A stretch of DNA of 63,997 nucleotides, counting the filler, from Candidatus Babelota bacterium (GTDB lineage: Bacteria > JAGOBX01), in NCBI GenBank assembly GCA_017999075.1. It is 13 parts of 13 records of this genome, joined end to end, with 100 filler letters (N's around TTAATTAATTAA, not from the genome) between each part and the next. Parts side by side here need not be neighbours in the genome. Positions count along the whole stretch, not along the records: positions 1 to 4,894 come from JAGOBX010000310.1; 12 more parts are not named here. The stretch is one strand, 5' to 3'. This document shows positions 1 through 63,997 of this stretch, piece after piece. Below the pieces are notes generated by a model that did not search any database, was not told the origin of the DNA, and saw only the letters and a list, made by a program, of their open reading frames with translations. Every line of letters starts with the position of its first letter. Position 1 is the first letter of the stretch. The position numbers and the translations under genes were made by a program.

Positions 1-116
1 GCGTGATTGATTCGATAACCGCTCGAGAGCTTTTCCATATTGCGATTAACTCGGAATGTTAAATTTGTAAGATTTCTATGCGCGAAATCCGCAGGTATAT
101 TGTGTTGAATTCTCAT
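1..116 (-). CDS. fliC: Flagellin, N-terminal fragment (truncated at window start; absent from the ORF track)
   Basis: Manual translation from the ATG at 116 gives MRIQHNIPADFAHRNLTNLTFRVNRNMEKLSSGYRINH, matching the flagellin N-terminal signature (MRIxHN...EKLSSGxRIN). GGAGG RBS just upstream; sigma-28 promoter further upstream. Confidence 0.88.
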   Translation of the reverse strand, partial: MRIQHNIPADFAHRNLTNLTFRVNRNMEKLSSGYRINH

Positions 117-220
117 TCAGCCGCCTCCAAACGAGATATGTATAGAACTTCTCCCTTTGGCTGCACAAGGCAGTTATACAAATGTTGTATTACGATGTTT
201 TTTTTAGGTTTCCGTTCCAT
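113..220 (-). CDS. 35-aa upstream ORF overlapping the flagellin start (ATGA overlap)
   Basis: MERKPKKNIVIQHLYNCLVQPKGEVLYISRLEAAE*. Strong RBS CGGAGGAAAATAT-ATG; its TGA overlaps the flagellin ATG. Confidence 0.45.
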   Translation of the reverse strand: MERKPKKNIVIQHLYNCLVQPKGEVLYISRLEAAE

Positions 221-317
221 ATATTTTCCTCCGTGAAATATATCAATTACATAAAGCTGATAAACAGCTATATGCTATTGGTAAAAAATATCTAATATAT
301 TTCTATAAAGTCCTCCT

Positions 318-351
318 AAAATAAAAAATGCCCGCAATTATTTGCAGGCAT
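318..351 (-). terminator. Intrinsic terminator within the flagellin 5' leader
   Basis: Minus strand ATGCCTGCAA-ATAA-TTGCGGGCAT followed by TTTTTATTTT. Confidence 0.7.
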
Positions 352-468
352 CCTTACCTTAAATATTATCCATAAAATTAAATTATTTTTGCTGGGTCAA
401 TCAATCTCCAGCGTTGAAGGTCTCTTCAGTGAAGTCCAACCTTCTTCGTCTACAAATTAACATATTAT

Positions 469-495
469 ATATCGTCAATATGTTAAATAAACTTA
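469..495 (-). promoter_or_regulatory. Sigma-28 (FliA/SigD) promoter
   Basis: Minus strand TAAG-N15-GACGATAT versus consensus TAAA-N15-GCCGATAA/T; points toward the flagellin gene. Confidence 0.7.
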
Positions 496-722
496 AGATT
501 TATTTATCAAAATTTTATAACCGTTTATTTATCAATATATTGGTTGAAAATATATTTCCCTTATATCCCGATTTTTACAGAAAAAAATTATAGAAATTTC
601 TAATATGCCATTATTTTGGATATCCTGTCTTGGAGATTATGCTTTTCTTCGGAACCAATTACGGAGTTCCGAGCCACCTGGTCTTGCCTATTAGAAATCC
701 TAATTCAATTATAAAATAATGG

Positions 723-761
723 AAGCCGTTCGAGCCTTGAAAAGCTTGGGCGGCTTTTTTT
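723..761 (+). terminator. Intrinsic terminator
   Basis: AAGCCGTTCGAGC / GCTTGGGCGGCTT 13-bp stem with G-U pairs, followed by a T run. Confidence 0.75.
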
Positions 762-942
762 ATTTCCGCTACTAAATTCACACATTAACGACTTATCCGA
801 ACAACTGGAGGTGATGAAAAGTCTCGGAAGTCCCTGCATTCTCAGCAAATTCTATCAATTATTTTAGTCCTGCCTACGAATCCTTCACTAGTATCGAGTT
901 CATAATTTTTCATTAAATTTCCTACGGGAGAGGTGTGTACAA

Positions 943-1080
943 ATGAAGAAATTGTTTATTTTGTTAATGAAATGCGCGCTGATTTTTCTCTTTTCAATGT
1001 TATTTGCAATGTGGACTGGAGCTGTAATGTTTTTCTTGATGATTGGAACTGCAATTCGTAATTACTCTGCTAAAAAATAA
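943..1080 (+). CDS. 45-aa small hydrophobic membrane peptide
   Basis: MKKLFILLMKCALIFLFSMLFAMWTGAVMFFLMIGTAIRNYSAKK*; RBS GAGAGGTG upstream; below the ORF-track cutoff. Confidence 0.6.
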   Translation: MKKLFILLMKCALIFLFSMLFAMWTGAVMFFLMIGTAIRNYSAKK

Positions 1081-1179
1081 TGCCGCTTTTTTTCCTGCCT
1101 ATAACTCCGCTACTGCTGCCGCCCTGGCTATGATTCTATTTTTATTTTATTAAATCTATTTAAAGGATGGTGTTATTTT

Positions 1180-1488
1180 ATGTGGAAAAAACCAAGTTTA
1201 TCAGTTTTAAAAACTGTGCCTGATCTTTATTCAACTGAGAATGTAAGCTGCAAAGACAAATTAATTTATCTGCATTTTTTCATCGGAAATTGCGACTGGT
1301 ATATTGCTGAAATTGATCACAGTGATTTTGATCTGATGTTCGGGTATTGCATTCTCAACGGAGATCTTGAAATGGCAGAATGGGGCTACGTTTCATTATC
1401 TGAACTTGCTGCTATCAATGTCCGCGGAATTGAAGTTGACCGTGATCTTTACTGGGATGTAAAGCTGTTCTCTAGTATCAAGCTGTAA
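1180..1488 (+). CDS. DUF2958 family protein (mobile-element associated)
   Basis: Pattern P.LY.TE...FF....WY..E.D...FG......E.GY.SL.EL...I..DRD.YW is typical of DUF2958; RBS AAGGATGG. Confidence 0.8.
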   Translation: MWKKPSLSVLKTVPDLYSTENVSCKDKLIYLHFFIGNCDWYIAEIDHSDFDLMFGYCILNGDLEMAEWGYVSLSELAAINVRGIEVDRDLYWDVKLFSSIKL

Positions 1489-1507
1489 TCCGTAAGAAAA
1501 TAATCCG

Positions 1508-1525
1508 CGCATTTTTGCCTTATAT
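1508..1525 (+). repeat. 18-nt intergenic direct repeat CGCATTTTTGCCTTATAT, copy 1
   Basis: Identical copy at 2191-2208; both follow a stop codon. Confidence 0.8.
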
Positions 1526-1569
1526 ACGACAGTATATATCGCGCGATTTTCTATCATCATTACTCACCG

Positions 1570-1614
1570 CACAAAGAGCCGAGTATGCCGTTATGGTGTA
1601 TTCGGCTTTTTGTG
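1570..1614 (+). terminator. Long-stem intrinsic terminator
   Basis: CACAAAGAGCCGAGTATGCC / GGTGTATTCGGCTTTTTGTG 20-bp stem with G-U pairs on the + strand and an embedded T run. Confidence 0.7.
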
Positions 1615-1708
1615 TTTATAGCCGCAATTTATTTAATAAACGCTACTTATCCAACCTAATTTCTTATCATTAATTTTCAATACTAAATTTATCATGGAGG
1701 TTTTTACT

Positions 1709-2188
1709 ATGGACAAAATCTGTCTTATTGGGTCAAGAACCCTTACCGATGAGATGATCCTTGACCTGCATTCTACATTGGATCAGCTTACTGCATCAAA
1801 GCAACCTGTATTTTCTACAGGTGGATGCGCTGGCATTTCCATTGAAGCAGTAAAGTACTTTATCGCTAAAGGCGATTGCTCTAAAGTTCATATCTGGCTG
1901 GCGAAGAAGCTTGAAAACATTCCGATAGTGGTTAAACCGTTTATCCATCAAGCAATAAAAATGGGCGCGATTATCATTGAATCTCATTGCAACCAATATC
2001 TTGCGGGCATTATCAGTCGAAACAAGGAAATGCTGGCTGACTGCGATATCTGTAACGCCTACCGCTTGAACAGAAGCTTGGGCACTACGCACGAACTGAA
2101 CTATGCCGCACAATACCACAAGTCAATTCTGCTACACGACTACGACACACTACAATTAAAGTTACCGCTATTTCATTTAGAAAAATAA
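1709..2188 (+). CDS. SLOG-superfamily (DprA/Smf/YspA-like) protein
   Basis: ICLIGSR, STGGCAG, SRNKEML and S.GT..E...A motifs of the SLOG fold. GGAGG RBS favours the ATG at 1709 over 1694. Confidence 0.7.
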   Translation: MDKICLIGSRTLTDEMILDLHSTLDQLTASKQPVFSTGGCAGISIEAVKYFIAKGDCSKVHIWLAKKLENIPIVVKPFIHQAIKMGAIIIESHCNQYLAGIISRNKEMLADCDICNAYRLNRSLGTTHELNYAAQYHKSILLHDYDTLQLKLPLFHLEK

Positions 2189-2190
2189 CC

Positions 2191-2208
2191 CGCATTTTTG
2201 CCTTATAT
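2191..2208 (+). repeat. 18-nt intergenic direct repeat CGCATTTTTGCCTTATAT, copy 2
   Basis: Identical to 1508-1525. Confidence 0.8.
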
Positions 2209-2285
2209 GCAGAAAAATAGGCCATTTTTTTATTCATTTCACTTCATTACAAATTTAAATTTTATAACAAGGAGTTGATGTCATT

Positions 2286-2486
2286 ATGGCATATCCGTTT
2301 GAGAGGAGCTGTACTATCCCGTATGAAACCAGTACAAAACTTAAAATTCTGGCTACCGCTGAAGGAATTCCAATTACCAAAATGATCGTTAAAATTATTG
2401 ACGAGTATTATCTCTATACAGATATCGATAAAATCAAAGCTGCAAAAATTAAACTTAATATTCAGGCAGGTGATCGCAATGTCTAA
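2286..2486 (+). CDS. Small ribbon-helix-helix-like DNA-binding protein
   Basis: 66 aa with a strand-helix-helix pattern (RSCTIP..TSTKLKILA.AEGIPITKMIVKIIDEY); RBS AAGGAG; stop overlaps the integrase start. Confidence 0.55.
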   Translation: MAYPFERSCTIPYETSTKLKILATAEGIPITKMIVKIIDEYYLYTDIDKIKAAKIKLNIQAGDRNV

Positions 2487-3312
2487 TCAAGAATTAATAT
2501 CCAAATTTATTGATCAAATGCTATTGCAGGGCAAAGCTAATTCTACTATCGGAACATACGCTTCACACGTTGGACAACTGGCTAAATGGATTGACTGTGA
2601 CCTTTCTCAAGTTACAGATGAAATGATACGCTGCTATTTTCTCAATCTCAGAACCAGTGTACCAGAAGCTGAACAGTATTATAATTCAGCTATCAGCGCA
2701 ATTAAATTGTTTGTAGAATCAACCCTCAAGCGTAAATGGATTGGGCTCGATTACATTAAGGTCAGGCATCATAAACTGAAAGAAGTATTAACCCCTGAAG
2801 AAGTCAAATACCTGCTTGAATCAATAACGAACCTCAAGCATAAGTGTATCCTTGGCTTACTATATAGCTCGATGCTCAGGCTAAATGAGGTGGTCCATCT
2901 CAAAGTCAAAGGCGATATTGATTCAAGTCAGATGATCGTTAATGTCCGAGTAGCCAAAGGCGGCAAGGAGCGCATTACAATTTTATCAGACAAAGTACTA
3001 GGCTGGTTGCGCGAATATTTCAAACAGTATCATCCAAAGGAAAGGCTCTTTGAAGGCCAGAATCCAGGTTCACACATTACGGGCAGAACGGTCGAACATA
3101 TTATGGAACAAGCATTGGACCGCTGCTGCATTGATAAGAAAGTAAGTCCTCACGGCTTACGCAGAACTGGCGCATCTCATTTGTTAGAATCTGGCGTTGA
3201 TCTACGCACAATACAGATTTTACTAGGACATAGCGATATTTCAACCAGTACGATTTACCTGCAAGTCTCTACAAGCCATATCTCAAAGATCAAAAGCTTA
3301 TTGGATAAATAA
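2479..3312 (+). CDS. Tyrosine recombinase with N-terminal SAM-like domain (integron-integrase-like/XerD-like, about 277 aa)
   Basis: Catalytic residues R (MLRLNE), K (AKGGK), HxxR (HGLRR), LGH and Y (STIY); HLLESGVDLRTIQILLGH motif. Start at 2479 supported by an AGGTGA RBS. Confidence 0.92.
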   Translation: MSNQELISKFIDQMLLQGKANSTIGTYASHVGQLAKWIDCDLSQVTDEMIRCYFLNLRTSVPEAEQYYNSAISAIKLFVESTLKRKWIGLDYIKVRHHKLKEVLTPEEVKYLLESITNLKHKCILGLLYSSMLRLNEVVHLKVKGDIDSSQMIVNVRVAKGGKERITILSDKVLGWLREYFKQYHPKERLFEGQNPGSHITGRTVEHIMEQALDRCCIDKKVSPHGLRRTGASHLLESGVDLRTIQILLGHSDISTSTIYLQVSTSHISKIKSLLDK

Positions 3313-3389
3313 TTGGCATTATTTAAAGGCAAGCCAAATAAATAGGCGGCATTTTTTCTCGTCATTACATTTTACGAATATTTTCACAT

Positions 3390-3424
3390 AAGGCGCGGCG
3401 CTGTAATAGCTCTGCGCCTTTTTT
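3390..3424 (+). terminator. Intrinsic terminator between the integrase and GGDEF genes
   Basis: AAGGCGCGGCGCT / AGCTCTGCGCCTT stem followed by a T run. Confidence 0.7.
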
Positions 3425-3457
3425 ATTTAAAACCAAAATCAAAGGAGTTGAATTACA

Positions 3458-3958
3458 ATGGTCAAGTATATTAAAGCCATTTTTATTACTATCAAAGTTT
3501 CTTTTTACATTTTCAGTGAAGCATTAGAACAGACGGACATTCATCACTTGGTTGGACTAAAGGACGCATTAACGGGATTATTCAACAGAAAATATTTCAA
3601 TTACTACACAGCTAAAAACAGCAAAAACATCAAGGGCTACATCATGCTGGACGTGGATCACTTCAAAACGATAAATGACACTCTCGGACACGACGCGGGC
3701 GACTCAACACTAATAAAATTAGCTGACTTTTTACGCACTATTCCCGCTGATTGCAAATTATTCCGCTTTGCTGGGGATGAATTCGTGATTACAGTTACTG
3801 ATAAAAAACTATTAGCGATCATTTCCCGTTACATCCGTTATAATGTTTATTCCGCCGTTGGCATCAATTGCAGTATCGGAGCAGGTTCAGACTGGAAGAC
3901 AAGCGACATAGCTTTGTATCAGTCTAAGGTTACCAGAGGCAGATATACAATTCTCTAA
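3458..3958 (+). CDS. Stand-alone GGDEF-domain protein (diguanylate cyclase, AGDEF variant)
   Basis: DALTGLFNRKYF, MLDVDHFKTINDTLGHDAGD, RFAGDEF, SIG and D.ALY.SK motifs; RBS AAGGAG. Confidence 0.88.
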   Translation: MVKYIKAIFITIKVSFYIFSEALEQTDIHHLVGLKDALTGLFNRKYFNYYTAKNSKNIKGYIMLDVDHFKTINDTLGHDAGDSTLIKLADFLRTIPADCKLFRFAGDEFVITVTDKKLLAIISRYIRYNVYSAVGINCSIGAGSDWKTSDIALYQSKVTRGRYTIL

Positions 3959-3959
3959 T

Positions 3960-4894
3960 AATATCCTCCGATAGAATTAATTCATTACAGGCACATTTTC
4001 CGTTATCAAGAGTATGTCATAAAGCAGCGGCAGTCAAACTTGATTCAGTAAAAAAATACGGCGCGATTTTCCATAATCCACTAATTTTTTTCCTGAACAA
4101 ATAGCTATTGTGACAGCCGCTTCTGCTTTATGATTTAATATTTGTTCTAAGCGGAAAATGTGTCTCTCTTCTACGCAAGATAGACTTTTTCAAGTTTGGT
4201 GTATTTGGAATATTGACTTGTATTCTATGCGCTTCAAGTTATTTCATTTCACTCGCTCGCCTATACGGTCTTTGAAGATTGTGTAGGCGGGCGATTATTG
4301 TTTTCTTATTGGATTTAGATTCACATTGCGCCGATTGTCATTGTTCTTTGTTTTCGCTGTGGGTATAGCAAGTTGGCTATCCAGCGAAAACATCCACCAT
4401 CTACATTGCAATTTTAACGTTTTTCTTGCTTATTACGGAAATTGCAATTTCGATGGCGGTAGTTAAATTCAAATACCTTTTTACATTCTATGCCGCAACG
4501 GCGTATAATATATATTATAACGCCATTGCTTATCATTGGTTCTATATGGAAATAATTGCCCGTTCGTCAACTTTGCAGTTGGACGACAGGCAATTATATT
4601 ATTTTAATTTTCTACAGCGACTGGGATTGGATTATAGCGGAACAATAATCGCCTATAGTATTCCGACTATATACCTGGGGAACACTGCTGGAGCCTTTAT
4701 GGTCTGACAGGGGTGCGGGGATAATACCGAAATAATTGTATAAAAAATTAGACTATTAAATTAGTTTGGGACTATCTCAATATTGTTATAATTGCAATAG
4801 CGACAATTTTACAATTTTTCTCAAAGGACAATAAATTGCAAATGTTGTAATTATCTAATATATTATACTTTTATTACTCGAAATCGTCGTAAGG
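3960..4894 (+). ncRNA. Candidate large structured ncRNA or structured ssDNA element (unclassified; truncated at contig end)
   Basis: At least 7 consecutive hairpins (3989-4165, 4253-4294, 4349-4392, 4394-4459, 4495-4529, 4552-4597, ~4624-4664) and no convincing CDS. Strand is uncertain. Confidence 0.4.
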
Positions 4895-5162
4895 NNNNNN
4901 NNNNNNNNNNNNNNNNNNNNNNNNNNNNNNNNNNNNNNTTAATTAATTAANNNNNNNNNNNNNNNNNNNNNNNNNNNNNNNNNNNNNNNNNNNNTGCCGT
5001 TCAAATTTAAAACTGTTATAAATATCAAAATTATTAACAATAAAAATATTTTTTTCATAAGTTTTAACTCCGGAAAATCATTAAACAACCTGTTGTTTTA
5101 ATATTATTAACTTTAAAAATCCTAACTTGATTTAATAATTTTTAATCAGATTTTTCAATCTG

Positions 5163-7352
5163 TTATTTATCTTTCTTTTGTTTTTTTTCTTTTTTTTTAT
5201 TTAACATTCCGTTTTTTTCAAGAAATTCGTAATATAACAAATAAGTATCGTCATTAATAGAACCAAGATGACGTGTTATAATCATGATTTCATTATAAGA
5301 AATTTTAAATTCTGCTGCTAAATCTTCAAATGCTTTTTTTAAACCTGCATCATTAAAAATAAGTTTGCGTACAAGTTCGGTATTATTCCATTCTTGAACT
5401 ATTTTTATTCTTCCGCGTATGTTTCTTTTAAACTGTCTGTCTACTTTTTCTAAAAAATCTGATTCGAATTTATCGTGTATAAGATTAAAATATCCGCCAT
5501 CGTTTTCATAGATTATTTTTGAAGACCATTCTGCGGTTTTCAGAGGATGTTCTTGAATACTGTCGTTAACTTTACCGCCATATTCTATAGGTCTTAAATC
5601 TTTTGAAGCTGTAAATTGAGCTGCTTTATATTTGTAACTTTCAGGTGTCATTACTGTTAATCTGAGTAGTGCTAGCATTTCAGTGGCTGAATTAGTCGAG
5701 TCTTCATAGGTAAATAAATGTTTAAGAATAGGAATATCTCCTAATAACGGAACCTTTGATTTCTTTTTTGTAGATTTATCGTTTATGGCGCCGCCAAGTA
5801 TTATTAGTTGACCGTCATTAACAATCTGGCGCGCTTCAAAAATTGTTTCTCTTGATGCGTCTTCGTCTTCTCTGTTGCCGTCAGTTAATTTTAATTCTGA
5901 AATAATTATTTTGTAACTGTTTTTTTTTCTTCCGCGTTCGTCCGTTATTTCTGAAGGAACAGCTATTGCACCTACACTTAGAGTTAACCCGACAGACATT
6001 ATTGTTGTAATGGGATTATTATTTGCGTCTTTTGATTTTAAAGGAATATTCTGATTTTGTTCAAATATTCCGGTGTGCCCGCTGACAAAAGTTATATGCG
6101 GTTTTAAAACTGCTTCTGCCACATTGTGATCAATAAGAGCTCGCAATGAAACTTCTTGAATTCTCCCGCTTTTTGAAGTGTATTGATACATTACCTGAGA
6201 TAACGCTACTCCTGCGGTAAACTCTCCTATGACTTTGGTTCCAGTAGTTTTTCCGGAATTTAAATTTATTACATTACCGTCTGCATCTTCCTGAGGAGAT
6301 ACTGTTTCTTCAGTAAAATTTCCGGCAGTTTCATCATATATCCGTAATCCTGAATGTTCGTATTTCATTCCTAATTGTTTTGCTTTTGCCATATTTACCG
6401 ACAAAATAGTCCCTTCAACAAGTATTGTAGGAGGTTCAAAATCGTATTGTTCAATAAATTTTTTTATTTCTTCTATTTGCTTTTTAGGACCGCTTAAAAA
6501 TAATTTTTTTTGTTTTTCATCTGAATCAATTTTTTTTAAATCATATATGGTCTGGATGATTTTTATTATATTATTTATTTCAGCATACTTTACCTGTATT
6601 ACTTCTGATACCTGCTCTTGTTCAGAAGTGTCTATTTTATTTATTAAATCTGATATCTGATTTAATTTTGCCGGTCTGTCAGTTATTACTAAAGCTTTTG
6701 ATGCCGGATCTATAGAAACGATGCATTTACCGAAATGGTTAAGGATAATTTCATTCATTCTTTCAGCGCTGATATATTTTAGTTTGAATATTTCCGTTTG
6801 TAACGGTAACTCAAGAGCTTCGGCTTCTGTTTTAGCTTCAAGATAATCTTTATCTAACGTTAAAATGAAATTTTTCAACTCTTCAATTTTTGATTTTTTC
6901 GCTGTTACTAAAAATGCATTTTTCATTTTATCCACTGAAAAATTTAAGTCTCTGCCGAATTTTGAATCTATTACTTTTTGTAAGTCTAATGCTGCAAGAT
7001 GATTTAAAAAAACGTATTCTGTAACTTCAGGTTCAGATAAATTATTGTCTGATGATGGTGGTTGACTAATGTTTTGGATTTGATTGTTTGAATTTTGGGC
7101 AACATCTATAATTTCCACTCGTTTGAATATTTTATCATATAGCGCGGAATCACATTCGAAAACAATGATTTTTTTTTGCGAATCTCCTTTTATATTTATT
7201 CCGAATTCATTTGATAATTGCTGAGCTATTTGTTCTGAAGGCATATAAAAAATTTCAATTTCATAACGTTCTGCAAAAACAAAAGATGTCATAATAAAAA
7301 TCAAAATAAAACTGAAAATAATTTTTTTTGTTATACCTCTGAAAAAAATCAT
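5163..7352 (-). CDS. Secretin (type II secretion GspD / PilQ-like) with repeated Secretin_N domains
   Basis: Signal peptide; several KY..A...D...N.L...G repeats; KVPLLGDIPILKHLF secretin motif. Confidence 0.88.
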   Translation of the reverse strand: MIFFRGITKKIIFSFILIFIMTSFVFAERYEIEIFYMPSEQIAQQLSNEFGINIKGDSQKKIIVFECDSALYDKIFKRVEIIDVAQNSNNQIQNISQPPSSDNNLSEPEVTEYVFLNHLAALDLQKVIDSKFGRDLNFSVDKMKNAFLVTAKKSKIEELKNFILTLDKDYLEAKTEAEALELPLQTEIFKLKYISAERMNEIILNHFGKCIVSIDPASKALVITDRPAKLNQISDLINKIDTSEQEQVSEVIQVKYAEINNIIKIIQTIYDLKKIDSDEKQKKLFLSGPKKQIEEIKKFIEQYDFEPPTILVEGTILSVNMAKAKQLGMKYEHSGLRIYDETAGNFTEETVSPQEDADGNVINLNSGKTTGTKVIGEFTAGVALSQVMYQYTSKSGRIQEVSLRALIDHNVAEAVLKPHITFVSGHTGIFEQNQNIPLKSKDANNNPITTIMSVGLTLSVGAIAVPSEITDERGRKKNSYKIIISELKLTDGNREDEDASRETIFEARQIVNDGQLIILGGAINDKSTKKKSKVPLLGDIPILKHLFTYEDSTNSATEMLALLRLTVMTPESYKYKAAQFTASKDLRPIEYGGKVNDSIQEHPLKTAEWSSKIIYENDGGYFNLIHDKFESDFLEKVDRQFKRNIRGRIKIVQEWNNTELVRKLIFNDAGLKKAFEDLAAEFKISYNEIMIITRHLGSINDDTYLLYYEFLEKNGMLNKKKEKKQKKDK

Positions 7353-7368
7353 AAATAATATACTCCCT

Positions 7369-9870
7369 TTAAAAATTTATTATTAAATTGGTTATTAAAT
7401 TTAATTTGTTATAATTGTTTTCAGTTCGTTCATAATCATTTGTTTCATAAATTATTTCAGAACGAATTGAGATGTTTTTAGATTCTTTTTTAAAAGAATA
7501 TTCTATATTAATTCCGTATTTTTGTCTATAAATATCGTTGTTCTGAATTGATGATTCTATAATGTCTAAGTAATAATTCAAACCTGATGTCAAGAGACGT
7601 TTATTATATTTTAAAGATGCGCTTCCGTTAATATACTTGTCTTTTACGGAATCCGAAGACTTTACTCTGTATTTAATGTTTGAAGATATAAGAAAATATT
7701 CTAATATTTTTTTTGAATAATTTGAAGAAGCTTCATAAATTTTGGTTTTTTTAATATTTTTTTCTATATAATCATTTTCTTTTTCTTTTTCATATAAAAA
7801 AATACAGCTTAAAGAACGGTTTAAGAATTTTGATTCACTTTTTATTTTTAAAATATTATTTTTGATATCTTTATCATTAGGCTGATTAGTAAGCTGTTTA
7901 TTATAATTATCGCGCATTTGGTAATCTGCTGATAATTTTAAAGACTGAAAAAGATTGTTTTTTTTATCTGAAAACGGAGTATATCCTATGGAAAATAAAT
8001 TTTCTTTCAAATATTCTATTGATGTTTGAGATTTATCAAGATTATCATACTGATAAAGAGTTGAAAAATTAAAAATTATTTTTCCATTAATAAAAAGAGT
8101 TTCATAACCTCCGTTATATTTTTGCCTGTCAGCTGTTATAGAACTGTTAATAGAATTATAATTCGGAGTAATTCTTGAAAAACCGGCATTAATTTTATGA
8201 TTATTTTTTTTCAGTGAACTGTTGAATTTTATTGCAGAACCGCTCCATTTGTTTAAAGTGTCCATAATATCATCGTCATACCACGACCCTGCGTATTCAT
8301 AATCCATAACTAAAAGATCAGTTTTGTGAGTTCCGCTAAAACTGAAAATTGTATTTTTTTCCGGTGAAATATTTGAAGAATCAAATGATATAGAATTTTC
8401 ATCGTCTTTAGAAAAAACTGCTGAAACAGAAAAATTATTTTTGTCGGAATAATTCCATTTTGTTTTCATGCCTGCATTTAATCTTGTAAAATTTAAATTA
8501 TCGTGCGGTGCCTTTTCTCTGCCTGCAAAAGCTTCAATGTTCATGTCGTCCAGTATTTTATAATCCAAATATAAACCTTCATATGAATTGTTAAATGTAT
8601 TTTTTGAAAATTCTGTAAAAAGATTTCCGAATTTGAGAGTAATATTGTTTTTTTTGTATTCGGCATATAATTTTTCAAGATCTTTTCGTTTATCAAGATA
8701 ATTATTTAGTTTTGTGATTATTCCGCCTTTGAAAATTATATTTTTGCTGTTTTTCCAGTCGAAATCAATATATTGTTTTGATGTAAATCTGTTTGTTTCT
8801 TTGGAATTTTCGCCTGCGGATTCATAATTGCCGTCTATAGTAATATGCTCGTAATCAATCTCAACTTTTCCTGTTATTTTGAGGTTTTGCATTGATTTTG
8901 AATCTTTGGGAAATTCATTTTTTTCTATTTCCTGTTTTTGTTTTTTTTCTGTTAATAATGAGTCGTACGTGTTGTCTGTAATTTTATTGATTGAAGAATT
9001 TATGTCAATACTGACTAATTTTATAAGTTCGTCTATTGCGTCACGTTCAGTTAATCCTGAATGTTCGGAATAATTTTTTGTTTTAAAAATAAAATCTTTG
9101 AATATTCCGTTTTCTTTTATAATTTTTTTATTATTTGTTTTATTTGTCAATTCATAATTATATAATATTTTAAGACGCAACTCCAGCGGTTGGTCATTAG
9201 CATCTTTTTCTGTTATTGCAAATTCTAATTCTTCTATTTTACCGGTTAATATTAAATCTCCTGTTGAAGAATATGAAACAGGTTTATCAAAATTTGTAAA
9301 TTCTGTTATTGAATGTTTTAATTTATTCGTAAAATCGTATTTATCTGTTTCTGTTTTATATCTGTCTGCAACACTAAACCAGTCTGCCGAGATGTTTATA
9401 TTAATATTTCCTGATTTTATATGCTTATCATTTTGCGTTACATTTAAATGTTCATTAATTTTGTTAATAATTTTTTCGAAAGATAGTTTTGAAAATTTGT
9501 TTTGAAAATTCGGTTTTAAAAAATCTGAGTAGATTAGGATTTCTTTTAATTCAGACTGTGTTGAATAAGGTATTTTTAAAAGAAACTTTTTTAATTCCAA
9601 TGAAAAATCAGAGGTTTTTTCGGTTTCTGCAAAATATACGATTGCAGTTAACCTGTCAAAATCTGAAATATTCGGTTGTTTGATAAGAGTACTGAATATT
9701 TCATTTTTTGAATCATTGCTAATGTCGCTGCCGATTAAAGTTTTATAATATTTTGAGAAAAATATTGGCGTATCAACAACATTATTATTATATGCATTAT
9801 CCGCATAAATATAAAATTCTTGATAAATGAATATTAATATATTTAAAAAAATAATACGAAAATGATTCAT
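7369..9870 (-). CDS. Large exported protein: possible LptE-like domain plus C-terminal outer-membrane beta-barrel
   Basis: Central segment resembles LptE-like folds; C-terminal half has amphipathic strands and ends in Phe (LIINF). Confidence 0.5.
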   Translation of the reverse strand: MNHFRIIFLNILIFIYQEFYIYADNAYNNNVVDTPIFFSKYYKTLIGSDISNDSKNEIFSTLIKQPNISDFDRLTAIVYFAETEKTSDFSLELKKFLLKIPYSTQSELKEILIYSDFLKPNFQNKFSKLSFEKIINKINEHLNVTQNDKHIKSGNININISADWFSVADRYKTETDKYDFTNKLKHSITEFTNFDKPVSYSSTGDLILTGKIEELEFAITEKDANDQPLELRLKILYNYELTNKTNNKKIIKENGIFKDFIFKTKNYSEHSGLTERDAIDELIKLVSIDINSSINKITDNTYDSLLTEKKQKQEIEKNEFPKDSKSMQNLKITGKVEIDYEHITIDGNYESAGENSKETNRFTSKQYIDFDWKNSKNIIFKGGIITKLNNYLDKRKDLEKLYAEYKKNNITLKFGNLFTEFSKNTFNNSYEGLYLDYKILDDMNIEAFAGREKAPHDNLNFTRLNAGMKTKWNYSDKNNFSVSAVFSKDDENSISFDSSNISPEKNTIFSFSGTHKTDLLVMDYEYAGSWYDDDIMDTLNKWSGSAIKFNSSLKKNNHKINAGFSRITPNYNSINSSITADRQKYNGGYETLFINGKIIFNFSTLYQYDNLDKSQTSIEYLKENLFSIGYTPFSDKKNNLFQSLKLSADYQMRDNYNKQLTNQPNDKDIKNNILKIKSESKFLNRSLSCIFLYEKEKENDYIEKNIKKTKIYEASSNYSKKILEYFLISSNIKYRVKSSDSVKDKYINGSASLKYNKRLLTSGLNYYLDIIESSIQNNDIYRQKYGINIEYSFKKESKNISIRSEIIYETNDYERTENNYNKLNLITNLIINF

Positions 9871-9980
9871 AATTTTTTATNNNNNNNNNNNNNNNNNNNN
9901 NNNNNNNNNNNNNNNNNNNNNNNNTTAATTAATTAANNNNNNNNNNNNNNNNNNNNNNNNNNNNNNNNNNNNNNNNNNNN

Positions 9981-10549
9981 CTATAGATATAAGGAACGCA
10001 ATAGTTGTAATTGCTGAATAAATCCATAATCGGCGCGAATTTAATTTTGATTTTATTATAAATTTTGTCGTCCATAATATAGTAATAATTATTGAAATCA
10101 GCAATGTAATTTTTTTTTGGATGATAGATATATTTAAAAGATTTGCTGAACGCGATTACATAACCTTCTTTATTTATAGGGATATTAGCAAATAACGATT
10201 TTAAATCAGATAATGCAATTTTTCCGGCTATTACTCCGTCTGCCTGCCCGCTGTCATTTCCACTTAAATAGAAAGGAATACTGAAATCAATAGAATAAAT
10301 ATTAAATATGTTATCATAATGGGGTTCAGTCCAGGTGCCTGTATCCTTTTTTATAGCAGAATTATACCATAAACAACTTGAGTCAGTATAATTCTGATAA
10401 TTTTCATAAAGGATTTGTCCGTAATCAGAACCTTTTTTATTAAAGAAAGGAGCATATAATTTTTTATTTTTGAATCTATTTGGCTTGAATGCAATTCCAA
10501 ACTGATAGAATCCTTGATTTTTTTTCAGCATATCCTTAAGTAATTGCAA
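9981..10549 (-). CDS. dCache sensor-domain protein, partial (3' truncated by contig end; 5' end irregular)
   Basis: WY..A......WTEPHYD...IDFSIPFY...GVIAG.I.L..L...GY......YIYHP Cache motif. Frame is open upstream to 10720. Confidence 0.75.
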
Positions 10550-11063
10550 TATGCCGGAATCGCTTAATTGAATATTTTTTATATTCGCGGCTGTTTGGGT
10601 TATTAAATTTTCATGATATTTTATTCCGTTTCCAATAGTCTCTGCGGCTTTATTAGAAATAAAAGCTGCTTCGGCAAATGTGTTGTAATTGAATTTTTTT
10701 TTATACTGAAGAATAGAAATTCAATAAAATTATTAAAAATTATTTGGTGCCTACATATATAATTCAATTAAATTAAATGCTGTTTTGATAAACACATACG
10801 GTATCGTTATTTTTTAATTTTAAATATGAATAATTTTAGAATTAACCTCGCAAATTTCAGAATTCCGTGTAATAGCTTCTGATTTCTTTCCTATACTATA
10901 CCTGAACAGCATTTTTTTTCAGTGATAAAAGCTTTTATTAACCCTGATATTTAGTAATATAAATAACAAAATCCAACTGCGAGTCATATATGTTTTTGAA
11001 CTGAAAATGGAAATCCGGTAAATTTTATAAGGTGTTTTAAAAACAAAGATATTGATAATTAAG

Positions 11064-11108
11064 TGGATGCCCCGTAAGGATTTGAACCTTAACAAGCGGA
11101 GTCAGAGT
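11064..11108 (-). tRNA. 3' half of tRNA-Gln(CTG): prophage att-site remnant, not a complete tRNA
   Basis: Minus strand A-CTCTGAC-TCCGC-TTGT-TAAGG-TTCAAAT-CCTTA-CGGGGCA-T-CCA gives anticodon loop, T arm, acceptor 3' strand and CCA. The 5' half is missing and the integrase stop lies 17 nt away. Confidence 0.85.
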
Positions 11109-11125
11109 GCAAACTGTATTTTTTT

Positions 11126-12304
11126 CTAAATCACTGATAAATCAGGAGTTAAATCGTTTTTCAAGTTAAATTTTCCGATTATTTTCCGATTATTGAATTC
11201 GGATAATTTAATAATTGCGTCTTTTTTCCTGTCTTCTTTTTTACCGATATAACGCATGGTTGTGTTAATATCTTTATGGTGTAATAATTCTTTAATGGTC
11301 TCAATGGGAATACCTATATCACTGCAATTAGTCGCAAAAGTGCGTTTCAAATCATAGAACCAGCCGTCAATACCTGTTTTTTCTTTAAACTTTTTCCAGT
11401 ATCCGGTCCATGTATTTAAACTAATGGGAACAAATTTTCCGGTTTTATTTTTATAAACGAAAACATAATCAGGGTGCGTCTTTCTTTCTTTAATCATTTG
11501 TAACATTTCTTTAATCCTATCGTCGAAATAACAATACTCCGTTCTTTTTCCTTTAGCATTTTCATAGACCATTTTAACTTTATTCTCGGCAAAATTTATA
11601 TCGTTCCATTGTATCAATCCGGTCGCGGTCGGGCGAGTTCCAACGCTCAACAGAAAGAATACAAATTCTTTAATAAAAGCCGGCATAAAATTAAAAATCT
11701 GTTCGATTTCTTCGTCTGAATAAACATTGTCCCGTCGGTTATCGACATCGAATTTATTCAAATACCGGAACGGCGATACAATTATTTTCTTCTGCCGGAT
11801 TGCATCGTTACAAATTTTTTTAAGCAATGAAATATGCCTGTTTAATGTCGCTTCTTTCAATCCTCTTTTTTTTATCTTGTTAATGTAATCGTAGCCCTGT
11901 TCAAGCTCAAGTTTATCAAGATAAAATTCTCCTAAAATTGGTAAGATATCTTTATTGATTTTGTGTAAATCGTCTTCGTGCGAGCGCTTATAACGCTTCG
12001 AATAATTCTCATACCAATATAAAACCCAATCTTTAAACTGCAAGCTTTTTTCTACCGCTGGTTTGTTCTGCGCAGCAAGTTCAGCAAGTTTTAATTCTCT
12101 TGCTTTTGAAGCTGCAAGCTGTGATTCAAAACCTCCTTTTTGAATTTCTTTCCGACCTTGATAAATTCGGTATTCCCACTTCCCTTTATTATATCGGTCA
12201 GGAGAGACGCCTTTGTATCGGCGTTTCATATCAGTATTATTATAGCATATTTTTTTTGATACATCCATCGTTTTTTTTCCTTTAATAATTTTTAAAATTT
12301 TCAA
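11126..12304 (-). CDS. int: Phage integrase (tyrosine recombinase with arm-binding N-terminus); true start may be 12268 or 12229
   Basis: Arm-binding-like segment (GKWEYRIY...GGFES...A); core-binding domain (LKEATLNRHISLLK); catalytic region GTRP...YDLKRTFAT...LLHHKDINTTMRY. Confidence 0.9.
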   Translation of the reverse strand: MKILKIIKGKKTMDVSKKICYNNTDMKRRYKGVSPDRYNKGKWEYRIYQGRKEIQKGGFESQLAASKARELKLAELAAQNKPAVEKSLQFKDWVLYWYENYSKRYKRSHEDDLHKINKDILPILGEFYLDKLELEQGYDYINKIKKRGLKEATLNRHISLLKKICNDAIRQKKIIVSPFRYLNKFDVDNRRDNVYSDEEIEQIFNFMPAFIKEFVFFLLSVGTRPTATGLIQWNDINFAENKVKMVYENAKGKRTEYCYFDDRIKEMLQMIKERKTHPDYVFVYKNKTGKFVPISLNTWTGYWKKFKEKTGIDGWFYDLKRTFATNCSDIGIPIETIKELLHHKDINTTMRYIGKKEDRKKDAIIKLSEFNNRKIIGKFNLKNDLTPDLSVI

Positions 12305-12512
12305 TGTATCGACGGACTGAATTTATATCAATTAGTATGAGTTTTTTTGAAACAGCATAACCTTTTATTAAATTTTTATAATACCAGCGTAAAACAGTTT
12401 TACGACAGATTCCAAGTCTGTCGGCTATTTCCGCCGGTTGAGCTGTTTGCGGTAATTTGGTTATGCTATTTGACTTTACTAATTCCATTGTCAGTTCATA
12501 AAAATAATACAA
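12282..12512 (-). CDS. Excisionase-like helix-turn-helix protein
   Basis: PAEIADRLGICRKTVLRWYYKNLIKGY...ILIDINSV.RYI (HTH_17/MerR-like); immediately upstream of the integrase. Confidence 0.75.
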   Translation of the reverse strand: MYYFYELTMELVKSNSITKLPQTAQPAEIADRLGICRKTVLRWYYKNLIKGYAVSKKLILIDINSVRRYIENFKNY

Positions 12513-12549
12513 AATTTAACGATAATAAATAAATGGTATTTAACAAAAA

Positions 12550-13059
12550 TTATAAATATCCAACCGCAATAATTTCAGCATTGCTTTGCAATATATCAGT
12601 AACAAAACAACTAATACACGATAGTCTGTTAATTCGCATATAATCGCAAACATCTTTGTCATGCTTTTCATTTATATTTGATAGTATTTTTTGACACGCA
12701 GCAGCATATTCAGCCTGCTGATATAATTCTATTCCTCCGTCACCAGAAACACGCATATTGTGTTTATTAGCATTAAACGCACTGTAGATAATATCTACAT
12801 TAGTCCTGCGTTTTAGGTGTGCAATTATATTACTATTTGCAGAATCTGCTGAAACATTATCAAATAAACTAATCTTACCGTTTTCTGTAAAATTCTGAAT
12901 ACCAAATCTAACCTTTTTATTTATTATCTTATTTTGCATATCTTTTTCCAAAGCAACCATTGTTGATTTATAGTGTTGCATCACTATAGGTTGAATTTGT
13001 TTAATAGATAATCGGTATTCGATTATATCATACTGTAATACAATAAAATCGTGTGCCAT
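12550..13059 (-). CDS. Hypothetical phage protein
   Basis: 169-aa ORF with AGGGGG RBS inside the prophage. Confidence 0.55.
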   Translation of the reverse strand: MAHDFIVLQYDIIEYRLSIKQIQPIVMQHYKSTMVALEKDMQNKIINKKVRFGIQNFTENGKISLFDNVSADSANSNIIAHLKRRTNVDIIYSAFNANKHNMRVSGDGGIELYQQAEYAAACQKILSNINEKHDKDVCDYMRINRLSCISCFVTDILQSNAEIIAVGYL

Positions 13060-13155
13060 AATAAAAACCCCCTAAAATTTTTGATAAAAAATATTCATTA
13101 TGTTTAGAAAAATATTTAGCACGACATTCCTCAAGTCGAAACCTTACGCGCAATG

Positions 13156-13719
13156 CTAAATTCTATCCTCTAAAAAATTCTTTAAATAATAACGTAAATG
13201 TCTGTGTATTATAGCACCAGAATGCTTTCTTTCTGTAAAAAAATATGATAGGTTATATCGTATATTAAAACTATGTAAAGTTCCTAAAATAGCGTTTGCA
13301 TTCATTTTTACGCTATAATTATTTGTGCAGATATCCTGATAGGCGTTTGGATTTTCAACAATCAGAATAGTATTACGTTTTTGTTTATTTAAGTTTGCTT
13401 CAAATTCTTCGCGTTCATACGAAAATTTAACTGCAAGGCTGTTTAAACTATTTTCCCGTATTACTGTAACATCTGTATCGAAGTACATATCCCTTTGAAT
13501 GTTCTTTTCAACACAAGCATGTAAGCATACCGAGTACTGACCAAAATCCAACGCTGTAACTTTTGTGCGGATATTGTTTGTATTGAAATAGTCCAAAGTA
13601 TGCTGACTTTTTTCTTTCTCGTCTATCAGTATTGTCATTTGCGACAATAACTCTTTAAGTTTTTTTTCTGTGTAATGTTGTTTCATTTTATACCCCCAAA
13701 AATAATTAAATATATTCAC
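13156..13719 (-). CDS. ERCC4/XPF nuclease-fold protein with degenerate catalytic motif (likely start MKQHY at 13686)
   Basis: Layout of phage ERCC4 proteins (ILID..EK...L..G.Y.....V...SL..L...R..FE...LIVE), but GD..ERK..D reads GQ..IREN..S. Confidence 0.7.
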   Translation of the reverse strand: MNIFNYFWGYKMKQHYTEKKLKELLSQMTILIDEKEKSQHTLDYFNTNNIRTKVTALDFGQYSVCLHACVEKNIQRDMYFDTDVTVIRENSLNSLAVKFSYEREEFEANLNKQKRNTILIVENPNAYQDICTNNYSVKMNANAILGTLHSFNIRYNLSYFFTERKHSGAIIHRHLRYYLKNFLEDRI

Positions 13720-13780
13720 AGCATAAATACTAATTCACTAAATTCTTTAAATCTTTTAAGGACTATGGCACTGAAATAGT

Positions 13781-14865
13781 TTAAAATTTTTTTTCATAAG
13801 GTATTAATCTTCCTTCCGTATCAAAAGTTGCTTTTGCTTCTTTAATCCAGCGTTTCATCAATACATATTCTGTTTTAACTTTAACATCAGGACATACAAT
13901 ATTCATACTATCAATCATAATCTTACTTATTTTCTCTGCTTCTTCGCGATGGTTACAATTTTCAATCGGCAATTCAATAATAACTTCATCGTGAATGAAT
14001 GCAACAACGCGGTATCCGCGCTTAATAAGTCGATACAAAGCAATTTTTGCACCGTCAGCGGCTAGTCCTTGAAACGGAGTATTACGCGAGGCGCAAAATG
14101 TAATATTTGAGCGTATGCGTCCAGTTAAAGTTTCCGCAGTCAGATTGCCTTCAAATAAAGCACGGGCTAATTTAGGACTACCAGTTTTTGTATAAATTTC
14201 GCCGGTAAATTTTTCTTTTCCTTCAAATTCAATCTCTTCAATTTTCGACCAAGCCCAATCTTTTTCTTCTTGTGTATATTCCCTTTCAGTGGTTTTGGTT
14301 TTATTAAGTCCTGATATAATTCCTTTCAAGGTATATACAGCATATTCATTATCTTTTTTTGTTTGAGTGTAATAATCAGATAAATCATATTTTTTCCGGA
14401 ATTTTGTTATAAAATCATTTTCAAGATAATTCCGCATTTCAGGGAAATTTTTCAACCATTTTTCTTTCAAATCTTTTGCCTGCTGCTCTGTTAATATTAT
14501 GCCGTATGTGTTTTTCGCAAATTGTATAAAACTTTTTATACCGAGACCGCCAGGAAACCCGAAGTTTGCAGATTTAGCAGTCTGTCTTTCTTCGGCAGTG
14601 ATATCAGATATACTTTTATTATAAATCAAAGCGGCGAACCATATATGCAAGTCCTGACCACTGTTTATTATTTCAAGCATTTTTGAACTACCAAATTTTT
14701 TGAATATAATTAACGCAAGCGTTATAAGTTCAATCTGAGAATAATCGACTGCAAGCAATAAATATCCTTCAGTCGGAATAAATACTTCGCGTGGTCTGCC
14801 TTTTCGCGGCAAATTTTGAACATTAGGTTTTGAGCAAGATGTTCTGCCAGTTGCTACGATCAAAC
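13781..14865 (-). CDS. Phage-type DNA polymerase family A, C-terminal polymerase domain (5' truncated)
   Basis: TGRTSCSKPNVQNLP, motif A DYSQIEL, motif B R..AK..NFG, NTPFQG.AAD, motif C IHDEV. Confidence 0.92.
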
Positions 14866-14965
14866 NNNNNNNNNNNNNNNNNNNNNNNNNNNNNNNNNNN
14901 NNNNNNNNNTTAATTAATTAANNNNNNNNNNNNNNNNNNNNNNNNNNNNNNNNNNNNNNNNNNNN

Positions 14966-15654
14966 TTAGGATTATTCATTTCAAGCAGTATTCTGACACC
15001 GCTGTCAATATGTAATGGCGCAGGATAATACAACTCAACATTTTCAGAATTCCATATTTTAGAGCTGCAAAAAACCCATTGCTGAGTCCTGAAATTATTG
15101 CCTTCAGCCAAAGAAGTCAAGGATAAAGCAGTTATTCCAAATTTTTTAATAAAATCATTTTGAAAGGTAATATTCCCAAAAAAATCTTCATGTTCTACAA
15201 TAACAAGTATTGACCCTCCGCTTTTAATAAAATTTTCCAGAGCTGTAATTTCCGCCTGCCGGTATCTCCTGTTAACGGCTACACCAAGAACCAGTATTTT
15301 CCCTTTGCCTGAATAATTTTCAAGAAATTTTTCAAGGGGCAAAGAGTTGATTGAAACCGATGCTCCGATTTTTTTTAAACTTACAGTAAGCTGCGACATA
15401 CCTGAATACCCTGTTTCAAAAGGCGAATACACTTGTTCCTGACTTTGATCAAATACTATATAAAACAAAGGCGCTATATGAGGAATGCTGATATCCGCAT
15501 TATTTTTTTTATTCAAACCATTCTTATATTCAACAGTTTTGTCCAAATTGAAATCGCTGCAGCTCAATGTTAAAAAAAATGTATAAAATATAAAAAAAAA
15601 TCTTAAAAATAAGCAGTTTTTCGAAAATGTAATTATTGTCACACTATTATTCAT
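14966..15654 (-). CDS. Putative lipoprotein with GIFT/DUF4350-like domain, partial
   Basis: Lipobox-like LTLSC; IVFDQS....GYSGMS.L...L and EITALENFIKSGGSILVI motifs. Confidence 0.5.
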
Positions 15655-15790
15655 AAAAATTATTTATTCCTTGTTTTATAATTATTTTATTATACTATAT
15701 AGTTCTGTTGTGTCAAAAAATAATTTTTTATCTTTAACATTAAACTTTTATAAATTATCAAATAATTAATAAAAAAATAAAATCGGGATT

Positions 15791-16729
15791 TTGTTATATA
15801 TGTGCCTTGTTTCATATTCAAAAGTAAAAGATTATGATTCGTTAAAAAAAATAAAAAATTTTACCGGTACTCCTACTTGGGCATACGTTGCAATAACCGA
15901 TAACTGCAATCATAATTGTCCCTGGTGTTATAATAAACATGACAATCCTAAAAAAGATATGTCAATAACTGATTTTAAAAAAATTTTGAAAAAATTTAAA
16001 AAAATCGGAATATACCAGATTACTTTAACAGGCGGTGAACCTCTTCTTCATCCGCAATTGAAAAACTTTATAAAAGCCGCTCAAAACTTCAATATACATA
16101 TAGCAACAAACGGAGATAAAATAACTGTTGAATTAGCGGATTTTTTTGCGCGTAATAATATTTCTCAAATTCAATATAATTTTCAAGGTTCCAGATTTCA
16201 TAATTCAATACATAAAAAAGGCGATGTTTCTTATTCAAGACTTATAGAATCCGTAAAAAACACTATGAAAGCAGGAATAACTTCGGTTGCAATGATAACA
16301 GTAGGAAAATATTTAATTCCTTATATTTCTGAAGTATTCAAAGAAGCAGCAGATTTAAATTTTAACAGAATAAGAGTATGGGAAACTGCAGGGAATAATC
16401 AGAATGACTGGGATGGAGAAAAAGAAATAAAAAGTATGTTCAAACTATGCGCAAAAGAAGCTAAAAAAGCAGGATTTATTCATACATTATCTTATGATCC
16501 TTTTGTTGAGGCTGATGTAAATATCCATTGCCCACAAATTAAAAATATGTTTATATCTGTAAATCCTAACTGTTCTGTATCAGCCTGTTGCGTAAAACAA
16601 AATCGAAATAATTTAATTGCTGATTTAAAAAAACTTCCAGCAAAAAAATTTTTGAATATATATTTAGAATACAACAGAAAACTTGTTTCTGAATACTGCG
16701 GCAAATGTTTTATCCGTTCAATAAACTAA
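15791..16729 (+). CDS. Radical SAM protein with SPASM/twitch-like C-terminus
   Basis: CNHNCPWC, TGGEPLLH, additional C-terminal cysteines. Confidence 0.85.
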   Translation: MLYMCLVSYSKVKDYDSLKKIKNFTGTPTWAYVAITDNCNHNCPWCYNKHDNPKKDMSITDFKKILKKFKKIGIYQITLTGGEPLLHPQLKNFIKAAQNFNIHIATNGDKITVELADFFARNNISQIQYNFQGSRFHNSIHKKGDVSYSRLIESVKNTMKAGITSVAMITVGKYLIPYISEVFKEAADLNFNRIRVWETAGNNQNDWDGEKEIKSMFKLCAKEAKKAGFIHTLSYDPFVEADVNIHCPQIKNMFISVNPNCSVSACCVKQNRNNLIADLKKLPAKKFLNIYLEYNRKLVSEYCGKCFIRSIN

Positions 16730-16757
16730 AAAAAGATTATTTTAATTTGTAAACATT

Positions 16758-19700
16758 ATGGAAACCAAATTTTATATAAAACCTGAAAAAGATATTTTGT
16801 TAAACGGCAGTTTTTCTTTAAGTGAAAACACGCAATCGATTTTAAAAAATGTTATTATTGAAAGAATAAAAATCGATACTGAAGAAAAATCAATGGAACT
16901 TGATTTAAAATCAAAAATTTTTCTAAATGAAATCGTACAGAAAGAAATTGTAAATTCAATTTTAGCAAAAGAATTAAATTTCACTTCCGTTAAATTGAAT
17001 ATAAATTCAGCAGAACAGGAATTGAATAAATCAGATATTGCCGGATATTTGAATCAAAATTGGCAAAGAATATTAACCTCCATAAAAACAAACCATCCTG
17101 CCGCGGGCGGAGCATTGTCTCACAACAGATACAGATATGACGATATTTCAAAAAAACTTATTATTGAACTAAAATCAGAAATTTCTATAAACATTGTTTT
17201 ATCAAAAAAATGCGATATTATGATTGCCGACGCTATTAAAAAAGACACTGATAAAAACATATCTGTGTTTTTTGAAAAAAGGGATTTCACAAAAGAAATA
17301 GAAGCGTTTAAAATTCAAACCGAAGAATCAGTAAAAAATGAAATTAAACGTATTGAAAACGATGCTCTGGAAAATTCGCATATTATATTAGGCAAAGAAA
17401 TTAAAAGTTCCGGAATAAAAAAAATTTCGGAGATTGACGGAGAGGAAAACAGAATAATCGTCGAAGGCTGTGTCCTGAATGTAGAAATACGTGAATACAA
17501 GTCATACGACAACAATCAACCTGGAATTTCAATTTTAACAAAATTCATTATAACAGATTATACTGATTCAATATTCTGCGTATACAGAGGCACGCGCGCG
17601 TTAAAAATAAAAAATAAAGACTGCGTAAGATTAGAAGGAAAATCAAGATTTGATAAAAGAACGAATGAACTTACAATTTTACCCAATTCAATAAATCTGA
17701 TTGAACTTCCATTTAGAATGGACTCTTATCCAGGAGAAAAACATATTGAACTTCATCTGCATACAAATATGAGTAAAATGGACGCGCTTATAGACGTGGA
17801 CGAACTAATCAAAACTTTAAAACGCTGGAATCATACTGCATGCGCCATAACCGATCACGGAATTGTTCATAATTTCCCTGAATTTTATGAAAAATGCAAA
17901 AAAAATAATATCAAGCATATATTCGGAGTGGAAGGTTATCTGGTAGATGCAGTATCAAACATTTTTTCTAATCATAACGATAAAATATTTTCTGCGGATT
18001 GTGAAAAAACTTTTATCAGCGTAATTTCAGAAAATTTATATTCTGATGATTTATTAGGAATTTCCGCTTTAAAATATACTAATGGAAAAACAAAACGGTT
18101 TGATTATTATCTTAAAAAAAAAATCAGCAAACTCGAAAAGCTGCTTGATAAAACAGAAGAACTCAATTTCATTGATTCAGAAGACAAATTAATTGATAAA
18201 TTCTCAAAATTCTGTTCAGGTACTGTGTTGACAGGATTCGACATTAATATTCAAATTAAAATGCTGAACGATTTTTTTAATTTTAATTCAAAAGATCCTT
18301 TATTTGATTTAAGACAGATATGTCTCGTTAATATAAAAAAAGAAAATGATGAAAATGATAACAATGCCGAAAATAATAAATTATCTTGTTCTGATATTTT
18401 AACTCAATCTTTAAATTATTTTAAAGTTGATTATTCTATCCAGTTTCCTGATTCAAAAAAAGAATTTCATCCGTGTTTAAGCAAATCTTATGATGAAAGT
18501 TCAATCAACAAAAATTTATTATACAATAACATAGACCCTGAAATTTTAAAAAAACTTTTTGACAATATATCATCGGAATATAAAAAAAATAATGATTTCG
18601 TCAATATGAACGATTTTAATTCATTACATCAGACTCCAGAATCAATAATGAAAACCAAAGGAGCGAATCACATAATCATACTAGTAAAAAATCAAACAGG
18701 ATTAAAGAATTTATACAAGCTTGTATCTCTAGCTCATTTAAATTATTCTCATTATACTCCGAAAATACCAAGGCAAAAACTAATAGAATTAAGAACCGGC
18801 CTTATTTTAGGAGGGGCGTGCGAACAAGGAGAAATTTTCAATTCAATCTTGAAAAAAAAATCAAAAAGCAGAACAACAGAAATACTGCGTTTTTATGATT
18901 ATGCAGAATTAATGCCTGTAGAAAATAATAAATTTTTAAAAACTTTCAATATTTCAGGGATTGAATCGGAAGACGATATAAGAAATTTAAATAAAACATT
19001 GTTTGAATTATGCAAACAAACCGATAAAATTGTTGTTGCGACCTGCGATGCTCATTTTCTGAATCCGGAAGAAGGAATTTTCAGAATGGCTATTCAGCAT
19101 TATATAGGTATGAAAGAAAAACGTGATATAACAAATCTATGTTTCAAAACAACAGACGAATTACTCAACGAATTTAATTATTTAGGAGATGCATCAGCAA
19201 AAGAAATAGTAATTGATAATCCAAAAAAAATTTCCGGGATGATTGATGAAGTAAAACCTGTGCCTGACGGTTTTTATCCTCCGCAAATTGAAAATGCCGA
19301 TAAAATATTATCCGATACGGTTTATAAAAAAGCTTACAATATTTACGGCAATCCTCTGCCTGAAATTGTAAATCAAAGATTAGAAAAAGAATTAACTGCA
19401 ATCATAAAAAATCAGTTTTCAAATTTGTATATACTTGCTCATAAAATAGTAAAAAAATCGAATGATGACGGAATAATAGTCGGGTCAAGAGGATCAGTAG
19501 GTTCTTCTTTCGTAGCTTTTCTTGCCGGAATCACTGATGTTAATTCTCTGCCTCCGCACTACGTATGTCCTAAATGCAGAAAATCCGAGTTTGATGTTCC
19601 TAAAGAATTTCTTGTAGGAGTAGATCTTCCTGATAAAATCTGTTCAGAATGTTCTGTAAAAATGATTAAAGACGGTTATGATATATTCTTTGAAGTTTTT

Positions 19701-19831
19701 CTCGGATTCAAAGGAGAAAAGGTTCCTGATATTGATTTAAATTTTCCCGGATATTACCAGCCGGTAATTCATAAATATGTGGAAGAACTTTTCGGCAAAG
19801 AAAACGTTTTCAGAGCCGGAACTATAAGTAC
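16758..19831 (+). CDS. polC: DNA polymerase III PolC-type alpha subunit, partial
   Basis: PolC N-terminal domains; OB fold (ITDYTDS); PHP domain (ELHLHTNMSKMDA, AITDHG, TCDAHF); VGSRGSVGSS; PPHYVCPKC zinc finger; KVPDIDLNF. Confidence 0.95.
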
Positions 19832-19948
19832 NNNNNNNNNNNNNNNNNNNNNNNNNNNNNNNNNNNNNNNNNNNNTTAATTAATTAANNNNNNNNNNNNN
19901 NNNNNNNNNNNNNNNNNNNNNNNNNNNNNNNGTGAGTGATCTCATTTA

Positions 19949-20422
19949 TTGAGAAGTTTTCTCTTAATAATAACGAAAATTGATGTTTTTTCATTTGTAA
20001 AAAGAACCTCTTCCTTTGTAAGAAGATTTCTTGTTAAAATTATAGCTAAAGCTGCAACATTCATGCACGGAAAAGCTCTTAGAAAAATCGGAGCTCACAA
20101 AATAGTGTATCCTGAAATTGATATGGGCGAACGAGTTGCAAAAAGTATAATATCCCTGAATGTTTATGAACAAATTGAACTTGTACAGGGATATGCTCTG
20201 GTAGAATTACTTATACCAAAACATTATGTACAGAAAAAAATAAAAGATACCAATATACGGACAAAATTTAATTTGAATATAGTAGCTGTTTTACAAAATT
20301 ACATAGAAACGGATAAATCAAAAATGAAAGCGCTTGTTCCTCAAGCAGACTATGAATTTCGTGAAGATGATGTAATAATCGTATTCGGAGAAGAAAAAAA
20401 TATAGAAAAATTTAAAAAATAA
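19949..20422 (+). CDS. TrkA/KtrA potassium-uptake RCK protein, C-terminal part
   Basis: KIIAKA....GK.L.KIGA..IVYPE.DMG.RVA and TrkA-C domain; the first ~29 aa do not look homologous. Confidence 0.8.
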   Translation: MRSFLLIITKIDVFSFVKRTSSFVRRFLVKIIAKAATFMHGKALRKIGAHKIVYPEIDMGERVAKSIISLNVYEQIELVQGYALVELLIPKHYVQKKIKDTNIRTKFNLNIVAVLQNYIETDKSKMKALVPQADYEFREDDVIIVFGEEKNIEKFKK

Positions 20423-20491
20423 TTTTCGAATCAAACCTAAAAAGTATTCGAATAACTAACTTAAAATTGTATTTTCCGGGGGTTTTAATTT

Positions 20492-21088
20492 ATGACTTAT
20501 TATATTCCTTATGTTATTGAACAAACAGCACAGGGAGAACGTTCTTACGATATTTATTCCAGAATGCTGAAAGACAGGATAATATTTTTGGGGAGAGAAA
20601 TAGATTACAATTATGCCAATGTTATAATCGCGCAATTGTTATTTCTCGAATCAGAAGATCCTGACAAAGATATTCATATATATATAAACAGTCCCGGGGG
20701 TTCTGTAGTGGACGGACTTGCAATATATGATACTATGCAATATATCAAACCTGATATTTCCACGATTTGTATAGGCCAGGCGGCAAGTATGGGAGCAATA
20801 CTGCTTTCAGCAGGTTCCAAAGGAAAACGATTTGCTCTACCTAACTCAAGAATAATGATTCATCAACCTCTTGGAGGCGCATACGGTCAGGCAGCAGATA
20901 TAGAAATACAAACAAAAGAAATGTTAAGATTAAAAAAACTTTTATCTGACGTTATGTGTAAATCCACAGGAAAACAGCATGATGAAATAATAAAAGATAC
21001 AGACAGAGATAATTATATGACTCCTGAACAGGCAAAAGAATATGGAATTATTGATTCTGTAATGGAAAAAAGAACGATTCAAAAATAA
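20492..21088 (+). CDS. clpP: ATP-dependent Clp protease proteolytic subunit
   Basis: [42 protein letters not shown]. Confidence 0.97.
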
Positions 21089-21114
21089 ATTATAAACATT
21101 AAAGATAATATAAA

Positions 21115-21705
21115 ATGAGCGTTCCAAATATCAAAATAAAAGCTGAATTTGTAAAACCGGTATTTGATTTTAATCAATTGCCTAAAACAGGATTTTCAGA
21201 AATCGTATTTTCAGGAAAATCAAATGTCGGAAAATCTTCGGTAATAAATGAACTGGTTAATCAAAAAAAACTTGCTAAAACAAGTTCTACTCCAGGCAGA
21301 ACTCAAAGTATAAACTATTTTCTTATAAACAACAAATTTTATTTTGTTGATTTGCCTGGTTATGGATTTGCCAAAGTCCCTGTTGCAATAAAAAAAAAAT
21401 GGGATTCCCTGCTTGATAAATTTTTAAATTCCGGCGAAAACATTAAACTGATTGTTCAATTGATTGATTCAAGAAATATTCCTGGTGAAAATGACATTAT
21501 TATGATTGAATGGTTAAAAAAATTAAATAAAAATTTCATTATAGTATTAACTAAATGCGATAAAATCGGAAAAACTGTTCGTAATAAACAATTAAAATTA
21601 TTCTCAAAACTTTTCGAACTTTCATCAGAAAAATTTATAATGTTTTCAATAAAAGAAAAAATCGGCACAAAAGAGTTGTGGAAAGAGATAAACAAAGTTA
21701 TTTGA
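21115..21705 (+). CDS. engB: Ribosome biogenesis GTPase EngB/YihA/YsxC
   Basis: GKSNVGKSS, TPGRTQ, DLPGYG, TKCDK. Confidence 0.93.
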   Translation: MSVPNIKIKAEFVKPVFDFNQLPKTGFSEIVFSGKSNVGKSSVINELVNQKKLAKTSSTPGRTQSINYFLINNKFYFVDLPGYGFAKVPVAIKKKWDSLLDKFLNSGENIKLIVQLIDSRNIPGENDIIMIEWLKKLNKNFIIVLTKCDKIGKTVRNKQLKLFSKLFELSSEKFIMFSIKEKIGTKELWKEINKVI

Positions 21706-21773
21706 TATTGAATTTTATATGAGTTTCAAAAATTTCAATTTTATCACGCAATAACCAAGGGGGCATTTATTTT

Positions 21774-21971
21774 ATGGTAGGCGATTTATCCATAAGGTTA
21801 AAAATCATAAAAGCTGACTTGAAAAAATTAGAATCTCAGGTTCAGCATTTAAATGATTTATCCGGGACATATGATGAATGGAAAGAAATTTTAAAATTAT
21901 CAAGGCATATTGAAGCATTATCAATTTCCAGAATGGCAGTAATAAAATATGCCCAGGCTACAGGAAAATAA
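21774..21971 (+). CDS. Hypothetical small helical protein
   Basis: 65 aa with AAGGGGG RBS, co-oriented with neighbours. Confidence 0.5.
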   Translation: MVGDLSIRLKIIKADLKKLESQVQHLNDLSGTYDEWKEILKLSRHIEALSISRMAVIKYAQATGK

Positions 21972-22018
21972 AATTAATAAAACATTTTTTTAATAATTAT
22001 TTTTAATATTTTTTTACC

Positions 22019-23374
22019 ATGGTAGATTTAACTTCATCAGTTATACCGCCTCACAATAATGAAGCGGAACAATCTTTAATAGCAGCAATATTGTTTAATC
22101 CGGAATGTATGCCTGCTGTACGTGACGTTTTAAAAAGCGATATATATTTTTATGATAACCGTCATAGAAACATATATTCATCAATATTAGCCCTTTATGA
22201 AAACAATGAACCTGTAGATGCAGTAACTTTAATCAATCAGCTCCGAAAAGATAAAAAATTAGAACAATCCGGAGGACCTGTATATATTTCAGAAATCATT
22301 GATAAAGTAACTGCTTATAGTAACGCTCAATATTATGCCAATATAATAAAAGAAAAATTCATATTAAGAATTCTGATAACTAAATCTTCCACTATTTTAC
22401 AAGAATGTTATGATGACTCGAAGCCGGTAGCTACAATAGTTCAGGAAGCGGAACAGAATATTTTTGAAATAAGCGAAGAATCTATTACAGCAGGGTTCAA
22501 GCATATTGGAGCTATAGTGCCGGATATTTTAAAAAATATCGAAACATTATATAATAATAAAGAACGAATTCCCGGAGTTCCTTCAGGTTATAAAAAACTT
22601 GATCTAATCACATCAGGATTTCAAAAATCAGATTTGATAATAATTGCTGCGCGTCCTTCAATGGGGAAAACAAGTTTAGCTCTTAACATTGCTTACAATG
22701 CAGCTCATAAATTTAAAATTCCTGCCGCAATATTCAGTTTGGAAATGAGTTCAGAACAGTTGGTATCCCGTTTTATTTCACTCTCTGCAAAAGTTCCTCA
22801 AGAAAAACTAAGAAGCGGTTTTTTAGACGACAGTGATTGGACTCGTGTAATAACAGCTGCAGAACTGCTTTATGAAACTCCGATTTATATAGATAATACT
22901 TACGGAATAGATCCTGTTTCAATAATGAGTAAAATACGCAGGCTGAAAACAGAATCAAATCTTGGCTTGGTAATTATTGATTACTTACAAATGATGAAAA
23001 TGAAATCAGGAAAAACCGAAAACAGACAGCAGGAAGTATCAGAAATATCCCGCGCTTTAAAAGGAATTGCACGAGAAATGAATGTTCCTGTAATAGTTCT
23101 TTCTCAATTAAGCAGGCAACTTGAATCAAGAACAGATAAAAGACCTCAACTGGCTGATCTTCGTGAATCAGGAGCCATTGAACAGGATGCAGATTTAGTA
23201 CTGTTTGTTTATCGTGACGAAAAATATAATCCTGATTCAGAATTCAAGGGAATTGCGGAAATAAATATTGGAAAACACAGAAATGGTCCTCTCGGAAAAA
23301 TTCTGCTGACATTTCTTGATAAGTTTATGAGTTTTGAAAATTATGAAGATGAGAGTTTTGATGAAGAATATTAA
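22019..23374 (+). CDS. dnaB: Replicative DNA helicase
   Basis: PPHNNEAEQ, AARPSMGKT, IIDYLQ, SQLSR, DLRESGAIEQDAD, KHRNGP; no intein. Confidence 0.97.
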   Translation: MVDLTSSVIPPHNNEAEQSLIAAILFNPECMPAVRDVLKSDIYFYDNRHRNIYSSILALYENNEPVDAVTLINQLRKDKKLEQSGGPVYISEIIDKVTAYSNAQYYANIIKEKFILRILITKSSTILQECYDDSKPVATIVQEAEQNIFEISEESITAGFKHIGAIVPDILKNIETLYNNKERIPGVPSGYKKLDLITSGFQKSDLIIIAARPSMGKTSLALNIAYNAAHKFKIPAAIFSLEMSSEQLVSRFISLSAKVPQEKLRSGFLDDSDWTRVITAAELLYETPIYIDNTYGIDPVSIMSKIRRLKTESNLGLVIIDYLQMMKMKSGKTENRQQEVSEISRALKGIAREMNVPVIVLSQLSRQLESRTDKRPQLADLRESGAIEQDADLVLFVYRDEKYNPDSEFKGIAEINIGKHRNGPLGKILLTFLDKFMSFENYEDESFDEEY

Positions 23375-23418
23375 TCTTGTTTTAATAATAAAATTTAAAA
23401 TAAATAATTCTAAAAATT

Positions 23419-24174
23419 ATGATAAGTAAATTAAAAGAATTCATTGAAAATACGGGAGAATTAAGTCTGCTAACATTGAAAGCGATCAAATTAATTTTTG
23501 TTCGGCCATTCAGATTTAAAATTATTATTGATCAAATGATGATGCTGGGAATCAAATCAATTCCAATAGTTTTAGTTACAGGATTTTTTTCAGGAATGGT
23601 TATGGCATATCAGGTTACAATGCAGTTGCGAAAATTCGGCGCTGAAATATATGTTGGCGGCATAACTTCATTGGCTTTAGCCCGTGAACTTGCTCCTGTT
23701 TTCACAGCGTTAATGGTAGCAGGGAGAGTGAGTTCCGGCATAACAGCTGAACTTGGAAGTATGCGTGCAACTGAACAAATAGATGCGCTTGAAACACTTG
23801 CAATCAATCCTATTCATTATTTAATTTCTCCCAGACTGGTGGCTACATTTATCATGATGCCTGTATTAACTTTTTTTGCAGATATAGTAGGATTTTTCGG
23901 AGCATATCTTGTAAGCGTTATAAAAATGAATATAAATGGCGCGTTGTTTATTGACAGAACATTATATATTGTTGAAGCATCAGATGTATTATCCGGGATA
24001 TCAAAATCATTCTTTTTTGCTGTAATAATAGCAATGGTGGGATGTTATTGCGGCTTCACATCAAAAGGCGGAGCTGCCGGCGTCGGCAAAAGTACTTTAA
24101 TATCAGTTGTTACAAGTTGTATATTAATATTTATTGTTGACTATTTATTAACTGCAATATTTTACAGTCTATAA
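23419..24174 (+). CDS. mlaE: MlaE-family ABC transporter permease
   Basis: RELAPVFTALMVAGRV.S.ITAELGSMR.TEQIDALE motif. Confidence 0.9.
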   Translation: MISKLKEFIENTGELSLLTLKAIKLIFVRPFRFKIIIDQMMMLGIKSIPIVLVTGFFSGMVMAYQVTMQLRKFGAEIYVGGITSLALARELAPVFTALMVAGRVSSGITAELGSMRATEQIDALETLAINPIHYLISPRLVATFIMMPVLTFFADIVGFFGAYLVSVIKMNINGALFIDRTLYIVEASDVLSGISKSFFFAVIIAMVGCYCGFTSKGGAAGVGKSTLISVVTSCILIFIVDYLLTAIFYSL

Positions 24175-24269
24175 TATTATACTATAAATTTTAAAAACAT
24201 ATTTATATTTTAACAATAAAACTTATATCATTTTCAATTTGAAATGGTCGAATATGCCGGGAGGAAATC

Positions 24270-24796
24270 ATGAATTTTCTAAAAAAAAGAAAAAATCCAA
24301 CTCTGAAAAAAAAATATTTTTCATTCTTAACAACAATTGTTTTTTTTATTTTTTTATATTCCGAATCAAGTTTTTGCAAAACTCTTGAAGAGATAAAAAA
24401 ATCAGGTATATTGTCAGCAGGTTTTTTCCGCGAAAAAACAAGTTTTAACATTGATCCTAAAACAGGAAAAAAATCAGGTTTTGATTACGAACTCGCAGAA
24501 GCTTTAGCCAATTATTTAAACGTTAAATTAAATATCGTTGAACTTGAATGGAACCAAATTTTTGCCAAAGATGAAAACGCAACTGAAATTGAAAAAAACA
24601 AGATTTACGATCCGTATATTTTTGCAGCAGACAAAGTAGATATAGTAATGCAGGAAATAACAAAACTTGAATGGCGCGATAAAATATTAAATCTTGTTCC
24701 TGTTGTAAAAAGCAAACAAATATTATTCGGAACTAAAGTAAACAGACAGGCAAATAAAATATCAGATTTATCAAAAAGCAAAATATACATAAGAAC
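24270..24796 (+). CDS. Extracellular solute-binding protein family 3 domain protein, partial
   Basis: TLEEIKKSG.L and GFDYELAEALA..L.V.L motifs. Confidence 0.8.
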
Positions 24797-24896
24797 NNNN
24801 NNNNNNNNNNNNNNNNNNNNNNNNNNNNNNNNNNNNNNNNTTAATTAATTAANNNNNNNNNNNNNNNNNNNNNNNNNNNNNNNNNNNNNNNNNNNN

Positions 24897-25318
24897 GAAG
24901 GAACTCCTTTAATATAGTTTACAGGACGCACACAAGCAAATAAGTCAAGTTTTTGCCTTAGAGTAACATTCAATGATCTGAATCCGCCGCCGACAGGAGT
25001 TGTTAACGGTCCTTTTAAAGCAATGTAAAAATCTTTTATTGCTTCGAGCGTATCTTCAGGCAGTAGTTCTCCGTATTTTTCTTGGGCAAGTTCTCCGGCA
25101 AAAATTTCAAACCATACAATTTTTTTCGAATTCCCGAAAACTTTTTTAACACAGGCATCAACAACTTTTTTTGTAGCTTTCATTATATCGGGGCCGATTC
25201 CATCTCCGGTTATATATGGAATTAAAGGATTGTCAGGAATAGCCAACTTACCGTTTACAATAGTAATTTTATTTCCTTCTTTAGGAATATCTAATTTTTT
25301 ATATTGAGTCATAACCAT
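24897..25318 (-). CDS. icd: NADP-dependent isocitrate dehydrogenase, N-terminal part
   Basis: IPYITGDGIGPDI and KGPLTTPVGGGFRSLNVTLRQ.LDL.ACVRP. Confidence 0.95.
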
Positions 25319-25363
25319 CCAAGCTCCTTAGAAATTATAAGTAAATCAAAATAAAATAAATTT

Positions 25364-26203
25364 TTATTTTATTTTTTCAAAGAATTCAGCTGCTTTTTTG
25401 TAATAATCGGAGTTTTTTTCTGAAATAAGCAATACGCGCTTAAAACTGTCTTTGGCTTCTTCTTTTAATCCAAGCTTGTATAACGATAAACCGTTGTATA
25501 TTAAAGAATCCAAATCTTTATTGTTTATGGCTATAAGTTTTTCAAAATATTCATTTGCATCCGAATAATTTTTCATATAATAAGATATAACTCCGGAATT
25601 AAACAGCGCATCTTCGCCCTTTTCATTTATTTTAAGTGCTTCCTTGAAATATTGCAGCGCTATTCTATAATATTTGTCAGCGTAAGCATGTTCGCCATTT
25701 TTAAGAAGTTCTTCATATTTTTTTAAATCAACATTTTTTTCGGCAATTTCAGTTGCACTTGAAGAAGACTGCTGATTTATTTGTATATCTGCTGCAGGTT
25801 TTATTTCATTTTCTTTTTTTGATATATAGGAATTTTGATTTGATTTTTCATTAACAATTTTTTTTTCGATATCCTGAGAATTTAATTTTGTTCCGCAAAC
25901 AGTGCAGAATTTTATTTTTTGATCAATAAACTTTTTTCCGCATTTCGAACATTCTGCCGAATAACTTTTTTTCTCTTGAACTGCTGTATTTTTTTCAGCA
26001 GGTTTTATAAAAATTATTTCTTTTTTTGGCTCTGGCTGTTCGCCTAATGAAAGACCGCAGAAAACGCAGTATTTTGCTGTATCAGGATTTTTATGACCGT
26101 TATGGCAAACTTTGAATTTTGCAGAATCTGCATTTATATCTGTCAGCGCCAAACTTAATAAAACAGCGCTCAAGATGAATAACACAAAAATTTTTTTTAA
26201 CAT
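25364..26203 (-). CDS. Exported protein with zinc-ribbon motifs and TPR repeats
   Basis: Signal peptide; C..GH...CVFCG and CSKCG...CTVCG; C-terminal TPRs. Confidence 0.75.
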   Translation of the reverse strand: MLKKIFVLFILSAVLLSLALTDINADSAKFKVCHNGHKNPDTAKYCVFCGLSLGEQPEPKKEIIFIKPAEKNTAVQEKKSYSAECSKCGKKFIDQKIKFCTVCGTKLNSQDIEKKIVNEKSNQNSYISKKENEIKPAADIQINQQSSSSATEIAEKNVDLKKYEELLKNGEHAYADKYYRIALQYFKEALKINEKGEDALFNSGVISYYMKNYSDANEYFEKLIAINNKDLDSLIYNGLSLYKLGLKEEAKDSFKRVLLISEKNSDYYKKAAEFFEKIK

Positions 26204-26282
26204 AACACACTGACCTCCTTAATTTAGAGAAAACAAAAAAAATTTAGTAAAAAGTATAATATTTAATACAAAAAAATCAACA

Positions 26283-27104
26283 TTATTTAAATTTTATCTT
26301 AATTAATTCCCATATTATTTCCCAGAATATCATAAGGACTATGAGCAGTTCGAGAAAATTAGCGCGGCTATGCTGGAACATATTTGACAGTGTTTGCGCA
26401 CTGTCAAGTCCGTAATCAAGTTTAGAAGAAATGCTTTTATATCTTCTATTAAGTTCAAAATGTCTTGATATGATTTCGTATAATTCATCGCAGGCTATGT
26501 TTTCCCAGGCTGTATATGGTTTGTCGAGGATCATAAGGTCTGACATGATAGTATGCCTTATTTTTAAAATCATTATGGTTTTGTCGAATAATTTGTTTGC
26601 AAGTACAGGCAGTAATGTTTTATATTTTTTGAACCAACTCATAGTTTTTTCTACTTCGTCTTCAAGATCCTCTGAAAGTTTATCGAATCTTTCAAGAGAT
26701 ACGCTTTGAGCTAAAGCGAATGAAATTATTTTTAAAAAATTAGGATTATAATTAGATTTGTTGAAATAAATTATTTCAGAATATTGATCAAAATAAAATT
26801 CTTCATCATTCCAGTTTTTTATATCTATCGGAGGATTTTCAACTATTTCACAATTAATAGCGTCAGTTCTGTTAAAATTATTTTTTTTTTTCAGCCCTTT
26901 TTCTAATTCTAAAAAAAAATCAAAGGATTCTTTTTCAGAATGTCCGAAAAACACAACTGCGCCGAATCTGTAAATATGGATATTTTTTTCCACGAAATTT
27001 AATATAAGAGGTTCTTCCCATCTTGTAATTTGAGGAATGGAAAAATATGAGCTTAACAAACTAAAATCAATATTTTCAGTCATATCGTAAGCGCGTATTT
27101 TCAT
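26283..27104 (-). CDS. RMD1/YagE (DUF155) family protein
   Basis: FGAVVFFG, S.ALAQSV.L, FEL..R...I..KL and LELLIVLMI..EI motifs. Confidence 0.88.
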   Translation of the reverse strand: MKIRAYDMTENIDFSLLSSYFSIPQITRWEEPLILNFVEKNIHIYRFGAVVFFGHSEKESFDFFLELEKGLKKKNNFNRTDAINCEIVENPPIDIKNWNDEEFYFDQYSEIIYFNKSNYNPNFLKIISFALAQSVSLERFDKLSEDLEDEVEKTMSWFKKYKTLLPVLANKLFDKTIMILKIRHTIMSDLMILDKPYTAWENIACDELYEIISRHFELNRRYKSISSKLDYGLDSAQTLSNMFQHSRANFLELLIVLMIFWEIIWELIKIKFK

Positions 27105-27217
27105 AAGTTTATATAACCGCCTTAAAAAAATATATATTATAAAATTATATCAATATAAATACAAAAAGCAAGATTCTGTATTTTTTTAATATTGAATCAG
27201 ATTAAAAAATACAAAAA

Positions 27218-28051
27218 TTAAAAAAACGGCAATTCAGGCTGCTCCGGCAGCGCAGGTTTTAACCTGAATTTTTTCATCATATATAGGGCGTTTTCAACAG
27301 CATACCCGTTTTTCGGATTATTGAAAATAATATATACATCATTCACGCTGTTTAAAATTTTTATATTTATATTATTGAACCACGCTGATAATTCTTTATG
27401 AGAATATGAATAATCGGTTTGATCTTCCGGATAGGTGGGTTGCCACCAATTGGTTTCATTTCTGCCGTGCATTCTTATATATGAAACGTTTGAAGTAATA
27501 AGATAATTATTACTTCCTATCATATTTTGAAATTTAGGAACATCTCTAAGGCATAAAGAAATTTTATTTTGAGATGCAAATTCTATTATATCAGGCGACA
27601 TCCAGCTGTCATGCTGAAATTCCAGACATTTTTTTAAATCAATAAAACATGCAGATAATATTTTAACTTTTTCAAAATTTGATTGGGAATACCTGAAAGA
27701 AAATGGAAATTCCATTAAAATCGGGCCGAACCAGATTTGATTTGAAATTTCGGCTAAGTTTTTTGAAACTATTTTAGCAATGTTAATATTGTCTGAAATA
27801 TTAGATTTATTAATATTTAGATGTGTTATTTCTTTATTAAGTTTGATTCCTATTTTAAGTTTATTTTCAGACTGTTCTGCTAAATCAGATAAGTTTAATG
27901 AAATTGATTTTACATCAGTGAGTAATTCAGTTTCGATGTAATTGAAATATTTCGAATAATGCGCCAACCATTTGTTTTGCTGCATATTTTTCGGATAAAA
28001 AACCGATTGCCAATCTTTGAATTTATATCCGGATGCGCCGATATATATCAT
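27218..28051 (-). CDS. DUF72 family protein
   Basis: IYIG.SG....DW...FYP, YIRMHGRN, Y.YS..EL..W, YIIFNN. Confidence 0.88.
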   Translation of the reverse strand: MIYIGASGYKFKDWQSVFYPKNMQQNKWLAHYSKYFNYIETELLTDVKSISLNLSDLAEQSENKLKIGIKLNKEITHLNINKSNISDNINIAKIVSKNLAEISNQIWFGPILMEFPFSFRYSQSNFEKVKILSACFIDLKKCLEFQHDSWMSPDIIEFASQNKISLCLRDVPKFQNMIGSNNYLITSNVSYIRMHGRNETNWWQPTYPEDQTDYSYSHKELSAWFNNINIKILNSVNDVYIIFNNPKNGYAVENALYMMKKFRLKPALPEQPELPFF

Positions 28052-28110
28052 TGCGCTGTTTCACCTGATTTGGTTTTTATATTATTTTTTATAAAAACGG
28101 ATTAAATTTT

Positions 28111-28701
28111 TTATTTATTTTTATATTTTAAAATTGTTTTATGATAAATTACAGGATTTGCAGTTTTAAGTAAATACGCCATTTGTGCTGATTTTTCCAG
28201 AGTAGTGGTCCATAAAAAAGATTCTTCAAGGTTTTCGCCTATGGCAAATGATCCGTGATATTTTAAAACTGCGATTTTTCCGTGCTGAATTAATAATCCG
28301 GGAATCCGTTCTGCTACTTCTTCAGAACCTATTGTTTTTACTGTCTCAAAAACAGGAACAGATTTTAAAAAAAAATTTCCTTCGGAATCCACAGGGATTA
28401 TTTCTTTTTCAAGAATTGACATTATTATAGTGTAAGGAGGATGAGCGTGTATTATAGCTTTGGCCTTCGTGTTTCTATAAATATTCCGGTGAACTATTAT
28501 TTCACGCGACGCAATTCCTGTGTTTTGAGAATCATTTATGTCTGCTGAAACAACATCCCCCTCCTGAATATCACCCAACATGCATCCTGTTCTTGATATA
28601 AATAATTTATCTCCGCTTCTTATACTTATATTTCCGCTGTGAGATGCGTTTAATCCCGTTAAAAACAGATCCCTGCCGAATTTTTTAAATAATGACAACA
28701 T
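28111..28701 (-). CDS. Class II aldolase/adducin family protein (fuculose-phosphate aldolase-like)
   Basis: SGNISIR, ASRE..VH..IY, IIHAHP, HG.FA.G. Confidence 0.88.
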   Translation of the reverse strand: MLSLFKKFGRDLFLTGLNASHSGNISIRSGDKLFISRTGCMLGDIQEGDVVSADINDSQNTGIASREIIVHRNIYRNTKAKAIIHAHPPYTIIMSILEKEIIPVDSEGNFFLKSVPVFETVKTIGSEEVAERIPGLLIQHGKIAVLKYHGSFAIGENLEESFLWTTTLEKSAQMAYLLKTANPVIYHKTILKYKNK

Positions 28702-28711
28702 AATTTTTTAT

Positions 28712-29759
28712 TTATAAATTATCTCTATCTGATTTAGCAACTTTTGTAAGAAAATCAGGTTCCCCGAAATTATATTTTATTTTAAGTTTTTTCTTTTCTG
28801 ATTTAAACCATTCATCAACAATATTCCGAGCTTTCATAATAAGAATTTTTTTGTATGATGACGGATATTCTTCTTTAAAATCGTACAAATCAGGCATTTT
28901 GTATTCAAGAACTTTAACTATATGTATTCCAAGTTTTGATTTTATCGGCTCGCTTATTTCATTAGGTTTCAAAATAAATATAGAATCACTGAAATCTTTA
29001 TCTGTGAAAAGTCCGCTTCCTGTATAGGATACTGGAATTTCCTTTATAAGACTTAATGAAGTATCTTCAAGCATGCTTGTTTTTGAAAATTCAGCTCTCG
29101 GCACATATCCTACTATACCTTGTGTGTCGCGTGAATTGGATGTGGAATATTTTTTTACATACTGGACAAAATTCGAATTATCGGATAGAATTTCCTGTTT
29201 TATTTTTTTTGCGTTTTCTAAAGTTTTAGTGATTTCAGTATCAGTAGTTAATTTTTGTTTAATTGAAAGCGCTTTTTCAGCAAGCGAGTAATATTCAGTA
29301 TCTCCTATGTCGGTAACCTGAATTATCTGCCATCCTTTTTCTGTTCTAATCACATCTGAAATTTCTTGCTTTTTCAGATTGAACACTGTTTCAATGAATT
29401 TTTCGGTTACTTCTTCATTATCAGACAAATCTTCTTTAGTGACCCATCCAATATCTCCGCCTTTATAAACTTTTAATCCGCCTTTTTTGTTGTCTTCTTT
29501 TACTATTTTATATGGTTCATCTGAATATAAATTTGCAACTTCATCAAATTTTTCTCCATTTCTTAATTTGTCAAAAATATTATTGATTTTTATTTTCGAT
29601 AAACTTCCTGATGTATCGTCAGTTAAATCTGTATCACTTATAATAATATGCCTAACAAAACGTTTTTCAGGTTTTATATAAGATTCTTTATTTTCATTAT
29701 AATATTTTTCGGCTGTAGGAGTGTCAATAAGTAAAGACGGATTTAAAAATATTTGCTGA
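28712..29759 (-). CDS. Parvulin-type peptidyl-prolyl isomerase (SurA/PpiD/PrsA-like), 5' truncated
   Basis: Frame is open from the contig edge: VRHIII...FDEVA..YS...GGDIGWV, then a second rotamase domain (SEPIKSKLGIHIVKV). Confidence 0.85.
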
Positions 29760-29859
29760 NNNNNNNNNNNNNNNNNNNNNNNNNNNNNNNNNNNNNNNNN
29801 NNNTTAATTAATTAANNNNNNNNNNNNNNNNNNNNNNNNNNNNNNNNNNNNNNNNNNNN

Positions 29860-30645
29860 TCTGTCAATTTGATCTGGAGTAATAAAAATTTTTAATGATA
29901 AAATTTTTATTATATATTTTAATAAAAACAAAAGAAATTTCGGAATTGGGATAAACATAATTTTTCTTTTATTTATTGAAGAAATGCATTTTAATAATTC
30001 ATAATATGTATATCCTTCATTTCCGTTTATTGTGATTATTTCATTACTTTTCCGTGTGATAAAAATTGATTCATACATTATATTTACAACATCGTCTATA
30101 TGTATAGGATAAATTTTATATTTCATATTTGCCGGATAAAATATAATGCTTTTAGCAAGAGCGTCAGATATTAGTTTCCCTATACCTTCTTTTTTTTCTG
30201 TCCCAAAAATCTCAGATGGTCTGAATATCAGCCATCTATTAAGATTTTTCCGAATATATTCTTCAGCTAAAAATTTTGAAAAACCGTATGCTCCGCTTTT
30301 TTTTCCGGCAGTTCTTGAACTTATAAAAACAAACATACATTTCCGATTTTTTTGTTTAAGAAAATTAATTATTGATATAGTGCTATTAAGATTAACTTTA
30401 AAATATTCATTTTCATCACGCGAATGGGTAACTGCAGCGCCATGAATTATCATATCCATATCGTCAGTTATTATTTTTTCAGCAGTATCAGGATCACAAA
30501 TATCTCCTTTTATTATTTTAATTTTTTCAGAAGATATTTTTTCAGGGAAACGGGTAACTCCTGTTATATCGCAAGTTTTAGCATCAATCAATTTCACTAA
30601 TCTTTGCAGTAATTCTGAAGTTATTCCGGTAATAAGTATTTTCAT
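29860..30645 (-). CDS. NAD-dependent epimerase/dehydratase (SDR), partial
   Basis: MKILITG, IIHGAA, YGFSK (YxxxK), FRPS.IFG. Confidence 0.85.
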
Positions 30646-31063
30646 AAAACATATAATTATATAATTTTCAATTTATTAAATTATAAATTATAAAAAGAAA
30701 ATGTAAATATAAAATATTTTAAAGATTTTTATTATTCTATCATTATACCATTATCCTGACTTCATATAGAAAAAATATTGTATTTATTCAAAAAACAACA
30801 TAAAAATTTCATAAAAATATTATTTTATCTTGAATTTTAAAATAAATTCAAGTATGCTTATTTCTATATTTTCTGGAACTTTTTGTAAAATTTTTACTCA
30901 AATTATTCAGTATCAAACCGGACCATAAAAAAACTATATAAGCATTGAGTTCGGATTTATCAACAATAACGTATTTGTTGATTATTTTTTAAAAACTGAA
31001 TTTTCAAGAAAATATACTTGATAATAAAAAATCTGAAATTTAATTACTCTGATTTAACAGGAA

Positions 31064-34000
31064 GTGATAAAACTTATGGCACAAAAATTTTTTTTAATAT
31101 TATGTTTTATATTTTTATTATTCGTTTCGGTTTCAGCGGCGAATATCGACAATGAACTTATGGTTATACAGACAATGGTTCAAAACGGTATGTATGACAT
31201 AGCTGCAGCAGAACTCGAACCGCTAATAAAAAATAACGAAGGAAATCAAAGTTTAGAACTTGCTTATTTCCTTTTAGGCGAATCATATTTTTTTCTTGAT
31301 AAAATCAATGATGCTGAATTTCAATATAAAATGATTTATGACAATTTCAAAAAAAGTGCACTAATGGATAAAGTTATATATCGTCTCGGAACAATAAATA
31401 TTAATTTGAAAAAATTCACTGAATCAAAAAAGTATTTCGATGAATTCATTAAAATATACCCGTCTTCCGAACTTGCAGCCGAATCAAAATTTTATTTAGG
31501 TGTATGCAACGAACAACTTGGTAATTATAAAGAAGCTGTTAATTTTTACAATTTAACTTTAGAAAAAGGATACCTCGATAAATTTTATCAGCAGGCAAGC
31601 TATTCAGCAGGATGGTGTTATTTCAAACTCAACGATTTTGAAAATGCCGTTAAGCATTTAAAAAATGTAAAACCTGAAAATGAATTCATAGATGTATATT
31701 ATTACCTTGCTAAAAGTTACGAAAAACTCAACGATACTGAAAAAGCAATGAAACATTATGAAAAAATCCCTGAATCGTCAGAAATTTTCAAACCAGCATA
31801 TTATGCGAAAGGATGGTTGCTTTTTGATACAGGAAAAAAAAATGAAGCTGCTGAAATATTTGAAGAATATATTAAAAAATTTCCCGAAGATAAACTTGCA
31901 CCTGAAGCTATGCTAACTGCTGCAAATATTTACTATGAACTCGAATATTTTGACAAATCACTTGCTTTATTTAATTCTTATTACGAAAAATATTCCGAGA
32001 TGAAAGATATAGAAAAATTGAATCTTATAAAATCTTTATATTTTTCAGGTTATTTATGCATACGCCAATACGAAAAAAACAAATCAAAACAATTGCTGAT
32101 TGACGCCGAAAAAAAATTTATTCTCATCACAACAAACTTTGATAATAAGGAATTCACTGGAAAATCTTATTTTAGGCTCGGACAGATTTACGGGTATCTC
32201 GAAGATAATTCGAAATCTGCCGAAAATTATAAAAACGTCATAGAAAAATATCCTGACAATGAATTTGCCGAACAATCCGCGTATGAAGCAGCCAAACAGT
32301 ATTATCTGATTAAGAATTATGAAAGCACTGTAAAATATTTGAAATTGTTTAAGGAAAAATTTAAAACAAGTTCTCTGATCAGCGATGTTAACTTTTCGCT
32401 TGCCGAAACATATTACCTGATGAAAGACTGGCCAAATTCAATTTCAGCATATACAGAACTGCTAAATGACAAAACAATAGATAAAACAAGAAAAGAATAC
32501 GGATATTTCATAAATGAACTTGCGTATTACAAACTCGGATGGTCATACAACAATATCCAAAAATTTGAAGACGCAATAAAATATTTCGATTTATTAATAA
32601 CTCAGTATCCTGAAAGCGGCCTTAAAATAGACGCTGTAAATCAAACTGGAAAAATTTACTATGATAAAGGAGAAATAGAAAAGTCAAAAAAATATTTTTC
32701 GCTAATAGAAAAAAACGGAGGGGCAGCAGACGCTAATTCCAAAGCTAATTTAGCCTATATAACATTTGTGAAAGCAGAAAAAGATTTAGAATCTAAAAAC
32801 TATGAATCGGCAATTTCAAATTATAACGAATCTTTAAAATTATATACCGAACTTGAAGATACAAAAATGATAACTCCATTATTATTAAAAATAGGAGACA
32901 TATATTATTCTCAAAAAAAATACGATGAAATGGAAAATTTTTATAACGGAATTTTAAAAAATTACAGCAATCAACCTGATGTTTTTCTTGTATTCCAAAA
33001 TCTCGGATGGTCAAATTTTGAAAATAAAAAATTTGATAAATCAATAGAATATATGAAATTATTTTTAACGGGTTCAAATAAAAATAAAGGAATAACTTCA
33101 GCCGAATTAATCGAAGAGGCAATGTATATTGTGATTAAAAGTTATCAAAATTTAAAAAATGATACTGAAGCTCTTAAGGAAATCAATAATTATCTGAACA
33201 GCAATTCAAATTTATCCTCAAAATATTATTCATTGGTTTTTTATAACAAAACATTAATCGAACGCATTTTATCTAAGTTCGATGATTCTATAAAATCAGG
33301 AGAATGGTTTATTCAAAATTTTCCAGCAGACGAATTTTATTTTTCAGTGTTATATAACTTAATGGAGCTGTATTCGGAAACCAAACAGAATGAAAAATTC
33401 ATAGAATCAGCTAAAAAAATAATTGAACAGGATTCAGATAAAATCAGAGTAGCGAATGTCAAATTTATGCTTATAAAATTTTATGTTGAAACCAATAATT
33501 TCGACGAATCAATTAAATGGACGGAAAATTTAATCGAAAAACATCCGGAATTCAAATATATGGATGAAGTATTATTCATATCAGCTAAAATTCATGAAAC
33601 AAAAAAAACATATGATAATGCCATAAAATATTTAAACCGAATATTATCCAACTACAAAACGAGTGACAGATACGAAGAGTCTCTTTACAGTTATGCCCAA
33701 ATGAATTTCATACAAAAAAAATCAGACGAATCTGAAATATACTATAAAAAATTCATTTCAGAATTCCCGAAAAGCAGGTTTATAATTGGTGCCATCCTTG
33801 ATTATTCGGACATTTTAGTGGCAAAAAACGATTTAAAAACTGCAGAAGAAATACTTGCTAAATTGAATAATAATTATGAAATAACTGACGGATTGGTATC
33901 AATCGAAGCTATGTATAAATTAGGATTAGTATATTTCAAGCTTAATAAATCAGAACCTGCAATTGATATACTCACACGGGCAACCATTGAATATGATAAT

Positions 34001-34294
34001 TTAATTAAATCCCAAAAAATACAGGACAATGATATTTCGGCAAAAATATGTATTTTAAAAGGCGATGTTTATACAACTCAAAAAAATTATCCTAAAGCAA
34101 TTTTCGAATATCAACGTGTTGTTGCTGTTTATCCATTTAAAGGATACATTGATTCAGCTCAATATAAAACTGCTGAAGCATATATTAAATTCGGAAAAAA
34201 AAACATCGCTGATATTCTCTTGAACAAAATATTGACTGAATTTCCTGATACTCCATTAAAACCTGAAATACATAAATTGCTTGAATTAAAATAA
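31064..34294 (+). CDS. Large periplasmic TPR-repeat protein (CpoB/BamD-like repeats)
   Basis: Signal peptide and many TPRs ending in YP.S-type motifs; upstream of ExbB/TolQ. Confidence 0.88.
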   Translation: MIKLMAQKFFLILCFIFLLFVSVSAANIDNELMVIQTMVQNGMYDIAAAELEPLIKNNEGNQSLELAYFLLGESYFFLDKINDAEFQYKMIYDNFKKSALMDKVIYRLGTININLKKFTESKKYFDEFIKIYPSSELAAESKFYLGVCNEQLGNYKEAVNFYNLTLEKGYLDKFYQQASYSAGWCYFKLNDFENAVKHLKNVKPENEFIDVYYYLAKSYEKLNDTEKAMKHYEKIPESSEIFKPAYYAKGWLLFDTGKKNEAAEIFEEYIKKFPEDKLAPEAMLTAANIYYELEYFDKSLALFNSYYEKYSEMKDIEKLNLIKSLYFSGYLCIRQYEKNKSKQLLIDAEKKFILITTNFDNKEFTGKSYFRLGQIYGYLEDNSKSAENYKNVIEKYPDNEFAEQSAYEAAKQYYLIKNYESTVKYLKLFKEKFKTSSLISDVNFSLAETYYLMKDWPNSISAYTELLNDKTIDKTRKEYGYFINELAYYKLGWSYNNIQKFEDAIKYFDLLITQYPESGLKIDAVNQTGKIYYDKGEIEKSKKYFSLIEKNGGAADANSKANLAYITFVKAEKDLESKNYESAISNYNESLKLYTELEDTKMITPLLLKIGDIYYSQKKYDEMENFYNGILKNYSNQPDVFLVFQNLGWSNFENKKFDKSIEYMKLFLTGSNKNKGITSAELIEEAMYIVIKSYQNLKNDTEALKEINNYLNSNSNLSSKYYSLVFYNKTLIERILSKFDDSIKSGEWFIQNFPADEFYFSVLYNLMELYSETKQNEKFIESAKKIIEQDSDKIRVANVKFMLIKFYVETNNFDESIKWTENLIEKHPEFKYMDEVLFISAKIHETKKTYDNAIKYLNRILSNYKTSDRYEESLYSYAQMNFIQKKSDESEIYYKKFISEFPKSRFIIGAILDYSDILVAKNDLKTAEEILAKLNNNYEITDGLVSIEAMYKLGLVYFKLNKSEPAIDILTRATIEYDNLIKSQKIQDNDISAKICILKGDVYTTQKNYPKAIFEYQRVVAVYPFKGYIDSAQYKTAEAYIKFGKKNIADILLNKILTEFPDTPLKPEIHKLLELK

Positions 34295-34343
34295 AAGTTA
34301 TCTTAAAAAAAATTTTAAATATCAATAAACCGGAGAACTTATT

Positions 34344-34716
34344 ATGAATTTTTTTAATAATTTAGTTTCATCTATTACTAATTTTATGGTGAAAGGCGGT
34401 CCTGTAATGATTCCGATTTTCGGACTATCCATTATAGGATTGGCAATAATAATAGAACGCTCAATAATTATAAAAAGAAAAAAAGGCGATCTGAAAAATT
34501 TAATATTGAAAATAAAACCTCTTATTGAAGAAAAAAAAATTAATGAAGCTATCGAATTATGCAAATCCGAAAAAACTTCTATATCCCGCGTTGCAGCGGC
34601 AATCCTTGAAAATTACGATAATACCCGCGATAAACTTGAAATTGTAGCAGATGAAATAATAATTTCCGAGATTCCAAAACTGGAACGTCATATCGGATTT
34701 TTAGGCATTATTGCAA
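34344..34716 (+). CDS. MotA/TolQ/ExbB proton-channel protein, partial
   Basis: KGGPVMIPI..LSI..LAIIIER and LER.I.FL.IIA motifs. Confidence 0.88.
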
Positions 34717-34816
34717 NNNNNNNNNNNNNNNNNNNNNNNNNNNNNNNNNNNNNNNNNNNNTTAATTAATTAANNNNNNNNNNNNNNNNNNNNNNNNNNNN
34801 NNNNNNNNNNNNNNNN

Positions 34817-35867
34817 TGTCTGATGATATTGAAGACTGGCTTGTGAAATTCACGCGTCCTGCTCCTGAATCAATGTAAACCAGTATGTTTTGAGTGTCTA
34901 TTCCTGAAGTGCTGTCTGAATACCTGACTGAAACTGCCGGAATTGAATCCATAGTTGAGGTGAATGCAGTATATGAAAGTATTGACGGCGGCGCCGAATC
35001 GAATGTTCTTGTTATAACTTGTGATGAATCTGAAATATTACCGATTGTATCCTGAGAAATAAAATAAAAATTAAAAATTCCTTGAGAAGGGTATTGAAAA
35101 TAAACATTTACTGTAGTATCCGCTGTATTAGAACTTGTTTCATATAAAATATTATTGACATATAAAAATAATGTGTCGGTTAAATTTTGTTTAATAACGG
35201 TAAATGTGTTTGCTAAGACATTAGTGCAAATGTTATTTGTAACGTTCCATAAAATTGGTTTTGGCAGTTCATAGCTGATTATAACTGTAAGAGTATCGTA
35301 ATTGTCAATTTGGTTGATTCCGATTTGACTCATAGTAGTTTTTCGTGGTTCTGTAATGTTCCATGAAATTGAAGTGTTACCTGAATTTATTACTGGAGAA
35401 CATGTGATACTTGCAATTTTTACGTCAAAATTAGATAAAGAGGATTCCATTAAAGGATAAGACTTTATAAAAATTGAAATGTTTATGTATCCTGAATCAT
35501 TATAATAATTAAGTTTGTTGAGATTGAATGTTATGTCCATACCATTTGAATCTATAAAATGAGCGTTTGGATTTGAAATTGAAGATATTATTGAAGTATT
35601 TGATGCAACTGATAAAATATTTAGATAAGTCGAATCAAAATTTAAATAAAGTCCAATAGCATTGCAGCTGTCATTTGAAATAATATTTTTTGCGTATATA
35701 TCAAAGCAGAATGTATCAAGGTTATTTACATAAACAAAATTCGAGTCAGGATTTAATGACGCTTTCAAATATACGCAACTTGAATCTGAAGCGTATAAAA
35801 CGTTATATATTAATATAAAAAATATGGTATAAAAAATTTTTTTAAAAAAATTAGACAATAATGACAT
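34817..35867 (-). CDS. Secreted Ser/Thr/Asn-rich protein with cohesin-like and Ig-like domains, partial
   Basis: Signal peptide; L.FD...L.I (cohesin-like); D..GN.S..S and D..PP...D..SGID Ig-like motifs. Confidence 0.6.
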
Positions 35868-35938
35868 ATTAATATTATAATTATTAATAAATTAATTACA
35901 AGAAAAAAATACAGGTTTTAAGTTTAAATAATTATGTT

Positions 35939-37318
35939 TTATAAATGAATTTTTCCGCGGATTAAAGATGTGAATATCCCTGTAAAACATAAAAATGCAA
36001 ATATTCCAAAAATTATTTTTATGCTCTTGATAAATAATGTAATATTGGAATATTCTATTTTTACTTTCCCGATTACAATTGAAAAAATAATAATTACTAC
36101 ACCCATACTGAACATTTGTCCTGTCATACGCGCTGCACTGACTGTTCCTGAAGCAACTCCGTAATTTTTTGGATCAACGGAACTCATAACTGCATTTGTG
36201 TTTGGTGATGAAAACAATCCGATTCCTGTTCCTATTACTGTTAAATAAAATGATACAGTGGCAATAGAGGTATAACTGCTTATGGATGAAAAAAGAAATA
36301 ATCCTGCAAATGATAAGAACATTCCGGCTGAAGCAATTAATCTGGGTTCTGTTTTGTCAGATAACCTTCCGGCAAACGGAGATATAATGAATTGCATAGC
36401 AGGCATAAATATTAAAATAGTTCCTGCAGTTTTTGGAGAATATCCTTTTACATATTGTAAATATAAACTTACAAGAAAACTTACTGCATAAGTTGCACTA
36501 TAATTTATAAATGCGGTTAAATTTGAAAATACGAAAATTTTGTTGTTCATGAAAAGATTGAAATTGAATATAGGATACTCGACTTTTTTTCCGCGTCTTA
36601 TGAATAATATTAAAAACACTATCCCTGTTCCTGTTATGATAACTCCGTTTAATTCGATTAGTTTAGAAAATCCGTACAATAAAAAACTTAAACCTATTGT
36701 GTAGAATATAAATCCTATAGTATCAAATTTTTCCGGATTGTTTTCAATATCATCATTTTCAAGTTTTAACACGCTGAGAATCAATAATATTAAACTGCAT
36801 CCTGCATTTATTAAAAAAATATATCTCCACCCCAAATGTTGTGTCAAAATTCCGCCTATATATGGACCTATGGATAGACCAAAGTAAACAACGCCTACAT
36901 TAATACCTATAGCTTTCCCGCGTTCTCCGGCAGGAAAAGTTGACATAAGTATTGCAGACATAGTCCCGAACATCATCGCTGCTCCTATTCCTTGAAATAA
37001 TCTGTATACGAGTAAAAAATAAATTGAGTTTGCAATTCCGCAAAAAAATGAAAACAAGGTATATATGATTACTCCGAACACAAAAATTTTTTTTCTTCCA
37101 TAAATATCGCCGATTCTTCCTACAGGTAATAATAATACTGAAGTGGCAATAAGATAAATTGTTACAATCCAGTTCATTAATATTGCGTCAATATTGAATT
37201 CTGCACTTATCGCAGGAAGAGCTATATTTATTGAAGAAATTATTAGAGGTGTTAAAAATGCACTTATTGAAGTTATGACTAAGATTATTTTTTTGTTATG
37301 AGGTTTTTTATAAGACAT
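35939..37318 (-). CDS. MFS transporter, DHA2 (EmrB/QacA-like) family
   Basis: About 14 TM segments; GRIGDIYGRKK; GP.IGG.LT..LGWR.IF. Confidence 0.9.
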   Translation of the reverse strand: MSYKKPHNKKIILVITSISAFLTPLIISSINIALPAISAEFNIDAILMNWIVTIYLIATSVLLLPVGRIGDIYGRKKIFVFGVIIYTLFSFFCGIANSIYFLLVYRLFQGIGAAMMFGTMSAILMSTFPAGERGKAIGINVGVVYFGLSIGPYIGGILTQHLGWRYIFLINAGCSLILLILSVLKLENDDIENNPEKFDTIGFIFYTIGLSFLLYGFSKLIELNGVIITGTGIVFLILFIRRGKKVEYPIFNFNLFMNNKIFVFSNLTAFINYSATYAVSFLVSLYLQYVKGYSPKTAGTILIFMPAMQFIISPFAGRLSDKTEPRLIASAGMFLSFAGLFLFSSISSYTSIATVSFYLTVIGTGIGLFSSPNTNAVMSSVDPKNYGVASGTVSAARMTGQMFSMGVVIIIFSIVIGKVKIEYSNITLFIKSIKIIFGIFAFLCFTGIFTSLIRGKIHL

Positions 37319-37327
37319 AATTAATTT

Positions 37328-38533
37328 TTAGAATAAACCAAATGGTTTTAAAACTCTTGGAAACGCATTGTGAACATAAGAAATAATTATTCCATAGTTG
37401 ACTACAGGAATTTTTTGATTTTTTAATAAGTCCATTCTTGATTCCATTTCTTTCTGATTAAGCATACATCCACCGCAATGGATTCCAAGTTTGTATTTGT
37501 TTAAATTTTTTGGAGGCTCTTTGCCTGAAAAAAAATCGAATTTTAATTTTTTTCCAGTAAAATTTATAAGCCATCTTGGAATTTTTACTTTTCCTAGATC
37601 GTCTGGCTGCTGATGGTGAGTACAAGCTTCAATAACTATGATTTTGTCATTATCTTTAAGTTTATTCAATGCGGATAATCCGGTCATTAAATATTTCAGG
37701 TCGCCTTTATATCTTGCGAATAAAACACTAAATGTGGTAATAAGAATTGATTCAGGTACATCAGCCGCAACTTTCATTATTGCTTGCGAATCAGTAATTA
37801 CAAGTTTAGGCGGTTTTTTTAAATTATCAAGAGTATACTTAAGTTCACGTTCTTTGGTTACAATAGAAATCGCATCAGAATCAAGTATTTCACGTATTGT
37901 CTGAACTTGAGGCAATATCAATCTGCCTTTAGGCGCGCTTAAATCTATTGGAACAACAAGGACTATTATATCTCCGCCTTTTATCAAATCAGAAATTATA
38001 AATTTTTCTTTTATATGCGGAAAAATTTCTCCGAGTTTATCTTTTATTTCGGTTATTCCTGTTTTATTTTTTGAAGAAACATAAAAAACAGGATATTGTT
38101 TTATATAATCCGGAATAAATATATTTTTTTTATTCAAATCAACTTTATTTATAATGCAGGCAATTTTTATGCCTTTCTTTTTTATATAATCAACTGCATT
38201 TTTTTCTGCTTGTGAAAAACCGTTTTCTACAGAAACCACGAGAAATATGAAATTTGAAGAATTTATCGCATCAAAAGTTTTTTCCATCCGAAGTTTTCCG
38301 AGTTTTCCTTTATCATCAATGCCTGCAGTATCAACAATTGTTACAGGACCTACAGGTAAAATTTCCATTGGTTTATAAACAGGATCTGCTGTAGTGCCCG
38401 GAACATCGGAGACTATTGCAATATTTTGATTGGTTAATGCGTTTATAAATGACGATTTGCCTGCGTTTCTTTTTCCTATAATAACAATTTTAGGTCTGCC
38501 TGCTGAAGGTGTTTCATTAAGTCCTGTTTCCAT
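37328..38533 (-). CDS. hydF: [FeFe]-hydrogenase H-cluster maturation GTPase
   Basis: GKRNAGKSS, DTAG, APKGRLILPQVQ, EACTHH...HCGGCM. Confidence 0.95.
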   Translation of the reverse strand: METGLNETPSAGRPKIVIIGKRNAGKSSFINALTNQNIAIVSDVPGTTADPVYKPMEILPVGPVTIVDTAGIDDKGKLGKLRMEKTFDAINSSNFIFLVVSVENGFSQAEKNAVDYIKKKGIKIACIINKVDLNKKNIFIPDYIKQYPVFYVSSKNKTGITEIKDKLGEIFPHIKEKFIISDLIKGGDIIVLVVPIDLSAPKGRLILPQVQTIREILDSDAISIVTKERELKYTLDNLKKPPKLVITDSQAIMKVAADVPESILITTFSVLFARYKGDLKYLMTGLSALNKLKDNDKIIVIEACTHHQQPDDLGKVKIPRWLINFTGKKLKFDFFSGKEPPKNLNKYKLGIHCGGCMLNQKEMESRMDLLKNQKIPVVNYGIIISYVHNAFPRVLKPFGLF

Positions 38534-38635
38534 AATAAAATATTTGCCTTTATTGAGCTTTGAAATGATTGGTTTACAAAATAAAATTATTTTCTGTGTT
38601 TTTATTGATTATCAATTAAACAGTTTGTAAACTAA

Positions 38636-39655
38636 TCATTTCAAAGCAGAGTATTTAATAATGTTTTCTTTAATTTTTTTTAATTCTTTATCCGATACTA
38701 TTTTATATTTTTTCAGATATTGTAATGAAGTCAGTTTTTTATTTTTTTTCTTTTTTATTTCAAAATCATGGACCATATCTTCTACTTTTCTGTATCCGAA
38801 CATAGGTGTTAACGCTGTAAAAATACAATAACTGTTATCAACGTTTTTCTTTATATTATCTAAGTCAGGGGAAATTTTTTTTATTATTATGTCTGCTGTA
38901 TTAATATTTGATTGAATCATCAATTTAAGTTCTTTTATAATGCAGTAAGCTATAAGCGGCATATAGGGGTTTAACTGTAAATGACCGCCTGCAGCTGCAG
39001 AACATAAAACTGAATCAAGTCCAGCGACAAGCATTGACGATTGAATTATATTTTCGATTGCCACAGGATTAACTTTTGCAGGCATTATAGTAGAACCTTT
39101 TTGCAGAGGTTTTAATTTGAGTTCTGAAATTCCGGCAGCAGGTCCGCACGATAAAAATCTAATATCGCTGCAAATTTTATTCAGATTTACCGCATTAGCT
39201 CTGAGAAGTCCGCTTATTTCTGCAAATACATCGCAATTTTGAGTTGAATCAATAAGATTTTCGGATTTGACAAGACTCAATCCTGTTATATCCCGCAATG
39301 AATTAATAACTGAAAATGAATACTTTTGATGAGCATTTAGACCTGTTCCTATAGCTGTTGCTCCGAGATTAATAACACGTATACGTTCGATGGACTTATA
39401 GATTCTCCATCTGTCACGGCTTATTGGTTCTGCCCATGCGCTGAACTGCTGACCTAAAGTTAATAATACTGCATCCTGCCATTCGGTTCGTCCTACAAAA
39501 ATGATTTCTCTGTATTCGGATTCTTTTTCCTGAAGATTTTTTTGCAAGTAAGCGCAGCTGTCCTCCAATTGTTTTAATAAACGTAAAACAGCTATTTTTA
39601 CAGCGCTTGGGAAAACATCGTTAGTGGACTGGCTTTTATTAACATCGTCAAGAGG
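38636..39655 (-). CDS. aspA: Aspartate ammonia-lyase (fumarase/aspartase family), 5' truncated
   Basis: Frame open to contig edge (VNKSQSTND); GRT..QDA; GSTIMPAKVNP signature; adjacent to hydF. Confidence 0.85.
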   Translation of the reverse strand, partial: PLDDVNKSQSTNDVFPSAVKIAVLRLLKQLEDSCAYLQKNLQEKESEYREIIFVGRTEWQDAVLLTLGQQFSAWAEPISRDRWRIYKSIERIRVINLGATAIGTGLNAHQKYSFSVINSLRDITGLSLVKSENLIDSTQNCDVFAEISGLLRANAVNLNKICSDIRFLSCGPAAGISELKLKPLQKGSTIMPAKVNPVAIENIIQSSMLVAGLDSVLCSAAAGGHLQLNPYMPLIAYCIIKELKLMIQSNINTADIIIKKISPDLDNIKKNVDNSYCIFTALTPMFGYRKVEDMVHDFEIKKKKNKKLTSLQYLKKYKIVSDKELKKIKENIIKYSALK

Positions 39656-39755
39656 NNNNNNNNNNNNNNNNNNNNNNNNNNNNNNNNNNNNNNNNNNNNT
39701 TAATTAATTAANNNNNNNNNNNNNNNNNNNNNNNNNNNNNNNNNNNNNNNNNNNN

Positions 39756-40204
39756 CGGTCAATACTTGACTTTACTGAATTTAATTCATCTGTAAGTTTT
39801 TGAATTTGATTTTTAAGGTCATTATTGGATTTACTTAAATTTTCTATCTGCTTTTTATACTCTTCTTCATTTTTCCTGGTTTGCTCAACAATTTTTTTTT
39901 GTTCTGCAAGCTCATATTGAAGTTTTTCAGATTCTTTAATTTTTTTATTAAGCTCATTAAGCTGTTCAGTATACTTTTCAATTTCTTCCTGTTTAGCTTT
40001 TAAATCATCTCTGTATTTTTTTTCTCTAACAGATGCATCGTTTAAATCCTGCAAAGCAGTTGCAGTTTTTTGTTCTTCCGCGCTTTTAACTTCAGGCGCA
40101 ACAATTTGAGCAGATTGAGTAACTGCATTATCTTTTTTCAATTCAGGTCCAACAAAGATACCGGCTAAAGCAAAAACAATAAAAAAACCTATTTGCAATC
40201 CCAT
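39756..40204 (-). CDS. Membrane-anchored coiled-coil protein, partial
   Basis: N-terminal TM segment followed by heptad-rich sequence. Confidence 0.6.
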
Positions 40205-40293
40205 AACAAATACCCCCTAAAATTTATGATTTTAATATTTTTTAAAAAAACACTCAAATAATACTATATATACATCTCAAAAAAATCAATGAT

Positions 40294-41109
40294 TTATTCT
40301 GAGTCACCATTATAAATCATATAATCTGTAATCTCAATTTCAATTTTTGCCGCATCCTGCGGAGCTATACCTTTAGATTCTATGGATATTATTTGAGTTT
40401 CATGAATAGGCAAATCTTTTACAAGATAATATTCTTTGACATTCAATATTTTACCTGATTCCGAAATAAATTTCAGTTTTGATTTTACCCAATTATGCTT
40501 ATTATTTGAATTATTTTTTAATTTTCCTTTCACTTCATAAATATTATTTTTTTCTCCTGAAAAATTAAAACTGAAATCGGAAATTTCAAGATTTAATTTA
40601 GGCACTCCTTTGACTTTATTGTCCCGGTTATTGATTTTCATTAGTAAATCAAGCAAATTTCTTGTTTCGTTGATGGTTTTCTCATAATCTCTTGAAAGGT
40701 AATGAGTTTTTATTATTTCAAGTTTATCAGTAAACTCTTTATTTTGTCCATTCTGCTCATCTTTATAGGATTTAATCAAAAAAACTTTAATTTCAGGGTT
40801 AACTAAACTTTTTAAATACAATTTGGTTAATTCATTTTCAGCTACGTTTATTGATTTATTTTCAATATAATATTTCCCGTATTTAGGAAGAGAAATAAAA
40901 CCATTATTATCAATCGTGAAATTAGCAGTCATATACCTTGCACCGACAAAATCTATTCTCACAACATCTCCAAGTCCGATTATATATTCAGTGTCAGCTC
41001 GGCACGTACATATATTAATCATTATAAAAAAATATATATAAATAATCATCCTGCAGATTTTAATCATTATATTTACCCATAAATAAATAATACTTAATCT
41101 TAAATACAT
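40294..41109 (-). CDS. Polysaccharide export (Poly_export) domain protein with C-terminal Ig-like domain
   Basis: EYIIG.GD.V.I...IDNNG.ISLP..G motif; likely start near 41067. Confidence 0.7.
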   Translation of the reverse strand: MYLRLSIIYLWVNIMIKICRMIIYIYFFIMINICTCRADTEYIIGLGDVVRIDFVGARYMTANFTIDNNGFISLPKYGKYYIENKSINVAENELTKLYLKSLVNPEIKVFLIKSYKDEQNGQNKEFTDKLEIIKTHYLSRDYEKTINETRNLLDLLMKINNRDNKVKGVPKLNLEISDFSFNFSGEKNNIYEVKGKLKNNSNNKHNWVKSKLKFISESGKILNVKEYYLVKDLPIHETQIISIESKGIAPQDAAKIEIEITDYMIYNGDSE

Positions 41110-41809
41110 CCAATAACATTTTTAACGAATCTTTTATTATATTCACTTTAGACAAAGGACTGTTTATCCAGGTTATAGGCAAATCCAATATTTTTATATT
41201 ATATTTTTTGGATAAGACTATTATTTCCACATCAAATGAAAAACCGTCAATTTTAAGTTTTGAAAAAATTTTATCTTTGATTTTATTTGAAAACATTTTA
41301 AATCCGCATTGCGTGTCTATAAAATCCGAACAAATTAAAAATTTAACTATTTTATTAAAAAACCTCCCCATATATTCACGAACCGTATTTTGCCGTTTCA
41401 ACACATTCGACTCCGGTAAACTTCTTGACCCTATTATAATATCAGTTCCTGTTTCAATAAATTTTCTTATGAATTTGTCTATTTCAAACAGCGGAGTTGA
41501 TAAATCTGAATCCATAAAAAAATATAAATCCGAATTTTTTCCTGCATTCATCATTCCAAACCTTACAGCAGCGCCTTTCCCCGCATTTTTATTTAAATTT
41601 AAAAGCCTGATTTTTAACGAAGAATTTTCACTCATAAATTTTTTTATAATATCTGACGTGGAATCAAAACTGCCGTCATCAACAATCACAATTTCATAAT
41701 CGTAACTGAAATATATAAAATATTGTTTTAAATCTTCAAGAGTTTTTTCAATCCTGAGTCCTTCATTATATACAGGTATTATAAAAGAAATTTTTTTCAT
41801 TTTTTTCAT
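41060..41809 (-). CDS. GT2 glycosyltransferase (dolichyl-phosphate glucose/mannose synthase-like)
   Basis: IIPVYNE, VDDGS, GKGAAVR.G, DSD, DTQCGFK, FDVE. Confidence 0.9.
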   Translation of the reverse strand: MKKMKKISFIIPVYNEGLRIEKTLEDLKQYFIYFSYDYEIVIVDDGSFDSTSDIIKKFMSENSSLKIRLLNLNKNAGKGAAVRFGMMNAGKNSDLYFFMDSDLSTPLFEIDKFIRKFIETGTDIIIGSRSLPESNVLKRQNTVREYMGRFFNKIVKFLICSDFIDTQCGFKMFSNKIKDKIFSKLKIDGFSFDVEIIVLSKKYNIKILDLPITWINSPLSKVNIIKDSLKMLLDVFKIKYYLFMGKYND

Positions 41810-41909
41810 ACTTCTTATTTTATCATAAATTGAAATTTAGTCAACCTGTAAAATATTTTAATAAAAATTTTAGTGCGTTTTTCATTCTGATATTGCATAA
41901 TTATATCTA

Positions 41910-42473
41910 ATGGAAAATAAAAAAAATATTTCAGGATTTACTTTAATTGAAATATTAATAGGATGCATAATTTTAGGAATTATAACAACCATTATAGCAT
42001 CTTCAATTATATTTCACAGTAAAGCATTGAATAATTCACTGGTAAACATTGCAGGTTCCAATGAAATTTCGGAATTTTACATAAATTTTGATATTGAAAT
42101 AAAATCTGCAATATCTTTAAATAAAATAAAATTTGATAATTTAACCGGGAATTGCACTGTAGAAATTATGTGTTATAACCCATACAAAAATATTAACTCG
42201 CCGCTGATAATTGTAAAATATAAAAAAATAATAAATCCGAAAAATTATAAATATAGTCTTGTAAAAGAAATTTATTGCAAAAGTTCGGAAAACTCTGGAG
42301 ACGAAATATTGTATTCAAAAAAAAAATGTATAAAAAACGCCGATGACCTGTTTTTCGTATTTTTCAATAATTCATCAAAATTAACTGAATATTTTACAAA
42401 TATAAAATTTGACAGGATAGAATTTAACGTGATCATAAACGGCGAACAAAAAAAAATCAATTTTTCAACTTGA
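41910..42473 (+). CDS. Prepilin-type N-terminal cleavage/methylation domain protein
   Basis: G|FTLIEILI class III signal peptide followed by a hydrophobic helix. Confidence 0.8.
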   Translation: MENKKNISGFTLIEILIGCIILGIITTIIASSIIFHSKALNNSLVNIAGSNEISEFYINFDIEIKSAISLNKIKFDNLTGNCTVEIMCYNPYKNINSPLIIVKYKKIINPKNYKYSLVKEIYCKSSENSGDEILYSKKKCIKNADDLFFVFFNNSSKLTEYFTNIKFDRIEFNVIINGEQKKINFST

Positions 42474-42721
42474 TTTTTTTACTGAAACAAATATAGTTAA
42501 TCGGGTATTATGAAATTAAATAATTATTTGCCCGTAGCAGAATATTATTGTCATTTATATATACTCCCCTCAAAAAAAAATAAAAACACAATCGAAGATA
42601 AACTTAGATTTAATTTTTACAGTAATATGCGTATCTATTATGGTTCAGGCTATAATTTTAGATTTTTTCAATAAATTAATATAAAAATTAATATAAAATA
42701 TTTTTTAGGAGGATATTTTTA

Positions 42722-44410
42722 ATGGGTAACAGCAATGCAAAAAAGATGATTAAAATTAAAATTAATGGCGGAGAAACAATTGAATTCAAAAAAGGAACAA
42801 AAATCTATGAAGTAGCAGAATATCTCGGAAAAGGTTTATATCTTGTATCGGCTGCAGGTCTTGTAAATAACACTCTTGTCGATTTAGCTTATGAACTTAA
42901 TAATGATTGCGATTTGAATATTGTAATGCTCGACACTATGTTAGGAATGAAAGTTTACAGGAGAAGCGTAGAATATGTTCTTGCAATCGCTATACAAGAA
43001 TTGTTCGGTGATTCAGCGCGCCTTCTTGTAGGCCCTCATATTGAAAAAGGATATTACTTTGATTTAACAATGAAAAACCGCGATTATGTAAGTGAAAAAG
43101 AAGTTAATGAAATACGGAATAAAATGCAGGAAATAATAGCAAGAGGATTGGAATTCGAATTAAAAAAAGTTTCTAAAAAAGAAGCCAAAAAAATATTGGC
43201 AAAACGCAGTGATTTACTGAATTTAATAGATGATTTGGAAGATAATGAAGTTAGAATTTATACCCAGAAAGAAAGCGGGTTTGCCGACTTGTATCACGGT
43301 CCGATTTTCCCGAATACAAAATTCATAAACGCTTTCGATCTGTTAATTTTCGCACCTGGATTCATTTTGCAGTTTCCTGATTATGTAAACAAAGTGCTTA
43401 TAATGCCTAAACAGCCAAAACAAATCAAACTGACTCAGGTTTTAAGAGAAACACGCGAATGGTACAAAATACAGGGTATAGAAAACGTATCACGTTTAAA
43501 TGATGTTATAAAATCAGGAGACATATCAGAACTTATTAAAATTGCTGAAGCATTTCAGGAAAAAAAGATTGCTCAAATAGCTGATTTAATAGCGACTCGC
43601 CGCGATCAGATAAAATTTATAACTATTGCCGGTCCTTCTTCTTCCGGGAAAACCACTTTTGCAAAAAGATTGTCGATACAATTAAAAGTAAACGGAATTT
43701 TTCCTATAGCTCTATCTCTTGACGATTATTTTGTAGAACGTGAAACTACTCCTCGCGATGAAAATGGGGATTATGATTTTGAAACTATCGAAGCTCTTGA
43801 TTTAAAGTTAATAAATGAACATCTTGCTGCTCTCCTTAAAAATAAACCTATAGAAGTTCCTCGTTTTGATTTTACTACAGGACATAGAAAAAAAGATACT
43901 CACAGAATGACTTTAACGCCTGGCCAGGTAGTAATAATCGAAGGCATTCATGGTTTAAATGACAGATTAACTGCTACTGTTCCTGCTGAAAACAAATTTA
44001 AAATTTATATAAGCGCTCTAAATCAGCTCCGTATTGATGACATTAACAGAATACCGACAACCGACTGCCGTTTAATCAGGCGTATGGTGAGGGATTACAA
44101 GTATAGAAGTTATTCTGCTCTTGACACAATTTCAAGATGGCCTTCAGTAAGAAGGGGAGAAGAAAAACATATATTCCCTTACCAGGAAAATGCTGATGTA
44201 ATTTTCAATTCCGCACTCATTTTTGAATTATCAGTATTAAAAAAATATGCATTGCCTATTTTAAAAGAAGTACCTGTTGATTCAAAAGAATATCCAGTAG
44301 CAGAAAGCATAATGAGCTTTTTAACTTTATTCGGTCAGTGCCCGGAAGAGGAAATTCCTCCTACTTCTATAATCAGAGAATTTATAGGCGGCGGTTCTTT
44401 CAAATACTAA
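42722..44410 (+). CDS. Nucleoside (uridine) kinase with N-terminal TGS/ThrRS-like domain
   Basis: ThrRS-like N-terminus; IAGPSSSGKTT; SLDDYF; EGIHGLN; RRMVRD; EFIGG. Confidence 0.88.
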   Translation: MGNSNAKKMIKIKINGGETIEFKKGTKIYEVAEYLGKGLYLVSAAGLVNNTLVDLAYELNNDCDLNIVMLDTMLGMKVYRRSVEYVLAIAIQELFGDSARLLVGPHIEKGYYFDLTMKNRDYVSEKEVNEIRNKMQEIIARGLEFELKKVSKKEAKKILAKRSDLLNLIDDLEDNEVRIYTQKESGFADLYHGPIFPNTKFINAFDLLIFAPGFILQFPDYVNKVLIMPKQPKQIKLTQVLRETREWYKIQGIENVSRLNDVIKSGDISELIKIAEAFQEKKIAQIADLIATRRDQIKFITIAGPSSSGKTTFAKRLSIQLKVNGIFPIALSLDDYFVERETTPRDENGDYDFETIEALDLKLINEHLAALLKNKPIEVPRFDFTTGHRKKDTHRMTLTPGQVVIIEGIHGLNDRLTATVPAENKFKIYISALNQLRIDDINRIPTTDCRLIRRMVRDYKYRSYSALDTISRWPSVRRGEEKHIFPYQENADVIFNSALIFELSVLKKYALPILKEVPVDSKEYPVAESIMSFLTLFGQCPEEEIPPTSIIREFIGGGSFKY

Positions 44411-44418
44411 TCTTTTTT

Positions 44419-44466
44419 AAACTTTTCGCCGGAATTCAATTTTTCGGATTCCGGCGGGAAAGTTTT
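44419..44466 (+). terminator. Intrinsic terminator (possibly bidirectional)
   Basis: AAACTTTTCGCCGGAATTC / GGATTCCGGCGGGAAAGTTT stem directly after the stop codon. Confidence 0.75.
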
Positions 44467-44683
44467 CACATCTAAAATTTAATTATCAATTAAATCAAAA
44501 AAAATATATCACCAATTATATTTTCAAGTCAAATTTTTTTTACACAAATAAGATTNNNNNNNNNNNNNNNNNNNNNNNNNNNNNNNNNNNNNNNNNNNNT
44601 TAATTAATTAANNNNNNNNNNNNNNNNNNNNNNNNNNNNNNNNNNNNNNNNNNNNTCCTATTAATCCGTTTTCGCATCCTTAA

Positions 44684-45499
44684 ATGTATTCGAAAAAATA
44701 TTTTGATTCATTATTGAACCAGACAGATTTTAAAATTAGAATTTTAAAAGATCCTGTAAGTTCTATTTATAATTATAAAAAACCTGAAGATAGAGAAATT
44801 GTTGGTTTATTGGCTTCTATGTTTGCATACGGAAGGGTTGAAAAAATTTTAAAAAATGTTGATTTAATATTAAAAAACATATCGAATTCGAAAAAAAGTC
44901 CTTATGAAATTATTACTAAATCAACAGTCAAATACGAAGTTTTATTTAAAAATTTCAAACACCGGTTTAATTCTGGTTCTGACCTTGCTGTTGTTTTATA
45001 CTCTTTGAAAAGTTTGCTGAAAAAATATGGGAGTCTGGAAAATTTATTTAAAACCGGAATCATAAATGATAATATAGATATAAAAAAAATTATTATTAAT
45101 TTTGCAGGACTGATTAGAAAAGAATTTGAATCTATTTCTGAAAAATATAATATTCCGTTGGGAAAAACATTGTATTTGCTTCCTACTCCGGAAAGAGGAA
45201 GTTCTTGCAAACGTTTGAATTTGTTTTTAAGATGGATGATACGTAAAGACAATATAGATCCCGGGGTATGGAATAAAAGTTTAGGTTTTCTGATACCTTA
45301 TTTAATAATTCCGTTAGATGTTCATATAGCAAAATGCGGACGCAATACGGGAATGACATTAAGAAAAACAAATGATTGGCAGACTGCATCTGAAATCACT
45401 GAATATTTAAAAAAAATAGAACCTGAAGATCCGTTGAAATATGATTTTGCGATTTGTCATTTAGGAATGTCTGAAATCAGAAAAGCAGGAAAACATTAG
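44684..45499 (+). CDS. TIGR02757 (DUF2400) family protein
   Basis: DP...D.EI.G..A...AYG, S.CKRLNLFLRWM.R, IPLDVH, DPLKYDFA. Confidence 0.9.
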   Translation: MYSKKYFDSLLNQTDFKIRILKDPVSSIYNYKKPEDREIVGLLASMFAYGRVEKILKNVDLILKNISNSKKSPYEIITKSTVKYEVLFKNFKHRFNSGSDLAVVLYSLKSLLKKYGSLENLFKTGIINDNIDIKKIIINFAGLIRKEFESISEKYNIPLGKTLYLLPTPERGSSCKRLNLFLRWMIRKDNIDPGVWNKSLGFLIPYLIIPLDVHIAKCGRNTGMTLRKTNDWQTASEITEYLKKIEPEDPLKYDFAICHLGMSEIRKAGKH

Positions 45500-45580
45500 A
45501 AAAAATTATAATATTGAAATTAGTGCCTGATTTATTATAAAGTAAGAAATAATATATTAAAGTTGTAATCTGATATAAAT

Positions 45581-47077
45581 ATGAGAATAATTATTTTTAA
45601 TCCGCAGGGAAATTTTGATAAAAATGATTCACATATTACCGAGCATCCTGATTTCGGCGGTCAGCTTGTTTATGTAAAACAGCTTGCGCTGGCGTTATCT
45701 GATTTGGGACATAATATTGATATTTTTACGAGAAAAATAGTAGATCCTGAATGGCCGGAATTCAGTTCGGATATAGAATTTTACCGAGATAATGACAAAG
45801 TTAAGATTATAAGGCTTCCGTTCAGCACATTAAAATTTTTGCCTAAAGAAGAAATCTGGCCGTATTTATGTTCAGAATACATTCCTTTAATATTGGAATA
45901 TTACAAAAAAAATAATTTATTTCCTGATGTAGGATCCAGTCATTATGCGGATGGCGGTTTTGCAGCAGCGTATTTTAAAAAGCTTACCGGAATAAAATAT
46001 ACTTTTACAGGTCATTCTCTCGGCGCACAGAAAATGGATAAATTCAATGTATCCCCGGAAAATATTATAGATTATGAACACAAATATAAATTTTCAAAAA
46101 GAGTTATTGCTGAACGTGTTTCAATAAAAAACGCTTCTATAATTGTTGCAAGCAGTGAAAATGAACGTTTTGTTCAATATGCGCATAAAATATATAAGAA
46201 TGTTGCAGATGTTAACAACGATAATAAATTTAAAGTTATTGCCCCGGGAATTTCGCTTCCTGTATTTGACAAAAACAATAAGGAATTTAATGAAACAGAA
46301 ATTATAAATCATATAAACCGCGCTGTTTGCAGAGACATAGATGAGAATAGAAGAACCTTGCCGTATTTAATCGTAAGCGCCAGAATTGATCATAAGAAGA
46401 ATCATATAGGTTTACTTAATATGTTTTCTGAAGTTGCTGAATTGCAGAAAAAATGCAATTTAATGTTTATAACCAGAAATCATAATAATCCTCTGCGGGA
46501 TTATAAAAAATTGACTCAGGGGTTTGAACAAGAAATTATATGGAAGATGGTTGAAATCATTAGTAAAAACAAATTAATCGGGAAAATAACGATGTTTTCC
46601 TTGTCTGGTCAAAATGAACTTGCAGTTGCTTACAGATATTTGAGCAGGTTTAATTCATTATTTGTACTCCCTGCATTGTTTGAACCATTTGGACTTGCTC
46701 CTATAGAAGCAATGGCTTCAGGTCTGCCTGTTGTTGTTACAAAATTCGGCGGAACGTCAGAAAGTTTGTTTAACAATAATATTGAATACGGAAAATTAAT
46801 AGATCCTAATAATTTTGAAGAGTTCAGTTCAGCAGTTTTAGAATTAATTAAAAATAAAAATTTGTGGAATGAATTCAGCGAAAAGGGGTATGAATATGTT
46901 AGTAAAAAATTCGACTGGGAAATTCCATCGTTAAAATATCAGAAAGTTTTTGAAAAAATTTTATCTGAAAAAGAATATTCTTCAATCTCTGATATTTCTG
47001 AAAAAGAATTTGAAATAATAAATGATGAACATGATATTAAGAAAAAAATTGAAGTTATAAACCAGCATTATTTTTAA
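45581..47077 (+). CDS. Sucrose-phosphate synthase-like GT4 glycosyltransferase (no phosphatase domain)
   Basis: NPQGNFD..DS...EHPDFGGQLVYVK, HY.DGG, TGHSLGAQK and EPFGLAP.EAMA; recalled as closely resembling Halothermothrix orenii SPS. Confidence 0.8.
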   Translation: MRIIIFNPQGNFDKNDSHITEHPDFGGQLVYVKQLALALSDLGHNIDIFTRKIVDPEWPEFSSDIEFYRDNDKVKIIRLPFSTLKFLPKEEIWPYLCSEYIPLILEYYKKNNLFPDVGSSHYADGGFAAAYFKKLTGIKYTFTGHSLGAQKMDKFNVSPENIIDYEHKYKFSKRVIAERVSIKNASIIVASSENERFVQYAHKIYKNVADVNNDNKFKVIAPGISLPVFDKNNKEFNETEIINHINRAVCRDIDENRRTLPYLIVSARIDHKKNHIGLLNMFSEVAELQKKCNLMFITRNHNNPLRDYKKLTQGFEQEIIWKMVEIISKNKLIGKITMFSLSGQNELAVAYRYLSRFNSLFVLPALFEPFGLAPIEAMASGLPVVVTKFGGTSESLFNNNIEYGKLIDPNNFEEFSSAVLELIKNKNLWNEFSEKGYEYVSKKFDWEIPSLKYQKVFEKILSEKEYSSISDISEKEFEIINDEHDIKKKIEVINQHYF

Positions 47078-47152
47078 AGTAATAATTTTTAATTTTATCA
47101 GTGCATAAAATAATATAAAAATATAATATAATTATATGATAAAACAGGTGTA

Positions 47153-47671
47153 TTGATTTGTATGGATAAAATAAAAAAGATAGATAAAACTTCTCCGGTA
47201 AAATCTGCTGTTCTTAAAAAAAACAAATCTTATTCTGAAAATAATATGTTTTTATCAGAACTTAAAAAGAAAACCGTTGATTCGTTTCATGGAAACGAAA
47301 TCGACGATTCTTTTGAAAAACATAATGAAGGCGTACATGACGGTTTTTCCCAAAAAAAGAATAATGACGGAGATGAAGAAAAATCAAAAAAACAGTTTTT
47401 AGGGGACATTCGGGAAGTTATTATAGCTGCTGAAAGGGCCATAGAAAAATTTAACAGGATTTTTGATACTGCTAAAAGCGAATATTATATGTTTTATGAA
47501 ATAATGGAAAATGGTAAGGAAATTATAATAACTGTAGCAAACTCTAAAAGCGGAGAATTTATCTACAGACATAATATCTGCATAGAATGTATGAAAAGTG
47601 AAAATGATTTTTATAAAGTAATAGACGATTTTCTTAGAGATAAAGGTTTGATAATTGATTATCAGGCTTGA
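47153..47671 (+). CDS. Hypothetical protein with FlaG-like C-terminal domain
   Basis: C-terminal A.E..N.......I.V....SGE.I and GLIID..A resemble FlaG. Confidence 0.45.
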   Translation: MICMDKIKKIDKTSPVKSAVLKKNKSYSENNMFLSELKKKTVDSFHGNEIDDSFEKHNEGVHDGFSQKKNNDGDEEKSKKQFLGDIREVIIAAERAIEKFNRIFDTAKSEYYMFYEIMENGKEIIITVANSKSGEFIYRHNICIECMKSENDFYKVIDDFLRDKGLIIDYQA

Positions 47672-47771
47672 TCAATAATTTTTGAAATATAAAAATAATT
47701 ATGGAATTGCTTTGAAATTACAAACAGATAGGTTTGATATTAATGAATTTTCATATTATATAATGTAACAA

Positions 47772-49208
47772 ATGCTGATTCTGAAAAATAAATTTGAATA
47801 TGAGCTTGAAAAAACAGGTGACATGGTTGTTAATCCTGTTTTGTATATTTCTGAAAAAATAATTTTAGAGAATGAGGCAGTCAAACAGCTGCAAAACGTA
47901 TGTTCTATTGAAGATTCCTCGAAAGTTATTATAACTCCTGATGTGCATAAAGGGTTTGGGGTACCGATTGGCTGTGTGTGGGCTAGCAGAAAATTTATTT
48001 CCCCTGCTGCAGTTGGTTATGATATAAATTGCGGAATGCGTCTTTTGCTTACTCCGTTTTCTTCAGATGATGTGAATATAAAGCAGCTTGCTGATTCTAT
48101 AAGGCGTGATATTCCGCTTGGTGAAGGGAAAAGCAATATCACAGTTGATTATAATGATTTGGAAATCCTTCTTGAAAACGGAGTTTCAGCAATAGACAAT
48201 ATTGTCGGAAAATATGATAATATTAAAAGAATATTCAATAAAAAAGACTTTATTTCCGACTTATGTTCGATAGAGGAAAACGGAACTATAAAATGCAGTT
48301 CAAGATTTGTTTCAGATAGAGCTAAAAACAGAGGTAAAACCCAATTAGGAACCCTTGGAGGGGGAAATCATTTTATCGAATTACAGCGAGTAGAACAGAT
48401 TTTTAATGAAAATATTGCGGAGAAATTTGGATTATTTAAAAATCAGTTTGTAATTATGATACATTCCGGTTCAAGAGGATTAGGTGCGGAAATAGGCGAT
48501 AATTATATGAAAAATGCCGTAAAATATCTTGAATCAAATAATATGTTTATGCCTGACAGAGAACTGAATTATTTTAAAGCTGATTCTGAATTCGGTAAAA
48601 ATTATTTTGAGAGTATGAATTCAGCGTCGAATTATGCTTTTATAAACAGGCAGATAATGGCTATGCTTGTAAGAAGAAATATAAGGCATTATTACGGAGC
48701 AGATACAGAATTACCTACTTTGTACGATGTATCCCATAATATACTTAAAATAGAAAAGTATAACGGCAAGGATTATTTTGTTCATAGAAAAGGTGCTACC
48801 CGCGCATTCAGTTCAGAATTTATGAAAAACACCAGATTTGAAAATACAGGCCAACCTGTTTTAATACCTGGTTCAATGGGAACATCAAGTTATATTCTTT
48901 CAGGAAAAGAAACTGGAATAAAATCGTTTTTTTCAGTTAATCACGGGGCAGGAAGAATAATGAGCAGAACTAAAGCTGCCGGTAAAATTGCTCGTGACGG
49001 AAAAGTTCTGAGCGAAGGAATTATATCCGATGAAACTTTTAAAAAATCTATGGAAGGAATTTATCTGATATGTGAAAATAAAAAGACCATCAAAGAAGAA
49101 GCGCCTGGAGCATATAAGGACATTGATATTGTAATAGATATAGTTGAAGGAGCAGGATTAGCCGAAAAAACAGCTAAAACTGTACCGCTTGCAGTTTTAA
49201 AAGGATAA
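47772..49208 (+). CDS. rtcB: RNA-splicing ligase RtcB
   Basis: PDVH.G.G.PIG, GYDINCG, GTLGGGNHF, HSGSRG, HN, HRKGAT, PGSMG, HGAGR, EEAP.AYK. Confidence 0.95.
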   Translation: MLILKNKFEYELEKTGDMVVNPVLYISEKIILENEAVKQLQNVCSIEDSSKVIITPDVHKGFGVPIGCVWASRKFISPAAVGYDINCGMRLLLTPFSSDDVNIKQLADSIRRDIPLGEGKSNITVDYNDLEILLENGVSAIDNIVGKYDNIKRIFNKKDFISDLCSIEENGTIKCSSRFVSDRAKNRGKTQLGTLGGGNHFIELQRVEQIFNENIAEKFGLFKNQFVIMIHSGSRGLGAEIGDNYMKNAVKYLESNNMFMPDRELNYFKADSEFGKNYFESMNSASNYAFINRQIMAMLVRRNIRHYYGADTELPTLYDVSHNILKIEKYNGKDYFVHRKGATRAFSSEFMKNTRFENTGQPVLIPGSMGTSSYILSGKETGIKSFFSVNHGAGRIMSRTKAAGKIARDGKVLSEGIISDETFKKSMEGIYLICENKKTIKEEAPGAYKDIDIVIDIVEGAGLAEKTAKTVPLAVLKG

Positions 49209-49555
49209 ACATGTTATATAAATTTTATTTTATGTTTATATATGAAAATATAATTTTAATACAAATAAAATTTCTTTAATTGTTTTTAAATATTATAAAT
49301 TTAATTTAATTATTGATTTTTTTTAAATTCTATTTAAAATTGATATTTATAAAATTAAAGTTATAAAAAGTAAATAAAAATCTTCGTTGAAGGAGGTGAT
49401 AAAAATCACGGGAATCAGTAGATTTATTGCTGATTTTGAACCATCTCTTTAAGNNNNNNNNNNNNNNNNNNNNNNNNNNNNNNNNNNNNNNNNNNNNTTA
49501 ATTAATTAANNNNNNNNNNNNNNNNNNNNNNNNNNNNNNNNNNNNNNNNNNNNAA

Positions 49556-50272
49556 AGTTCATATAGAGTTAATGCAGCATATCATATAAAATATACATGG
49601 AATACATATTACGGATTTGAAGATATTTTTGGAAGAACAGCCACTATTTCAAGCGAATACCTTGATTATTTGGGAAATATGAAAAATGGCGATAATTTTT
49701 TCAAATTGCTGAATGTGAAATATTTGGTTCAACCGGAAGATTTAGAAATAGACAGTTCGGTTTTTCGGAAATGCATTTCTGAAAATAATAATATTCTTTA
49801 TGAATTTAAAAATTTTTTACCGAGATTTACTGCTGTTAAGCGAGCTCGTTTTTGTAATGATAAAAATGAAATTTATAATATAATTTCAAATGATACAGGT
49901 TTTGTTCCGGAAACGGAAATTCTTTTTTTAAATGAGGATAAATCAGTTTGTGACAATATCAATTCTGATATGACTCTAAATAGTCATATAAATATTATTG
50001 AAAATAATAATAATGCGATAAAACTTAAAATTGAAAATTCATCTCCTGCATTAATTTTATGGTCAAACAAGTTTTCTGAAGATTGGCAAATATTTGTTAA
50101 TTCCCAAAAAACTAAAATGTACAGAGCAAACTGGATTTTTTCATGTTTTAAAATTCCTGCCGGCAAAAATATTGTAGAATTGAAGTATTCTCCTGTAATT
50201 TATAAAATTTCTTTACTTTTAACCTGTGCAGGACTGATATTAAGTTTATTATTTTTGATTTTTAAATTTTAA
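49556..50272 (+). CDS. YfhO-family membrane protein, C-terminal part
   Basis: LLNVKY, LPR, W...VN...RAN..F....IPAG...VEL.Y.P followed by a TM segment; frame open from the contig edge. Confidence 0.8.
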   Translation, partial: SSYRVNAAYHIKYTWNTYYGFEDIFGRTATISSEYLDYLGNMKNGDNFFKLLNVKYLVQPEDLEIDSSVFRKCISENNNILYEFKNFLPRFTAVKRARFCNDKNEIYNIISNDTGFVPETEILFLNEDKSVCDNINSDMTLNSHINIIENNNNAIKLKIENSSPALILWSNKFSEDWQIFVNSQKTKMYRANWIFSCFKIPAGKNIVELKYSPVIYKISLLLTCAGLILSLLFLIFKF

Positions 50273-50745
50273 ATTTCGGCTAATATTACAACATAATTTT
50301 TTCCATAAATTTTTGAGCATTTCGGACATGAAGTATAATAAAAATATATGTTTTTTATTTTTTTGTTTTTTGATAAAACATAATTTTTCATGTCGTTTAT
50401 CCATTTTCCCATATTTTGGTAGGAACCTTCATATACTTTACTTAAAAATTTTCCGGATATTCTTATTGTTTCAGCATCACCAATATTTTTTTTTACAGAA
50501 ATGAAAATATCAGATCCCCACAATGATTTTTCATTTGATAAAACAATAGTGTTTTCATCGATCGCATCCGCTTTTTTTATTTTTTCCATGTTTTTAATCA
50601 TTACTTTTCCGAAATTCAGTGGAATATGAAAAAAACTTATAACTTTATCTTTTAAAAATAATTTATCATTCCATATTATTTCTTTTTCATTCCACGGTTC
50701 AGGATTAAATTCAGGACAGCAATTTGTTTTTGTTGAATTATTCAT
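50269..50745 (-). CDS. Conserved hypothetical protein (GyrI-like fold; often annotated 'hydrolase')
   Basis: CCP.F.P..W, FFHIP.N, YEG.Y and YTSCPKC.K.YGKNYVV motifs. Confidence 0.65.
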   Translation of the reverse strand: MNNSTKTNCCPEFNPEPWNEKEIIWNDKLFLKDKVISFFHIPLNFGKVMIKNMEKIKKADAIDENTIVLSNEKSLWGSDIFISVKKNIGDAETIRISGKFLSKVYEGSYQNMGKWINDMKNYVLSKNKKIKNIYFYYTSCPKCSKIYGKNYVVILAEI

Positions 50746-50793
50746 AATTTTGTTTCCTTATGTTTTTAAAATTTAATATTTTACTGTTTTTTA

Positions 50794-51636
50794 TCAACCT
50801 AATTCAAAACTTGTAATTCCGAATATTTTTTTTATTGGTAAATCAGGAATATATTTATTATACATTCTTGCTGTTGCGAATATTTTTTGCATTTTATATT
50901 TGTTAACTAATTTTACAGCATTTTCATTTATTTCAGGTATGTCTAAAAAAAATTTTTCATTTTTTATTTTTGAAATAAGAACGTTGAAAATCAACTCGGC
51001 TATTTCAAAATTTTCTGCGAATAATGGACCTATTTTATAACCTATTCTGCATTTTCTAATTATGCCGTAACCTTTTATTTGATTTTTTTCCATATAGGCA
51101 TACCCCATACTTGCTTGTAAATTAATCCAATTTTTTAAAAATAAAGGTCTTGAGACTGGGAAAAAATTATTATCAAATTTAAGCAATTCAGGAAAATCAA
51201 TATCATAAATTTCTGTTAATTGACTTGGACAAATTTGAATATTATTACTGAGTCCTTCATACCGTGCATTTTTATAGGCAAATTTAAAACCGAAATATTC
51301 GTAATTTTTGACTTTTTGTAAAACTCCGTCTATTCCTATGTTTCTTTCACCAAGATACTCCATAGCTGATTTCCCGAGTTTAACTCCTATTATATGACCG
51401 CGAAGTTCTTTTTTTACAATATAAAATCCGATAAATCCGAAATTGTTTCCATAGGCGACTGATGATATTACTCCTGCAGAAACTCCATTGAGTTCAGCAA
51501 TAAAATATCCTTCAGGGTCAGTGTTAAAAAAGGTTTCGGCGTCATACAAACCCGGATTCCAACCTTCGCCTGCTGCCATATTAATTGCCACGTCCATATC
51601 AGGTCTTTTCATTTTTCTGATTATAAGATTATTCAT
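50794..51636 (-). CDS. GNAT N-acetyltransferase (tandem, YitH-like)
   Basis: A..EGWNPG..D, FIGFYIV....RG, KIGPLFA, FGITSFELG. Confidence 0.88.
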   Translation of the reverse strand: MNNLIIRKMKRPDMDVAINMAAGEGWNPGLYDAETFFNTDPEGYFIAELNGVSAGVISSVAYGNNFGFIGFYIVKKELRGHIIGVKLGKSAMEYLGERNIGIDGVLQKVKNYEYFGFKFAYKNARYEGLSNNIQICPSQLTEIYDIDFPELLKFDNNFFPVSRPLFLKNWINLQASMGYAYMEKNQIKGYGIIRKCRIGYKIGPLFAENFEIAELIFNVLISKIKNEKFFLDIPEINENAVKLVNKYKMQKIFATARMYNKYIPDLPIKKIFGITSFELG

Positions 51637-51722
51637 TTTTTGTTCTCCATCGAACTTTATTATTTTTTATATTATATAAAATTTAAAAAAAATAAATAAT
51701 GAATTTTTGTTAAAAAATTATA

Positions 51723-54185
51723 TCAATCTACAAAAAAATAATGTGTTTTACTTGTAATCCCTGCTTGAGGAATTTTTACATAAACAGAATGAGACCCTTT
51801 AGATAGTTTCCATCTTGCTGAATATGGATAAGAAACCAATTTGAAAGGTTTGTTATCTATATACCATATAACTTCTGATGAAGCTGGTTCTACGGTTGTT
51901 TTCAAAGCTATTGTCCTGAATTCTTCTGGAGTGTCTTGATCAATGAATATTTTTGTTTGATTAGCAGGTTCGTTTATAATAATGTTATTTTTAGAATTTG
52001 AAGTTTGAAAATTTTGGTTTTCGTTTGGATGATTTTGAATTTTGTATTCTAAAGGATATAAAGCAAATCCGGATGATTTAGCCCAATCAGCGAATTTTTC
52101 AGGGAAAACAGTGTAAATTTTTATTTGTTTAAATTGTTCAGGGCAATCTTTATCAGCAGGCATACCTGTGCGTAAATCTATTATTATTTTTTTATGAATA
52201 TCGCAGCTTGATTCAGGAATATTTTTTTTATTAAACCATTCACAAACTGAAGACTGGCAATCAGGAGATTTGAGTTTTCCTGATAGCAGACAGATGTTGC
52301 GTTTTATATAATTTTCAGGTTCAGGAAAAGATTTATTATTTAATGAATATAAATCTTTTTTATGTAATACCGGCATAATTTTGTTTAAAAGTTCAGCCGC
52401 AGAATTTTCTCCTGTAAGCTTATTCATTTGTGAATTATTTTTTGTTCCCAACCATATGCTTATTATGAATTTGTCTGTGTATGCGCATACAAGAGCGTCT
52501 CTGTATCCGTTTGAAGTTCCGGTTTTAACGGCTACAGGAAAATTATATTCAAGATTTCCCAACCGTTCAAATGTAGGAATCCGCGCTAACGGATCAGATA
52601 AAAATAATGTTATTTGTCTTGCTGTGTTTTTATCAATTATTTGAAATTCTTCTTTTGATTCATACATTTCAAAAAACGAAGCGCTGAATTTTTTCCCGTC
52701 ATTTGCAAGTATTCCGTATCCGTTTAATAATTTTTCGAGTGTGGTGTATAATCCCCCTACAGCAAGACTTAATCCGCTTGTTTTTACTTGTTCAACGTTA
52801 TCAATGATTCCGAATTTTAACAAGTAGCAGCCTATTTTATCCAGTCCCACCGAATTTACAATTTCTATTGCAGGAATGTTTCGGCTGTTGCCGAGAGCTG
52901 CTCTGTATGTTATCGGTCCTAAAAAATTTCTATTATAATTCTGCGGGGCATAAATTCCATTTTTTAAAGTTAGTATTAAGCCGATATCATTCAATATTGA
53001 AGCTCCGGAATAATTTTTTTCTATCATTCCTGCTGCATATATGAAAGGTTTCAAACTGCTTCCTGGAGAATGAGGTATTAAATTATAATTTATAGCGCCT
53101 GAATAAAATTCATCATAATAATCTGCAGAACCCACATAAACTTTTATTCCGCCTGTATTTTTGTCTGCAATGATTAAAGAACAATTTTCTGCTCCCGCAT
53201 TTCTGAATTTTTCTATTTCCGTTTTAACTGTATAATCAATTTCTTTCTGTAAATCAAAATCCAAACTTGAATTAATGGAATATTTAGGGGAAGAAGAACT
53301 TTCGATGTTTTTTAATATGGTGTCGTAATTCTTATCAAGATATTTTTTCATTTCAAGTATAGGATGAATCATAATAATATTTCGCGTTAAAGCCGGCGGC
53401 CGGATAAAATTATTTAAATCTGATACAGCAACATTGTAATCGTCAGCAGTTATTTCTTTATTATTAAAAAGTTTTTTTAAAATTATTTTTGCCCTGCTAA
53501 CAGTTTTAACTAATCCTTTGCTTGAATATAAATTATATTTTGCAGGAGATTTGGGGATCGCGGCAAGCAATGCTGATTCTGACAATGTCAGGTCTTCAAT
53601 CGGTTTGTTGAAATAAATTTTAGAAGCAAATTTAACTCCATAAATTCTTGGACCAAATGGAGATATAGTTAAATATTGATTCAATATATTGAGATGTCCA
53701 AATTTTAAAATTAGCCTTATTGCAGTAACAGCTTCAATTAATTTATTGAAATAATTTCTTGAAGAAGAAGACTGCATACGGGCTATCTGCATTGGTATTG
53801 TCGAAGCTCCTGATACTATTGACGCTGATTTTATATTTGAATATAATGCGCGGAATAATGCGCCGGCATCCACACCAGAGTGATTGAAAAAACGACTATC
53901 TTCAGCGGCAAGGATTGTTTTTTTTAATCGTTCAGGAACATTTCCCTTAACTTTCCAGTAGCCCTGCTCATTATCATTTTTTGAATATATGAATAAATGA
54001 AGATTATTTTTGTCGCATACTAAAAAAGACGGAGATTTATTTATTAATTTTATTTTATCTGATATAAATGAAAATAATGCGGCTGATAAAATCATTGCTG
54101 AAAAAATTATAAACAATACAAATAATGCTATGATTTTATTCAGAGAATGATTTAAATAAAAAAAGTATTTTTTTTTAATATTCAT
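51723..54185 (-). CDS. pbpC: Penicillin-binding protein 1C
   Basis: Transglycosylase (EDSRFF.H.GVD, GASTI.MQ.AR); transpeptidase (SSLK, SRN, KTG); BiPBP_C-like tail. Confidence 0.88.
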   Translation of the reverse strand: MNIKKKYFFYLNHSLNKIIALFVLFIIFSAMILSAALFSFISDKIKLINKSPSFLVCDKNNLHLFIYSKNDNEQGYWKVKGNVPERLKKTILAAEDSRFFNHSGVDAGALFRALYSNIKSASIVSGASTIPMQIARMQSSSSRNYFNKLIEAVTAIRLILKFGHLNILNQYLTISPFGPRIYGVKFASKIYFNKPIEDLTLSESALLAAIPKSPAKYNLYSSKGLVKTVSRAKIILKKLFNNKEITADDYNVAVSDLNNFIRPPALTRNIIMIHPILEMKKYLDKNYDTILKNIESSSSPKYSINSSLDFDLQKEIDYTVKTEIEKFRNAGAENCSLIIADKNTGGIKVYVGSADYYDEFYSGAINYNLIPHSPGSSLKPFIYAAGMIEKNYSGASILNDIGLILTLKNGIYAPQNYNRNFLGPITYRAALGNSRNIPAIEIVNSVGLDKIGCYLLKFGIIDNVEQVKTSGLSLAVGGLYTTLEKLLNGYGILANDGKKFSASFFEMYESKEEFQIIDKNTARQITLFLSDPLARIPTFERLGNLEYNFPVAVKTGTSNGYRDALVCAYTDKFIISIWLGTKNNSQMNKLTGENSAAELLNKIMPVLHKKDLYSLNNKSFPEPENYIKRNICLLSGKLKSPDCQSSVCEWFNKKNIPESSCDIHKKIIIDLRTGMPADKDCPEQFKQIKIYTVFPEKFADWAKSSGFALYPLEYKIQNHPNENQNFQTSNSKNNIIINEPANQTKIFIDQDTPEEFRTIALKTTVEPASSEVIWYIDNKPFKLVSYPYSARWKLSKGSHSVYVKIPQAGITSKTHYFFVD

Positions 54186-54436
54186 TGTTTAAAATGAATT
54201 TTTATGTTTGTTTGGACTACTGCAAATCGCTGAATTTTTGATGTAATTCTTCTTCAGTGTATTTGCCTATGGATTCAGAAGTTATAATTTTTTTTATGTC
54301 TTTTAAAGTTTCAGCTTTGTCAATATCAGATACGTCNNNNNNNNNNNNNNNNNNNNNNNNNNNNNNNNNNNNNNNNNNNNTTAATTAATTAANNNNNNNN
54401 NNNNNNNNNNNNNNNNNNNNNNNNNNNNNNNNNNNN

Positions 54437-54789
54437 TGGACGCCAAGCTCTATTATTTTTACCTTGTATTGTTTTAAAAAAGATATTTTTTCATTGTCAA
54501 TATACTCAGGATAAGTTGAAATACGTATAACAGCGTTTTTTTCTTTAACAAAATCTATTACAGATTCTAAAAGTTTTTTTTGAAATTCAAAAGGAAGACC
54601 GGTAAAACTGCCTCCAAAAAATGCAAGTTCGGAAATAGTTCTGGTTTTACAGGATTCGATTTTATTTTTTATTTGCAGTTCTAAAGATTCGGAACTAAAT
54701 ATTCCTGTTATTTTTTTCTGATCGCAGAAAACGCATTTTTGTTTGCAGCCGTATTGCGGAATGAATATAGGGAGAATATGATTTTTCAT
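54437..54789 (-). CDS. Radical SAM protein (Elp3-like family), N-terminal part
   Basis: PIFIP..GCKQKCVFCDQ..ITG, AFFGGSFT, IELGV. Confidence 0.85.
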
Positions 54790-54878
54790 AATAAAATATA
54801 TTATTATGTTTTGACGGAATATTCAACCATAAAAGATAATAAGATGAAAATTCTGCGTTAACAGCAAGGAATGTTTTA

Positions 54879-56621
54879 TTATTTTATCAGCAGTTCTTTA
54901 TCAATAGAATATTTTTCATTTGAAATTGTTCTTATATCTTTTGACTGAACTTTATCGAGTTTTTCTGTTTTGATATAAAATAGTTTTTCATTTTCAATAT
55001 CGGATACGTTTTTAATGTGTTTTACTAATTTATCAAATCTCATTTGATATTGTCTGAAAAAATAAGATGTCAGTGAAGCTTCAATATGAATTTTAACTTT
55101 TTCTAAATGTTTATCCCTGATAATAACTGAAAAGTTTTCATATGCGGAAATTTTATCAGTTAAAATTTTGCAATTTTTTTTAAATTCGGAATGTTCAATG
55201 TTTATTGATAATATAGCGGCTTCAATTACCTGATCTGCGAGTTTATAAAGTTCAATTAAATCATTCATATCATCATTATCAAACCATATTCTGTTTTTTA
55301 TTTTTAATTTTGTGTATTCGATTATTTTTTCTATGTGATCGCCTATTCTTTCTATTTCTATAACAATCTGATTTACATATTGAGTCAGCATAGTCTGCCT
55401 TGAAGATAACCTTAATTCGTTTATTTCAATAAGATAATCAATTATAGCATTTTTAATTTTATCAATTGACTCTTCATATTTTTCAACTTCTATAAATCTG
55501 ATTTTATCCATTTTAACAAATGCGGCAATCGCCTGTTTTAACATTTTTTTTGAAATGCCGAGCATTCTTTCAACTTCTTTGACTGCTGATACAATTGCGC
55601 GTTCAGGAGTAATTATTAAATCATCATTTAAAAAAGTTCCTGAAATTTCCTGATCTTTTGATTTTATAATAAAATTAATGAATTTTATGAATGAATTATA
55701 AAAAATTAAAAAAATAACTGAATTCACTGTTTGTATTATAGTATGAGCGTTTGCTATTTCTCTCGTTATGTTATTTTGAGATATTAAAGGAATTATATAA
55801 TTATAAAAAGGATACATCAAAGCTGCAATAACAGCGCCTATTACGTTGAATAAAACATGAGACCAGGATGCTCTTTTTGCTTCAATATTTGTTCCTATTG
55901 CTCCTATAACAGTTACAACACATGTTCCTATATGCGCGCCTAATATAAGAGGAAAAACAAATTTGAAATCATTTATGACACCAGAAGAAGATAATGCAAA
56001 TAAAATTCCTATCATAGCTCCGCTGCTTTGCATAATACCCGTAAATACAGTTGAAACTGTTATTCCTAAAATCATACCTGAAACAGTTGAAGCATCCGTA
56101 GTTTTAAACATATTAAGAAAATATTCTGATTTTTTAAAAGGAGCTACCGCTTCTTTCATTACTTCTATCCCGAGAAATAAAATTCCGAATCCGATAAAAA
56201 GTTTTCCGAGATTTTTAACGGATTCGTTTTTTGAAAACATTTCAGTTAGAAAACCTATTGCAATAAGTAAAAAACAATATTTTCCTATATCAAACGAAAT
56301 TATCTGCATTGATAATGTTGTGCCTATATTAGCTCCAAGAGTTATTCCGAACGATTGAGAAAAATTAAGCAGACCGCTGTGAATAAATCCTACAGTCATT
56401 ACGGTTGCAGCTCCGCTGTGAATAAGAAATGAAACAATTGTTCCTATCAAAACGCTTTTTATTTTTGTTTTAGTTAATTTTGCAAGCCAGTTTCTTAATT
56501 TATTTCCGGCAACAGCTTCAAGGGAATGAGTCATAACTTTCATACCGAATATGAAAAGTCCTGCACCGCCTAATAATTGAAAAATTTCTAATAATATGTC
56601 TTTATTCATCTTAAAAATCAC
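54879..56621 (-). CDS. Na/Pi cotransporter family protein with PhoU-like C-terminus
   Basis: GANIGTT, QSSGA, GAHIGTC; ERIGDH in the PhoU-like domain. Confidence 0.9.
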   Translation of the reverse strand: MIFKMNKDILLEIFQLLGGAGLFIFGMKVMTHSLEAVAGNKLRNWLAKLTKTKIKSVLIGTIVSFLIHSGAATVMTVGFIHSGLLNFSQSFGITLGANIGTTLSMQIISFDIGKYCFLLIAIGFLTEMFSKNESVKNLGKLFIGFGILFLGIEVMKEAVAPFKKSEYFLNMFKTTDASTVSGMILGITVSTVFTGIMQSSGAMIGILFALSSSGVINDFKFVFPLILGAHIGTCVVTVIGAIGTNIEAKRASWSHVLFNVIGAVIAALMYPFYNYIIPLISQNNITREIANAHTIIQTVNSVIFLIFYNSFIKFINFIIKSKDQEISGTFLNDDLIITPERAIVSAVKEVERMLGISKKMLKQAIAAFVKMDKIRFIEVEKYEESIDKIKNAIIDYLIEINELRLSSRQTMLTQYVNQIVIEIERIGDHIEKIIEYTKLKIKNRIWFDNDDMNDLIELYKLADQVIEAAILSINIEHSEFKKNCKILTDKISAYENFSVIIRDKHLEKVKIHIEASLTSYFFRQYQMRFDKLVKHIKNVSDIENEKLFYIKTEKLDKVQSKDIRTISNEKYSIDKELLIK

Positions 56622-58662
56622 CTTTTAAAATATATGATATAGCAGCAAGATTTGAATTTATTGTTCTATAACAATTCAGCCAATCAAGGTAAACCGAAGA
56701 CGTGTTTACTACTTCGGGAATTTGTTTGCAAAGATTAGCATAATGTAATTTTTTTATTTCGTTTTCCAGTTTTACGCTTTCAGTTTTGCGTTTTATTATT
56801 TCGTCTGAAATATTCAGATTATCTTTTGCAAAAGATTCAAACAAATCTTTGTATAAACTTTCGGTAAAATTATGGAAATCTTTTAGTTTATTTAAATCTT
56901 CTTTGTGAAAATTCAAATTTTTATCAATGATTTTTTGGGCCAGAGGCATCATTTCTTTGTTAATAATATCTGCTATATGTTCAATATATTCAGTTATATA
57001 AAGATATCCGCGAATACGTTCTGATTCATCATAATTTACTTCTTTTTGCGTTATTTTTGACAGATATTCTTTTATAGAATCTTCTAAAAAATCTATTTTA
57101 TCGTCTTCTGCGATAATTTCATTTTTAAGGTTTTCATTTTTTTTTTCTAAAACGAGAATTGATTTATCAAGCATACTTTTTGTTTTGAATGCCATTCTTG
57201 CAATTTCATTTTTTGTAAGGTTAAGAGCTGTAGATGTCAGAACAAGCGCTTTTTCATCAAGATATTTGACTTTATAAGTTTCATTTTCTTTTTCAGGCAA
57301 TATCATCACGCATAATTTTGCAAGCTGTTTTGTAAAAGGAAGGGTTATTATTACAGCAATTATTTTTGAAATGGTATTTGCATTTGCAATTTGCCTTGGC
57401 ACAAATGCGCTTATTTCTGCCTGAGTAACTGCGTGTACTCCGCCGAATGAAGTATATTCTATTAATGTTTGAAATGCATCTAAAACAGGAAAGAAAATAA
57501 AAGTAGTTATTACGTTAAAAAGTATGTGAGCATACGCAGATCTTTTTGCTTCTCTTGACGAACCTAATGAAGCCAAAAATGCAGTTATACAAGTTCCTAT
57601 ATTTGCTCCGAATGTCAAAGGAAGCGCAGCTTTAAATGATAGTATTCCTTGAAATGCCAGTGATATGAATACTCCTATAGCTGCTCCGGATGATTGTATT
57701 AAAGCGGTAAACAGTGTTCCTACTAAAACCCCCAAAAAAGGATTTTCTAATTTTTGCATAAATTGAATAAAAGGTTCGTAACTTCTCATAGGATACATTA
57801 CATCAGAAATTATTTTTAATCCGTAAAACAAAAAACCAAGTCCAAGTATTATTTCCCCCAGATATTTTTTTTTATTTGTTTTTGATAAAAATATAATCAG
57901 AAAACCCATTGCTATAAGAAGTATCGCATAATCTGTTAATTTGAAAGCAACTATCTGTGGAGTTGTAGTGGCGCCTATATTTGCGCCAAGTATTATTCCT
58001 ATTGACTGAACCAGATTCATCACACCTGCGTTTATTAGACCTACTATTAAAACAGTAGTAGCTGAACTTGATTGAAATATTGTAGTTACAATAAATCCTA
58101 CTATTATTCCCATATATTTGTTGGAAGTAAGTTTTTTCAGGATTTCAGATAATTTGTCTCCACCTAATTTTGTCAAACTTTTTCCCATCATCGATAATCC
58201 GTAAATAAACATTGCAAGCCCGCCAAGCATGCCTATTATTATAAAAAACCACCAAGTTTTTGATTTTGCTTCGGCTTCAATTATTAAGTTGTTATCAGGA
58301 GTTAATTTTGAAGACGCTAATATATAGTAAACTCCTTCTTTGTCGCCCAATTTCAGTTTTATGTCTGCTGTTCCTTTTTCGTTTGTCAAAACTTCAGTTT
58401 GAGACAACTGGAAATTTTTAGCTTTATCAGGATGTTTTATTATCTTAAAATATATAGGTTCGTTCGCAATCGGCTTATTTTTGCAATCAGTTAATTTTAC
58501 AGATATTTCATTGTATATTTGTTCTGAAATAAATCCGCTGATTTTATCTTGCCCAGGACTGTAAGAAAAATTAGTTAACTTGTATGCAGTATCACTGTCT
58601 GCAAAAGCATAATATGCTGAAAAAATAAAAAATAAAAATATAAATGTAATTTTTTTATTCAT
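56611..58662 (-). CDS. Na/Pi cotransporter family protein with N-terminal Ig-like domain
   Basis: Signal peptide plus Big_1-like domain; QSSSATT, GANIG, QSSGA; PhoU-like tail. Confidence 0.9.
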   Translation of the reverse strand: MNKKITFIFLFFIFSAYYAFADSDTAYKLTNFSYSPGQDKISGFISEQIYNEISVKLTDCKNKPIANEPIYFKIIKHPDKAKNFQLSQTEVLTNEKGTADIKLKLGDKEGVYYILASSKLTPDNNLIIEAEAKSKTWWFFIIIGMLGGLAMFIYGLSMMGKSLTKLGGDKLSEILKKLTSNKYMGIIVGFIVTTIFQSSSATTVLIVGLINAGVMNLVQSIGIILGANIGATTTPQIVAFKLTDYAILLIAMGFLIIFLSKTNKKKYLGEIILGLGFLFYGLKIISDVMYPMRSYEPFIQFMQKLENPFLGVLVGTLFTALIQSSGAAIGVFISLAFQGILSFKAALPLTFGANIGTCITAFLASLGSSREAKRSAYAHILFNVITTFIFFPVLDAFQTLIEYTSFGGVHAVTQAEISAFVPRQIANANTISKIIAVIITLPFTKQLAKLCVMILPEKENETYKVKYLDEKALVLTSTALNLTKNEIARMAFKTKSMLDKSILVLEKKNENLKNEIIAEDDKIDFLEDSIKEYLSKITQKEVNYDESERIRGYLYITEYIEHIADIINKEMMPLAQKIIDKNLNFHKEDLNKLKDFHNFTESLYKDLFESFAKDNLNISDEIIKRKTESVKLENEIKKLHYANLCKQIPEVVNTSSVYLDWLNCYRTINSNLAAISYILKGDF

Positions 58663-58768
58663 ATAATATTTTCCTTTTTTAATTTCGTAATTTGTAAAAC
58701 GTAATAATCATTAAATTTTCAAAATAATCAATAAAAAAGTTTTTTATGAAATGTTTTAATTTTAACTT

Positions 58769-59190
58769 CTAAATATTACTTGAAATAAGTATTTTGTTCA
58801 TGTTGTTATTAATCATTTCGTTTTGTTCTGATATGATTTTTAAATTATGAAAATATTCTGAAAACCAAACTATTTTTTCGGAAGAATCTATGCGTTCTGA
58901 AGAAATGTATGAAAAATAGTTTTCTTTGAATTGTTTGAAAAGAAGCTGATTGTTAGTTAAAATTTCTCTTGAATATTTTATATTGTTCAGGTATTCTTCG
59001 AAAAAACAATTAAAATTTTTTATTATTTCTGTTTCAATATTAAATAATTTTAATAATTTTGGACCGAATTGATTTATATGAGTACATCCAATAATTGAAT
59101 CAAATATGTTTTTTAATCTGTAATTTATAGAAAACAAGTCCTGCCAGTAAAAAGGAAGAGATTGTTTTTGATTAAAATAATTATTTATAG
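58769..59190 (-). CDS. Hypothetical protein, 5' truncated
   Basis: Open frame near the contig edge; no recognised motif. Confidence 0.4.
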
Positions 59191-59290
59191 NNNNNNNNNN
59201 NNNNNNNNNNNNNNNNNNNNNNNNNNNNNNNNNNTTAATTAATTAANNNNNNNNNNNNNNNNNNNNNNNNNNNNNNNNNNNNNNNNNNNN

Positions 59291-59413
59291 ACCTATATTC
59301 GACACTATAGACATAAGACGCAAGCTTTCTGTTAATTCTTTCAAATTATTTTTATTTTGCGGTTCAGGTTCAGTGTTTTTCGGATGATTATCTTTCATAT
59401 CCAGATCAGTCAT
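59291..59413 (-). CDS. N-terminal fragment of a small protein, possibly AtpZ/AtpI-like
   Basis: MTDLDMKDNHPKNTEPEPQNKNNLKELTESLRLMSIVSNIG, abutting the dnaJ stop; truncated by contig end. Confidence 0.35.
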
Positions 59414-60559
59414 TTATTTAAACACATCCTTTATTCTATCGATAATCGATTTATTATCTTCATTTGTTTCTATTGATTTTCCTTTATATAAATCATGTAA
59501 TTTTAAAATTAATTCTTTTTCTTCAGAACCTAATTTTTGCGGAACAGCCACAACTACTTCTATAAGTAAATCACCGGTTCCATAACCATGAATATCAGGA
59601 ATACCTTTACCTTTAATTTTAAATATTTTCCCACTTGGCGTTCCCTGAGGAATTTTGAGTTTTAACTGTTTTTTATCTAATATCTCAATAATAACTTCAT
59701 CGCCGAGTACAGCCTGCGGATACGTTACAGCAGCCTGCATAATTAAATCATTATTATGTCTTGAAAACTTCTTATGTTCTTCAACATTTATAAAAACATA
59801 AAGGTCTCCGTAAGGTCCGTCGTTTTTTCCAGCGTTCCCTTCACTTCTGACTTTTAATTGCTGGCCGCTTTCAACTCCTGCAGGAATCTTAACAGATATT
59901 TTTCTTTCTTTTTGAGTCATTCCGGTTCCATTACATTTTTTGCAAGGGGAAGTTATAACTTTTCCTTCGCCGTGGCAATTAGGACACGTTCTACTTATTG
60001 AAAAAAATCCTTGCCTCTGCTGAACCTGTCCTGCACCGCCGCAAAGTTTACATGTTTCTGATTTCGACCCTGGCTGAGAACCGCTTCCGTTACATGGATC
60101 GCATTTATCATATCTTTTATATTCTACTGTTTTTTCGCATCCAAATGCTGCTTCTTCAAGAGTTATTGAAATATTATATCGCAAATCATCTCCGCGGAAT
60201 ACCCTGTTTTTCCCTTTTCCTCTACGGCCTCCTGCTCCAAACAAATCCTCGAATAAATCACCGAACCCGCCGAGTCCTTCAAACAAATCCTCAAACCCGC
60301 TGAAATTAGCGTTTGTCCAGCCTCCTGTTCCTCCTTCAAAAGCTGCATGACCATATTGATCATACTGCTGTCTTTTCTGCGGATCAGATAAAATCTGATA
60401 TGCTTCTGTAGCTTCCTTAAACATATCTTCTGACTTTTTGTCACCTGGGTTTTTATCAGGATGATATTTTACCGCAAGCTTTCTGTATGCTTTTTTTATT
60501 TCATCTGCAGGAGTAGATTTTGTAACTCCGAGTACTTCGTAATAATCTCTTTTACTCAT
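59414..60559 (-). CDS. dnaJ: Chaperone DnaJ
   Basis: J domain with HPD, G/F-rich region, four CxxCxGxG repeats, C-terminal domain. Confidence 0.97.
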   Translation of the reverse strand: MSKRDYYEVLGVTKSTPADEIKKAYRKLAVKYHPDKNPGDKKSEDMFKEATEAYQILSDPQKRQQYDQYGHAAFEGGTGGWTNANFSGFEDLFEGLGGFGDLFEDLFGAGGRRGKGKNRVFRGDDLRYNISITLEEAAFGCEKTVEYKRYDKCDPCNGSGSQPGSKSETCKLCGGAGQVQQRQGFFSISRTCPNCHGEGKVITSPCKKCNGTGMTQKERKISVKIPAGVESGQQLKVRSEGNAGKNDGPYGDLYVFINVEEHKKFSRHNNDLIMQAAVTYPQAVLGDEVIIEILDKKQLKLKIPQGTPSGKIFKIKGKGIPDIHGYGTGDLLIEVVVAVPQKLGSEEKELILKLHDLYKGKSIETNEDNKSIIDRIKDVFK

Positions 60560-60764
60560 AAATTGATTTTCAACCGCCTGTTAAAATTCTTGATTTTTAA
60601 ATTTTTCAACTAAATAGATATAATAAACGATTTTATCTAAAGTGTCAATAAAAAGTTAAAAATTGAAATAATAAAATCATATTATCTCAAAAAATTATTT
60701 AAAATTTCATATTCGCAAGGTAATTCTGACTCAGTTATTATGTTTTTTTTTGGAAATAATTACA

Positions 60765-61679
60765 TTACACGTCAATTGCGCATCTGAAGCCTATACGGTT
60801 ATCCGATATGTTCGGATCCACAGGATTCCTGAAATTATTATCGCATTCTGACTCCGGACTGCTCCAACAGCCCCCTTTTGTAACTTTACACTTATACCCT
60901 GACTTTTTGATTGATTTAAAATTTTTCGGGTATGGCAAATACCAGTTATCCGTCCATTCCCATATCAATCCCGTCATATAATATATGTTAAAAAAGTTTT
61001 TATATGTAGTTGTATTTAACCTATGGTAAATCCAATTTTTGGGTTGGTTGAAAATACAACCTGTTAGTTTTTTCCCTGAAAAATATTTATTTTGTTCAGG
61101 ACCGGCAGAAGCGTAATACCATTCAAATTCAGAGGGAAGCCTTTTCCCTATTTTTTTTGAATAAATTGCGGCCTGATTCCAAGTTATTCCCCTCACAGGT
61201 TCATCAAAAAATTTATATTCTGAAATATTTGCCGCAAATTCAGGACATAGTTCAATAAATGATTTAACATTAACAGGCATTGAATCTATATAAAAATTTT
61301 TAATAAAAACATTGTAAGACTGTTGACAACCTCTATTTTCTTTTTTGTCGCATAATGTCACTTGACTGTTTGGCACAAAAACCATATTGTTGCGCCTGAA
61401 TTTATAAATAAAATTTTTTAATTCAATAAATTTAATTTTATACTCATTATTATTTTTTAAATCAGCATTATTCGCTTCCAGTTCTTTAATACAAGATTCT
61501 GCTTCAATGATTTCTGAAAAAGTTATATCGTTTCTGTAAATAAATGAAGCGATATTATCAAGAAAAATATTTATTTCTTTTTTATTATTTATAGGAAATA
61601 GATCCGATGTTTTTTTTAATTTGCCAATTCCGCGATGTCTTAAATAATCAGATAAAAAAACATTAAACTTGCTATTCAT
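60765..61679 (-). CDS. Formylglycine-generating enzyme (SUMF1/FGE-sulfatase) domain protein
   Basis: PV..ITW..A..Y....GKRLP.E.EW, M.G..WEWT..WY, KGG.W, IGFRC. Confidence 0.88.
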   Translation of the reverse strand: MNSKFNVFLSDYLRHRGIGKLKKTSDLFPINNKKEINIFLDNIASFIYRNDITFSEIIEAESCIKELEANNADLKNNNEYKIKFIELKNFIYKFRRNNMVFVPNSQVTLCDKKENRGCQQSYNVFIKNFYIDSMPVNVKSFIELCPEFAANISEYKFFDEPVRGITWNQAAIYSKKIGKRLPSEFEWYYASAGPEQNKYFSGKKLTGCIFNQPKNWIYHRLNTTTYKNFFNIYYMTGLIWEWTDNWYLPYPKNFKSIKKSGYKCKVTKGGCWSSPESECDNNFRNPVDPNISDNRIGFRCAIDV

Positions 61680-61717
61680 ATATTAGAAAAAACAAAAAAA
61701 ATGTAACATACAATTTG

Positions 61718-62761
61718 TTATTTTTTTATTTTACGCAGCCAGTTTAAAATTACTTTCAGGTTCAGGCTGTATATTAAATTATTTTCCGAATCGCAAGCAA
61801 CTCTGCATGAATTGCAATTTTTTATTTTTTCAAGTTTTTTAAATGTCTTTATAAAACCTTCATTTCTATAATCTAATCCTGGAACAGTACCTCTGCATTG
61901 GCCGCAGGCAAACATTAGATGATCATAATAAATATGGCAATATAATTTTCCTGCAAAACATTTATAATTAGCCAAGTTGTTAGAATATAAAATATTATAA
62001 TCATTCCAGTTATACATAAATTCTAAAAATTCAAGAGTTGACCCGATTTTTCTGCCTTGTTTTTTTAAAAATATTAATTTTTTAAATGCATCTTTGATTT
62101 GATTATGTTCCGGAATAAAATCTTTTATTCGTTCATAATCAGGGAGAGAATTAATTTCTATAGGGTTGTTGAAAAATTGAATTAAGACAAAATTCGCGTA
62201 TGATTTTAATCTTTCCGCATTTTCCACAATAAATTCAATGTCATCTATATTATTTTTATTAAGCGTAGTTGTAGTCCAAAAATTAATAGAATTATCTTTT
62301 AAAAAATTCATTGCATCTACAACTTTATTATAAGTATTTTTTCCACGCATAATTTCATGGTTATCTTTCCTTCCATCAAAACTCACCATAACTGCATCTG
62401 ATTTTTTCAATGATTCCAGATGATATTTGGCTAAAAGAGCGTTTGTTGAAACTACTGTAAAAATATTTTTTGATTTTATATGATCAATAATCTTTTTGAA
62501 CCCGGAATGAAGTAAAGGTTCGCCTCCGGTAAGATTTATTTTTTTTACTCCAGCCATATACATTTCATCAACTAATGATAATACATCTTCAGTAGGAAAT
62601 TCTTCCTCAGCAGCATTATTCAATTGATCAAAATCGCAGTATTTACATTTTAAGTTACAGCGTGTTGTAAGACTTAAATAAACCCCTATCGGATATTTAT
62701 ATTTCTTTAAAATATTGGCTTTTACAGTTTCAATTCCTGATTTTAAAAGAAGTTTAAGCAT
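61718..62761 (-). CDS. Radical SAM protein with SPASM/twitch-like C-terminus
   Basis: CNLKCKYC, TGGEPLLH, CFAG...C...C..C...C. Confidence 0.87.
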   Translation of the reverse strand: MLKLLLKSGIETVKANILKKYKYPIGVYLSLTTRCNLKCKYCDFDQLNNAAEEEFPTEDVLSLVDEMYMAGVKKINLTGGEPLLHSGFKKIIDHIKSKNIFTVVSTNALLAKYHLESLKKSDAVMVSFDGRKDNHEIMRGKNTYNKVVDAMNFLKDNSINFWTTTTLNKNNIDDIEFIVENAERLKSYANFVLIQFFNNPIEINSLPDYERIKDFIPEHNQIKDAFKKLIFLKKQGRKIGSTLEFLEFMYNWNDYNILYSNNLANYKCFAGKLYCHIYYDHLMFACGQCRGTVPGLDYRNEGFIKTFKKLEKIKNCNSCRVACDSENNLIYSLNLKVILNWLRKIKK

Positions 62762-62778
62762 ATTTCTTTTCTGATTTT

Positions 62779-63996
62779 TTATCTGATAACCGCTATTTTC
62801 TTTTTTTGAATATTCCCGTTAGTATCGGTGGCTATAAAAATATATATTCCGGAAGAAACTTTTTTATTGTCTTTATTTACCAAATTCCAGTAAAATCTAT
62901 TTTTTACCCCATTATATGAATATTCAGGTATAAAATTATTTTCATAAACAATTCTGCCATCAATGGAAAATATTTTCAATGAACTTTCTTCTTTAATATT
63001 GTCAAAAATCAGATAATCAGAATTATAATCACCAGGAGATGATTTTACCGGATTTGGATAATAGCTGAATCCAACAGGAATTATTTGATCTAAAATATAA
63101 AAATTGCCTAATAAATCAAATATAGGGGTACCTTGCGGAAAAACAGGTTTACTTTGAATTGTTAGCAGACTCAACCTGTCGCCAGGAGCTATGTATAACC
63201 TGTCTTTATATGACTTAGCATAATAATTTTCAAGAGAGGAATAAGAATATATAAAATCTTCCTGAATATTTAATATGTCAGATTTATATATTCCTGAAGA
63301 ATCTCCGGTTTCTGTAAAAACTATCTGTATAAAATTATCTTCATCTATTCCGGTAAATTTCGCAAGCGAATTTGAACTGGAATTTCTTGGAGAATTAAAA
63401 TCATTATTAATTAATTTTAATCCAAACGTATCCACACACAATCTATTACTTCCTGAATTATTCGCATACGCTGACAGAGTATCTTCCATAGTTCTAAACT
63501 GAATTATTTTTCCAACCCGTAAATTAGATAAAAACTGATCTTCTTTCCAGTTAACAGGAGAATCAACAAACCGTTCTTCATTAGTATAAATATCCGGAGT
63601 TGAAATGTTAACTTCCATTGAACTGCATACAGCAGGAGTTTTCACAATTGTAATATATAAAGTATCCGCAAATTCTTTTGCGCCTACTGATGAATATCCT
63701 CTGGGCATCCACCTGACAATAGCCGTATCTCCGCGATCAATGTGAAACTTAGGCACACTGTAATAAAAATTATGGGTATCTTCCACCAAATCTATCATTC
63801 CTGTATAAATATAAGAAGTCAAATCATCATTTGGCTGATATAATCTTATAGTAATGCTGTCAGGTTTAATATAACGGTCAGAACCCATTATACAAACATT
63901 AACCGAAATATAATCTGCAATATTAGAATTAACATCAAGAGCTGTAGCTGTTATTGTTAGCCTTGAATAATTTTTTTCACGTAAAGTATCAGTTAA
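62779..63996 (-). CDS. Large secreted protein with C-terminal T9SS-type-A/FlgD-Ig-like domain, 5' truncated
   Basis: YPNP...IF...KIFSIDGRIV...W...N.....SSGIY...KIAVIR tail; frame open to the window end. Confidence 0.75.
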   Translation of the reverse strand, partial: LTDTLREKNYSRLTITATALDVNSNIADYISVNVCIMGSDRYIKPDSITIRLYQPNDDLTSYIYTGMIDLVEDTHNFYYSVPKFHIDRGDTAIVRWMPRGYSSVGAKEFADTLYITIVKTPAVCSSMEVNISTPDIYTNEERFVDSPVNWKEDQFLSNLRVGKIIQFRTMEDTLSAYANNSGSNRLCVDTFGLKLINNDFNSPRNSSSNSLAKFTGIDEDNFIQIVFTETGDSSGIYKSDILNIQEDFIYSYSSLENYYAKSYKDRLYIAPGDRLSLLTIQSKPVFPQGTPIFDLLGNFYILDQIIPVGFSYYPNPVKSSPGDYNSDYLIFDNIKEESSLKIFSIDGRIVYENNFIPEYSYNGVKNRFYWNLVNKDNKKVSSGIYIFIATDTNGNIQKKKIAVIR

Positions 63997-63997
63997 T

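Follow-up and report, generated by a model that had tools for sequence, protein, structure and literature searches.

A foreign, recurrent gene module with a Xer-like recombinase beside a host-type flagellin gene in a Candidatus Babelota bacterium

Main finding

The window analyzed in this study comprises 63,997 nucleotides of a Candidatus Babelota genome, and its positions 1-4894 are one complete contig (G000:C456, hereafter C456), which is followed in the window by a spacer of N's around TTAATTAATTAA. The larger part of this contig is a compositionally foreign block of 4.3 kb that sits upstream of a host flagellin gene, approximately 55 bp from its sigma-28-type promoter. The genome contains at least two diverged copies of the block and one relic, each in an unrelated neighborhood, the same wastewater samples contain it as several variants, and all of its genes are under purifying selection. 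Owing to this recurrence elsewhere in the genome, a small mobile element with an incidental flagellin adjacency is the most likely reading: on balance, we regard the stretch from about 550 to at least 4894 as a small integrative element acquired horizontally, either whole or in its recombinase-bearing part. Since neither transfer or replication genes nor a second end or an empty site was found, the block may also be part of something larger. Mobile elements are already known to carry diguanylate cyclases as cargo; what is unusual here is the pairing of DUF2958 with a DprA-like protein, a covarying 7-bp hairpin repeat confined to the element, and a fold-back of approximately 175 nt (z -9).

Composition, copies, and limits of the block

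The initial annotation had judged the contig by eye to be more GC-rich than the others, and this was borne out: C456 has 36.6% GC compared with a genome mean of 30.2% (contig standard deviation 2.2%, 99th percentile 36.3%), and in tetranucleotide distance it ranks 157 among 159 contigs of like length. The composition shifts sharply at the left boundary, with 37% GC from about position 550 on compared with 30% for the genome. The module itself has 37.7% GC on C456 and 37.3% on a second contig, C305, where the composition jumps at the same boundary, whereas the flanks of both have 29.9%, 17.5%, and 33.5%.

The C305 copy shows 82% nucleotide identity to the C456 block (552-850, 1140-1622, and 1641-3654 match at 79-83%) in identical gene order, and adjoins ResIII and N6_N4 methylase (N6_N4_Mtase) genes instead of a flagellin gene. 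The relic, on contig C71, retains the terminator and leader plus 18 DUF2958 codons, and is set between host genes encoding pullulanase-like and porin-like proteins. Gene order, for which a synteny search had been proposed, is also kept on three short metagenome contigs over the extent of each: L009 spans pep45 to the recombinase gene, L010 DUF2958 to the RHH-like gene, and L011 only DUF2958 to SLOG. The left flanks of C456, C305, and L009 differ, yet they join the block at one point, at about 550. In run X1, 67 contigs aligned to C456, 33, 10, 13, and 11 of them at 99% or more, 95-99%, 90-95%, and below 90% identity, respectively, and variant contigs cover the tail up to position 4894 at approximately 90% identity. 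C456 stops within this non-coding tail, and we found no second end, direct repeat common to the left end and the tail, or circular junction. No target sequence common to the three left flanks was evident, which also fits a cassette within different larger elements, and the search for an empty-site allele, suggested in the initial annotation, found none.

Flagellin flank

The flagellin gene is divergent from the module, as first described, and is cut by the contig end; its PF00669 score lies below the cutoff because the fragment is so short. A proposed comparison with the other flagellins of the genome gave 47-65% identity to five flagellin N-termini. The 435-bp flank has a host-like composition (29.9% GC). 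The upstream promoter motif was found with a regular expression for the sigma-28 consensus, which matched eight sites in the genome, compared with a mean of 2.3 in ten Markov-1 genomes; another such site lies 447 nt upstream of a flagellin gene on contig C537. Both the flagellin gene and the promoter lie outside the shared block and thus belong to the flank, which supports one of the two possibilities originally offered, insertion next to a host flagellin gene, as does the recurrence of the block without flagellin. The other, an element that remodels host motility with a flagellin and a c-di-GMP source of its own, draws on an adjacency seen in C456 only. Because the flagellin gene falls outside the block common to C305 and L009, no other copy has one, restriction-type genes occupy that place on C305, and GC content and promoter type of the flank are those of the host, we consider it extremely improbable.

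Features of the C456 contig (positions in the window)
Feature	Position	Strand	Evidence
Flagellin N-terminal fragment, 38 codons	3-116	-	PF00669, E 2.8e-4
Sigma-28-like promoter, TAAGTTT-N11-TGACGATAT	469-495	-	Regex scan; 379 nt upstream of the flagellin ATG
Left end of shared block and leader	552-768	+	Alignment of four copies
pep45, 45-aa hydrophobic peptide gene	943-1080	+	ORF call
DUF2958 protein, 102 aa, small beta-barrel	1180-1488	+	PF11171, 36.4 bits (cutoff 21)
Element-specific hairpin repeat copy, CGCATTTWTGCCT, 7-bp stem, then TCGC	1509-1545	+	Seven-copy alignment
DprA-like SLOG (Rossmann) protein, 159 aa	1709-2188	+	Profile of 16 relatives, matching DprA
RHH-like small protein	2286-2486	+	PHROG Arc-like match, E 0.048
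Xer-like tyrosine recombinase, 277 aa	2479-3312	+	PF00589, 117.8 bits; SAM_4, 39 bits
Short GGDEF protein, 166 aa	3458-3958	+	PF00990, 71.5 bits
Long imperfect fold-back, ~175 nt	3989-4165	+	RNA fold of 3959-4310
Terminator-like hairpin, 19 bp	4253-4294	+	Terminator scan and fold
Rest of non-coding tail	4300-4894	+	Fold z -4.5; runs to contig end

Genes of the block

The six co-oriented small genes reported at the outset are real ORFs on the plus strand, each preceded, as claimed, by its own GGAG-type Shine-Dalgarno sequence. Pfam and PHROG profile searches of the 4.9 kb found no relaxase, replication, or transfer genes. The hydrophobic peptide, which had no family match and no Atlas match, is optional: its gene is present on C456 and L009 and missing from C305 and from one run X2 variant contig, in which position 859 is joined to 1210; the comparison of run contigs likewise shows variants without it.

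DUF2958 is, as the initial annotation stated, common on plasmids and phages: 29 plasmid records, 2 phage records, and 21 IMG/VR loci carry it, and some of the IMG/VR members are N-termini of giant helicase proteins adjoining ART-PolyVal proteins. The protein has 674 word-sharing relatives. Its AF2 model (pLDDT 95.6) gave no clear match in a PDB fold search, and it was found in none of three other genomes of the phylum. The corresponding statement about SLOG/DprA-like genes did not hold for this protein, whose lineage had no match in the plasmid or the phage collection; it had only 19 matches among 1.84 billion representatives and was found in neither of two other genomes of the family. Its Pfam matches are weak and under cutoff. 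Of the 16 matches scanned, 12 carry PF02481. The profile of its relatives finds Helicobacter pylori DprA at E 2.2e-10; by this comparison, it is closer to DprA than to SLOG sensor families. The ORF is also open from 1694, but the Shine-Dalgarno sequence and the relatives favour the start at 1709. Pairing of DUF2958 with a DprA-like gene was seen at none of 24 other DUF2958 loci examined.

The stop of the RHH-like gene overlaps the recombinase start by 8 nt. The first 44 residues of its product are invariant in three copies; the PHROG match is the sole support for the assignment, and a PDB search returned no match. The recombinase falls below the cutoffs of the XerA, XerC, XerD, and IntI models. 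The GGDEF protein (TIGR00254, 71 bits, cutoff 37.4) can be aligned to solved cyclases and has an N-terminal hydrophobic helix, no sensor domain, and an AGDEF motif, a degenerate form that is invariant in five variants; in what one source reports, activity of an AGDEF enzyme is known from another protein only (PMC3974145).

Non-coding structures

The leader consists of a conserved promoter-proximal part (552-607), a variable center (approximately 608-717), and a conserved intrinsic terminator (721-758) with a T run, which a terminator scan also found and which is kept in all four copies with no compensatory changes; run X1 contigs skip the stretch from 607/608 to 718/720. In the hairpin repeat, 49 of 49 cells pair across the seven copies and three of the seven pairs show compensatory changes, and its covariance model matches the genome at E < 1e-5 only on C456 and C305. 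The spacer motifs that had been described as shared between the genes survive in part: an exact 18-nt repeat stands at 1508 and 2191. A motif match turns up three times on the plus strand of C456 and twice in the remaining 59 kb of the window, but 6 of 100 whole-window shuffles yield at least five matches; the other motif copies are weak. A conserved terminator-like hairpin follows DUF2958.

The structured region listed in the initial annotation was corroborated downstream of the genes: the RNA fold of 3959-4310 has -113 kcal/mol, compared with -70.2 ± 4.7 for shuffles (z -9.1), 3975-4180 folds as ssDNA with z -4.6, and the rest of the tail also departs from shuffles, with inverted repeats at 4389-4464 and 4552-4597 and four AATTGCAAW sites from 4405 to 4842.

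Comparison with known systems

Like IME-type islands, small integrative elements and genomic islands that encode a tyrosine recombinase and a small directionality or regulator protein, the block has a recombinase gene preceded by a small, translationally coupled gene of DNA-binding type, foreign composition, several insertion contexts, and accessory cargo; unlike them, it has no identifiable att repeats, tRNA target, relaxase, or oriT, and its recombinase is Xer-like rather than a phage-type integrase with an arm-binding domain. The best NCBIfam model of the recombinase is 'XerA / integron integrase', and short structured repeats between co-oriented small genes, one of them optional, also recall integrons. 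However, the IntI-specific insertion is missing (16 residues for about 70 model positions), the stems of 7 bp differ from attC, the repeats vary in copy number while gene order is fixed, and the pep45 indel is not bounded by hairpins.

The SLOG protein shares the Rossmann core and the GSR, TGG-x-G, RN, and GT motifs with DprA/Smf (H. pylori, 4LJR/4LJK) and ShosA (9VZO), but it is the core only, below the PF02481 cutoff, and is paired with DUF2958 instead of the PRTase partner of ShosTA. In viral contigs, giant Strawberry-notch-type helicase proteins begin with DUF2958 and lie beside ART-PolyVal, Topo-IB, and NUDIX proteins; here, unlike in polyvalent proteins, the domains are separate small genes. 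Frpo/ssi are single-strand promoters of plasmid leading regions, and the long imperfect fold-back, stable as ssDNA and accompanied by a DUF2958-type gene, resembles them, although it follows the genes instead of preceding them, the region before DUF2958 has no unusual fold (z +0.25), and promoter boxes are not established in it. Iyer et al. (2017, PMC5512222) note GGDEF domains in polyvalent proteins, and DUF2958 is not mentioned in the main text of that paper. The enzymes DgcK/DgcL of SXT/R391 ICEs and Dgc137 of the Vibrio alginolyticus island VPII, described as lowering motility and raising biofilm formation (PMC10672970), are likewise GGDEF enzymes carried by integrating elements; the predicted cyclase of the block differs from them as a rare, sensor-less AGDEF form.

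Possible function and alternative explanations

If the block is a small integrative element, the Xer-like recombinase, helped or regulated by the RHH-like protein, would insert and excise it. The DprA fold binds single-stranded DNA, DUF2958 occurs in establishment genes of plasmids and phages and in polyvalent proteins, and the pair may handle or protect element DNA on entry. The AGDEF protein would be cargo that raises host c-di-GMP, and it might act on motility. The terminator-bearing leader, the hairpin repeat, and the fold-back could serve as regulatory or recombination/transfer signals.

Alternatively, though we think it rather unlikely, the block is the conserved establishment-plus-recombination segment of larger mobile elements (a conjugative element, plasmid, or prophage) cut by the fragmented assembly; in that case, the recombinase would serve the larger element in resolution or integration, and the ResIII/methylase genes, even the flagellin gene, could be neighboring cargo. 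At other loci, DUF2958 is located within large plasmids and phages, where it is surrounded by small early-type genes and adjoins orphan methylases and recombinases, and the missing transfer and replication genes, the missing second end, the left flanks without a common target, and a fold-back resembling those of leading regions agree with this. The host-type promoter and flagellin in the C456 flank, the sharp left boundary, and the position of the relic between ordinary host genes, on a contig of 30.5% GC, speak against this reading. Mis-binning of C456 from another organism of the same wastewater community, whose own composition would then appear foreign, is improbable: the contig is short and an outlier in GC and tetranucleotides, the bin of 594 contigs has 2.6% estimated contamination, and many variants are present in the sample, but the flank is host-like and has a host-type sigma-28-like motif, C305 and C71, the latter of typical composition, contain related sequence, and C305 changes composition at the same boundary.

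A nucleotide-signaling conflict (defence/counter-defence) module, in which an AGDEF/mCpol-like cyclase makes a signal nucleotide that the SLOG protein senses or degrades, with DUF2958 or the 45-aa membrane peptide as effector, is likewise improbable. The cyclase matches mCpol weakly (PF18182, E 7.5e-4; NF033576, E 2.7e-5, below cutoff) and true diguanylate cyclases much better (E 9e-20); the SLOG protein matches SLOG cluster4 weakly (E 0.0019), and its profile finds the DprA-like antitoxin ShosA among PDB matches at E 0.0013, but DprA (E 2.2e-10) is far closer to it than the sensor SLOG families are. The two lineages are both rare, with the same pattern of four close relatives followed by a gap. 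Nevertheless, none of the six proteins matches PADLOC at E ≤ 0.1, the RHH-like and recombinase genes and terminator-like hairpins separate the cyclase gene from the SLOG gene, and the peptide is optional.

Selection and divergence

For the four genes with an estimable dS, comparison of two copies gave dN/dS values of 0.07-0.27 (DUF2958, 0.27; SLOG, 0.085; RHH, 0.26; first 65 codons of GGDEF, 0.07). The recombinase gene has a pN of 0.12 against a pS of 0.78, and pep45, compared with L009, a dN of 0.028 and a dS of 0.126. Divergence along the block is mosaic: the stretch from DUF2958 through RHH is 86-90% identical, the recombinase core only 63-75%, and the sequence beyond the core 84-92%.

Gene content of the block

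The metagenome-assembled wastewater Babelota genome (G000) comprises 594 contigs (3.83 Mb); contig C456 occupies positions 1-4894 of the window, in which the other contigs are joined by N spacers. Six ORFs are encoded on the + strand of C456, each preceded by a GGAG-type ribosome-binding site, and these ORFs, together with their conserved order in other contigs, bear out the initial annotation, which had described six co-oriented genes with their own ribosome-binding sites beside a flagellin gene. The six genes are real, and the block they form (~550 to at least 4894) is a unit.

Features of contig C456, with positions in the window
Feature	Position	Strand	Basis or remark
pep45, 45-aa hydrophobic peptide	943-1080	+	ORF
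DUF2958 protein	1180-1488	+	PF11171, 36.4 bits vs. cutoff 21 (above gathering cutoff)
SLOG-fold protein	1694-2188, start at 1709 favored	+	Shine-Dalgarno sequence and relatives back 1709
RHH-like protein, 66 aa	2286-2486	+	Stop overlapped by recombinase start
Tyrosine recombinase	2479-3312	+	PF00589, 117.8 vs. 27.1 bits
GGDEF protein, 166 aa	3458-3958	+	PF00990, 71.5 vs. 23.8 bits; TIGR00254, 71 vs. 37.4 bits
Flagellin N-terminus, 38 codons, cut by contig start		-	PF00669, E = 2.8e-4
Fold-back, ~175 nt	3989-4165		Tail, downstream of the genes; a 19-bp hairpin also lies in the tail

The final 936 bases of C456 contain no convincing ORF, and no tRNA gene was found on the contig. An Rfam scan of 1-4894 returned only a chance-level match (NrrF, 20.7 vs. 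60 bits, E = 0.73) and no c-di-GMP riboswitch.

A foreign, recurrent, and selectively maintained block

A second genomic copy, on contig C305, matches C456 over 552-850, 1140-1622, and 1641-3654 at 79-83% nucleotide identity and has the same gene order, its contig end falling within the GGDEF gene. Three metagenome contigs from other samples preserve the order to the extent of each contig: L009 encodes pep45, DUF2958, SLOG, RHH-like protein, and recombinase, L010 encodes DUF2958, SLOG, and RHH-like protein, and L011 encodes DUF2958 and SLOG only. The synteny that the initial annotation had proposed to search for is found, over the stretch each contig covers, in C305 and in all three of these contigs. 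C456 and C305 share 91% protein identity in DUF2958, 94% in SLOG, 89% in the RHH-like protein, 83% in the recombinase, and 91% in the first 65 residues of the GGDEF protein, with dN/dS values of 0.27 for DUF2958, 0.085 for SLOG, 0.26 for the RHH-like protein, and 0.07 for GGDEF (first 65 residues); for the recombinase, pN is 0.12 compared to a saturated pS of 0.78.

The left flanks of C456, C305, and L009 all differ, and conserved sequence begins at one point, ~550. The flagellin gene is the neighbor in C456, and genes encoding a 995-aa ResIII protein and an N6_N4 methylase are the neighbors in C305. GC content shifts at this boundary, from 29.9% in the flagellin flank to 37.7% in the module of C456, and in C305 from 17.5% in the 120-bp flank and 33.5% in the neighboring genes to 37.3% in the module. 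As a whole, C456 (36.6% GC) exceeds the genome mean (30.2%, sd 2.2%; 99th percentile 36.3%) and ranks 157 of 159 contigs of similar length in tetranucleotide distance, in agreement with the by-eye impression in the initial annotation that it is more GC-rich than the host contigs. The block is thus foreign, recurrent, and selectively maintained, with an intact-looking recombinase.

Nucleotide identity between C456 and C305 is mosaic, 86-90% from DUF2958 to the RHH-like gene, 63-75% in the recombinase core, and 84-92% thereafter, which suggests, from these alignments, that variants exchanged segments. Flanking genes differ far less between the two copies than does the recombinase core at window 2640-3240. 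Contigs of 85-99% identity that span the block up to 4894 are numerous in four wastewater runs from a single study, and in run X1 alone 67 contigs match C456, of which 33 do so at 99% or more, 10 at 95-99%, 13 at 90-95%, and 11 below 90%; such graded identity indicates that a family of variants coexists. As assemblies, possibly of the source sample, these contigs serve as independent proof of variation only. Among the matching contigs of the four runs, neither a circular form (back-joint) nor a second end was found, and the empty-site alleles that the initial annotation had suggested looking for were likewise absent; a 20-letter unmatched contig end at 494 is too short for interpretation. No contig-end overlaps were found for C456 or C305. 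On C456, the left end is not repeated within the tail, and the tail itself occurs nowhere else in this genome.

Compared with plasmids, the block DNA matched only in a 60-nt GGDEF motif, and compared with phages it matched nothing. The SLOG protein was found in none of two other genomes of the host family, and DUF2958 in none of three other genomes of the phylum; in the collection searched, the phylum is represented by four species-level genomes and the family by three. The runs containing C456 are wastewater and biogas metagenomes.

Contig C71 (13829-14050) carries a relic of the 5' part of the block, in which only the first 18 codons of DUF2958 remain along with the terminator and leader. 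Its neighbors are ordinary host genes, one porin-like and the other unrelated, and the contig has typical host GC content (30.5%).

The flagellin flank

The initial annotation had offered two readings, an element next to a host flagellin gene or an element carrying its own flagellin. The latter loses ground, as the flagellin gene lies outside the block common to the copies. The flank carries a sigma-28-like motif, TAAGTTT-N11-TGACGATAT, at 469-495 on the - strand, with 379 nt between it and the flagellin ATG downstream. This pattern, loosely matched, has eight sites in the genome, compared to an average of 2.3 (range 1-5) across ten Markov-1 genomes, a modest enrichment, and one of the eight lies 447 nt upstream of the flagellin gene on contig C537. 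The left end of the block is ~55 bp from the sigma-28-like promoter and reads away from it. The flank of C456 looks like part of the host's own flagellar regulon, which favors the first of the two readings and counts against mis-binning of C456 as an explanation for its presence in this genome.

Sigma-28-like motifs (C456, C537, C342, and C352) lie 270-450 nt upstream of flagellin starts, and a terminator-like hairpin (324-355, - strand) stands between promoter and flagellin gene in C456, which hints at long regulated flagellin leaders in this genome. A 35-aa ORF (113-220, - strand) with a strong GGAGG site overlaps the flagellin start codon by ATGA and has no family match; a coupled leader peptide and a chance ORF are both conceivable. 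The region upstream of flagellin also exists as a strain variant: in a contig from runs X1 and X4, 383 different letters take the place of the 163 bases between 179 and 343 and link 1-179 to 343-472.

Recombinase, RHH-like protein, and pep45

The R-K-H-R-H-Y motif residues were identified by eye in the recombinase. It scores under the NCBIfam equivalog cutoffs for XerC (147.3 vs. 335 bits), XerD (152.6 vs. 329.6 bits), and XerA (193.3 vs. 220 bits), and below the cutoff for integron integrase (TIGR02249/PRK15417, 132.9 vs. 265 bits), to which it matches in two stretches that skip model positions ~180-250, where the IntI-specific segment is missing. By these scores, it is an Xer-like recombinase outside the XerA, XerC, XerD, and IntI cutoffs. 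In IMG/VR, nothing related to the recombinase or the GGDEF protein was found.

The RHH-like protein shows a weak Arc-like PHROG match (E = 0.048), no Pfam match at E ≤ 0.1, no PDB sequence at E ≤ 10, and nothing related among plasmids; three copies agree fully over its N-terminal 44 residues. The pep45 gene is optional, being present in C456 and L009 and missing from C305 and a run X2 variant contig, and its product has neither a family match nor an Atlas match. Direct repeats of 22 nt (862-883 and 1087-1108, 77% identical, TTTT..TCCTGCCTA..) flank pep45 in C456, and C305, without the gene, has one such site; the indel may have arisen via recombination between the repeats.

DUF2958 and the DprA-like SLOG protein

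The SLOG protein is rare, with only four word-sharing relatives and, in a profile search, only 19 matches at E ≤ 0.001 among 1.84 billion representatives. On its own, it scores below the gathering cutoff of PF02481, the DprA domain (14.1 vs. 29.6 bits), and below that of SLOG cluster4 (PF18306, 18.3 vs. 26.3 bits), and PF02481 is present in 12 of 16 scanned distant relatives. A profile of 16 relatives matched DprA structures in the PDB over profile positions 5-149 (4LJR, E = 2.2e-10; 3UQZ, E = 3.1e-5); a weak match to ShosA, a DprA-like antitoxin, was also obtained (E = 0.0013). Among these 16, little or no variation affects GSR, TGG-x-x-G, GT, and the invariant Arg R109. The protein's neighbors in language-model space are short clusters of DprA-like type, including a viral one. 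Canonical DprA carries extra N- and C-terminal domains; the SLOG protein, at only 159-164 aa, is covered nearly entirely by the DprA match and lacks the full architecture. These matches and neighbors point to a minimal DprA-like Rossmann protein rather than a sensor-type SLOG.

Searches for further relatives yielded five loci in genome contigs, two of which (L012 and L015) are false positives, namely anthranilate-synthase amidotransferase genes, and the other three are weak matches of 56-59 residues. Phages and plasmids contained nothing related, and IMG/VR one weak locus (27% identity over 48 residues). A fold model built from five sequences was poor (pLDDT 50.6) and was set aside.

DUF2958 is abundant, with 674 relatives at 50-60% identity across phyla, and was found on 29 plasmid records (often as helicase fusions), 2 phage records, and at 21 IMG/VR loci, 11 of which were scanned and have terminases and small integrases nearby. 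On plasmids, it is surrounded by small unnamed genes and adjoins an orphan methylase or recombinases. Its predicted structure is a small beta-barrel (pLDDT 95.6), with no Foldseek match among solved structures at E ≤ 0.001 (best 0.59); the best VIA hit (Z 4.2) led to generic small barrels, uninformative with regard to function. The DprA-like profile matched nothing at the 21 IMG/VR and three plasmid DUF2958 loci, and the pairing of the two proteins appears to be peculiar to the present element.

Two IMG/VR loci, L040 (5590-10752) and L042 (5890-11700), encode proteins of 1720 and 1936 aa with a DUF2958 N-terminus followed by Strawberry-notch-type helicase domains. They adjoin proteins of 1523 and 1673 aa with Topo-IB and NUDIX domains; ART-PolyVal is present in the L042 neighbor only.

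The GGDEF protein

The GGDEF protein aligns with solved diguanylate cyclases across the catalytic half. Its motif reads AGDEF instead of GGDEF, and does so in each of five variants. It has a hydrophobic N-terminal helix and no sensor domain, and its four close relatives are followed by a gap to at most 49% identity. Matches to mCpol fall below the cutoffs (PF18182, 20.3 vs. 26.4 bits; NF033576, 24.8 vs. 40 bits). Activity has been reported for an AGDEF enzyme from Vibrio cholerae (PMC3974145).

Non-coding features

The leader consists of a conserved segment and a copy-variable center (608-717), skipped in some run X1 contigs, followed by an intrinsic terminator kept in all four copies. Examined as a structured RNA, the leader (590-775) was supported for the terminator alone, and the region ahead of DUF2958 (552-942), treated as ssDNA, showed no unusual fold (z +0.25).

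The spacers after DUF2958 and after SLOG contain zero to three copies of a 38-nt hairpin repeat (CGCATTTWTGCCT, with a 7-bp stem, then TCGC). Across seven copies, all 49 cells pair, and in three of the seven pairs both partners have changed; the covariation score was 0.544 compared to 0.274 ± 0.063 and was reached in none of 500 shuffles, in a small sample in which two copies share one stem. In all four G.T pairs, the G lies in the 5' arm as read on the + strand, which fits folding of that strand. A covariance model matches only C456 and C305 in the genome at E < 1e-5, which rules out a genome-wide REP or MITE.

In the tail, 3959-4310 folds at -113 kcal/mol compared to -70.2 ± 4.7 for shuffled sequences (z -9.1; as ssDNA, z -4.6), and further inverted repeats are present (z -4.5). 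The ~175-nt fold-back could be a transfer signal. Four AATTGCAAW sites lie within 440 nt of the tail (4405-4842), two of them in inverted-repeat arms at 4389-4464; window-wide, the motif is not enriched (11 matches vs. 9.9 expected).

Interpretation of the block

We lean towards the view that the block is a mobile integrative element moved by its own recombinase, with entry-handling proteins, and with a cyclase as its cargo. The recombinase and the coupled RHH-like protein would move the block, DUF2958 and the DprA-like protein may act on element DNA at entry or during recombination, and the structured DNA or RNA elements might provide control or recombination/transfer signals. By analogy with DgcK/DgcL of SXT/R391 elements and Dgc137 of a Vibrio island, reported to raise c-di-GMP and lower motility (PMC10672970), the AGDEF protein would be cargo that raises c-di-GMP. 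A second end, a common target sequence, and any transfer gene are all lacking, which speaks for a block that forms one segment within larger elements, a reading we regard as unlikely though worth keeping in mind; neither a relaxase, coupling protein, or T4SS gene nor an oriT was found among the ORFs of the 4.9-kb contig, which is itself cut at its end.

A nucleotide-signaling defense module is very improbable, since the SLOG protein is closer to DprA and none of the six proteins matched PADLOC-DB 2.0 (including ShosTA) at E ≤ 0.1; the PRTase domain, the toxin partner in ShosTA, is absent from the ORFs scanned. An integron is ruled out, because the IntI-specific segment is missing and the number of hairpins varies while gene order stays fixed. 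We see a slim chance that the block is a self-contained mobile module of an undescribed kind, in which the Xer-like recombinase and a DprA-like ssDNA binder would act on signals that fold as single strands, namely the ~175-nt fold-back and the hairpin repeat, with its covarying stems and its G.T pairs tolerated on just one strand. Recombination or entry would then depend on hairpins, much as in integrons but outside the IntI family, with the AGDEF cyclase as host-manipulating cargo.

As a mobile integrative element, the block belongs to a known kind, integrating elements that carry a recombinase and cargo genes, cyclases among them, and none of these findings overturns current views. No description of its gene set, of the DUF2958/DprA-like pair, or of the element-specific hairpin repeat was found in the literature outside subscription journals. 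With four species-level genomes searched, mobile elements of the host phylum are nearly uncharted, and the block offers a compact, recurrent, and apparently active family for studying them. The widespread and uncharacterized DUF2958 gains a conserved partner, the minimal DprA-like protein, and a confident fold model, which makes a role in handling incoming DNA testable. The cyclase cargo would be a case outside Proteobacteria of mobile elements retuning host c-di-GMP.

A second DUF2958 locus in the genome

At contig C176 (2-2113), a more distant DUF2958 protein (57% identity over 60 residues) is encoded, cut by the contig end. It is preceded by a lysine-rich 124-aa ORF, with a 278-aa serine recombinase nearby, and the locus represents a second type of DUF2958-bearing element within this genome.

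Follow-up and report, generated by a model that had tools for sequence, protein, structure and literature searches.

The window analysed here comprises 63,997 nucleotides, and its positions 1–4894 represent one whole contig (G000:C456) that ends with base 4894. The last part of this contig, 3960–4894, lies in an integrative island with DUF2958, SLOG-like, Xer-like recombinase and GGDEF/mCpol-like genes. The island has a sharp left boundary and a GC content of 36.6% at this stretch compared to 30.2% for the genome, a second variant of it (~82%) is present in the same assembly and it recurs in wastewater and digester metagenomes. For the recombinase the best match was the XerA-type model 'site-specific tyrosine recombinase/integron integrase' with 192.8 bits, below the cut-off of 220. 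An integron, which would have an IntI-type integrase with the extra domain, was considered and rejected, as TIGR02249 matched in two stretches with 132.4 bits (cut-off 265) and PRK15417 with 79.9 bits (cut-off 435). PADLOC gave no match for five island proteins, and the accessible part of the literature on DUF2958 held nothing relevant. The ORF 2286–2486 looks RHH-like by eye and had 0 Pfam matches.

The gene in front of the region encodes a small protein that was assigned to GGDEF by Pfam (71.5 bits) and to the GGDEF domain by NCBIfam, with mCpol reaching 20.3 bits, under its cut-off. Its relatives P0001–P0004 share 80–93% identity with it. Behind this gene follows a series of hairpins, which we named H1 to H6 and list together with the other features in Table 1; all stems reported in the initial annotation are present, displaced by a few bases at most.

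Table 1: Features at and next to the region 3960–4894 (positions of the window).
Feature	Position	Strand	Description
GGDEF/mCpol-like gene	3458–3958	+	166 aa, AGDEF motif, SD and ATG
H1	3989–4166	+	178-nt rod-like imperfect hairpin, 30 nt past the GGDEF stop codon
H2	4253–4304 (hairpin 4253–4294)	+	intrinsic (Rho-independent) terminator-like, T-rich tail TTATTGTTTT
H3	4349–4392		11-bp perfect inverted repeat, structured 22-nt loop; z −4.70
H4	4389–4464		26-nt inverted repeat, 81% complementary; z −4.85
Sigma-70-type promoter, predicted	4480–4509	+	TTTACA-18-TATAAT, 11/12 matches
H5	4495–4529		35-bp near-perfect palindrome, ~13-bp arms, AT spacer; z −3.66
H6	4552–4612 (hairpin 4552–4597)	+	46-nt hairpin, then ATTATTTTAATTTTC; z −4.79
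AT-rich tail	4598–4894		to the contig end, without significant structure
Contig joiner	4895–4994		artificial, N44-TTAATTAATTAA-N44, one of 12 in the window

The hairpins are genuine, which confirms the observation made in the initial annotation. As a whole the region folds far better than shuffled controls, with z-scores of −8.71 on the plus strand, −11.45 on the minus strand and −7.71 when folded as DNA, and 0 of 20 shuffles were as good in each case. Stem by stem, H1–H6 (3989–4597) were all significant with 0 of 200 shuffles equal for each, the single-stem z-scores being somewhat flattering because the stem boundaries were picked after viewing the fold. The segments 4167–4252 and 4598–4720 are shuffle-like (z −0.9 and −0.06), 4787–4853 has a z-score of −2.1, and the seventh stem that had been listed (~4630–4662) turned out to be weak (−6.2 kcal, z −1.9), being matched by 10 of 200 shuffles. 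From the ~930 nt of hairpins described originally, H1–H6 remain while the seventh stem and everything from 4598 to 4894 are lost, leaving a structured span of ~610 nt (3989–4597). Furthermore, the region contains 5 exact inverted-repeat seeds of at least 9 nt, a number reached by just 37 of the 33,015 windows of 935 nt genome-wide, the region's own windows counted; three of the four seed-richest contigs carry visibly iterated motifs and the fourth is C279. The significance of folding rests on the shuffle tests and not on a background of 120-nt sliding-window MFE values (contigs C1–C153, 14,282 windows), which cuts hairpins across windows and whose top regions are coding and show no Rfam match.

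The strand signals are mixed: the wobble bias points to the plus strand for H1 and H2 and slightly to the minus strand for H4–H6, and the energy of H3 is equal on both strands. H4, H5 and H6 have one A-C mismatch each on plus, and each is 4–5 kcal better on minus. Most stems indeed lack U tails, H3 having a T tail on neither strand; H2 and H6 do carry one.

No credible coding sequence exists in the region, as had been proposed. An SD-led ORF was found on neither strand of 3960–4894, whereas all six upstream genes have one, and the longest ORF (4426–4707, 93 aa) gave 0 matches in 1.84 billion representative proteins and no Pfam match. A variant contig shows +2 and −1 indels within this ORF, and indels not divisible by three occur among the variants at 4174–4175, 4246, 4659 and 4676. 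Likewise, no known RNA family was recognised: a search with the Rfam 15 families, including GOLLD, ROOL, HEARO, the group II intron domains and RNAI, resulted in 0 matches at the gathering threshold in the whole window. With E-values up to 5, 3400–4894 gave chance-level matches to CRISPR-DR2 (19.7 bits vs 37) and RAGATH-7 (16.3 bits vs 111.8). A search for the hairpins in the 3.83-Mb assembly (87% complete) returned the self-match only, and homologous DNA was detected neither in 60 other genomes nor in the 3 other genomes of the phylum, of which the searched collection contains four. Viral contigs were scanned for exact patterns of the H1 stems, H2 and H5 without a match, and nothing came from a scan of genome contigs with the GGDEF protein, from a scan of viral contigs with the recombinase or from a search of viral contigs with the GGDEF alignment. 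In genome contigs the GGDEF alignment retrieved only 80 generic GGDEF proteins with at most 45% identity, which were left unused. No sibling contigs were found by shared intergenic motifs, and no RNA run was among the listed carriers in a sequencing-run search for the stretch.

A metagenome search with the GGDEF alignment led to at least one related locus, L002, a ~90% identical relative that ends near 4375. Together with one back-translated protein tail (P0003) its DNA forms our comparative set, which serves for H1 and H2 and hardly for H3–H6. Between the window and L002, the GGDEF gene has changes at 19 of 51 4-fold sites (37%) and at 53 of 167 third positions; for H1 the changed share is 9% and for H2 it is 2% (1 of 42 bases). 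The segment 4295–4335 has 2 of 41 positions changed and the spacer 4167–4252 shows 11 + 3 changes in 86. Variant contigs from run X2 point in the same direction, with 21 + 3 differences in 269 and 15 + 5 in 312 positions for non-coding pieces vs 26 in 182 for a coding piece; runs X5 and X6 contain just small shares of the stretch, and parts that the runs do not cover were not taken to be missing. Judged by these alignments, the region is non-coding DNA under purifying selection that has diverged several-fold less than the 4-fold sites of the neighbouring gene. A comparison of paired and unpaired bases in the full 387-nt MFE fold, which includes doubtful long-range pairs, was borderline (24 of 250 paired and 23 of 137 unpaired positions changed in L002, p = 0.05).

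H1 (−63.3 kcal, z −8.34, matched by none of 200 shuffles) is 5.7 kcal better on plus than on minus, with 3 G-U pairs on plus and 1 on minus. The 13 substitutions and 3 gap positions that separate its 178 nt from L002 are located in internal loops, a weak sub-stem and the apex, and the strong stems are identical. In the back-translated read-through tail of P0003 the H1 pair 4048:4093 is changed from G:C to T:A, which is compensatory, and 3 pairs are broken. No rod was found downstream of the paralogous GGDEF gene on C205.

The next hairpin, H2, combines the G+C-rich stem, short loop and T-rich tail on the strand of the gene that characterise intrinsic terminators. A terminator scan described it with 19 pairs, 9 of them G-C, and a loop of 4, and its energy is −30.8 kcal on plus vs −17.2 kcal on minus (z −8.26). 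It had been annotated as 18 bp with four non-Watson-Crick pairs, all G-U on plus; the latter is correct, and the count is now 19 bp with 5 such positions when the arms are aligned including the loop-proximal one, with 0 G-U on minus. The same G-U-on-plus signature is found in the other terminators of the contig (715–765 and 1567–1616), and H2 probably ends the GGDEF transcript.

Downstream of H2, each arm of H4 contains the palindrome ATTGCAAT (at 4405 and 4441), which occurs at 3 sites in the 935-nt region vs 4 in the remaining ~59 kb of the window. The predicted promoter has near-consensus hexamers with 18 nt between them, within the 16–18 nt typical of sigma-70, and is the best of 22 promoter-like sites on the contig. 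As this number equals the shuffle expectation (20.1 ± 5.0, i.e. no excess), the promoter call leans on score and position only. Both the perfect −10 box of this promoter and the predicted start site lie within H5. One contig of run X5 contains, between unlike flanks, a 36-nt sequence that matches precisely the positions 4495–4530, the H5 36-mer being the only part kept in this diverged relative, where TTTACT, a −35-like sequence by eye, precedes H5 at the same 9-nt distance. From its sequence H5 is a candidate for an operator-like or a lox/dif-like core site.

H6 starts ~36 nt past the predicted start site and is followed by a T-rich tail as read by eye; it was not called by the terminator scan. 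It may be an attenuator or an sRNA terminator, and its 21-bp arms are long for a protein operator. Variants from runs X2 and X6 differ in its apical part, and by eye a hairpin can still form in them. The AT-rich tail behind it has two ATTGCAA(T/A) sites (ATTGCAAT at 4791 and ATTGCAAA at 4835) and two weak promoter-like sites on plus (4808–4837 and 4836–4864, 9/12 each).

We tentatively favour the explanation that the region is a composite conserved control region of the integrative island, built from separate ordinary elements and not from one molecule. Positions 3959–4304 would form a long 3'UTR of the GGDEF/mCpol-like gene, with H1 followed by the terminator H2, and H1 would most likely work at the mRNA level, serving processing or stability or giving rise to a 3'UTR-derived RNA. 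The part 4349–4529 would be a promoter region, with H3 and H4 and its ATTGCAAT palindromes upstream of the sigma-70 promoter; H5, which overlaps the −10 box and the start site, would most likely bind a dimeric regulator. From ~4516 a short transcript or leader forming H6 would be made, which may stop at the U-rich tail of H6 or continue toward the next gene beyond the contig end. The first half resembles intrinsic terminators with long 3'UTRs or 3'UTR-derived RNAs in having the stem, loop and tail of H2 on the strand of the gene and H1 between stop codon and H2. However, 340 nt with a conserved 178-nt rod are far larger than usual 3'UTRs and not ordinary, and the role given to the rod is a guess. 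The second half is similar to promoters under repressor control in phages, plasmids and islands, as a promoter with 11/12 matches has a 35-bp palindrome over its −10 box and start site and more ATTGCAAT palindromes lie up- and downstream. Compared to most operators the palindrome arms are longer, and the look of ORF 2286–2486 is RHH-like by eye only. Since H4, H5 and H6 are better on minus with one A-C mismatch each on plus, a simple plus-strand RNA fits them badly. If the composite reading is true, the region would be an ordinary, though well-conserved, stretch of control elements, and caution would be called for before dense runs of hairpins are named giant ncRNAs.

An unlikely alternative would be that the island is mobilisable or of a rolling-circle type and that some or all hairpins act in its DNA when this is single-stranded, as single-strand origin or priming site, Frpo/ssi-like promoter, oriT hairpins or folded attachment site. 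Plasmid single-strand origins and Frpo are similar to H1 in size and rod shape. The region folds well as DNA, its mixed strand signals are expected if DNA symmetry and not one RNA strand was selected, the island is horizontally acquired and has a tyrosine recombinase, a DUF2958 gene and a deviating GC content, and the contig ends before the next gene. Nevertheless, relaxase, Rep or conjugation genes were found on neither island contig, and all five non-Watson-Crick positions of H2 being G-U on one strand together with its U-tail fit RNA. H1 also contains a CTTGAT string, which we take to be a pC194/phiX-like motif, but it is altered in L002. Frpo and ssi, the ssDNA promoters of plasmid leading regions, have in common with H1 that a long imperfect hairpin sits among genes of one orientation on a mobile element (PMC11541004). 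In such promoters the −35 and −10 elements are paired within the stem of the hairpin; no −35/−10 pair with at least 9/12 matches is present inside H1 or any long stem. Distant-mode blastn of 3960–4894 found no similar record among 72,556 plasmids or among phages, and no oriT or conjugation genes were seen, the contig spanning 4.9 kb. For H5, possibly with other palindromes, a function as core site of the island's Xer-like recombinase seems improbable. Such lox, dif or Xer sites have two inverted recombinase-binding arms around a 6–8 bp spacer, and H5, as read from the sequence, shows this architecture with ~13-bp inverted arms and a short AT-rich spacer on an island whose recombinase is best matched by a XerA-type model, albeit below its cut-off. 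The identical 36-mer between unrelated flanks in run X5 is what an att or dif-like site would give, and on contig C71 a distance of ~150 nt separates an island remnant from the 3' end of a tRNA-Cys gene. On the other hand, no partner site was found: with up to 5 mismatches allowed H5 occurs just once in the own genome, neither 100 other genomes (up to 3 mismatches) nor the exact-pattern scan of viral contigs yielded a copy, and 3959–4894 showed no repeat of the left-boundary sequence of the island. Moreover, a spacer of full symmetry would not define a direction, an operator would account just as well for the overlap with a perfect −10 box, and one hairpin of six would be explained. In integrons each cassette has an attC hairpin flanked by RYYYAAC ... 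GTTRRRY core sites; by eye the outer ends of H1–H6 are without such cores and GTTGGAC is present just at the apex of H6, and an attC array was rejected.

The leading idea of the initial annotation was one large structured ncRNA in the size range of GOLLD, ROOL or HEARO (600–900 nt) or an equally large ssDNA element. The very low folding energy on both strands, the conservation above neutral, the non-coding character and the mobile-element setting would all agree with such an RNA, which we nevertheless regard as very unlikely. No covariance model matched beyond the two chance-level cases, the hairpins fold locally, their spacers are unstructured and pairing over longer distances lacks support, and the span is split by the strong plus-strand terminator H2 and a strong predicted promoter inside it, with a wobble bias that varies between hairpins. 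What survives from this idea is a selected structure on a mobile element, as seen from the selection, the stems of H1 and the island; the single ~930-nt element is not retained. Also quite improbable would be that H1–H6 form a new, dedicated nucleic-acid module of a Panoptes-like (mCpol/GGDEF plus SLOG-like) island. H1 might then not be a passive 3'UTR but, as structured RNA or as ssDNA, a partner of the GGDEF enzyme or of the Xer-like recombinase, such as a sensor, a folded attachment site or a substrate similar to a primer. A protein gene in decay and/or an accumulation of palindromic mobile elements that had inserted here (MITE/REP-like) is extremely unlikely. Frame +1 has just two in-frame stops over ~4190–4707 and its translation looks hydrophobic by eye, but neither a homologue among the 1.84 billion representative proteins nor a Pfam match was found for the 93-aa ORF, the indels break the frame and conservation of the DNA exceeds that of synonymous sites, unlike in decay. 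A MITE or REP-type repeat was rejected, since multiple genomic copies were not found in the 87% complete assembly.

Within the proposed composite control region H1 is the single unexplained part. It is also most worth watching, as nothing comparable is present in Rfam and its stems are unchanged where neutral sites differ by about one third. In every variant seen the rod follows the minimal GGDEF/mCpol-like gene.

The hairpin region, the non-coding stretch 3960–4894 behind the GGDEF gene, folds better than shuffled controls on both strands, with z-scores of −8.71 (+), −11.45 (−) and −7.71 (DNA parameters) and 0 of 20 shuffles as good in each case, showing that the dense hairpins of the initial annotation are real. 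From its list of stems H1 to H6 stand, with single z-scores of −8.3, −8.3, −4.7, −4.9, −3.7 and −4.8 (0 of 200 shuffles as good each), values that are flattered by borders picked after folding, which leaves the whole-region z unaffected; the seventh stem (z −1.9) is no better than shuffles and drops out. As the spacer 4167–4252 (z −0.9), 4598–4720 (z −0.06) and 4787–4853 (z −2.1) also fold like shuffles, the structured span is 3989–4597, and the remainder to 4894 has to be removed from the proposed extent of about 930 nt. The region contains five exact inverted repeats (9 nt or longer, with three or more G/C and a spacer of at most 160), a number reached by 37 of 33,015 windows genome-wide, its own windows included. 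Among the best four of the repeat-richest contigs three carry iterated motifs and not different hairpins (C205 and C259 iteron-like, C417 coding-looking), the fourth, C279, being outside this count. The densest inverted-repeat loci of the genome are C205:1300–1700 with ACTTCGG/CCGAAGT repeats and C259:6300–6500 with GGTGTGA repeats around an AT-rich tract; these two iteron-like loci are possible origins of further mobile elements.

Features of the first contig and the spacers of the window, with changes against the metagenome relative L002
Feature	Position	Strand	Changes against L002	Remark
Hydrophobic ORF, 45 aa	943–1080	+		SD site
DUF2958 gene	1180–1488	+		SD site
SLOG-like protein (weak)	1709–2188	+		LDcluster4 18.3 bits, under cut-off
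66-aa ORF	2286–2486	+		ribbon-helix-helix look by eye; 0 Pfam matches
Tyrosine recombinase	most likely 2479–3312	+		SD-led ATG at 2479
Upstream intergenic	3350–3457		5/108	
GGDEF protein, 166 aa	3458–3958	+		GGDEF; mCpol match sub-threshold
H1	3989–4166		13 substitutions + 3 gap positions/178	
Spacer	4167–4252		11 + 3/86	
H2	4253–4294		1/42	
Behind H2	4295–4335		2/41	
H3	4349–4392			
H4	4389–4464			
H5	4495–4529			
H6	4552–4597			
N44-TTAATTAATTAA-N44 spacer	4895–4994 and 11 further places, e.g. 9881–9980, 14866–14965			artificial

That the region holds no credible CDS was confirmed, as neither strand of 3960–4894 has an ORF led by a Shine-Dalgarno (SD) site, the longest ORF (93 aa, 4426–4707) matches neither Pfam nor any of 1.84 billion representative proteins, and in one variant contig it is hit by indels of +2 and −1; further upstream of this ORF, 1- and 2-nt indels separate the window from L002. 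Rfam 15 likewise gave no match at gathering thresholds in the window and two chance-level matches at E up to 5, in line with the earlier failure to match it to a known family. No second copy of any part of the stretch was found in the assembly, which rules out MITE- and REP-type repeats as far as its completeness of 87% allows.

The comparative basis is one homologous DNA, L002 (1,025 nt), spanning the GGDEF gene and its downstream DNA to about 4375, and one variant derived from a protein, P0003, a relative of the GGDEF protein. Against L002 the GGDEF gene differs at 72 of 501 bases, 53 of them third positions, and at 19 of 51 four-fold sites (37%), whereas the non-coding DNA has changed much less; the changes in H1 all lie in internal loops, the weak sub-stem 4010–4015/4138–4143 or the apex, leaving the strong stems identical. 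By this comparison the hairpin-region DNA up to about 4375 is under selection, which agrees with the selected structure suggested initially. When the test is run on all 387 nt of the MFE fold, some of whose long-range pairs are doubtful, the result is only borderline (p = 0.05). P0003 (GGDEF 80% identical), a variant seen as protein alone, is without a stop codon and reads through H1, and its tail was back-translated to degenerate letters and aligned to the window. Both sides have changed in two of the 65 H1 pairs scored, with 4048:4093 going unambiguously from G:C to T:A, and one pair is kept by a one-sided change; 41 are unchanged or compatible, 16 uncovered, two on gaps and three broken (two in the apical mini-stem, one a G-U pair). 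Three studies, on wastewater, a digester and biogas, have public sequencing runs whose contigs hold further variants, and in run X2, among the matches listed, non-coding pieces are 91–94% identical to the window and a coding piece 86%. H1 remains of some interest for its size, for its conservation and because it follows the GGDEF gene in every case where the DNA behind that gene can be seen (window, L002, P0003 tail, contigs of runs X1, X2 and X6).

H2 scans as terminator-like (19 pairs, 9 G-C, loop of 4, tail TTATTGTTTT) and is 13.6 kcal more stable on the + than on the − strand. In the alignment of its arms five positions, counting those next to the loop, are not Watson-Crick pairs, and on + every one of them is of G-U type, a pattern common to the C456 terminators 715–765 and 1567–1616. 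The GGDEF transcript most probably stops at H2, which would place H1 inside a 3'UTR of ~340 nt. The top promoter-like site of C456, TTTACA-18-TATAAT at 4480–4509 (11 of 12 consensus positions), has its −10 box and predicted start site within the 35-bp palindrome H5. A 154-nt contig from run X5 aligns at 4495–4530 only, with 3 differences and flanks unlike the window, so that H5 with the promoter is the most conserved piece in this distant relative; by eye its loose upstream end reads TTTACT, 9 nt off as with TTTACA in the window. H6 starts about 36 nt past the predicted start, is followed by ATTATTTTAATTTTC and was not called by the terminator scan. The statement that most stems lack U tails has two exceptions, H2 and H6. 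The promoter and terminator calls on C456 are consensus matches alone. Wobble pairs lean to + in H1 (three G-U against one on −) and H2 (five against none), while H4, H5 and H6 are each 4–5 kcal more stable on −, which makes the bias mixed. The palindrome ATTGCAAT, whose enrichment was spotted post hoc, is found at 4405, 4441 and 4791, and 4835 has ATTGCAAA; the remaining ~59 kb of the window contain four ATTGCAAT sites.

Our leading reading, held tentatively, is a composite in which a structured 3'UTR bearing H1 would be closed by the terminator H2, followed by a regulated promoter region made of H3, H4, the promoter and H5, with H6 as a short leader or small RNA. Systems for comparison are lambda-type retroregulation, plasmid single-strand origins and the filamentous-phage intergenic region. 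Hairpins active in single-stranded DNA, e.g. as origin, priming site or oriT, would be helped by a contig end that leaves the next gene outside the sequence, but without a −35/−10 pair in any stem, plasmid similarity or visible transfer genes we regard this as unlikely; the comparison with Frpo ssDNA promoters draws on PMC11541004. The single ncRNA of ~930 nt proposed initially is held to be very improbable, with the H2 terminator and the 4480–4509 promoter splitting the span, a mixed wobble bias and structure in 3989–4597 alone. H5, with an architecture that we take to be lox/dif-like, could be a core site for the island recombinase; this is rather improbable, and compatible with the composite. 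Decay or inserted repeats are hardly credible beside the composite reading.

The region is the 3' end of C456, the complete contig at window positions 1–4894 (assembly of 3.83 Mb, 594 contigs, 87% complete), so the window offers no sequence by which to lengthen it. The window joins 13 contigs of about 4.9 kb by artificial spacers and is not one genomic stretch, and reading features across the spacers is invalid. C456 carries six + strand genes, each behind an SD site. The recombinase is, by its profile matches, Xer-like: its top model, 'site-specific tyrosine recombinase/integron integrase', is XerA-type and scores 192.8 bits against a cut-off of 220, and integron-integrase models match in two pieces only, far under cut-off, so that the IntI-specific insert is absent. 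Its listed TTG start at 2398 overlaps the 66-aa ORF, and the SD-led ATG is the more likely start.

Contig C305 (7,453 nt, same assembly) shares C456 552–3654 at 79–83% identity; the contig itself runs out there, inside GGDEF. The likeness starts sharply near C456:550 with different DNA to the left, namely ResIII-domain (995 aa) and N6_N4-methylase-domain genes in C305 and AT-rich DNA in C456, where 451–541 weakly matches another assembly contig and a family-level relative (72–73%, ~90 nt). The shared block is thus an island that has been inserted and whose left end is defined, with a GC of 36.6% against 30.2% for the genome. This second variant bears out the suspected mobile-element setting. 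The left-boundary sequence is not repeated in 3959–4894, which puts the right end past the contig end. A remnant on contig C71 (13606–14050), has homologues of 715–840 and 1145–1193 and only the first 18 codons of the DUF2958 ORF; the 3' end of a tRNA-Cys gene is ~150 nt away, and a DUF4062 gene starts there at 14252. Of the four genomes of the phylum in the searched collection, the other three gave no match to the hairpin region and a single one elsewhere, in G003, where 47 nt resemble the beginning of the GGDEF gene (82%, E 6e-4).

PADLOC 2023 gave no match on the island proteins. The weak SLOG-like protein and the minimal GGDEF protein are both on one island, and C305 has a different 256-aa ORF in the matching region of the SLOG-like gene. 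Cyclases of the mCpol type are described as acting in Panoptes anti-phage systems. Stand-alone GGDEF proteins on small enterobacterial plasmids (4–9 kb, H35–H38) are 33% identical over 97% of the 166-aa protein. The H1 apex resembles the tail of the hairpin 3' of the DUF2958 gene. Short motifs are common to the intergenic DNA behind each island gene (1500–1560, 2185–2250, 3340–3370, 4055–4090): CGCATTTTTGCCTTATAT occurs at 1508 and 2191 and has no further exact site genome-wide, GCGCGATTTTC stands at 1541 and 4061, and TCATTAC, by eye, is there four times.
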